Shown in pieces: positions 1 through 5,233 of a stretch of DNA of 5,233 bases. The notes below the pieces were generated by a model that ran no database searches, was not told the DNA's origin, and worked only from the letters and a program-made list of their open reading frames with translations. Source of the stretch: a virus (lineage: Duplodnaviria; Heunggongvirae; Uroviricota; Caudoviricetes); the IMG/VR virus record IMGVR_UViG_2660238548_000009; one strand, given 5' to 3'. A program made the position numbers and the translations under genes. How positions within the stretch are numbered: the stretch's first letter is position 1; the number at the start of each line of letters is the position of its first letter.

Positions 1-79
1 GTAATTTACGGGTGATTCGTTCAAGTAAAGATTCGGAAGGGCAGCCAGCAACAGGCCACCCTGCAATGGCATATTGCAT
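1..79 (-). CDS. cIII: cIII, 5' portion only (gene runs off the left edge of the window)
   Basis: Minus-strand translation from ATG at 79..77 gives MQYAIAGWPVAGCPSESLLERITRKL, which I recognise as the N-terminus of lambda CIII. SD AAGGAG (complement of 86..91) lies 6 nt upstream. Confidence 0.85.
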   Translation of the reverse strand, partial: MQYAIAGWPVAGCPSESLLERITRKL

Positions 80-151
80 GGTGTGCTCCTTATTTATACA
101 TAACGAAAAACGCCTCGAGTGAAGCGTTATTGGTATGCGGTAAAGCCGCGC

Positions 152-463
152 TTAGGCGGCTGATGTTTCTTCTTTCAGGCTTTCGAGATATTTACGTGGG
201 TCGTCGTAACATTGGCATTCGCTGTACCAATCCACCCAGCGATCAGTAAGCCCCATCTCTGATAAATCTTCATCGGTAAGGCTCTCATCCCACATCTCAA
301 GGCCGTTAGCATTGCAGTAATCAGGCTTGATGTTGTTGTCATACTGAAAGGCGTCATAATCAGCCAGTGCGTCCATCAGACGAACACCCTCTTCAACACT
401 TGCCACTTCTACAATGAACGGCTTCATAGGTACTTGCGGGATATGCCAGACACGTAATTTCAT
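152..463 (-). CDS. Hypothetical 103-aa early-left-operon protein in the position lambda uses for ea10; not homologous to lambda Ea10 as recalled
   Basis: ORF-track frame 152..517; I place the start at the internal ATG 463..461 (MKLRVWHIPQV...) because it has a strong SD GGAGG (complement of 468..472) and the upstream in-frame codons run through a terminator hairpin. Ends ...LKEETSAA, stop TAA. Confidence 0.6.
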   Translation of the reverse strand: MKLRVWHIPQVPMKPFIVEVASVEEGVRLMDALADYDAFQYDNNIKPDYCNANGLEMWDESLTDEDLSEMGLTDRWVDWYSECQCYDDPRKYLESLKEETSAA

Positions 464-475
464 ATATCCTCCGTC

Positions 476-504
476 AAAAAAATTGCCCTCACACTGGAGG
501 GCAA
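476..504 (-). terminator. Intrinsic terminator for leftward transcription (hairpin plus U7), lambda tL2-like position
   Basis: Minus-strand RNA reads UU-GCCCUC-CAGUGU-GAGGGC-AA followed directly by UUUUUUU (complement of A-run 476..482). Core stem 485..490/497..502, extendable by two A-U pairs. Confidence 0.5.
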
Positions 505-565
505 AGAAGATTTCCAATAATCAGAACAAGTCGGCTCCTGTTTAGTTACGAGCGACATTGCTCCG

Positions 566-592
566 TGTATTCACTCGTTGGAATGAATACAC
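566..592 (-). other. Perfect 9-bp inverted repeat (GTGTATTCA / TGAATACAC, 9-nt loop); possible RNA hairpin or processing site
   Basis: gtgtattca (566..574) is the exact reverse complement of tgaatacac (584..592). No U-tract follows on either strand, so it is not a canonical terminator. Confidence 0.4.
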
Positions 593-606
593 AGTGCTTA
601 TTCGTA

Positions 607-1077
607 CTAATAAAATACCCAATTTTCTGTTTCTTGGTTATGTCCAAAGTTATATTCAATATCTGGTGTTGATGTATCAATATTTTTCATCCCATCAACA
701 AGAGTTGATACAACAGCCAAATCTTGTTTTATTCTCATTAAATGGTATTTCTTCCGGCGCAATAAACTTTCAATAGCAAGTTTCTTCGTTGGGAATGCAA
801 AAGATCTTTCTGCATTTTTTGCTACTTTCTTAATTGCATATCTATTTCTCCTTTGTTTCCATTCCTGTAACCACTGATTTGGTGCTGGTTTAAAATTAAC
901 AATCCAATGCGCAGGAACCAACCATGCATAATGCTCTGTCTGATGAAAAGCTATATATTGAAGTGCGAATATTTTTATCCCATCTTCTTCAACTGTCGCC
1001 TGGAATCTCCAGAAAACAGGCATTCCATCATGTTCAGTTTCTAATTCAGGAAAAGGTACGCTCCATGATTTTGTCAT
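607..1077 (-). CDS. Hypothetical 156-aa protein, function unknown (occupies the ral/sieB slot downstream of N)
   Basis: ORF-track ORF with SD GAGGTGA (complement of 1081..1087) 6 nt upstream of ATG 1077..1075. Acidic N-terminal part and a strongly basic central segment (KQRRNRYAIKKVAKNAERSFAFPTKKLAIESLLRRKKYHLMRIKQ). Co-oriented with N. Confidence 0.65.
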   Translation of the reverse strand: MTKSWSVPFPELETEHDGMPVFWRFQATVEEDGIKIFALQYIAFHQTEHYAWLVPAHWIVNFKPAPNQWLQEWKQRRNRYAIKKVAKNAERSFAFPTKKLAIESLLRRKKYHLMRIKQDLAVVSTLVDGMKNIDTSTPDIEYNFGHNQETENWVFY

Positions 1078-1135
1078 ATCTCACCTCAAATAAGTGGTTT
1101 GCTGCCTAATTTCATTTTCTGGCGACCAACACAAG

Positions 1136-1519
1136 TCACCTCGCCGTCAGTTGTTTGGATTTCCGGTAGCCTGCCGCGTAAATGGCTACGTTTGGAAGAC
1201 ATACACCAGTTTCTGGTTGCTTATGTCCAAACTCATTCGCGTACACAATGGCCGCTCGCTCCAGATTGCGTCTGTATTCTTTCTGTTGCCAGATCACGTC
1301 CTGTGCCATGAACTTAATTGGCTTAGCGTCTTCTATACGCTCAGGCGTTTCGTGAGTACCTTTAGCCTGAATCTGCGCTCTGCTTAGAGTAGGGCGGTGT
1401 AATACTTCTGAACTTATTGCTTCTTCGCGGGCCAGTACGCCGTTAGCTAATGCCTTTACCTTTAAACGCTCACGACGACGAGAACGTGAATTGCCTTTGA
1501 ACTGAGTTCTGCGTGTCAT
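1136..1519 (-). CDS. N: N-type transcription antiterminator, non-lambda specificity (P22/21/H-19B-like)
   Basis: 127-aa product MTRRTQFKGNSRSRRRERLKVKA... has an N-terminal arginine-rich motif typical of N-family proteins. Start ATG 1519..1517 has SD AGGAGG (complement of 1525..1530). The 46 extra upstream codons of ORF 1136..1657 lack an RBS and lie in the PL leader. Sits immediately downstream of PL/OL. Confidence 0.8.
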   Translation of the reverse strand: MTRRTQFKGNSRSRRRERLKVKALANGVLAREEAISSEVLHRPTLSRAQIQAKGTHETPERIEDAKPIKFMAQDVIWQQKEYRRNLERAAIVYANEFGHKQPETGVCLPNVAIYAAGYRKSKQLTAR

Positions 1520-1675
1520 ATAGACCTCCTGATGAACTTTGGTGGTGTGGTAGGTGGGAGACCCATTTCGACCTACTTCAATTCGGCAATAGTCCCGCAG
1601 GCCTCGCCGCTTTACGTGCGACATATTCCCGTCCATGAACCCTTCACCACACCCCAAAGTTCACTTTGGTTATTG

Positions 1676-1690
1676 CGCTTTGTCAGCGCC
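1676..1690 (-). promoter_or_regulatory. nutL boxB-like RNA hairpin (GCGCU-GACAA-AGCGC)
   Basis: Minus-strand transcript carries GCGCUGACAAAGCGC (5-bp stem, 5-nt GNRA-like loop) about 60 nt downstream of the predicted PL start. It matches my recollection of the P22-type nutL boxB and fits the non-lambda N. No convincing boxA (CGCTCTTA-like) was found upstream. Confidence 0.55.
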
Positions 1691-1757
1691 GTAGATTCAT
1701 ATTCGAATCGTTGTATATTCACCGCCCTGGTGAGTAGTGCGTCCTGCTGATGTGTTT

Positions 1758-1786
1758 AGTATCACCGCCAGTGGTATTTGTGTCAA
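1758..1786 (-). promoter_or_regulatory. PL promoter (-35 TTGACA, -10 GATACT, 17-bp spacer)
   Basis: Minus strand: TTGACA is the complement of 1781..1786 and GATACT the complement of 1758..1763. Overlaps OL1/OL2 exactly as in lambda. Confidence 0.85.
1760..1776. promoter_or_regulatory. Operator OL1
   Basis: TATCACCGCCAGTGGTA, identical to lambda OL1 as recalled. Confidence 0.9.
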
Positions 1787-1800
1787 CACCGCTAGAGATA
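1784..1800. promoter_or_regulatory. Operator OL2 (one substitution relative to lambda)
   Basis: CAACACCGCTAGAGATA; lambda has CAACACCGCCAGAGATA. The C-to-T change at 1793 creates CTAG. Confidence 0.85.
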
Positions 1801-1803
1801 ATT

Positions 1804-1820
1804 CATCACCGCAGATGGTT
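1804..1820. promoter_or_regulatory. Operator OL3 (position-1 variant)
   Basis: CATCACCGCAGATGGTT; lambda has TATCACCGCAGATGGTT. Confidence 0.8.
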
Positions 1821-1970
1821 ATCTGTATGTTTTTTATATGAATTTATTTTTTGCAGGGGGGCATTGTTTGGTAGGTGAGAGATCAGAATTGCACTGTTTA
1901 GCAAGTTGTATCTATCAATTTTTCAATAAATACAATGAGTTATGTTTTTTTAGGTGGGGGATCGCGAGGC

Positions 1971-1996
1971 AAAGAAAACCCGGCGCTGAGGCCGGG
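1971..1996 (-). terminator. Intrinsic terminator ending the cI-linked operon (lambda timm-like)
   Basis: Stem CCCGGC (1979..1984) / GCCGGG (1991..1996) with a 6-nt loop. On the minus-strand RNA the hairpin is followed by UUUUCUUU (complement of 1971..1978). It lies immediately after the stop of the 55-aa ORF. Confidence 0.6.
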
Positions 1997-2161
1997 CTAG
2001 ATTTTAAAGTATTTATCTTTTAGAGATGTAGATGTAAAACTTTTCGCCTTTGAAAATTTTTTGTCATCAGAAGGGCTTATGAACTCATCTTTTTTGTAGG
2101 GAACCGCTAATGCTGCATCACGTCTGCGAGGCAGCTTGCTTACTTCCTCGCGCTTTTTCAT
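1997..2161 (-). CDS. Putative small lysine-rich protein (55 aa), not in the supplied ORF track
   Basis: Hand translation of the minus strand from ATG 2161..2159: MKKREEVSKLPRRRDAALAVPYKKDEFISPSDDKKFSKAKSFTSTSLKDKYFKI, stop TAG 1999..1997. The ATG lies 2 nt after the kinase stop (TGA-TC-ATG); weak SD AGGA 9 nt upstream. It fills the whole gap between the kinase and the terminator in AT-rich sequence. Confidence 0.35.
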   Translation of the reverse strand: MKKREEVSKLPRRRDAALAVPYKKDEFISPSDDKKFSKAKSFTSTSLKDKYFKI

Positions 2162-2163
2162 GA

Positions 2164-3210
2164 TCAGTTATCCTTTAATAACCTATACAGTTTTGTAGGG
2201 GTACATCCTGAGGATATTGTTAAGTTCGTAGCACGCCTTTTCCGCCCATCATCGTATAAACGAAAACCAGTAGTAGACGAATTTTCTGCGTCAAAAACTA
2301 TAGACAGTATAGCGTCCCCAGACTTTTTTTGCCATTCGCATGTGCCGTTAGTTGGTTTCGTCATCTGTAGACGCCAGTCAAGAACGCCATCACTTATAGC
2401 TGAGAGATCGTTTAGTACATCTAGTACGGATTGATATCTTTCATTTGGATCTACATGAATGCATTTGTTCACTATTGTTATTAATTTTTTATGTATATGG
2501 GGAGGATACTCTTTTAATGGATAGCAGCCATTAATTATCGACTCTCTGAGTTGTTCAATCGTGCTAAATGCAGATCTTTCTCTTTCAAAATTATCATGTC
2601 CAACACACATTCTATATATGGTTAATCCTGCCTGATATATGTCATATGTGAAATTATAATCATTTGTTGATAAAGAAAAATATTCCGGTGGCACATGAAA
2701 ATGATATCCAAACTCAGGCGCAGCTCTCGATTCCTCATTGACTAACTGAGATAATCCAAAGTCAGATAGCATGGCCTCATTTCTGTTTGATATCATAATG
2801 TTATTAGGTTTTATATCAAAATGCATAAGACCTTTTGAGTGTATATGATAAAGTCCACTTAAAAATTGAATGGAATACCGTATTATCTCCCTGCTTGTAA
2901 GATTATTTTTTTTCATTAATTGGTTTAGCGAACCATTATGATAAAATGGCATGGCTATATAGATATTGCTCTCACATTGAGCAGCATACTGAACTTGCAC
3001 AATATTTGGATGTGCATGTTTATAGAGAAGCCTTGCTTCATTAAAGTAGTCGTCGTGGTTAGTGTTTTCTTTTTTTTCTATTTCTTTAATCACCAAGTCA
3101 TGAGCTAGGTGTCTGTCATGAGCCAGATATACTTTTGAAAAACAACCCTGTTCTTCTAGATCACTAATCCATTCGAATTCTACATCAGCTCTTTTGTATG
3201 GAGTTAGCAT
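2164..3210 (-). CDS. Eukaryotic-like (Hanks-type) Ser/Thr protein kinase, 348 aa, with a roughly 80-aa non-kinase C-terminal extension
   Basis: Kinase subdomain motifs in canonical order: degenerate Gly loop QGCFSKV (res 21-27); VIK with catalytic Lys42 (codon 3085..3087); catalytic loop HFDIKPNN with Asp132 (2815..2817), the D-x-K-x-x-N form typical of Ser/Thr kinases; DFG 150-152 (2755..2763); PPE 174-176; DIYQAG; HVDPNER. SD GGAGG upstream; the start overlaps the stop of the upstream gene. Confidence 0.9.
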   Translation of the reverse strand: MLTPYKRADVEFEWISDLEEQGCFSKVYLAHDRHLAHDLVIKEIEKKENTNHDDYFNEARLLYKHAHPNIVQVQYAAQCESNIYIAMPFYHNGSLNQLMKKNNLTSREIIRYSIQFLSGLYHIHSKGLMHFDIKPNNIMISNRNEAMLSDFGLSQLVNEESRAAPEFGYHFHVPPEYFSLSTNDYNFTYDIYQAGLTIYRMCVGHDNFERERSAFSTIEQLRESIINGCYPLKEYPPHIHKKLITIVNKCIHVDPNERYQSVLDVLNDLSAISDGVLDWRLQMTKPTNGTCEWQKKSGDAILSIVFDAENSSTTGFRLYDDGRKRRATNLTISSGCTPTKLYRLLKDN

Positions 3211-3665
3211 CCCCTTACCTCCGCAGATAGTGCAGCCAAAACAGCTTCATTTGTTTCAGTTGTAAAACCAGAATTATCGATTCCATTTATATTGCGGTGT
3301 GACTTCAATATTTCTTTATACTCGATCTCTGTTAGGTTCAATGATGATTTCATGCCAGATTTTCTAATAGTGTAATATTTTCTTACATCACTGCTTGAAA
3401 ATGCTTCTTGAATAACAGCTTCTATATAAAGGCGGTCAATGCTAAGATTATCAGAGTTTGATTCAGTAACGCGTATGGCAGCTAATTCAACATTATATAA
3501 ATTAAGAATGTCGAGGATGTTATTTCTCACATACTTTAATTTTTCTGGTGTGTCTAAGGTCGAAGGTATTTTAATGACATCAACACATTTGAGTGCAGAC
3601 TCATTAGTGCAATATACAACAAAAGATGTAACTTTGGGCGCCGCTCTAACACCTAGTATTCTCAT
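3204..3665 (-). CDS. Hypothetical 153-aa protein, translationally coupled to the kinase; possible RNase H-like/RuvC-like fold (weak, by eye)
   Basis: ORF-track ORF. Its stop TAA (3206..3204) overlaps the kinase ATG (3210..3208) as ATGCTAA. Segments MRILGVRAAPKVTSFVVY, PEKLKYV...LAAIRV and NEAVLAALSAE resemble the RuvC segments ILGIDPGSRVTGYGV, PSRLKLI...FAIEQV and DAADALAIAI, but Arg sits where the first two catalytic acidic residues would be. Confidence 0.7.
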   Translation of the reverse strand: MRILGVRAAPKVTSFVVYCTNESALKCVDVIKIPSTLDTPEKLKYVRNNILDILNLYNVELAAIRVTESNSDNLSIDRLYIEAVIQEAFSSSDVRKYYTIRKSGMKSSLNLTEIEYKEILKSHRNINGIDNSGFTTETNEAVLAALSAEVRGC

Positions 3666-3716
3666 TTTTTATATCCTATTTTAGAATCAGGCCGCATCTC
3701 TGCGACCATCCATCAT

Positions 3717-3731
3717 CCAAACGTCTCTTCA
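3717..3731. repeat. 15-bp direct repeat, copy 1 (ccaaacgtctcttca), downstream of the 113-aa gene
   Basis: Exact 15-nt match to 4088..4102. On the minus strand it reads TGAAGAGACGTTTGG followed by ATGA, i.e. a copy of the cI C-terminal codons EETFG plus an in-frame stop. Confidence 0.9.
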
Positions 3732-3732
3732 C

Positions 3733-4074
3733 TCATCCGAAGAAGCAGCAATCCGGGTCAGCACGCACAAGCTCAAGCGCATCAGTCAGCGAAAGTTCAG
3801 TACTGTACTGATGCCATTTCATATCCTTCCGCATCCAATAGATTTTCCATCTATCCAGAGAACGTATGTACTTGATTCTTGCTGATGGCAGGATGTTTGT
3901 TTCACCTGGGTTGCCCTGCCACACGGGGCGCTGTTCGCCGATATCTATCGTTTGGTCATTGATGCTATAAACAATATCCAGTTCATTGCGGATATGTTCA
4001 GGCGGCCTTATGCTTTCAATGAATTGGTGAACTTCTTTTTTGACCGCTTGATATTCAAGGTCAGTGAACGCCAT
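3733..4074 (-). CDS. Hypothetical 113-aa protein, first gene downstream of cI (occupies the rexA position)
   Basis: ORF-track ORF. ATG 4074..4072 lies 9 nt after the cI stop with a strong SD GAGGAGGA (complement of 4078..4085) inside the cI 3' end. W/Y-rich (WKIYWMRKDMKWHQY), ends in CCFFG. No motif I can assign. Confidence 0.7.
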   Translation of the reverse strand: MAFTDLEYQAVKKEVHQFIESIRPPEHIRNELDIVYSINDQTIDIGEQRPVWQGNPGETNILPSARIKYIRSLDRWKIYWMRKDMKWHQYSTELSLTDALELVRADPDCCFFG

Positions 4075-4083
4075 CTATCCTCC

Positions 4084-4800
<717 letters not shown>

Positions 4801-4803
4801 TTA

Positions 4804-4832
4804 AATCTATCACCGCAAGGGATAAATATCTA
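4804..4832 (-). promoter_or_regulatory. PRM promoter (-35 TAGATA, -10 TAGATT, 17-bp spacer)
   Basis: Minus strand: TAGATA is the complement of 4827..4832 and TAGATT the complement of 4804..4809. The -10 ends 7 nt before the cI ATG, consistent with a leaderless cI mRNA. Confidence 0.85.
4808..4824. promoter_or_regulatory. Operator OR3
   Basis: TATCACCGCAAGGGATA, identical to lambda OR3 as recalled. Confidence 0.9.
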
Positions 4833-4847
4833 ACACCGTGCGTGTTG
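4831..4847. promoter_or_regulatory. Operator OR2
   Basis: TAACACCGTGCGTGTTG, identical to lambda OR2 as recalled. Confidence 0.9.
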
Positions 4848-4873
4848 ACTATTATACCTCTAGCGGTGATAAT
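4845..4873 (+). promoter_or_regulatory. PR promoter (-35 TTGACT, -10 GATAAT, 17-bp spacer)
   Basis: TTGACT at 4845..4850 and GATAAT at 4868..4873, overlapping OR2/OR1. SD AGGAGG at 4888..4893 precedes cro. Confidence 0.9.
4855..4871. promoter_or_regulatory. Operator OR1 (one substitution relative to lambda)
   Basis: TACCTCTAGCGGTGATA; lambda has TACCTCTGGCGGTGATA. The G-to-A change at 4862 creates CTAG. Confidence 0.85.
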
Positions 4874-4897
4874 GATTGCCTGTACTAAGGAGGTTGT

Positions 4898-5098
4898 ATG
4901 GAACAACGCATAACCCTGAAAGATTATGCAATACGCTTTGGGCAAACCAAGGCGGCTAAAGATCTCGGCGTATATCAAAGCGCGATTAACAAGGCCATTC
5001 ATGCAGGCCGAAAGATTTTTTTAACTATAAACGCTGATGGAAGCGTTTATGCGGAAGAAATAAAGCCCTTCCCAAGTAACAAAAAAACAACTGCATAA
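4898..5098 (+). CDS. cro: Cro repressor, lambda-type (66 aa)
   Basis: [66 protein letters not shown] is near-identical to lambda Cro as recalled (three conservative differences). Sits directly downstream of PR/OR1. Confidence 0.95.
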
Positions 5099-5233
5099 GT
5101 AACACCGTGAGGTGTACTGGCAATAGCGGACACTACCATTTGTTCTTTTTTTAAGCAGCCATCTGATGATATTTTTCCCTGAAGGCTGCCGGGGAGATAT
5201 TCCCCAGACGAGAGTGACGACGCTGACGATTGT

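Follow-up and report, generated by a model that had tools for sequence, protein, structure and literature searches.

Organization of the early-left region

The window, by which we mean the whole 5,233-nt stretch analysed, is the early-left and immunity region of a mosaic lambdoid prophage. The gene under study lies on its minus strand, directly 3' of the antiterminator gene N. In order of coordinate, the features of the window are the following.

34-92, minus strand: lambda cIII thermoregulator RNA (RF01804; 88.5 bits, E=2.5e-21), the only Rfam family in the window
152-463, minus strand: gene of the P22 gp17 type in the ea10 position (PF17420, E=7e-56; phrog_1510, 'superinfection exclusion')
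476-504 (504 to 483), minus strand: intrinsic terminator, UUGCCCUC-loop-GAGGGCAA followed by U7; the earliest strong terminator encountered from PL onward, and a conserved boundary of the cargo slot on its left side
560-597, minus strand: stem-loop in the 3' UTR with a 12-bp core (565-576/581-592) common to lambda
607-1077, minus strand: gene under study (933W L0079 / HK97 gp45, phrog_1636), 156 aa, 18.6 kDa, pI 9.07, ATG start
1081-1087, minus strand: Shine-Dalgarno sequence GAGGTGA, 3 nt 5' of the ATG at 1075-1077
1086-1145, minus strand: fossil of an N C-terminus of lambda/phi21 type (...GEVTCVGRQKMKLGSKPLI, then stop), out of frame with the 933W-type N, its TGA overlapping the Shine-Dalgarno sequence
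1136-1519, minus strand: N antiterminator of the 933W/HK97/H-19B type (Pfam N_peptide, E=4.8e-15; 99.2% identity to 933W N), predicted upstream cistron of the transcript carrying 607-1077
1675-1741, minus strand: nutL, transferred from the 933W annotation at 98.5% identity
1758-1786, minus strand: PL promoter, TTGACA-17-GATACT, inside a lambda-like OL/PL region
1997-4074, minus strand: 933W block in the rex position (PL to cI), with a 54-aa ORF, the stk kinase gene, a RuvC-like 153-aa protein and a DUF3024 protein
4084-4797: cI, lambda-type
4898-5098, plus strand: cro
about 5108-5233, minus strand: end of IS600 (IS3 family), with the transposase C-terminus (...NRQRRHSRLGNISPAAFREKYHQMAA, then stop)

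Positions 1719-1999 are 90% identical to the OL/PL region of lambda. The rex-position block runs as far as the annotated tM terminator (1975-1996) and probably constitutes the window's cluster of defence genes expressed from the prophage; its Stk Ser/Thr kinase matches the PADLOC models mad6 (E=7e-50) and PD-T4-6 (E=1e-37), and its DUF3024 protein matches the candidate system PDC-S43 (E=7e-42). At the left end of the window lies the start of cIII with its thermoregulator RNA, followed by the P22 gp17-type gene (152-463, minus strand), which is not an Ea10 of the lambda or 933W kind (DUF2528) and over which DNA homology to both lambda and 933W is broken exactly at 161-476. At the right end lambda homology stops at 5107, just after cro, and a crippled prophage is suggested because the IS600 end interrupts the PR operon between cro and nutR/cII. 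The complete mosaic of lambda immunity, 933W stk block, 933W-type N, L0079 and P22-gp17-type ea10 was found at a coverage of at least 80% in 3 of 5,426 complete E. coli genomes, none of them a perfect match, and in none of the phage records at that coverage.

An earlier reading, made from the letters of the sequence and their open reading frames and hereafter called the sequence-only reading, had described at 607-1077 a well-initiated gene with an acidic N-terminal half, a Lys/Arg-rich centre and an AT-rich 3' part. All of this agrees with the measured values: the ATG lies 58 nt from the stop codon of N, residues 1-40 carry a net charge of -4, residues 69-120 hold 16 Lys or Arg and a net charge of +12, and the final 94 nt have a GC content of 27.7% (34.8% for the gene as a whole; the window has 41.5% and N 49%). 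The C-terminal 36 residues (121-156) are acidic again (net -5), a feature that had been missed.

The protein had also been called unknown, which is incorrect with respect to its novelty. It is an already-known gene, catalogued since about 1999-2000 and assigned to phrog_1636 (function unknown), whose profile it matches over the full length (E=2.7e-111, residues 1-156 against profile positions 1-156 of 156). L0079 of 933W (AAD25424) and gp45 of HK97 (AAF31125) are the same gene with essentially no difference, at 99.4% and 98.7% protein identity respectively, the same length of 156 aa, 98.7% nucleotide identity in the case of L0079, and the same position directly 3' of N. The ORF is certainly a real and strongly conserved gene because of the PHROG match, Enterobacterales homologues at 55-99% identity, a dN/dS of 0.08 in comparison with HK97 and a structural model with a pLDDT of 95. 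In comparisons with other genera, pN is 0.2-0.27 while synonymous substitution has reached saturation (pS 0.75-0.9).

The gene occurs in 83 phage records, including H-19B, BP-4795, phi24B, Min27, Stx2 phage 86 and dozens of Stx1a and Stx2a phages, and in 598 of 5,426 complete E. coli genomes (11%), a single genome having as many as four copies; of 833 E. coli locations in all, 6 are plasmid-borne. It is annotated as hypothetical in every record. Pfam, NCBIfam and PADLOC hold no family for it, and within PHROGs only families of unknown function match. The sole match among the 5,027 models of PADLOC-DB 2.0, Cas1_II at E=0.018 over 45 residues, is noise. A literature search by name, accession, locus name and PHROG identifier found no paper on L0079 or gp45, and the papers on Stx-phage genomics, transcriptomics and EHEC phages that were consulted do not discuss the ORF.

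The early expression from PL that had been proposed fits the anatomy of the region. In a promoter scan of the minus strand from 100 to 2100, PL (1786 to 1758) was the only promoter-like site, and nothing resembling a terminator precedes the gene except a weak 5-bp hairpin within N. The gene shares its strand with PL and has a strong Shine-Dalgarno sequence; since it lacks its own promoter and follows no strong terminator, it probably shares the immediate-early PL transcript with N, would be made early in lytic growth and would be repressed by cI in the lysogen; this co-transcription is deduced from consensus scans, by which Rho-dependent termination is not predictable. Lambda differs in this respect, as its ral lies beyond tL1 and needs N.

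Immediately to the left of the gene, homology to lambda resumes as the sequence-only reading had stated, with positions 477-597 matching lambda 33,925-34,045 (ea10-ral intergenic) at 99.2% and ending 10 nt from the stop codon. The hairpin reported there at 566-592 is real; as it has no U-tract, the 560-597 stem-loop is no terminator by itself. The terminator at 476-504, at a place where HK97 also carries an annotated putative terminator, sits 60-80 nt beyond this hairpin. Together the two stem-loops and the terminator of the 3' UTR (470-612, minus strand) fold with an MFE of -47.4 kcal/mol (z=-4.65), and the 12-bp first hairpin might serve for RNase III cleavage, for stabilisation or for pausing.

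On the other side of the gene, the 60 nt before the Shine-Dalgarno sequence encode, out of frame, the end of a lambda/phi21-type N (...GVTCVGRQKMKLGSKPLI). In other prophages, which have a phi21/lambda-type N, this tail is in frame and N ends 8 nt before the gene, and in strain 86-24 the stretch is labelled by PGAP as a partial antitermination protein. The fossil travels with the gene as one module and marks the right-hand recombination joint, at which a different N was spliced in.

An exchangeable cassette between N and the leftward terminator

The interval between N and the terminator, which in lambda holds ral, orf28 and sieB, had been taken for a second accessory hotspot of the region, and a survey of related loci bears this out. 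The exact terminator sequence of the left flank was found in 103 viral contigs, 71 of which had enough sequence for the interval from terminator to N to be catalogued. Across the 67 loci with both the left terminator and an N gene, the cargo ranges from 405 to 1,886 nt and comprises many different sets of ORFs. L0079 is carried by 17 of the 71 loci, ral/orf28 by 21 (often together with extra small ORFs), and other ORFs by about 29; some of these last slots carry genes on the opposite strand, like sieB. The exchange is seen most directly in a comparison of two contigs (L123 and L125) that are 98-99% identical on both sides of a core of about 515 nt, where one contig has ral/orf28 and its counterpart has L0079. 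The N-to-terminator interval is thus a true accessory hotspot, and L0079 behaves as an alternative cassette to ral.

Within 63 de-duplicated slot variants, L0079 and ral/orf28 never co-occur (hypergeometric P=0.008, without phylogenetic correction), and ral lies within 4 kb of the gene in none of 80 viral loci that carry it. Strict mutual exclusivity, which held in the flank-matched sample, is nevertheless broken by phage phi296, where the order is N, a 74-aa ORF, ral, L0079 and kil, and by 16 complete E. coli genomes with the same ral-L0079 tandem. In the phi296 record (PV189400.1, 3236-3971; our locus L200) the deposited start of L0079 is 54 nt late (3555 instead of 3501), so that the tandem looks wider spaced than it is.

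The wider genomic contexts agree with an independent unit. The gene always has the orientation of the early-left operon, and in 80 viral contigs it stands behind N genes of the 933W, phi21, lambda and hybrid types as well as behind some genes other than N. On its 3' side at least five different genes are found, including a lambda-type ea10, the P22-gp17-type gene and cIII. In Cronobacter a homologue is flanked by a different N and by cIII, the homologues of Pectobacterium and Brenneria come last among the early-left genes, before xis-int, and a relative with 41% identity is found between a repressor/N-homologue region and kilR/erf. No conserved partner gene was found across 13 context loci. 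The gene is therefore a stand-alone, single-gene mobile cassette of the lambdoid PL operon.

Accessory regions designated 'Ral' are among the top-scoring hotspots in surveys of phage accessory genes (bioRxiv 10.1101/2023.04.06.535777; Nat Commun 2025, PMC12373910), and genes of such regions can block defences or trigger abortive infection (bioRxiv 10.1101/2023.04.06.535777; PMC12373910). One gene of a Ral region, orf184, triggers gop-beta-cII (bioRxiv 10.1101/2023.04.06.535777), and UDP0089, a neighbouring accessory gene, is noted as 'likely metal binding (C..C)' (Silas et al., Supplementary File 3). Neither the gene studied here nor any family motif is present in the gene lists of the two accessory-gene screens (200-gene) (bioRxiv 10.1101/2023.04.06.535777; PMC12373910). 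At about 107 aa only, orf184 of Silas et al. was ruled out as the same gene. Residence in a hotspot and exchange with ral show accessory status only, not a role.

Predicted fold and wider family

An AlphaFold (AF2) model computed with the family alignment as input has a mean pLDDT of 95.3 and a pTM of 0.82. It predicts a sheet of three long beta strands (19-30, 33-46 and 50-55) followed by two short helices, then a short basic beta-hairpin at 83-95 (strands at 83-86 and about 95), a 33-residue helix at 98-130, and an acidic C-terminal tail that is ordered and non-regular. None of the hydrophobic stretches in the sequence reaches the length of a membrane span, and the model is globular. By fold, no relative of the model was found among solved structures, and by sequence, searches of the PDB with the single protein and with two profiles gave nothing below E=0.1. 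A structure search of BFVD returned 14 uncharacterised proteins from very diverse phages at E<1e-3. Based on the model, the protein would be a soluble alpha/beta protein without a solved relative; Tudor, KOW, chromo and PipX-type small beta-barrels can be named among the closest known systems.

An exhaustive profile search recovered 87 cluster representatives at E<=1e-3, mostly of 130-165 aa and with 18-26% identity to the protein, and a reciprocal tblastn from one distant representative led back to the Stx-phage protein. These distant relatives were found in Serratia, Vibrio, Pseudomonas and Halopseudomonas phages and prophages and in metagenomes; relatives are also recorded in phages of Pseudomonas, Vibrio, Rhizobium and Cellulophaga. 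With the distant member P0066 as the query, rather than the protein of the window, tblastn against PLSDB gave no plasmid match.

In an alignment of 73 members, the charge pattern proved to be a property of the whole family. The segment 75-120 has a net charge of +5 to +14 (median +10) in all 73 members, the N-terminal part and the tail are acidic, and the median pI is 8.9. A basic residue is present at K87 in 97%, at R24 in 95% and at K109 in 85% of the members. Conserved positions include an aromatic-basic pair (23-24), Gly33 at the hairpin tip, an E/Q46-T47 motif, K87, A101 and K109, together with a heptad-like hydrophobic stripe on the long helix and a C-terminal ending of aromatic-x-Phe-acidic form. 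Pfam searches of all 73 members at E<=10 gave no recurrent signal and no recognised nucleic-acid-binding domain. The family-wide basic core, as read from the alignment, suggests nucleic-acid binding, and a conserved basic patch of this kind could equally serve in the binding of a protein.

Possible roles of the early protein

The reading that we favour, tentatively and at a little under an even chance, is that of an early, PL-driven, stand-alone accessory protein that putatively acts on the host, in counter-defence or takeover, through its conserved basic hairpin-helix, which would bind either nucleic acid or a nucleic-acid-handling host protein. The gene would be transcribed from PL on the N message, ahead of the first strong terminator, and the protein would appear within minutes of infection or induction, with the gene silent in a cI-repressed lysogen. 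The basic hairpin-helix core may then bind nucleic acid or its host handler, and the outcome would be that of an early host-interaction factor. Relief from a restriction-type defence, as provided by Ral, may be one sub-case of this scheme, with a mechanism that can be neither that of Ral nor DNA mimicry. The data establish what the gene is, how it is conserved, its behaviour as a cassette in a hotspot, the anatomy of strand and promoter, the confidence of the predicted fold and the conserved pattern of charge; when the gene is expressed, what the protein binds and which biological target it has are inferred.

One close comparison is lambda Ral itself, which shares with L0079 the N-proximal slot, the strand and the PL transcription unit, and for which L0079 is a swappable and usually mutually exclusive cassette. 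A functional analogue of Ral, giving early relief from type I or other R-M restriction and replacing ral where that gene is absent, would fit the clean exchange between the two contigs and the lack of co-occurrence among the slot variants and within 4 kb. However, Ral is a protein of 66 aa with Cys, whereas the 156-aa protein studied here has none and shows no sequence or profile similarity to it. Alignment by hhalign of the 73-sequence profile with lambda Ral gave a probability of 0.1%, and PF11058 was not hit. The adjoining ral and L0079 genes in phi296 and 16 complete E. coli genomes speak against a strict functional replacement for Ral, and relatives in phages of Pseudomonas, Vibrio, Rhizobium and Cellulophaga indicate that the family has no exclusive link with EcoKI-like systems. 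Being basic, the protein is not a DNA mimic either. Ocr and ArdA, which are strongly acidic DNA-mimic anti-restriction proteins, are likewise early accessory proteins of mobile elements found in variable hotspots, but differ sharply from a protein with a pI of 9.07 and a core of +12. On balance an analogue of Ral is unlikely.

Alternatively, the protein could be an accessory of DNA metabolism that binds DNA ends or ssDNA and assists genes of the Red, Erf or RecE type in the same operon. RecE-like, YqaJ or Erf genes do occur in the vicinity of distant relatives, gam-bet-exo or erf-abc2 lie downstream of the gene in lambdoids, and the combination of a basic core with an acidic C-terminal tail ending in aromatics resembles the tail architecture of SSB-type proteins. 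Early operons hold recombination genes in any case, however, and no recombination gene is a consistent neighbour. The presence of the gene moreover varies among phages with identical recombination modules, and neither an OB-fold nor a known annealing or SSB domain was detected, so that a part in recombination or replication appears rather improbable.

The sequence-only reading had also offered a defence role, which would make the gene a superinfection-exclusion or abortive-infection gene expressed from the prophage in the manner of sieB. Lambda sieB does lie in the corresponding interval, from N to the tL terminator region, and the neighbouring genes of the rex slot are defence-like (stk resembling PD-T4-6/mad6, and the DUF3024 gene resembling PDC-S43). 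Yet sieB lies on the plus strand, opposite to PL, whereas L0079 has the orientation of PL, lacks a promoter-like site of its own and should be repressed by cI. Kinship to SieB is not seen either, the hhalign probability being 0.6%. PADLOC gave no match, and the protein, globular in the model, has no membrane-like hydrophobic segment. Structural relatives furthermore occur in the N4-like phages phiAxp-3 and RG-2014, which we take to be virulent. The defence half of the earlier proposal is thus disfavoured: barring an unrecognised promoter, an exclusion role expressed from the prophage is unlikely, and we give it only a very slight chance. A lytic-early and lysogen-silent timing, as predicted for this gene, rather favours host takeover or counter-defence.

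Least probable of all is a cofactor of N antitermination, or another partner of N that targets RNA polymerase or Rho: the gene does lie directly 3' of at least four N alleles with a conserved junction to the N tail, but neither L0079 nor ral was detected in 14 flank-matched loci with a 933W-type N and 15 with a lambda-type N, the homologues of Pectobacterium and Brenneria are operon-distal beside xis, and relatives occur in non-lambdoid phages. The probability left over by the readings considered here falls to something outside them.

A more far-reaching idea concerns the family as a whole. HK97 gp45 and 933W L0079 might be the founding member of a structurally novel family of early proteins, reaching from lambdoid coliphages to phages of Pseudomonas, Vibrio, Rhizobium and Cellulophaga, which putatively neutralise a host defence or reprogram a host nucleic-acid transaction by a mechanism unlike those of Ral, Ocr/ArdA and Gam; the protein could also be a trigger that is sensed by abortive-infection systems, as is reported for orf184, another gene of the Ral accessory region, with gop-beta-cII (bioRxiv 10.1101/2023.04.06.535777). 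This reading is speculative, and we regard it as doubtful.

Most sequenced Stx-converting phages carry the gene, as does HK97, a model phage, and it is present in 11% of complete E. coli genomes, without annotation or a solved structural relative. Its location is among the best-known hotspots of counter-defence in lambdoid phages, and its product is probably synthesized along with N among the earliest phage proteins. It is an inexpensive and well-defined candidate for anti-defence and host-takeover screens, as the genetics of HK97 and lambda are easy and ral is a natural comparison cassette at the same position. A negative result in such work would leave it as an ordinary conserved hypothetical accessory gene, while a positive functional result would provide a function for a family spread over many phage groups.

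Follow-up and report, generated by a model that had tools for sequence, protein, structure and literature searches.

An N/nutL module of the H-19B/933W/HK97 type beside a lambda-type immunity region, with nutR interrupted by IS600

We analyzed a 5,233-nucleotide stretch of viral DNA, hereafter the window, which comes from a lambdoid prophage and corresponds to its early control region. Around the N gene lies what is very probably the standard antitermination module for early leftward transcription in lambdoid phages of the H-19B/933W/HK97 group, beside an immunity region of lambda type. Its nutL site combines a boxB hairpin whose loop type goes with the arginine-rich motif of N, a spacer hairpin with an invariant stem, and no recognizable boxA; the nutR site expected after cro is cut within its boxA by an insertion sequence. 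Below we describe the mosaic in which the module lies, then its protein, RNA site, leader, and damaged rightward counterpart, and finally compare it with known systems.

Mosaic Organization of the Window

Comparison with reference phages by blastn divides the window into two kinds of sequence. The cI–OR–cro segment (window 4084–5107) is 96.0% identical to lambda, and OL/PL together with the initial 30 nt transcribed from PL (1719–1999) is 90% identical to the same phage. The stretch 477–4111, which spans L0079, N, nutL, L0081, stk, L0083, and L0084, is 96.5% identical to 933W. Judged from these matches, the window is a clean mosaic of lambda-type and 933W-type blocks. A preliminary description of this DNA had proposed that an N/nutL module heterologous to lambda sits inside a lambda-type immunity region, in keeping with the mosaicism of lambdoid genomes; both points hold, with N and most of its leader being of the 933W/H-19B/HK97 type.

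The minus strand carries a lambda-type cI (4084–4797); the three genes of the 933W stk module, encoding a DUF3024 protein (3733–4074), a 153-aa protein (3204–3665), and a eukaryote-like Ser/Thr kinase (2164–3210); a 54-aa ORF (1997–2161); the cI operon terminator (1998–1977); OL/PL (about 1830–1751); N; a 156-aa ORF (607–1077); a gp17-type exclusion gene (152–472); and the start of cIII with an Rfam thermoregulator (34–92). PR and a lambda-type cro (4898–5098; Pfam Cro, 1.6e-33) occupy the plus strand. The cIII thermoregulator was the sole match in an Rfam search; Rfam has no entry for nut or boxB. An IS-free version of the same prophage type is common, to judge from the 401 blocks of the assembly collection in which the exact Cro sequence turns up.

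The N Gene and Its Product

The N antitermination gene, of H-19B/933W/HK97 type, occupies 1136–1519 on the minus strand, as identified from the ORF list and Pfam. Its 127-aa translation (MTRRTQFKGNSRSRRRERLK...AIYAAGYRKSKQLTAR) matches the Pfam family N_peptide (PF25694) with 56.3 bits (E = 4.8e-15; cut-off, 27.9) and, like other lambdoid N-type antiterminators of that family, is small and basic, with an arginine-rich motif near its N terminus. The start codon, ATG 1519–1517, stands five nt 3′ of a Shine–Dalgarno sequence, AGGAGG (1525–1530, minus strand, reading 1530–1525), that is kept in all family leaders. A longer, 173-aa ORF that reads from a TTG at 1657 through the leader is taken to be an artefact, given the strong Shine–Dalgarno sequence of ATG 1519 and the 127 aa of the published protein. 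N is the first gene of the PL operon, adjoins the immunity region, and is transcribed away from it; the PL elements (1786–1758) are located between the cI operon terminator and N.

The arginine-rich motif of N comprises residues 12–18 (RSRRRER), so that both the length of the protein and the position and sequence of its motif are those of the H-19B/933W/HK97 subgroup. The core RRRER is invariant across an alignment of the window, lambda, and P22 N proteins. The published H-19B N likewise has 127 aa and the motif 12-RSRRRER-18; mutations in this motif prevent the protein from binding nut (PMC3526286). Aligned with its relatives, as the preliminary description had advised, the window N differs from H-19B N (record AF034975) at 4 of 127 residues (123/127 identical) and is 99.2% identical to 933W N, 39% to P22 gp24, and 26% to lambda N, which confirms that it is not lambda N. 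The ORF is intact, and its V21 variant is found in at least 16 other loci. A search of the PDB with the N sequence gave no meaningful match.

Layout of nutL across the Family

Leaders were gathered from phages by N similarity down to 64% identity (tblastn, phage collection) and from a viral-contig scan whose motif anchor left out the spacer hairpin and boxB. A related-locus search returned 80 loci, all 80 at least 98% identical to the query. Across about 205 loci, 60 distinct nutL variants share one layout: +1 AUCAGCAGGA, a variable 9-mer (CGCACUACU in the window), hairpin 1 (CACC-AGGNN-GGUG), AAYAUACAACG, a spacer hairpin (GAUUC-N6-GAAUC), UACG, and boxB. The window nutL is the commonest of the 60 variants.

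In the window, hairpin 1 (UCACC-AGGGC-GGUGA; 1719–1733, minus strand) was recognized by folding and leader comparison, and its lambda counterpart is CACC-AUGAA-GGUG. The spacer hairpin (GAUUC-GAAUAU-GAAUC; 1694–1709, minus strand) appears in the minimum-free-energy (MFE) fold, with ACAACG overlapping its first G. Its stem is invariant in 205 loci, and five of its six loop positions vary. The UACG that links this hairpin to boxB (1690–1693, minus strand) shows one variant only among the 205 loci and is also present in the family nutR, where the corresponding hairpin is instead GGAC-AUUC-GUCC. On the strength of this comparison, ACAACG together with the spacer hairpin is a family-specific nut element. 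The hairpin region is probably a NusA contact, by analogy with H-19B nutR, where the spacer is protected by N and NusA (PMC3526286). An invariant stem gives no covariation proof and does not distinguish a role of structure from a role of sequence.

A bolder idea is that ACAAYG, the stem-loop, and UACG upstream of boxB form, in nutL and nutR alike, a sequence-specific element that replaces the boxA–NusB–NusE platform; the partner in this idea could be NusA or another host factor. It draws on an nutL stem that is fixed in 205 loci with a drifting loop, and on a boxA that nutL does not have and that some nutR sites have lost or can do without. We consider it speculative and rather unlikely; if it is true, the novelty would be confined to the exact recognition code, part of the idea being already published for H-19B.

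boxB and Its Linkage to N

The nutL boxB, GCGCUGACAAAGCGC (GCGCU-GACAA-AGCGC), lies on the minus strand at 1675–1689 (1689→1675) and was identified from its sequence and fold. When the leader is folded, GCGCUGACAAAGCGC is predicted as a hairpin in the minimum-energy structure, with a 5-bp stem and a GACAA pentaloop—the 5-bp stem and purine-rich pentaloop of a canonical nut site. The loop is closed by U–A, and UACG and the spacer hairpin lie upstream, as is characteristic of the H-19B/933W/HK97 subgroup. The preliminary description had placed a boxB hairpin unlike that of lambda at 1676..1690; the hairpin is real, and the coordinates were one base off.

This boxB is identical to that of P22 nutL and to that of H-19B. 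The GenBank records of mEp234/HK106 (EF120460) and 933W mark the same hairpin as nutL boxB, which counts against the possibility, raised beforehand, that this N family is known to use a different one. Among relatives the boxB stem covaries (GCGCU..AGCGC, CGGC..GCCG, AGGC..GCCU), and the loop type tracks the arginine-rich motif of N in every locus of about 200: N proteins of the RSRRRERLK(A/V)KALANG type go with a GACAA loop, those of the GRRRERRAALQ type with a UGAAAA loop, and those of the SRARRRERLK type with a third boxB form. The general co-variation of N proteins and boxB hairpins that had been invoked for this locus is thus borne out by perfect linkage, and, as read from these alignments, the linkage is the expected co-variation of N with its RNA target. 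By extension from the H-19B work, we infer that boxB is the binding site for the arginine-rich motif.

Absence of a Functional boxA from nutL

Between +1 (1751) and boxB, a search for GCTCTTTA with up to two mismatches found no match. We also scored the window leader against four boxA forms, with randomized leaders as the null. The best 9-mer agrees with the lambda/P22 boxA at 5/9 positions, a score reached by 85–94% of randomized leaders, and with the family nutR boxA at 6/9, reached by 18%; the lambda and P22 leaders, run as controls, score 9/9 at +34 and +36, respectively. A canonical nut site has, shortly before boxB, a boxA resembling CGCUCUU(U)A, and the window nutL has none. The earlier remark that no boxA is recognizable upstream of boxB therefore stands, the best candidates being at chance level. 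Directly after hairpin 1, where lambda nutL has its boxA CGCUCUUAA, the window reads AAUAUACAA (1711–1719, minus strand), identical by direct reading at only 2/9 positions. A MAFFT alignment that set the lambda boxA opposite the spacer-hairpin loop was discarded as an artefact, with only 4/9 positions identical.

The one element that bears a boxA label is CGCACUACU (1733–1741, minus strand, reading 1741–1733). Taken as a working boxA, it would lie 43 nt upstream of boxB and bind NusB–NusE as in lambda, and the two hairpins in between would form a long structured spacer. The H-19B N protein, on the other hand, is reportedly independent of boxA, NusB, and S10. The label itself is 'putative nutL boxA' in the mEp234 and HK106 records (EF120460/EF120461), and the 933W nutL feature begins exactly at CGCACUACU. 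The element also agrees with the family nutR boxA at 6/9 positions and keeps G2, C5, and U6; in the lambda boxA these positions are critical, and transversions at them abolish function (PMC3177189). Yet its scores are those that randomized leaders reach, and it falls within the stretch common to lambda, which has CGCACUGAC at the same place with its real boxA at +34. Moreover, only one of its nine positions is fixed among 19 variants, the substitutions include transversions at positions 5 and 6, and in H-19B nutR even a good boxA is left unprotected by the N complex (PMC3526286). A working boxA at this place is accordingly improbable: CGCACUACU is probably a weak, nonfunctional match, and the nutL "boxA" that several GenBank records have taken over matches no better than expected by chance. 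On the basis of these scores, we regard the nutL of the H-19B/933W/HK97 family as being without a functional boxA.

PL and the N Leader

A promoter scan placed PL at 1751–1786 on the minus strand, with a −35 element TTGACA (1786–1781) and a −10 element GATACT (1763–1758); the promoter overlaps a lambda-type OL1. The transcript start, assigned by homology to the mEp234 annotation, would be the A at about 1751. Leader positions +1 to +13 are invariant in the window, lambda, and P22, and CACACCACCAAAG, near the N Shine–Dalgarno sequence, is common to the window and lambda. With the 90% identity of 1719–1999, these matches bear out the earlier statement that both ends of the leader resemble lambda; a third lambda-shared stretch, CUUUGGGGUGUG at 1659–1648, had been missed. 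From +1 to about +103, the leader is identical to that of H-19B, through both hairpins and boxB and into the next helix.

That helix is long-range. Its 5′ arm (1645–1670, minus strand), seen in the MFE fold and supported by pair counts, includes the lambda-like CUUUGGGGUGUG, and its 3′ arm (1532–1552, minus strand) lies where lambda has its N-leader stem. In the fold, 1664–1645 pairs with 1552–1532, and ACC 1670–1668 pairs with GGU 1526–1524 within the Shine–Dalgarno region, pairs that are kept in 54/54 sequences; the last two G of AGGAGG are paired in the predicted helix. The full leader is more stable than shuffled controls (z = −3.4, MFE fold). Covariation was assessed by RNAalifold and pair counts over 54 distinct leaders, the 5′ part of each being joined to the 3′ arm by an artificial linker, and revealed many compensatory changes; one pair, for example, occurs as UA 28, AU 13, CG 6, and GC 5, and another as GC 33, UA 13, and AU 6. 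Different phages have swapped the helix interior, and leader lengths range from 182 to 341 nt. Lambda has the same arrangement, a long-range helix ahead of the N ribosome-binding site. In the lambda N leader, a stem processed by RNase III modulates N translation, and by analogy the helix described here is probably the counterpart of that stem.

nutR and the IS600 Insertion

No boxB-like sequence follows cro within the window. The preliminary description had seen this absence and put it down either to a nutR beyond the window or to an atypical nut architecture. The cause, which it did not see, is an IS600 end at 5108–5233 rather than an atypical or distant nutR. Each of its alternatives nevertheless touches on something real: the nut architecture is atypical in nutL, which is without a recognizable boxA and has an extra spacer hairpin, and nutR does lie outside the window.

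A search for nutR downstream of cro, also proposed earlier, was made in near-identical relatives. An exact Cro look-up led to ten contigs, among which L018 matches window 1–5107 with 2 mismatches and no gaps (99.96%), and L011, L012, L015, L017, and L019 match the window at 99.5–99.8%. After cro these relatives read TAAGTAACAC-CGCTCTTTT-CACAATGGACATTCGTCCTACG-TCGCTGACAAAGCGA, that is, boxA, spacer hairpin, and boxB, with boxA starting 8 nt past the cro stop codon. The window retains only the CG (5106–5107, plus strand) of the boxA CGCUCUUUU, where L018, L011, and L012 go on with CTCTTTTCACAATGGACATTCGTCCTACGTCGCTGACAAAGCGA; after this CG it reads TGAGGTGTACTGGCAATAGCGG..., the terminal repeat of IS600. 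All phage and Escherichia coli matches to the window stop at 5107. The segment 5108–5233 (plus strand), which runs off the window, is an end of this IS3-family element: It opens with the terminal inverted repeat TGAGGTGTACTGG..., encodes the transposase C terminus on the minus strand, and is 98.5% identical to an annotated IS600 end starting at the same TGAGGTG. Because the relatives are intact past 5107 and the window turns to IS600 at 5108, the nutR boxA is split by the element, at CG|CTCTTTT, between its second and third base.

The subgroup otherwise has, right after cro, an nutR composed of boxA, GGAC-AUUC-GUCC, UACG, and UCGCUGACAAAGCGA. This arrangement is missing from the window because IS600 begins at 5108, and the site is intact in relatives 99.5–99.96% identical; measured against them, the missing nutR is damage to the window copy, not a different design. 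The nutR boxA of the family is usually good (CGCUCUUUU or CGCUAUUUU). Salmonella phages of the family have a degenerate one (CACUUCCAA) or none, and ACAAYG, the GGAC-AUUC-GUCC hairpin, UACG, and boxB are constant nonetheless.

How much else was lost on the right depends on the kind of event. The annotated reference IS600 measures 1264 bp and has a 3-bp target duplication; a simple insertion of this sort would place, some 1.26 kb rightward of 5108, the sequence GGCTACCTCA-CCG-CTCTTTTCACAATGGAC (the relatives' CTCTTTTCACAATGGACATTCGTCCTACGTCGCTGACAAAGCGA). For nutR alone, a competing account is that the IS600 marks the edge of an IS-mediated deletion or rearrangement, so that nutR and the genes rightward of it were lost rather than displaced by 1.26 kb. 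Consistent with that account, the predicted far junction (IS600 end, any three bases, CTCTTTTCACAATGGAC) had no match in genome or metagenome contigs, the near cro/IS600 junction had none in genome, viral, or metagenome contigs nor in 100 loci, and nothing past 5233 is visible. The window's own near junction, however, is likewise absent from the collections, so the junction null is uninformative, and the reference IS600 copy shows a plain 3-bp target duplication. We give such a deletion or rearrangement a substantial chance, though one short of even. The presence of IS600 in nutR probably cripples rightward delayed-early expression of the prophage.

Proposed Working of the Module

Transcription from PL (start about 1751) would yield a NUTL RNA bearing, in order, the lambda-shared hairpin 1, AAUAUACAACG, the invariant-stem spacer hairpin, UACG, and boxB GCGCU-GACAA-AGCGC. 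On the model of H-19B, the 127-aa N would bind the boxB loop through its arginine-rich motif, residues 12–18, and, with NusA on the spacer and NusG, would render RNA polymerase termination-resistant. Two terminator-like sites lie 3′ of N on the same strand, at 504–483 and 128–109, and the N-modified polymerase would read through both, into gp17 and cIII. Since nutL has no functional boxA, the assembly would be independent of NusB/NusE, which agrees with publications on H-19B N. The long-range leader helix may partly cover the N ribosome-binding site, with a part for RNase III suggested by the lambda work. To the right, nutR, normally 8 nt after cro, is interrupted in its boxA by IS600.

The host-factor requirements in this scheme follow work on H-19B and lambda. 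In a host-factor study of H-19B, N reportedly needs NusA, but not NusB, S10, or boxA, and the dyad symmetry of the spacer is said to be required; we found no restatement of the NusB/S10 result in the open full-text literature. The H-19B nutR has two hairpins, N with NusA/NusG protects its spacer and boxB but not its boxA, and purified H-19B N antiterminates with NusA and NusG alone (PMC3526286). NusA binds the nut spacer via an AUU-containing sequence, not boxA, and when the lambda boxA is deleted antitermination is still efficient and is NusB-independent (PMC2724277). By analogy with these systems, the module normally functions with an nutL that has a hairpin and no boxA.

The opposite reading, that the module is a decaying relic—an IS-hit prophage in which N and nutL are nonfunctional and boxA was lost by decay—is very improbable. 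It can point to the IS600 in nutR, which is damage to the window copy, and to the leader, which is without 10 nt present in 933W, HK97, and mEp234. But this gap falls in the variable interior of the helix and is also found in the IS-free prophage L018. The N ORF is intact, in a variant that recurs elsewhere; nutL is identical from +1 to about +103 to that of the plaque-forming H-19B and is the form met most often in the family; and the boxA-less layout is common to the viable phages HK97, 933W, and mEp234.

Comparison with Known Systems

Both the module and the mosaic type are already known, from H-19B, 933W, HK97, and wild phages of lambda immunity, and the IS600 insertion, an ordinary prophage-decay event, is the only copy-specific feature. 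Discovery value is accordingly small, the N/nut module being among those studied experimentally (H-19B); the value of the analysis lies in annotation, which places N, PL, nutL, and the leader helix on the window and explains the missing nutR. The association with lambda-type immunity is not new either, as it is documented in HK97, which was sequenced in 2000, and in mEp234 and HK106.

The NUT sites of H-19B have reportedly been published as structurally atypical, with reduced host-factor needs. H-19B N/NUTL-NUTR (Neely and Friedman 1998, 2000; Sen laboratory, PMC3526286, PMC4499122) is among the closest known systems: It shares RSRRRER, with N different at 4/127 residues, and an nutL whose first 103 nt or so, with boxB and the two hairpins, are identical to those of the window. 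Its nutR differs from that of the IS-free relatives only in boxA (CGCUAUUUU versus the relatives' CGCUCUUUU), whereas that of the window is interrupted by IS600. H-19B has its own immunity type, the window that of lambda, and the helix interior of the window N leader is the 933W/HK97 version, not that of H-19B.

HK97 (AF069529), mEp234 (EF120460), and HK106 (EF120461) have the same combination of lambda-type immunity and N/nutL. Their cI/cro/operator sequences are 96.8–96.9% identical to the window (HK97 cI–cro, 96.9%), and N with its leader is 96.4% identical in HK97, 96.1% in mEp234 and HK106, and 97.9% in 933W. The mEp234 and HK106 sequences were deposited as lambda-immunity regions of wild phages, with N, nutL, and nutR annotated. 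The cargo between cI and PL differs: hicAB in mEp234, gp48/gp49 in HK97, and the 933W-type stk kinase module in the window. In 933W (AF125520), the stk module and N are contiguous, as they are in the 96.5% identical stretch 477–4111 of the window, but the repressor, operators, and PL are its own, whereas those of the window are of lambda type.

P22 has the same boxB, GCGCUGACAAAGCGC, a related arginine-rich motif (GNAKTRRHERRRKLA versus GNSRSRRRERLKVKA), and a similar C-terminal end of N; its nutL, in contrast, combines a canonical boxA, CGCUCUUUA, with a short spacer of 11 nt that is unstructured, and its gp24 is 39% identical overall. In lambda, N/nutL holds the same position in the PL operon, and the leader has its first 13 nt, hairpin 1, and a long-range helix before the N ribosome-binding site in common with the window. 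Lambda differs in its boxB (GCCCUGAAGAAGGGC), in having the boxA CGCUCUUAA where the window has AAUAUACAA, in having no spacer hairpin, and in an N protein that is 26% identical.

IS600 Interrupts the nutR Site

The end of an IS600 element (IS3 family; 5108–5233, + strand) interrupts the nutR boxA, splitting it between its second and third bases at a site 10 nt past the cro stop codon. As arranged, the PR transcript would run into IS600, antisense to the transposase, ahead of any nut site. The insertion probably cripples rightward delayed-early expression.

nut Site Variation and Annotation across Relatives

In public records, a nutL boxA is annotated as CGCACUACU / CGCAUUACU (EF120460, 3215–3223; AF125520, the 933W record, 6010–6076). 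These assignments were not supported by the chance and conservation tests, which assessed the match against randomised leaders and the variation among family nutL variants.

In SPN9CC-type phages (nutL at ~4870–4890 and nutR at ~2190–2210 of Salmonella phage SPN9CC), the nutL boxB is GCUCCGUCAACGAGC, with a 4-bp stem and a 7-nt loop, and is quite unlike the nutR boxB of the same phage, UCGCUGACAAGGCGA; either a single N would need to act on both of these differing hairpins, or nutL is impaired. Some Salmonella-phage members of the family—S135 (in its cro–cII spacer) and the relatives L173, L146, and L255—carry a nutR without any boxA (…ACACCCCACAACGGAC…), with the spacer hairpin, UACG, and boxB all kept unchanged.

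Mosaicism of the N Leader and a Putative Recombination Joint in the N Gene

The interior of the N leader is enclosed by a long-range helix, in which 1645–1670 pairs with 1524–1552 (− strand) and which also contacts the SD. Many compensatory base changes mark this helix across 54 distinct leaders. Because the helix interior is exchanged between phages, with leader lengths of 182–341 nt, the leader constitutes a mosaic inside a mosaic. Within this interior, a 10-nt stretch, CCGAAACAGG, present in 933W, HK97, and mEp234, is absent (~1572/1573, − strand) from both the window and L018, a nearly identical IS-free prophage. Two GGYCGAAA repeats flank the gap, which has the look of a slipped deletion.

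The last 22 codons of N (1136–1204, − strand) encode residues 100% identical to the C terminus of N from the lambda-like phages HK140, 1H12, and several "Lambda_ev" isolates, whose N proteins are otherwise unrelated to that of the window. This shared C terminus on otherwise unrelated proteins indicates a putative recombination joint inside the N gene.

Features of the PL Operon and the cI-Adjacent Module

The PL-operon strand (−) has two hairpins that, with their U-runs, resemble intrinsic terminators, one past a 156-aa ORF (483–504) and one past gp17 (109–128); both are likely targets for N-dependent readthrough. The window's left edge holds the start of cIII, marked by a match to the Rfam cIII thermoregulator RNA, Lambda_thermo (34–92, − strand; 88.5 bits, full model covered).

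A 933W-type module (1997–4074, − strand) takes the place of the lambda rexAB genes, directly downstream of the lambda-type cI. Its members are a DUF3024 protein, a 153-aa protein that some Escherichia coli annotations label "RuvC family", the Ser/Thr kinase Stk, which is eukaryote-like, and an ORF of 54 aa. E. coli assemblies often carry this same arrangement of cI and module.

Follow-up and report, generated by a model that had tools for sequence, protein, structure and literature searches.

In a 5,233-nt stretch of viral DNA (IMG/VR record IMGVR_UViG_2660238548_000009; the whole stretch is referred to below as the window), we found that the segment between the cI repressor gene and the intrinsic terminator is very probably the Stk exclusion cassette of the Shiga-toxin phage 933W, swapped at conserved boundaries for the rex-slot cargo of a prophage with HK97/lambda-type immunity. 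An initial annotation of this DNA had described the segment as a kinase-based exclusion or abortive-infection module made up of four genes in the rexAB slot. As first stated, this finding is already known and adds little, because the cassette is the characterized one of 933W and its exclusion of HK97 has already been published; it is a rediscovery of a characterized prophage exclusion system. What seems to be new is that the kinase is always accompanied by a RuvC-shaped partner, which is apparently unstudied. Besides, the cassette illustrates the exchange of rex-slot cargo among lambdoid phages at two short conserved boundaries.

Gene organization and transcription signals

The interval from the cI stop codon to the intrinsic terminator is filled by four co-oriented open reading frames (ORFs) on the minus strand, namely, a 113-aa ORF (L0084; positions 3733 to 4074), a 153-aa ORF (L0083; 3204 to 3665), a 348-aa ORF (stk; 2164 to 3210), and a 54-aa ORF (L0081; 1997 to 2161). 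The lengths of the first three had been given correctly in the initial annotation; the last ORF, given there as 55 aa, encodes 54 aa (165 nt including the stop codon). The tight packing described for the unit was also read in the sequence. The cI TGA is followed by a 9-nt spacer, GGAGGATAG, and then by the ATG of L0084, which has its own strong Shine-Dalgarno sequence (GGAGGA), and L0083 and stk overlap by 7 nt (ATGCTAA). Only 2 nt separate the kinase stop codon from the start of the 54-aa ORF, the TAG of which leads directly into the terminator stem, where the unit had been proposed to end. Because all four ORFs matched PHROG families in a profile search (E values from 2.5e-39 to 3e-142) and each has many homologs, we take them to be real genes rather than chance ORFs. 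The slot had been said to hold no rex-like ORFs, and indeed lambda positions 35825 to 37114 had no match in the window and the Pfam matches were unrelated to rex.

The intrinsic terminator (1968 to 1998, minus strand), recognized by its stem and T-run, is annotated as tM in 933W and is the equivalent of lambda t-imm. The stem (1998 to 1977) consists of 8 bp, including six GC pairs, and is followed by TTTTCTTT; folded as RNA, the terminator gave -15.5 kcal/mol (z = -2.2). On the minus strand from cI to position 1998, no further terminator-like site was detected upstream of the one that ends the 54-aa ORF, and internal promoter-like sites were not above chance (9 in the window versus 12.8 expected). 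For 933W, stk is described as transcribed together with cI from the maintenance promoter (PMC3564112). In the lysogen, PRM transcription would read through cI and the cassette genes and stop at about 1977 to 1998, which is consistent with the sequence and accords with what is reported for 933W. An Rfam scan returned the cIII thermoregulator as its sole match.

Immunity region and state of the prophage

The cI gene (4084 to 4797, minus strand) encodes a 237-aa repressor with Pfam HTH_3 and Peptidase_S24 domains, which is identical to HK97 cI (237/237) and has two substitutions relative to lambda cI (235/237). It comes first on the maintenance transcript and sets the lambda/HK97 immunity. The OR3-OR2-OR1 array with the divergent PRM and PR promoters was located at 4808 to 4873 by operator comparison with lambda: OR3 (4808 to 4824) and OR2 (4831 to 4847) are exact lambda operators, OR1 (4855 to 4871) has one mismatch, and a PR-like promoter (TTGACT-17-GATAAT) is found at 4845 to 4873. 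On the other side, OL1 to OL3 and PL, which are of the lambda/HK97 type by promoter and operator match, occupy 1758 to 1820 on the minus strand, with PL (TTGACA-17-GATACT) at 1786 to 1758 and an exact OL1; the OL/PL region is 91% identical to lambda and 95% identical to HK97. On the sequence evidence of the cI identity and the operators, the prophage belongs to the lambda/HK97 immunity group. HK97 itself would be blocked by the repressor, since the prophage is homoimmune with HK97 and with lambda. Ironically, a prophage with HK97's own immunity region here carries a kinase that is reported to kill HK97-infected cells.

An IS600-family end (IS at 5108 to 5233) begins 9 nt past cro and severs the PR operon, and because of this element the prophage is probably defective. 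The cassette might in that case be inert cargo of a decaying prophage, without any current phenotype, and stk pseudogenes do occur in related prophages (with a missing N terminus in L002 and split into parts of 84 and 262 aa in L068). We regard this explanation as quite unlikely for the present prophage. The four ORFs, cI, the operators, the PRM region, and the terminator are all intact, and three of the four proteins have exactly the sequences of the functional 933W proteins. Moreover, a prophage that is defective but continues to make repressor will go on expressing its PRM operon.

Exchange of the rex-slot cargo

Positions 1923 to 4111 of the window are 99.4% identical to 933W DNA. At the protein level, Stk (348/348), L0083 (153/153), and L0081 (54/54) are identical to their 933W counterparts, and L0084 shares 111 of 113 residues. 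The initial annotation could not tell whether the kinase is an Stk ortholog or belongs to a distinct lineage; it is the 933W Stk itself. The order annotated in 933W (pM, cI, L0084, L0083, stk, L0081, and tM) is that of the window, natural E. coli prophages share the layout, and the four genes were found together in 39 phage records and in 193 complete E. coli genomes, where they are ~99% identical.

Lambda matched the window only at 1719 to 1996 (OL/PL to the terminator) and at 4084 to 5107 (cI-cro), and the identity to HK97 was 95.3% over 477 to 1994 and 96.9% over 4082 to 5107; the sequence from 1923 to 1996 is common to lambda, HK97, and 933W. We infer a clean cassette swap because the flanks are of the HK97/lambda type while the cassette is close to that of 933W, and the resumption of HK97 identity at 1994 and 4082 places the breakpoints precisely at the terminator and at the stop codon of cI. 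Recombination at two conserved boundaries, one at the 3' end of cI (…PEETFG*) and the other at the t-imm terminator, would have exchanged the cargo of the slot, which holds gp48/gp49 in HK97 and rexAB in lambda.

The left boundary is the terminator described above. The right boundary is the conserved cI 3' end, which coincides with the first copy of a direct repeat of 19 nt (copy 1; repeat family D1; TGAAGAGACGTTTGG(G/A)TGA; 4084 to 4102, minus strand). In 933W, the sequence of copy 1 has survived as a relic behind the unrelated cI of that phage, and the same repeat sequence terminates a third cI allele, in the locus L064. Copy 2 (3713 to 3731, minus strand) lies directly past the L0084 stop codon and is followed by ATGATGGATGGTCGCAGAGATGCG, a string that also opens a 162-aa ORF downstream of cI in L064. 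When viral contigs were searched for a junction between a cI end and L0083, none of the four matches was a Stk cassette without L0084; all four represented a different cI allele with other cargo. Because of these four matches, we read copy 2 and the string behind it as the relic of another cI end and of the start of another rex-slot gene.

L0084 and L0081

L0084 matched Pfam DUF3024 (108.7 bits against a cutoff of 24.9, covering 2 to 112 of 112) and the PADLOC candidate PDC-S43 (E value of 7e-42, covering 1 to 115 of 115). If the four proteins formed one integrated kinase-centered system, the DUF3024 protein and the 54-aa protein would be dedicated accessories of Stk. The tight packing, the shared orientation, and the single terminator speak for such a system, as do the joint travel of the genes at ~99% identity in the phage records and E. 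coli genomes noted above and the four-gene order in Proteus penneri, which is kept at 37 to 69% identity. However, DUF3024 was present in 1 and absent from 38 of the 39 L0083-Stk loci (one per species), and the identical L0084 protein is found behind four different cI alleles, each time with a different, unrelated cargo downstream. Homologs of L0084 also occur in loci without a kinase, behind other repressors. Furthermore, the gene is bracketed by the 19-nt direct repeat, and its GC content is 0.459, versus 0.35 for L0083 and stk. As judged by these comparisons of loci, L0084 is an independent, freely recombining cI-proximal cassette and not a kinase accessory. DUF3024 is a very common independent cI-proximal gene in E. 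coli prophages.

L0081 is a small basic protein with homologs that occupy the corresponding position in Proteus (36%, E value of 2e-9; 38%, E value of 4e-6) and Klebsiella (E value of 1e-3); among the kinase-pair loci examined, none was detected outside the Enterobacterales. This distribution, which also counts against an integrated four-protein system, suggests that L0081 is a lineage-restricted (enterobacterial) add-on to the kinase pair. Such an integrated system is therefore very unlikely. Of the initial description, the reading of the rexAB-slot genes as an exclusion or abortive-infection module based on a kinase holds through the identity with 933W Stk, whereas the grouping of all four genes into one kinase-centered system does not, L0084 being independent.

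The Stk kinase and its pairing with L0083

Stk matched Pfam Pkinase with 158.8 bits (cutoff, 31.7), and its catalytic residues are intact: K42 (VIK) and D132 (HFD; a non-RD kinase), both located where they had been placed initially, and DFG150. The glycine-rich loop is degenerate (EQGCFSKV). By its domain and these residues, Stk is a Hanks-type (eukaryotic-like) protein kinase. For 933W, published papers state that Stk is cotranscribed with cI, that it is mostly inactive without infection and is activated by HK97 infection, which is then aborted, and that the HK97-exclusion phenotype is ascribed to the kinase activity (PMC3564112, PMC3681748, PMC6356687). As reported there for 933W, stk is the effector of HK97 exclusion. 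Activation reportedly requires HK97 gp41, many cell proteins are said to become tyrosine phosphorylated, and the infected cell reportedly dies or stops growing after Stk has been activated.

A Stk homolog lies directly downstream of a L0083 homolog in all of the 39 loci, and the L0083-kinase pair was also carried by each of eight further contexts that were found by searching from both proteins and that include Pseudomonas, Acinetobacter, Vibrio, Elizabethkingia, Terasakiella, and a contig beside Wadjet. The pair spans at least four phyla. A search for relatives of Stk gave 543 kinases of its family at E values of 1e-10 or lower. In 38 of 46 loci the two genes overlap by 1, 4, 7, or 8 nt or are separated by gaps of at most 9 nt, and the distance matrices of L0083 and Stk are correlated (Mantel r = 0.86, a value reached by none of 2,000 permutations). 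Pairs also occur in non-phage defense islands, where they adjoin Abi_2, LlaJI R-M with ArdA, type I R-M, or Wadjet. On this evidence of gene neighborhoods, the kinase is obligately paired with L0083 upstream of it, L0083 being the sole obligate partner among the accessory genes, and the conserved functional unit is L0083 plus Stk, with predicted translational coupling. The accessory proteins had been called uncharacterized from the outset, and they appear to be so: literature searches returned no paper on DUF3024, nor any that describes a RuvC-like protein as the partner of a kinase.

Fold and catalytic residues of L0083

Fold comparison assigned L0083 to the RuvC/RNase H-like fold, with matches to RuvC and phage RuvC resolvases; its structural neighbors also include RuvC-fold pseudonucleases (TEFM and the YqgF domains of Tex/Spt6). 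At the sequence level, L0083 is 13 to 17% identical to bacterial and phage RuvC resolvases, it matched no Pfam family, RuvC included, and PDB sequence searches (phmmer with L0083 and hmmsearch with the family profile) gave no match to a solved structure.

The names given to the family, "RuvC-like Holliday junction resolvase" for PHROG 3875 and "RuvC family protein" in RefSeq, together with the fold, would fit an ordinary phage Holliday junction resolvase that serves recombination and stands beside stk by accident. We consider this extremely improbable. L0083 belongs to the predicted lysogenic cI transcript and not to the recombination or nin regions, and a 100% linkage to the kinase across phyla, non-phage defense islands included, is incompatible with chance adjacency. 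Besides, the acidic catalytic tetrad (D7, E66, D138, and D141 in E. coli RuvC) is not conserved, as far as a weak sequence alignment to RuvC can tell. Among 122 divergent members of the L0083 family, Arg (R7, 121/122) replaces the β-1 metal-coordinating Asp of RuvC/RNase H-like nucleases and Arg or Lys (R/K65, 122/122) replaces the β-4 acid, the equivalences R7=D7 and R65=E66 being drawn from a low-probability sequence alignment and a matching order of secondary structures. Position 137 is variable, and E140, equivalent to RuvC D141, is the sole tetrad acid kept. Other residues are (nearly) invariant, i.e., E68 (120/122) and R47, R78, E82, and E87 (122/122 each).

E68, E82, E87, and E140 could form an alternative active site. 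L0083 might then be the effector, a nuclease with a noncanonical site that is activated by Stk phosphorylation or acts on phage DNA junctions, and the kinase would be the sensor. This is unlikely, considering the basic residues at the β-1 and β-4 positions and the pseudonucleases among the structural neighbors. The published phenotype, moreover, is ascribed to kinase activity in the papers cited above.

Proposed mechanism

We tentatively suggest, as one possible reading, that an obligate defense system of two proteins, with Stk as its catalytic half, is distributed over at least four phyla and that in this system the RuvC-fold pseudonuclease either clamps the kinase or licenses it by sensing phage recombination (Erf-type proteins or branched DNA). 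Stk would stay largely inactive until HK97 infection and would then abort the infection, as reported for 933W. L0083 would not be a resolvase but a subunit that regulates the kinase or does the sensing for it, and its conserved basic residues would replace the metal-binding acids of the RuvC fold. It may keep Stk inactive in the manner of an upstream-encoded antitoxin; alternatively, it may recognize the phage trigger or DNA structures made by the trigger. In HK97, the gene order Gp40-erf-...-kil(Gp43) and a Pfam ERF match (E value of 2e-44) suggest that gene 41 encodes an Erf-type single-strand annealing protein, in which case a junction-binding fold coupled to a kinase would make mechanistic sense.

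If a plasmid carrying only stk is enough to exclude HK97, L0083 would be at most a modulator. If the two-protein reading is true, the pair would represent an unnamed defense family and would explain how the kinase "reads" a phage recombinase. The strict pairing of a kinase with a RuvC fold could thereby reveal how such defense kinases are restrained and triggered.

Comparison with known systems

In 933W, the identical Stk (Tyler & Friedman 2004; Friedman et al. 2011) has the same neighbors (L0084, L0083, L0081, and tM) and the same position downstream of cI. The two immunity regions differ, however, in that 933W has 933W-type repressor and operators whereas those of the present prophage are of the HK97/lambda type, and in that the spacer between cI and L0084 is 60 nt in 933W but 9 nt here. 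Published descriptions treat 933W Stk as a single-protein exclusion factor, and the papers searched make no mention of an obligate RuvC-fold partner.

Lambda RexA/RexB share with the present cassette the slot from cI to the OL terminator, cotranscription with cI, and abortive exclusion of heterologous phages, the latter two being predicted here. The lambda Rex system, however, consists of a sensor and a membrane ion channel, whereas the cassette encodes a Hanks kinase and a RuvC-fold protein, without any sequence or domain relation between the two systems.

The staphylococcal Stk2 (Depardieu et al. 2016) is reported to be a eukaryotic-like kinase that becomes active in response to a phage protein; numerous host proteins are then phosphorylated, and abortive infection results. 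To our knowledge, no RuvC-fold partner of Stk2 is known. Its likeness to Stk is limited to generic kinase-domain similarity, and the NCBIfam PknB/Stk1-type model scored Stk at 122 bits against a cutoff of 450 bits.

PD-T4-6 of E. coli is a single-gene Ser/Thr kinase with anti-phage activity, cloned alone as a 436-aa ORF (Vassallo et al. 2022). It shares the Hanks-type domain with Stk, which the PADLOC PD-T4-6 HMMs matched with an E value of 1e-37. Nevertheless, an assignment of Stk to PD-T4-6 was rejected, as the HMM matches are limited to the kinase domain (residues ~20 to 276) and the architecture differs: in contrast to the lone 436-aa ORF, Stk has 348 aa, another C terminus, and an obligate upstream partner.

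Finally, the L0083 family differs from RuvC resolvases in the replacement of D7 by Arg and of E66 by Arg or Lys, as aligned above, and in that L0083 is always linked to a kinase.

Gene organization of the rex slot

An ORF map of the minus strand confirmed that four co-oriented ORFs fill the interval between the cI stop (cI, 4084-4797, ending in TGA) and the intrinsic terminator: L0084 (113 aa; 3733-4074, -), L0083 (153 aa; 3204-3665, -), stk (348 aa; 2164-3210, -), and L0081 (1997-2161, -), the last of which encodes 54 aa and not 55 aa as initially annotated. The cI TGA is followed by GGAGGATAG and then by the ATG of L0084; this junction bears out the proposed start 9 nt past cI with its own strong Shine-Dalgarno sequence. 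The expected ATGCTAA overlap of the L0083 gene with stk was also seen in the sequence, and only 2 nt separate the stk stop from the L0081 ATG. As had been claimed, the unit ends at the terminator (1998-1977; an 8-bp stem with 6 GC, then a T-run; RNA fold of -15.5 kcal/mol, z = -2.2), and the L0081 stop codon abuts and reads into its stem. No second terminator-like site was found on the minus strand from cI to this terminator, and promoter-like matches in the window (9 versus a shuffled expectation of 12.8) were at or below chance. The reported absence of rex likewise held: no rex was found in the window, whose lambda matches are limited to the OL/PL-terminator region (1719-1996, 91%) and the cI-cro region (4084-5107, 96%).

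Identity and published function of the kinase

The 348-aa protein contains a Pkinase domain (Pfam; 158.8 bits, cut-off 31.7) with K42, D132 (HFD), and DFG150 at the positions noted earlier, and is a Hanks-type kinase as annotated. By megablast, window 1923-4111 showed 99.4% DNA identity to Shiga-toxin phage 933W and dozens of Stx phages, and the gene order annotated in the 933W record is pM, cI, L0084, L0083, stk, L0081, and tM. Stk, L0083, and L0081 are identical to their 933W counterparts at the protein level, and L0084 differs in 2 of 113 residues. By this sequence identity the segment is the phage 933W cassette; the initial annotation could not tell whether the kinase was an Stk orthologue or a distinct lineage, and the protein identity settles this in favor of Stk itself. 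When window 1900-4200 was used as the query, 39 phage records and 193 of 5,426 complete E. coli genomes contained at least 80% of it. Some E. coli prophages carry stk as a pseudogene, either annotated "missing N-terminus" (L002, 6261-7115) or split into 84 and 262 aa (L068, 8865-9910); L0083, L0084, and L0081 are intact in both despite the broken stk. The kinase may impose a fitness cost that accounts for such decay.

Three papers summarizing the primary work state that the 933W kinase is cotranscribed with cI and, through its activity, aborts the infection of a 933W lysogen by HK97 (PMC3564112), that Stk is almost or wholly inactive in uninfected cells and becomes active upon HK97 infection (PMC3681748), and that Stk ranks with Rex in a list of prophage Abi systems (PMC6356687). 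The gene order in the HK97 record (L021) is Gp40, erf (3176-3781), two small ORFs, and kil (Gp43), and the erf product matches Pfam ERF with an E value of 2e-44. HK97 gp41 is reportedly needed for Stk activation, and from the gene order we infer that gene 41 encodes this Erf-type annealing protein. In a natural prophage whose cI and Stk layout matches that of the window, lambda Red (exo/bet/gam) stands in place of Erf (L004, 963-2727), which is consistent with avoidance of self-triggering.

Cassette swap in the immunity region

The window cI is identical to HK97 cI (237/237) and nearly so to lambda cI (235/237), and exact lambda operators OR3, OR2, and OL1 are present. Identity to HK97 is 95.3% over 477-1994 and 96.9% over 4082-5107; in HK97, gp48 and gp49 occupy the place of the Stk cassette, with breakpoints at the terminator (left) and the cI stop (right). 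The cassette has thus been cleanly swapped into an HK97/lambda-type immunity region. Each boundary is a sequence that recurs in phages which otherwise differ: lambda, HK97, and 933W all have the terminator region (1923-1996), and a relic of the last 16 nt of cI with its stop codon (…PEETFG*) persists in 933W, downstream of an unrelated cI of its own, the same 3' end closing a third cI allele in viral contigs. Natural E. coli prophages, e.g., in strain OkiPb01678, also combine a lambda-type cI with the Stk cassette.

Besides, the last ~28 nt of a lambda-type cI (…QWPEETFG*) are kept within 4652-4711 of 933W (L001), downstream of its different cI, and the L0084-L0083 spacer (window 3666-3732) combines a second cI-end copy with the initial ~25 nt of the 162-aa gene following cI in viral contig L064; both are scars of earlier recombination. 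Window 5108-5233 matches, at 100% identity, the end of an IS600-family (IS3-like) element found in L002. Because this IS end begins 9 nt past the cro stop, nutR/tR1/cII are severed from PR; the prophage is probably defective, yet its cI and Stk cassette are intact and it would still express repressor. Since the prophage is homoimmune with HK97, the targets of the cassette here must be other phages.

Two modules within the cassette

A profile scan with the L0083 family, using one genome per species, gave 39 loci in Alpha-, Beta-, and Gammaproteobacteria, Bacteroidota, Firmicutes, and Acidobacteriota, and an Stk homologue lies directly downstream in all of them. The same pair occurred in 8/8 further contexts (37-70% identity to L0083), of which four were reached by starting at L0083 homologues and the other four at distant homologues of Stk (Pseudomonas, Acinetobacter, Elizabethkingia, and Vibrio). 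In 38 of 46 loci, L0083 and stk either overlap (by 1, 4, 7, or 8 nt) or lie no more than 9 nt apart, which indicates translational coupling, and pairwise distances of the two proteins correlate (Mantel r of 0.86; 0 of 2,000 permutations as high). Their neighbors are typical of defense and mobile contexts: Abi_2, LlaJI R-M with ArdA, type I R-M, Wadjet JetABCD, integrases, prophage repressors, and a tail-region moron slot. L0083 and Stk thus form an obligate pair, strictly conserved across phyla.

L0084 is a DUF3024 protein (Pfam) with a full-length match to the PADLOC single-gene defense candidate PDC-S43, and it accompanies only 1 of the 39 L0083-Stk pairs. A 19-nt direct repeat (18/19 identical) flanks it, at the cI 3' end (4084-4102) and directly past its stop (3713-3731); after the latter copy come the opening codons of another rex-slot gene, which is intact in L064. 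Its GC content (0.46) resembles that of cI, against 0.35 for L0083 and stk. The identical protein stands behind four repressor alleles that differ from one another, with a different cargo downstream in each of the four cases, and more distant homologues lie in loci without any kinase. These features show that L0084 is an independent cassette, and that the "operon" is a composite of two independent modules.

The cI-proximal slot serves as a reservoir of lysogen-expressed genes that are uncharacterised. Other cargo lies there, behind DUF3024 or directly behind cI (L069, 8413-9464; L064, 3354-4459; L070, 8532-9065), e.g., a 144/162-aa plus 206-aa pair and a 177-aa ORF, and this cargo gave no informative Pfam match.

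Nature of L0083 and L0081

At the sequence level, L0083 matched neither a solved structure nor Pfam RuvC. Its N-terminal motif ILGVRAAP aligns to ILGIDPGS of RuvC, placing the invariant R7 over the catalytic D7, and R65 over E66. The family has 451 50%-identity clusters at E ≤ 1e-3; of 122 divergent representatives, 121 have Arg at position 7 and all have Arg or Lys at position 65. An Arg on beta-1 where the metal-binding Asp would sit speaks against canonical two-metal nuclease chemistry, and we therefore read L0083 as a putative RuvC-fold pseudonuclease regulating or informing the kinase. It could conceivably be a phosphorylation-activated nuclease instead, in that four acidic residues vary little or not at all: E68 (120/122), E82 and E87 (each 122/122, like R47 and R78), and E140 (Glu or Asp in 122/122). 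As a pseudonuclease, L0083 might be an upstream-encoded, antitoxin-style inhibitor of Stk, which would fit the silence of Stk before infection, or it might sense the phage trigger or recombination intermediates from an Erf-type protein.

Homologues of L0081 in the same position were detectable only in Proteus and Klebsiella (L011, 7508-7669; L007, 7482-7661). L0081 (1997-2161, -) and the Proteus homologue share the motif RRD.A.A.PY.K.D and a C-terminal KYFK(I/L), and the Klebsiella homologue keeps PY only. It is pure speculation that the conserved tyrosine, beside a tyrosine-phosphorylating kinase, is a substrate or pseudosubstrate.

Other features of the window

A P22 gp17-like superinfection-exclusion gene (152-517, -; Pfam GP17, E value of 1e-55; PHROG 1510), a second exclusion gene within the same 5-kb window, occupies the position of ea10 in lambda and ssb in 933W; window 161-476 had no match in lambda, 933W, or HK97. 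The lambda cIII thermoregulator RNA element lies at 34-92 (-) (Rfam RF01804, 88.5 bits). Between N and the gp17-like gene, L0079 (607-1077, -; 156 aa; GC, 0.348), the equivalent of HK97 Gp45, matched nothing in Pfam, PADLOC, or NCBIfam; its conservation in 933W and HK97 makes it another possible moron.

Comparison with known systems

The initial reading of the rex slot as a kinase-based exclusion module was right, and the cassette is the already characterised 933W Stk system in a slightly new mosaic setting. Beyond the literature that we found, our comparisons show the split into two modules and the strict cross-phyla pairing of a kinase with a RuvC-fold protein lacking the catalytic acids, both of which are cheap to test experimentally. 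Identity and position make the cassette a member of the 933W Stk system; it is functionally analogous, although unrelated, to RexAB. PD-T4-6, whose prototype is a lone 436-aa ORF, has only the kinase domain in common with Stk (HMM matches limited to residues 20-276), as do PknB/Stk-type kinases, for which scores fall under the NCBIfam cut-offs, and L0083 is like RuvC in fold only.

Follow-up and report, generated by a model that had tools for sequence, protein, structure and literature searches.

The phage 933W kinase Stk: sequence analysis and structure prediction point to a three-gene module and a family-private C-terminal domain

The DNA analyzed here, referred to below as the window, is the whole 5,233-nucleotide stretch of the IMG/VR virus record IMGVR_UViG_2660238548_000009, and represents the immunity-left region of a lambdoid prophage. 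Its features are listed in Table 1. The order of features on the minus strand is cI, a DUF3024 gene, an open reading frame of 153 codons, stk, an open reading frame of 54 codons and a terminator, beyond which lie nutL, N and a gp17-type superinfection-exclusion gene. The CI protein has 100% identity to that of HK97 and 99.2% to that of lambda. Positions 1923..4111 are 99.4% identical to the DNA of phage 933W, and the terminator corresponds to tM, which is annotated at the equivalent position of 933W. The G+C content of the kinase cassette is 32–37%, compared to 43–50% in the flanks. The stretch 1997..3665 is found at an identity of at least 99.8% in 39 phage records, and among 5426 complete E. 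coli genomes there are 225 that contain it.

Table 1. Positions of the genes, domains and signals discussed in the text.
Feature	Position	Strand	Description
Intrinsic terminator	1977..1998	-	Stem of 8 bp, 6 of them G-C, with a T run after it; closes the cI-to-L0081 operon
Downstream partner gene	1997..2161	-	54 aa, basic; equivalent to 933W L0081; starts 2 nt past the stk stop
stk	2164..3210	-	348-aa Hanks-type protein kinase; coordinates include the stop codon
C-terminal region of Stk	2167..2424	-	Residues 263–348: end of the last kinase helix, LDW linker (W279) and compact domain
Kinase catalytic domain of Stk	2425..3150	-	Residues 21–262
Upstream partner gene	3204..3665	-	153 aa; equivalent to 933W L0083; homolog directly upstream in 91/91 loci
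DUF3024 gene	3733..4074	-	113 aa; equivalent to 933W L0084; Pfam DUF3024 E=2.4e-31
cI repressor gene	4084..4797	-	Lambda/HK97 immunity type; first gene of the operon from which the lysogen expresses the cassette

BLASTP identified the stk product as the Stk protein of 933W (AAD25427.1), with identity at 348/348 residues. The gene and its role in defence are already published, the primary studies being Tyler & Friedman (2004, J Bacteriol 186:3472) and Friedman et al. (2011, Mol Microbiol 82:567). Three publications that cite these studies (PMC3681748, PMC6356687, PMC8008677) describe Stk as a eukaryote-like tyrosine kinase that is inactive, or nearly so, as long as the cell is uninfected, and that is activated by HK97 infection, leading to exclusion by abortive infection; a further publication describes 933W stk as being expressed from pRM in stable lysogeny (PMC3430580). 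A first reading of this DNA, made from the sequence only, had suggested that the kinase is active and that its activation is tied to a phage cue. This suggestion is right and had already been published for Stk, HK97 infection being the activating event that the literature gives.

The Pfam Pkinase model matches residues 21–260 of Stk with an E-value of 2.2e-46 and a score of 158.8 bits against a cut-off of 31.7 bits, a match that is far beyond chance. The catalytic motifs listed in the sequence-only reading are all present where it had placed them and in the order given: QGCFSKV at residues 21–27, VIKE at 40–43 (containing K42), HFDIKPNN at 130–137 (containing D132), DFG at 150–152, PPE at 174–176, DIYQAG at 190–195 and HVDPNER at 252–258. 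The residues expected for catalysis by a Hanks-type kinase, namely K42, E58, D132/K134/N137, D150, E176 and R258, were all found. The canonical GxGxxG loop was not: the corresponding sequence in Stk is E-Q-G-C-F-S-K-V. As had been noted before, this loop retains one glycine, which is G22, the central and most conserved of the three, and the third glycine position is occupied by S25. Serine is also found at this position in S. aureus PknB, which has the loop GGMSTV (alignment to 4eqm), and only the loss of the first glycine is truly unusual in the P-loop of Stk.

The catalytic loop contains H130-F131-D132 instead of HRD, which bears out the earlier description of Stk as a non-RD kinase. The loop HFDIKPNN is of the Ser/Thr type (D-x-K-x-x-N) and resembles neither of the sequences typical of tyrosine kinases, HRDLAARN and HRDLRAAN. 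We note that this Ser/Thr-type DIKPNN loop is at odds with the reported tyrosine specificity of Stk. The activation segment contains an invariant tyrosine, Y169, immediately before the PPE motif. Taking the Ser/Thr-type loop together with the tyrosine phosphorylation reported in the literature, we infer that Stk is probably a dual-specificity kinase.

The closest sequences of known structure are kinases of the PknB/StkP type (PDB 4eqm, 1mru and 9ru3), with an E-value of 8e-39. Among the PADLOC models, the kinase domain matches mad6 (6.7e-50) and PD-T4-6 models (down to E=1e-37). The PADLOC matches span approximately residues 20–295, or residues 20–276 for the stronger PD-T4-6 models, with the core of the C-terminal domain lying outside; the best PD-T4-6 model, at E=1e-37, covers residues 20–273 only, which is to say the kinase domain. 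The scores of Stk against NCBIfam MAD6 and PglW were far under the cut-offs.

A search of 5.8 billion proteins found 549 relatives of Stk at E <= 1e-5. The best 120 of these 549 are nearly all 337–353 residues in length, and belong to Enterobacterales, Pseudomonas, Acinetobacter, Vibrio and Elizabethkingia. Scanning genomes that represent single species extends the family to Alpha- and Betaproteobacteria, many Bacteroidota, one genome of Ignavibacteria and one cyanobacterium. The kinase domain of Stk carries G22, S25 and V27 in the reduced glycine loop, K42, E58, H130-F131-D132, K134, N137, D150-F-G152, Y169, P175-E176, D190 and R258, and all of these apart from F131 are invariant in an alignment of 109 homologs, as are W279 and W293 in the C-terminal region. 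F131 is found in at least 90% of homologs and is replaced by Met or Thr in the remainder. It follows from this conservation that the non-RD state and the xGxxSxV loop belong to the design of the whole family and of an enzyme that is active, and are neither products of decay nor oddities of a single copy. The claim of the sequence-only reading that the enzyme is active is very likely to be right, given that the catalytic residues are invariant in the 109 homologs and that a passage in the literature reports the identical 933W protein to be active (PMC3681748).

The structure of full-length Stk was predicted using AlphaFold2 with a 109-sequence alignment. The prediction was confident, with a pLDDT of 89.9 and a pTM of 0.90 for the full-length protein and a pLDDT of approximately 95 for the C-terminal part. 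In the model, the last kinase helix extends to around residue 270, and the extra domain proper comprises approximately residues 276–348, some 73 residues in length. It consists of strands at residues 290–297, 300–307, 312–319 and 324–326, the conserved W293 lying within the stretch 290–326, followed by a terminal helix at residues 338–347. A model of the C-terminal domain on its own gave the same fold as in the full-length model. The domain appears to be rigidly attached to the kinase in the predicted structure.

These results refine the earlier description of the region. The sequence-only reading had placed residues 268–348, corresponding to 2167..2409, outside the kinase fold, and had suggested structure prediction as a check. 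The conversion of residues to coordinates is correct; the peptide quoted for the region, LSAISDG..., begins at residue 269 and not at 268. The presence of an extra domain is upheld by the AlphaFold2 prediction, in the form of a confident four-strand sheet plus helix, and it is the boundary that has to be moved, from residue 268 to around 276, because the kinase helix continues to around residue 270. The reading had also considered that the region might prove to be disordered and without conservation among homologs: the pLDDT of around 95 and the invariance of W279 and W293 in the 109 homologs indicate the opposite.

Comparison of the predicted fold with known structures gave no convincing relative of the C-terminal domain in the PDB or BFVD, and Foldseek against the BFVD viral models gave nothing below E=0.05. 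These searches offered no functional analogue, and no fold family is assigned to the domain. In a sequence-profile search of the PDB, the alignments of solved kinases to Stk end at around residue 272, with no match to the C-terminal domain. A profile of the C-terminal domain was searched against 1.84 billion cluster representatives and matched 109 proteins. In nearly all of them the domain lies at the very end of a kinase approximately 345 residues long, or of a fragment of such a kinase. The same search returned three marginal matches to repeat proteins (P0194, P0209 and P0212). By this distribution of matches, the C-terminal domain is private to the Stk family of kinases.

Within the family the domain is always present, being kept in 91/91 loci, and it is highly variable: C-terminal domains are only 15–27% identical where the kinase cores are approximately 50% identical. 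Among five enteric variants, dN/dS is 0.21–0.23 for the core of the C-terminal domain and 0.05–0.06 for the kinase core, these values being regional averages with dS near saturation for several pairs. The domain is thus under purifying selection, yet it changes at about four times the rate of the kinase core and is the fastest-evolving part of the enzyme. Average dN/dS gave no sign of diversifying selection, being below 1 in all regions, again with dS near saturation for several pairs. A C-terminal domain that is real, constrained, family-private and fast-evolving fits a recognition or regulatory role, and the sensor or docking function proposed for it in the sequence-only reading is plausible.

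The genes on either side of stk are closely linked to it. The stop codon of L0083 overlaps the start codon of stk by 7 nt (ATGCTAA), and the Shine-Dalgarno sequence of stk, GGAGG, is located inside the L0083 gene. The protein encoded by the downstream gene, L0081, matches PHROG 4063. We surveyed the occurrence of this arrangement in 91 loci from several phyla; for 80 of them, retrieval had relied on the kinase motifs alone. In every locus an L0083-type gene is adjacent to the kinase gene, upstream and on the same strand, the spacing between the two genes being -7 to +12 nt. An open reading frame of at least 35 codons follows the kinase in 87 of the 91 loci; it begins at the kinase stop and encodes a protein of 49–73 residues. 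Approximately 83 of these 87 downstream proteins share motifs of the L0081 type, one near the N-terminus, around [ST]-R, and one near the C-terminus, G-Y-phi-x-phi, and the L0081-type proteins are basic in composition.

The module is found in very different surroundings. In five unrelated contexts, an open reading frame of 152–155 codons directly precedes the kinase and is 37–68% identical to the 153-residue protein of the window. Two of these contexts are in prophages, namely the immunity region of one in Proteus and the tail region of one in Acinetobacter. The others are an island in Pseudomonas that carries Abi_2 and an integrase, an element in Elizabethkingia that carries an LlaJI restriction-modification (R-M) system and ArdA, and a type I R-M island in Vibrio. 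Four closer enteric variants have the same trio of genes with the same spacing, in four different upstream contexts, one of them P2-like. Wholly different flanking genes from one context to another are typical of a mobile defence module. The parts of the module co-diverge (r=0.73–0.82), and in the enteric variants both partner genes are under purifying selection, with a dN/dS of 0.06 for L0083 and of approximately 0.32 for L0081, the latter being consistent with a coding sequence. On the basis of these comparisons, stk is the middle gene of a translationally coupled, mobile three-gene module encoding a 153-residue protein, a kinase and a basic protein of approximately 55 residues, and the conservation of this module reaches from Enterobacterales as far as Bacteroidota and a cyanobacterium. 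We found no description of the three-gene module in the literature searched, in a search that was limited and is not proof of absence.

The DUF3024 gene, which lies between cI and the trio, was considered as a fourth member of the module. It is co-transcribed with the cassette here and is also present in Proteus prophages, and its protein matches the PADLOC candidate PDC-S43 at 7e-42. It was rejected as a member, being missing beside the kinase in Pseudomonas, Acinetobacter, Elizabethkingia and Vibrio and in the four enteric variants.

The 153-residue L0083 protein is labeled as ‘RuvC-like’ by PHROGs and in the NCBI annotation. An identity as a RuvC resolvase is not supported by the profile matches, which are below threshold, and the catalytic acidic residues are replaced. 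Pfam RuvC (PF02075) scores 14.2 bits against the protein of the window, where the cut-off is 22.2 bits, and is matched below threshold by 12 of 39 members of the L0083 family (best E=1.5e-4); NCBIfam gives E-values of 0.015–0.098; and hhalign gives a probability of 1.4%. Where RuvC has D7 and E66, the aligned residue is arginine in 6/6 family members that were compared with it, and in the 39-member family alignment R7 and R65 are found in at least 90% of sequences. A sequence search of the PDB found no relative of L0083, and no PADLOC model matched the family. The name ‘DUF3010’, which UniRef gives to some L0083 homologs, is not supported by Pfam scans of the 39 members. We therefore regard L0083 as an uncharacterized family whose ancestry is, at most, degenerate RNase H-like.

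We propose the following mechanism. The stk gene occupies the slot downstream of cI and is transcribed together with the repressor in the lysogen. According to the literature, Stk is almost inactive until a heterologous phage (HK97) infects the cell, upon which proteins of the cell are phosphorylated, with tyrosine phosphorylation being detected, and the infection is aborted. Because Stk is a non-RD kinase and has no RD arginine, it is unlikely that the switch relies on phosphorylation of the activation loop, and activation is probably allosteric or through binding or release of a partner. The variable C-terminal domain, together with one or both of the small partners, would then recognize the phage cue, or would restrain the kinase until the cue arrives.

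We consider it likely that the C-terminal domain is a regulatory or recognition module that acts together with the partner proteins, and this is the reading that we prefer. The L0083 and L0081 proteins are at least as good candidates as the C-terminal domain for the role of sensor, regulator or substrate. A more specific proposal, which we put forward tentatively and with somewhat less than even confidence, is that Stk forms the catalytic core of a widespread three-component defence module in which the small partners are needed for silencing, for phage sensing or for both, and are coupled to the kinase by the C-terminal domain, so that phage specificity would derive from the pairing of a variable C-terminal domain with a small protein. 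Should stk alone on a plasmid suffice for exclusion, the partners would be modulators and not essential parts.

A related explanation, which we see as a real possibility but would not expect to hold, is that the C-terminal domain docks one or both of the co-encoded partners and not the phage cue. One partner might then be an antitoxin-like inhibitor, or might be the real sensor or the substrate; in each case the phage trigger would act on this partner, and the C-terminal domain would do no more than anchor the complex. This would be in keeping with the strict co-inheritance of both partners and their translational coupling to the kinase, with the co-divergence of all parts, and with the occurrence of the C-terminal domain only in kinases that have partners of the L0083/L0081 type; moreover, kinase-based defence modules that resemble toxin/antitoxin systems are known, for example KKP (PMC11341870). 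In a partial Mantel test, however, the C-terminal domain was not seen to track either partner more than the kinase core does: its partial correlation with one of them (partner A), given the kinase core, is 0.45, which is no higher than the value of 0.52 for the kinase core and partner A, given the C-terminal domain. The co-evolution test did not discriminate, because all parts of the module co-diverge. We observe that docking of a partner is compatible with the main explanation and does not exclude it.

It is rather unlikely, in our judgment, that the C-terminal domain is an intramolecular appendage, autoinhibitory or stabilizing, that follows a logic similar to that of the KA1 domain in MARK kinases. 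Such an appendage would recognize nothing foreign, and its fast evolution would reflect weaker constraint on a small domain.

We regard as improbable the suggestion that Stk mainly alters host physiology, virulence or the control of prophage lysogeny, with the exclusion of HK97 as a side effect. It is true that stk is co-transcribed with the repressor and that an earlier review gave the impact of Stk on the lysogen as unidentified (both from passages in PMC3430580), and that another prophage kinase module governs lysogeny as well as defence (PMC11341870). However, homologous three-gene modules are found outside prophages, in defence islands beside Abi_2 and R-M systems, and the same slot in lambda is occupied by rexAB. 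In addition, passages in PMC3681748 describe Stk as having little activity without infection, and mention that deletion of stk in an etk wzc double-mutant derivative of EDL933 left the A/E lesion phenotype unaltered (given there as data not shown).

Finally, the idea that the single P-loop glycine, the HFD catalytic loop and the missing RD arginine mark Stk as a catalytically weak or dead pseudokinase scaffold is scarcely credible, since it is contradicted by the published kinase activity of the identical protein (passages in PMC3681748, PMC3430580 and PMC6356687), the phosphotransfer residues are all invariant in the 109 homologs, and bacterial PknB kinases that are active normally have serine at the third glycine position.

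Stk is among the earliest kinase-based abortive-infection systems to be reported, and its carriers are the prophages responsible for the danger posed by E. coli O157:H7. The family signatures and the constant small partners described here provide concrete candidates for the sensor and the regulator that are missing, and these candidates can be tested. Our results also suggest that defence-system catalogues that model the kinase domain alone miss a three-gene system that is present in many phyla.

Among the PADLOC defence kinases, which include PD-T4-6 (Vassallo et al. 2022), MAD6, MkoA and PglW, the PD-T4-6 and mad6 models match the kinase domain of Stk; its C-terminal domain and partners are not represented in the PD-T4-6 model. 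Kinases of the PknB/StkP type share with Stk the GxxS variant of the glycine loop and the Ser/Thr-type catalytic loop; unlike Stk, they are RD kinases and have PASTA or other extracellular sensor domains. KKP of Pf prophages (PMC11341870) is likewise a prophage-encoded, multi-gene, kinase-based defence module resembling a toxin/antitoxin system, in which the partners are a second kinase and a phosphatase, for which no homology to the partners of Stk was detected. The system most similar in its logic is Stk2 of Staphylococcus (Depardieu et al. 2016, as described in passages of PMC9122126 and PMC11341870), which is also a phage-activated Hanks-type kinase and also protects through abortive infection, by phosphorylating host proteins. 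Stk2 is described as host-encoded and as a single locus (a passage in PMC11341870), whereas the Stk family has a private C-terminal domain and two obligate neighbors, a comparison that is made by description only.

In its genomic position, stk can be compared to the genes of other lambdoid phages. In HK97, the slot held here by stk carries gp48-gp49. Lambda RexAB occupies the same slot, between cI and the pL/N region, and is also co-transcribed with the repressor in the lysogen; its proteins are unrelated to those of the stk cassette and have a different mechanism, the textbook view of Rex being one of membrane depolarization. In function there is a parallel, as Rex is described in a passage of PMC6356687 as aborting infection by heterologous phages.

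The closest comparison is with 933W itself. The Stk protein is identical, it is accompanied by the same L0084, L0083 and L0081 genes and the same terminator, and it is located in the same place downstream of cI. The difference is that the cassette in the window is joined to an immunity region of the lambda/HK97 type and not to the cI of 933W. The literature searched treats 933W Stk as a single gene, and leaves its C-terminal domain and two partners undiscussed. The gene itself is thus nothing new, and the interest that is left lies in the family-private C-terminal domain, with its predicted fold, and in the strictly conserved three-gene architecture.

The kinase gene stk, which encodes the Hanks-type kinase Stk, is accompanied by two small genes, here designated by their 933W names L0083 and L0081 and listed with the other features of the window in the table below. 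Homologs of L0083 lie directly 5' of a Stk-like kinase in all 91 loci compared (80 of them retrieved through kinase motifs alone), which are drawn from several phyla. L0083 has been labelled 'RuvC-like'; it has Arg at the positions of the RuvC catalytic residues D7 and E66, and it reached none of the family thresholds. On the downstream side, an ORF of 49–73 residues occupies the position of L0081 in 87 of the 91 loci, with motifs common to approximately 83. The dN/dS ratio of L0081 is about 0.32, so that the module probably does include it as a genuine third gene.

Features of the window discussed here, with their positions and strands
Feature	Position	Strand	Remarks
GP17 ORF	152..517	-	Pfam GP17, superinfection exclusion gene product 17, E=1.2e-55
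156-aa ORF, 933W L0079	607..1077	-	PHROG 1636, function unknown
N gene	1136..1657	-	173 aa, TTG start (mechanical ORF listing)
54-aa basic ORF, 933W L0081	1997..2161	-	begins 2 nt past the stk stop
Stk Y169 codon	2704..2706	-	invariant Tyr, activation segment
153-aa ORF, 933W L0083	3204..3665	-	overlaps the stk start
DUF3024 gene	3733..4074	-	matches PADLOC PDC-S43, E=7e-42

Within Stk itself, Y169 is invariant among 109 homologs and lies seven residues ahead of the PPE glutamate, in a loop that has the lowest confidence of the Stk model (pLDDT 65–73). Ser/Thr kinases have the Gly-Thr of the P+1 loop at roughly this position, and Y169 could be a site of autophosphorylation or could help to set specificity. 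The profile of the C-terminal domain of Stk gave several marginal, repeated matches in its strand region to each of three large proteins, P0194 (3366 aa), P0209 (1242 aa) and P0212 (877 aa), with E values from 7e-7 to 8e-5. These may be β-repeat proteins whose matches reflect composition, or they may be distantly related to the C-domain fold.

The DUF3024 gene, whose PADLOC match PDC-S43 is a single-gene defence candidate, is found together with the kinase module in certain enteric and Proteus prophages only, and therefore looks like separate cargo; no mention of DUF3024 was found in the literature searched. With the GP17 ORF, the early-left region that carries stk has a second gene of the exclusion type. 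N is annotated in 933W as 127 residues long, against 173 from the TTG, and its true start is therefore probably an internal ATG.

The prophage is a mosaic (4075..5233 versus 1923..4111). Its CI is 100% identical to that of HK97 and 99.2% identical to that of lambda, and its Cro is of the lambda/HK97 type, whereas the cassette at 1923..4111, lying between cI and the terminator, matches 933W at 99.4% identity. The G+C content of the kinase cassette (2250..3450) is 32–37%, compared to 43–50% in the cI and N regions that flank it, which is consistent with a horizontally acquired moron. Among 5426 complete E. coli genomes, coverage of the window reaches 80% or more in only three. Stk has been reported to exclude HK97; curiously, the immunity type of the window is that of this same phage. 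Where the window has the 933W-type cassette, lambda carries rexAB and HK97 carries gp48-gp49.

Follow-up and report, generated by a model that had tools for sequence, protein, structure and literature searches.

Few protein kinases encoded by phages have been characterised; Stk of phage 933W is one of them, and its gene, carried by Shiga-toxin prophages, is a textbook case of prophage abortive infection. In 2011, Friedman et al. reportedly attributed the exclusion of phage HK97 to stk; if the cloned kinase gene was enough by itself, any partner protein would be modulatory, and not essential, for the HK97 trigger. The kinase is cotranscribed with cI (PMC3564112) and is expressed in lysogens, where it aborts HK97 infection (PMC3564112, PMC3681748, PMC8008677), an exclusion that involves triggered tyrosine phosphorylation by Stk (PMC3681748, PMC8008677). 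In the literature that we searched, which does not include the primary Stk paper, 933W Stk is presented as a kinase acting alone, with no mention of a RuvC-fold partner. Within that same scope, again the primary Stk paper excepted, no description was found of L0083, of the DUF3024 protein or of a system combining a kinase with a RuvC-like protein.

The window analysed here, a stretch of 5,233 nucleotides taken as a whole, is a lambdoid immunity region in which every listed gene lies on the minus strand except cro (Table 1). It carries the same locus as 933W: its kinase and the 153-aa protein encoded next to it share 100% identity with Stk and L0083 of 933W, and over positions 2000-4100 the DNA is 99.7% identical to that of 933W and of many Stx phages. 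The gene order cI, L0084, L0083, stk, L0081, tM is shared with the 933W operon. The match of the hairpin to tM of 933W, together with the gene identities, delimits these elements as one unit, and gene order and terminator place the Stk module downstream of cI and upstream of tM. No strong promoter-like site was found on the minus strand between cI and the module.

Table 1. Features of the window, with comparable features of other loci in the last four rows.
Feature	Positions	Strand	Remarks
gp17-type superinfection-exclusion gene	152-517	-	PF17420 1.2e-55; PHROG 1510
933W L0079 homologue	607-1077	-	
Antiterminator N gene	about 1136-1519	-	
Intrinsic terminator-like hairpin with T run	1977-1998	-	corresponds to tM of 933W; end of the cI-L0084-L0083-stk-L0081 transcript
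54-aa ORF, 933W L0081	1997-2161	-	2 nt after stk; last gene before terminator; small ORF at kinase 3' end
stk, 348-aa Hanks-type kinase	2164-3210	-	100% identical to 933W Stk
7-nt stop/start overlap ATGCTAA	3204-3210	-	read from sequence
GGAGG Shine-Dalgarno for stk	3218-3222	-	inside 3' end of 153-aa gene, 7 nt before ATG
153-aa RuvC-fold protein gene	3204-3665	-	100% identical to 933W L0083
113-aa DUF3024 protein, 933W L0084	3733-4074	-	Pfam 2.4e-31; PADLOC PDC-S43 7.2e-42
Lambda-type cI repressor	4084-4797	-	first gene of module-bearing operon
cro	4898-5098	+	
Small ORF at kinase 3' end, locus L004	7482-7661		
Small ORF at kinase 3' end, locus L053	4007-4192		
Small ORF at kinase 3' end, locus L013	6463-6669		
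Split kinase, locus L024 (Pseudoalteromonas sp. ASV78)	5465-6494		ORFs 5465-5734 and 5757-6494; RuvC-fold gene intact

The window has a mosaic structure: positions 1-4111 resemble 933W, cI and cro are of the lambda type, and the junction falls at about 4075-4111, so that the cassette follows a lambda-type cI here and not the cI of 933W. No phage record reached 80% coverage of the window, and at least 80% of the segment 3600-4800, which spans the junction between cI and cassette, was covered in only 8 of 5,426 complete E. coli genomes. The presence of a 933W-like cassette beside lambda-type cI and cro indicates that the Stk cassette is a unit moving between immunity types. Two observations concern the rest of the early-left region: the gp17-type gene provides a second exclusion function there, and the listed 173-aa ORF at 1136-1657 (-) over-extends the N gene from a TTG codon. 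Comparison with the 127-aa N of 933W sets the start of N at the ATG giving MTRRTQFK, hence the gene at 1136-1519.

The 153-aa protein shares 12-15% identity with RuvC, and its homology to RuvC is not provable from sequence similarity alone. The Pfam RuvC model PF02075 scores 14.2 bits (cut-off 22.2; E 0.042) and matches the N-terminal half only, residues 3-65 aligning to model positions 1-64, and the NCBIfam model NF000711 scores 12.5 bits against a threshold of 163. Alignment of the family with RuvC by hhalign gave E-values of 0.004-0.038 and probabilities of 1-9%; global mode yielded nonsense, and the full-length register was obtained only from local mode with low mact, with low posterior confidence in the C-terminal half. 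When the family alignment was run as a profile against the PDB sequences, no RuvC was retrieved, and the best matches were ALIX and MinE at E 0.4-1.

The query was aligned with 31 homologues. Its AlphaFold model is confident (pLDDT 91.6, pTM 0.86) and has the topology b1-b2-b3-a1-b4-a2-b5-a3-a4-a5, with b1 at residues 2-8, b2 at 12-19, b3 at 24-32, a1 at 39-56, b4 at 61-65, a2 at 76-90, b5 at 96-100 and helices at 102-108, 113-120 and 136-152. This is the RNase H-like fold with RuvC topology (b1-b2-b3-aA-b4-aB-b5 plus C-terminal helices). Fold comparison of the model ranked T. thermophilus RuvC highest (19.3, over 143 residues at 2.4 A), ahead of P. aeruginosa RuvC (19.0), a lactococcal phage RuvC (14.3), chloroplast MOC1 (13.8), the RuvC domain of Cas12k (12.8) and TEFM (11.9), and predicted phage RuvC resolvases in BFVD matched it with E-values down to 2.6e-11. 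As judged from the predicted structure, the RuvC fold of the 153-aa protein is not in doubt. An earlier note on this DNA had suspected, by eye, an RNase H or RuvC-like fold and had proposed structure and profile searches as the check; the fold search returned RNase H-like matches, led by RuvC proteins, and no confident alternative fold.

What the family has lost is the canonical catalytic site. A scan of 1.84 billion representative proteins returned 442 clusters at E <= 1e-3, and conservation was counted over 121 diverse full-length members. The RuvC tetrad Asp7, Glu66, Asp/His138 and Asp141 (E. coli numbering) aligns with R7, R65, the variable E137 and E140, so the catalytic carboxylate tetrad is absent as such. 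The two replacements at the first catalytic positions, Arg7 for Asp7 and Arg65 for Glu66, had also been proposed in the earlier note, and they hold throughout the family: residue 7 is Arg in 120/121 members, position 65 is basic in 121/121 (Arg in 96, Lys in 25), and none of the 121 carries an acid at either position. This complete lack of acids indicates that loss of the canonical two-metal site is ancient and selected, and not a matter of decay. Around these positions G5, R47, R78, E82 and E87 are each conserved in 100% of the 121 members, E68 in 119/121, and position 140 is acidic in all of them (E in 117, D in 4). The invariant residues R78, E82, G/A83 and E87 sit on the counterpart of the helix through which RuvC dimerises. 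The suggestion, made in the same note, that the protein binds nucleic acid finds little support, given a near-neutral family median pI of 6.4 against 8.6-9.6 for the three basic RuvCs computed, and an invariant Glu at the position of the aromatic wedge Phe69 of RuvC.

The kinase is of the Hanks type, with its catalytic motifs intact (Pfam Pkinase 2.2e-46; PHROG 2361 at 3.2e-142). It contains the motifs GxGxxSxV, Lys42, HFD (non-RD), DFG and PPE, of which Lys42, HFD, DFG and PPE are kept in 38 Stk orthologues, and it ends in a C-terminal domain of about 80 aa modelled as a small beta-sheet and a helix (pLDDT 87), in which no recognisable fold was found. Its start is interlocked with the end of the 153-aa gene. 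On the minus strand the junction reads GGAGGTAAGGGGATGCTAA, the stk ATG (3210-3208) overlapping the TAA of the upstream gene (3206-3204), and the start codons of both genes are backed by conserved N-termini. The stop/start overlap and the translational coupling with the kinase that had been read from these letters are thus present in the window, and the spacing is preserved elsewhere: of 48 locus rows scored, 47 have a junction of -8 to +10 nt, and the one that departs is the Pseudoalteromonas locus L024, where the kinase is disrupted.

The association between the two genes extends far beyond Shiga-toxin prophages. A genome scan taking one genome per species yielded 39 loci spanning Gamma-, Beta- and Alphaproteobacteria, Bacteroidota, Clostridia and Acidobacteriota, hence at least four phyla, with one kinase broken and a few loci cut by a contig end; an Stk homologue, typically of about 345 aa, lay directly downstream on the same strand at 39/39. 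The intact and complete kinases measure 327-358 aa, with phmmer E-values of 1e-55 to 1e-133 for the full-length ones. Terasakiella, Klebsiella and metagenomic loci likewise have the kinase directly downstream of the RuvC-fold gene, and a locus beside JetABCD (Wadjet) has an overlapping downstream gene cut by the contig end. Searching from the kinase side led to the same pair, a family member being found upstream at 3/3 loci (Pseudomonas, Elizabethkingia and Vibrio; hmmsearch 1e-52 to 1e-64). Altogether, an Stk-type kinase adjoins the RuvC-fold gene at 45/45 distinct complete loci examined in several bacterial phyla. Such constancy makes the supposedly single-gene Stk defence look like a two-protein module, and the idea in the earlier note of a degenerate RNase H-fold protein working with the kinase gains support from the fold search, from the conservation seen throughout the family and from this invariable synteny (39/39 and 3/3 loci). 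The two proteins also diverge equally and in parallel, with a mean distance of 0.56 each and a Pearson r of 0.92. The only decayed pair among the loci is L024, where the kinase is split into two ORFs. In E. coli the pair was present in 225 of 5,426 complete genomes (about 4%).

The surroundings of the pair vary from locus to locus but have the usual content of mobile or defence regions. Neighbours include S24/HTH repressors, integrases, IS1595 transposases, C5 and N6 methyltransferases and AbiEii, and, at the loci found from the kinase side, Abi_2, an LlaJI restriction system, ArdA and HsdM. All-against-all clustering of neighbouring ORFs revealed no third conserved gene; the small recurring neighbour clusters were discarded as antisense shadows of the RuvC-fold and kinase genes. 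As far as comparative genomics can tell, the pair looks like a self-contained module spread across phyla, and the RuvC-fold family like an obligate partner of Stk-type kinases.

Two other genes of the 933W operon lie outside this core. The DUF3024 protein, which matches the candidate defence family PDC-S43 of PADLOC, accompanies the pair only at 933W-like and Proteus loci, a distribution suggesting that its gene may have a defence role of its own within the shared operon. The L0081-type 54-aa ORF is lineage-specific, its sole detected homologue being at the Proteus locus (E 1.8e-7). ORFs of 54-68 aa follow or overlap the kinase 3' end at E. coli, Klebsiella, Pseudomonas and Proteus loci, and these may be real genes or a lineage-specific third component.

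We favour, with moderate confidence, the interpretation that an inactive RuvC-fold pseudo-resolvase is the obligate partner of the Stk kinase, probably in a complex with it, as its regulator or sensor subunit. The two proteins would be made from one transcript with coupled translation and would probably associate, the partner serving as a non-catalytic subunit that either keeps the kinase silent during lysogeny or passes on a signal from the phage; superinfection would then lead to Stk phosphorylation and abortive infection. The former nuclease pocket of the partner retains its shape, with its first two metal-binding carboxylates replaced by invariant Arg or Lys. The proximity of these basic residues to the invariant Glu68 and Glu140 suggests a pocket for a phosphate, a ligand or a protein, and not a two-metal nuclease site. 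The arginines could bind phosphate from a DNA backbone, a nucleotide or a phosphoprotein, or could alternatively form the interface with the kinase. The location of invariant Arg78, Glu82, Gly/Ala83 and Glu87 on the helix of the RuvC dimer interface makes it plausible, as far as conservation can indicate, that the partner dimerises and brings two kinases together.

A bolder version would make the dimeric dead RuvC-fold protein the infection sensor of a widespread two-protein Stk system present in several phyla. Sensing could proceed by mimicry of host RuvC, which would bait a phage protein, or by the binding of a phosphate-bearing ligand or branched DNA to the arginine-lined former active site, and the kinase would be activated by the bringing together of two copies, much as in PKR. 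We hold this complete scheme to be doubtful.

Several other explanations were weighed against the regulatory partner. The RuvC-fold protein could be an antitoxin-like inhibitor and nothing else, silencing a toxic kinase that is freed when the inhibitor is lost or displaced upon infection, with the sensing done by the kinase, for which its conserved C-terminal domain of about 80 aa would be a suitable candidate. A small upstream gene coupled to a downstream toxic enzyme is the order of many type II toxin-antitoxin pairs, so that both gene order and coupling fit, and an intact partner beside a broken kinase, as at L024, is what a pair whose kinase does the harm should leave behind. However, domain and fold searches found no DNA-binding antitoxin domain in the 153-aa protein, which shows neither an autoregulatory domain nor any sign of lability; transcription of the operon comes from the promoter of the phage repressor and is not autoregulated; and a deeply conserved, charged former active-site pocket exceeds the needs of a plain inhibitor. 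On balance such a role seems unlikely. An active nuclease effector, with a rearranged and maybe Arg-assisted or single-metal site switched by the kinase and degrading phage or host nucleic acid, would agree with the fully retained RuvC fold and with the frequency of nuclease effectors in abortive-infection systems. Invariant Glu68, Glu82, Glu87 and Glu140 lie near or on the elements building the RuvC active site, and these four remaining residues make a non-canonical catalytic site conceivable. We nevertheless consider it quite improbable, as two of the four metal ligands have become positively charged residues family-wide, which disfavours Mg2+ binding, as the family is near-neutral and has a Glu in place of the wedge Phe69, unlike basic RuvC, and as the published phenotype was put down to tyrosine phosphorylation by Stk (PMC3681748).

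Two further possibilities take the resemblance to RuvC at face value. As a decoy of host RuvC, the protein would bait a phage protein directed against the recombination machinery of the host, and binding of the bait would activate the kinase. An identity to RuvC as low as that observed makes surface mimicry doubtful, the family spans phyla whose RuvC proteins differ widely, and no phage RuvC inhibitor was identified; a decoy is therefore very improbable. A genuine phage Holliday-junction resolvase, serving phage recombination or packaging and merely adjoining stk, is what the databases imply, PHROG 3875 being named 'RuvC-like Holliday junction resolvase' and some UniRef and NCBI records giving RuvC or 'RuvC family protein'. 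However, acids are missing from the Asp7 and Glu66 equivalents in every member (Arg, or Lys at 65), the Pfam and NCBIfam RuvC thresholds are not reached, the gene belongs to the lysogenic cI operon and not to a lytic one, and chromosomal defence islands unconnected with phages also carry kinase-paired copies. With catalytic residues absent, expression tied to lysogeny and copies found away from phages, this is the least likely of the alternatives, and one to which we give almost no credence.

The resemblance of the 153-aa protein to RuvC is already recorded in databases, where it goes under names as different as 'hypothetical protein' and 'crossover junction endodeoxyribonuclease RuvC'. What appears to be new, on the evidence of alignments and gene neighbourhoods, is that the family is catalytically degenerate, an obligate partner of Stk-type kinases and half of a self-contained pair found across phyla. 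PADLOC matches the kinase to its mad6 model (6.7e-50) and its PD-T4-6 models (up to 1e-37), and at E <= 1 the 153-aa protein matches none of its families, the kinase and the DUF3024 protein being the only ones matched. The E. coli 153-aa copy is moreover hidden in cluster-level searches, because its 90%-identity cluster, which contains kinase fragments as well as the RuvC-fold protein, is represented by a 220-aa kinase fragment. If the kinase always has a dead RuvC-fold partner, single-gene experiments and defence-system catalogues are incomplete, and the usual annotation "RuvC-like Holliday junction resolvase" would mislead. The pair would then be a new and easily testable case in which bacterial immunity has turned a nuclease fold into a regulatory or sensor module, and the invariant Arg/Glu pocket offers precise point mutants for it.

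Compared with known proteins, the RuvC resolvases (PF02075; PDB 1HJR, 4LD0, 6LW3) are linked to ruvAB, whereas the 153-aa gene is linked to a kinase; where basic RuvC has Asp7, Glu66 and the Phe69 wedge, the near-neutral 153-aa protein has Arg, Arg and Glu. RuvC- or YqgF-like pseudonuclease modules are known from TEFM and from the YqgF-like domain of Tex/Spt6, which are eukaryotic or housekeeping transcription factors and are structurally much farther from the 153-aa protein than RuvC is; to our knowledge, none of these modules is kinase-coupled or defence-associated. Kae1-Bud32 of KEOPS differs from the RuvC-fold/Stk pair in sub-fold and in biology (tRNA modification), and no homology is claimed.

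The single-gene kinase defences PD-T4-6, MADS Mad6 and staphylococcal Stk2 share the Hanks-type kinase domain with Stk, and all are phage-triggered phosphorylation defences, the likeness being at the level of the kinase domain only. For PD-T4-6, PADLOC has kinase models and no others, and staphylococcal Stk2 also acts alone; the existence of such systems implies that a partner is not a general requirement. Lambda RexA/RexB, finally, consists of a membrane ion channel and its activator, proteins and chemistry unrelated to those of a kinase with its pseudo-nuclease. Yet Rex too is an abortive-infection module of two proteins that a prophage expresses, and its place directly after cI on the lysogenic transcript is the same, the Stk cassette lying exactly where lambda has rexAB.
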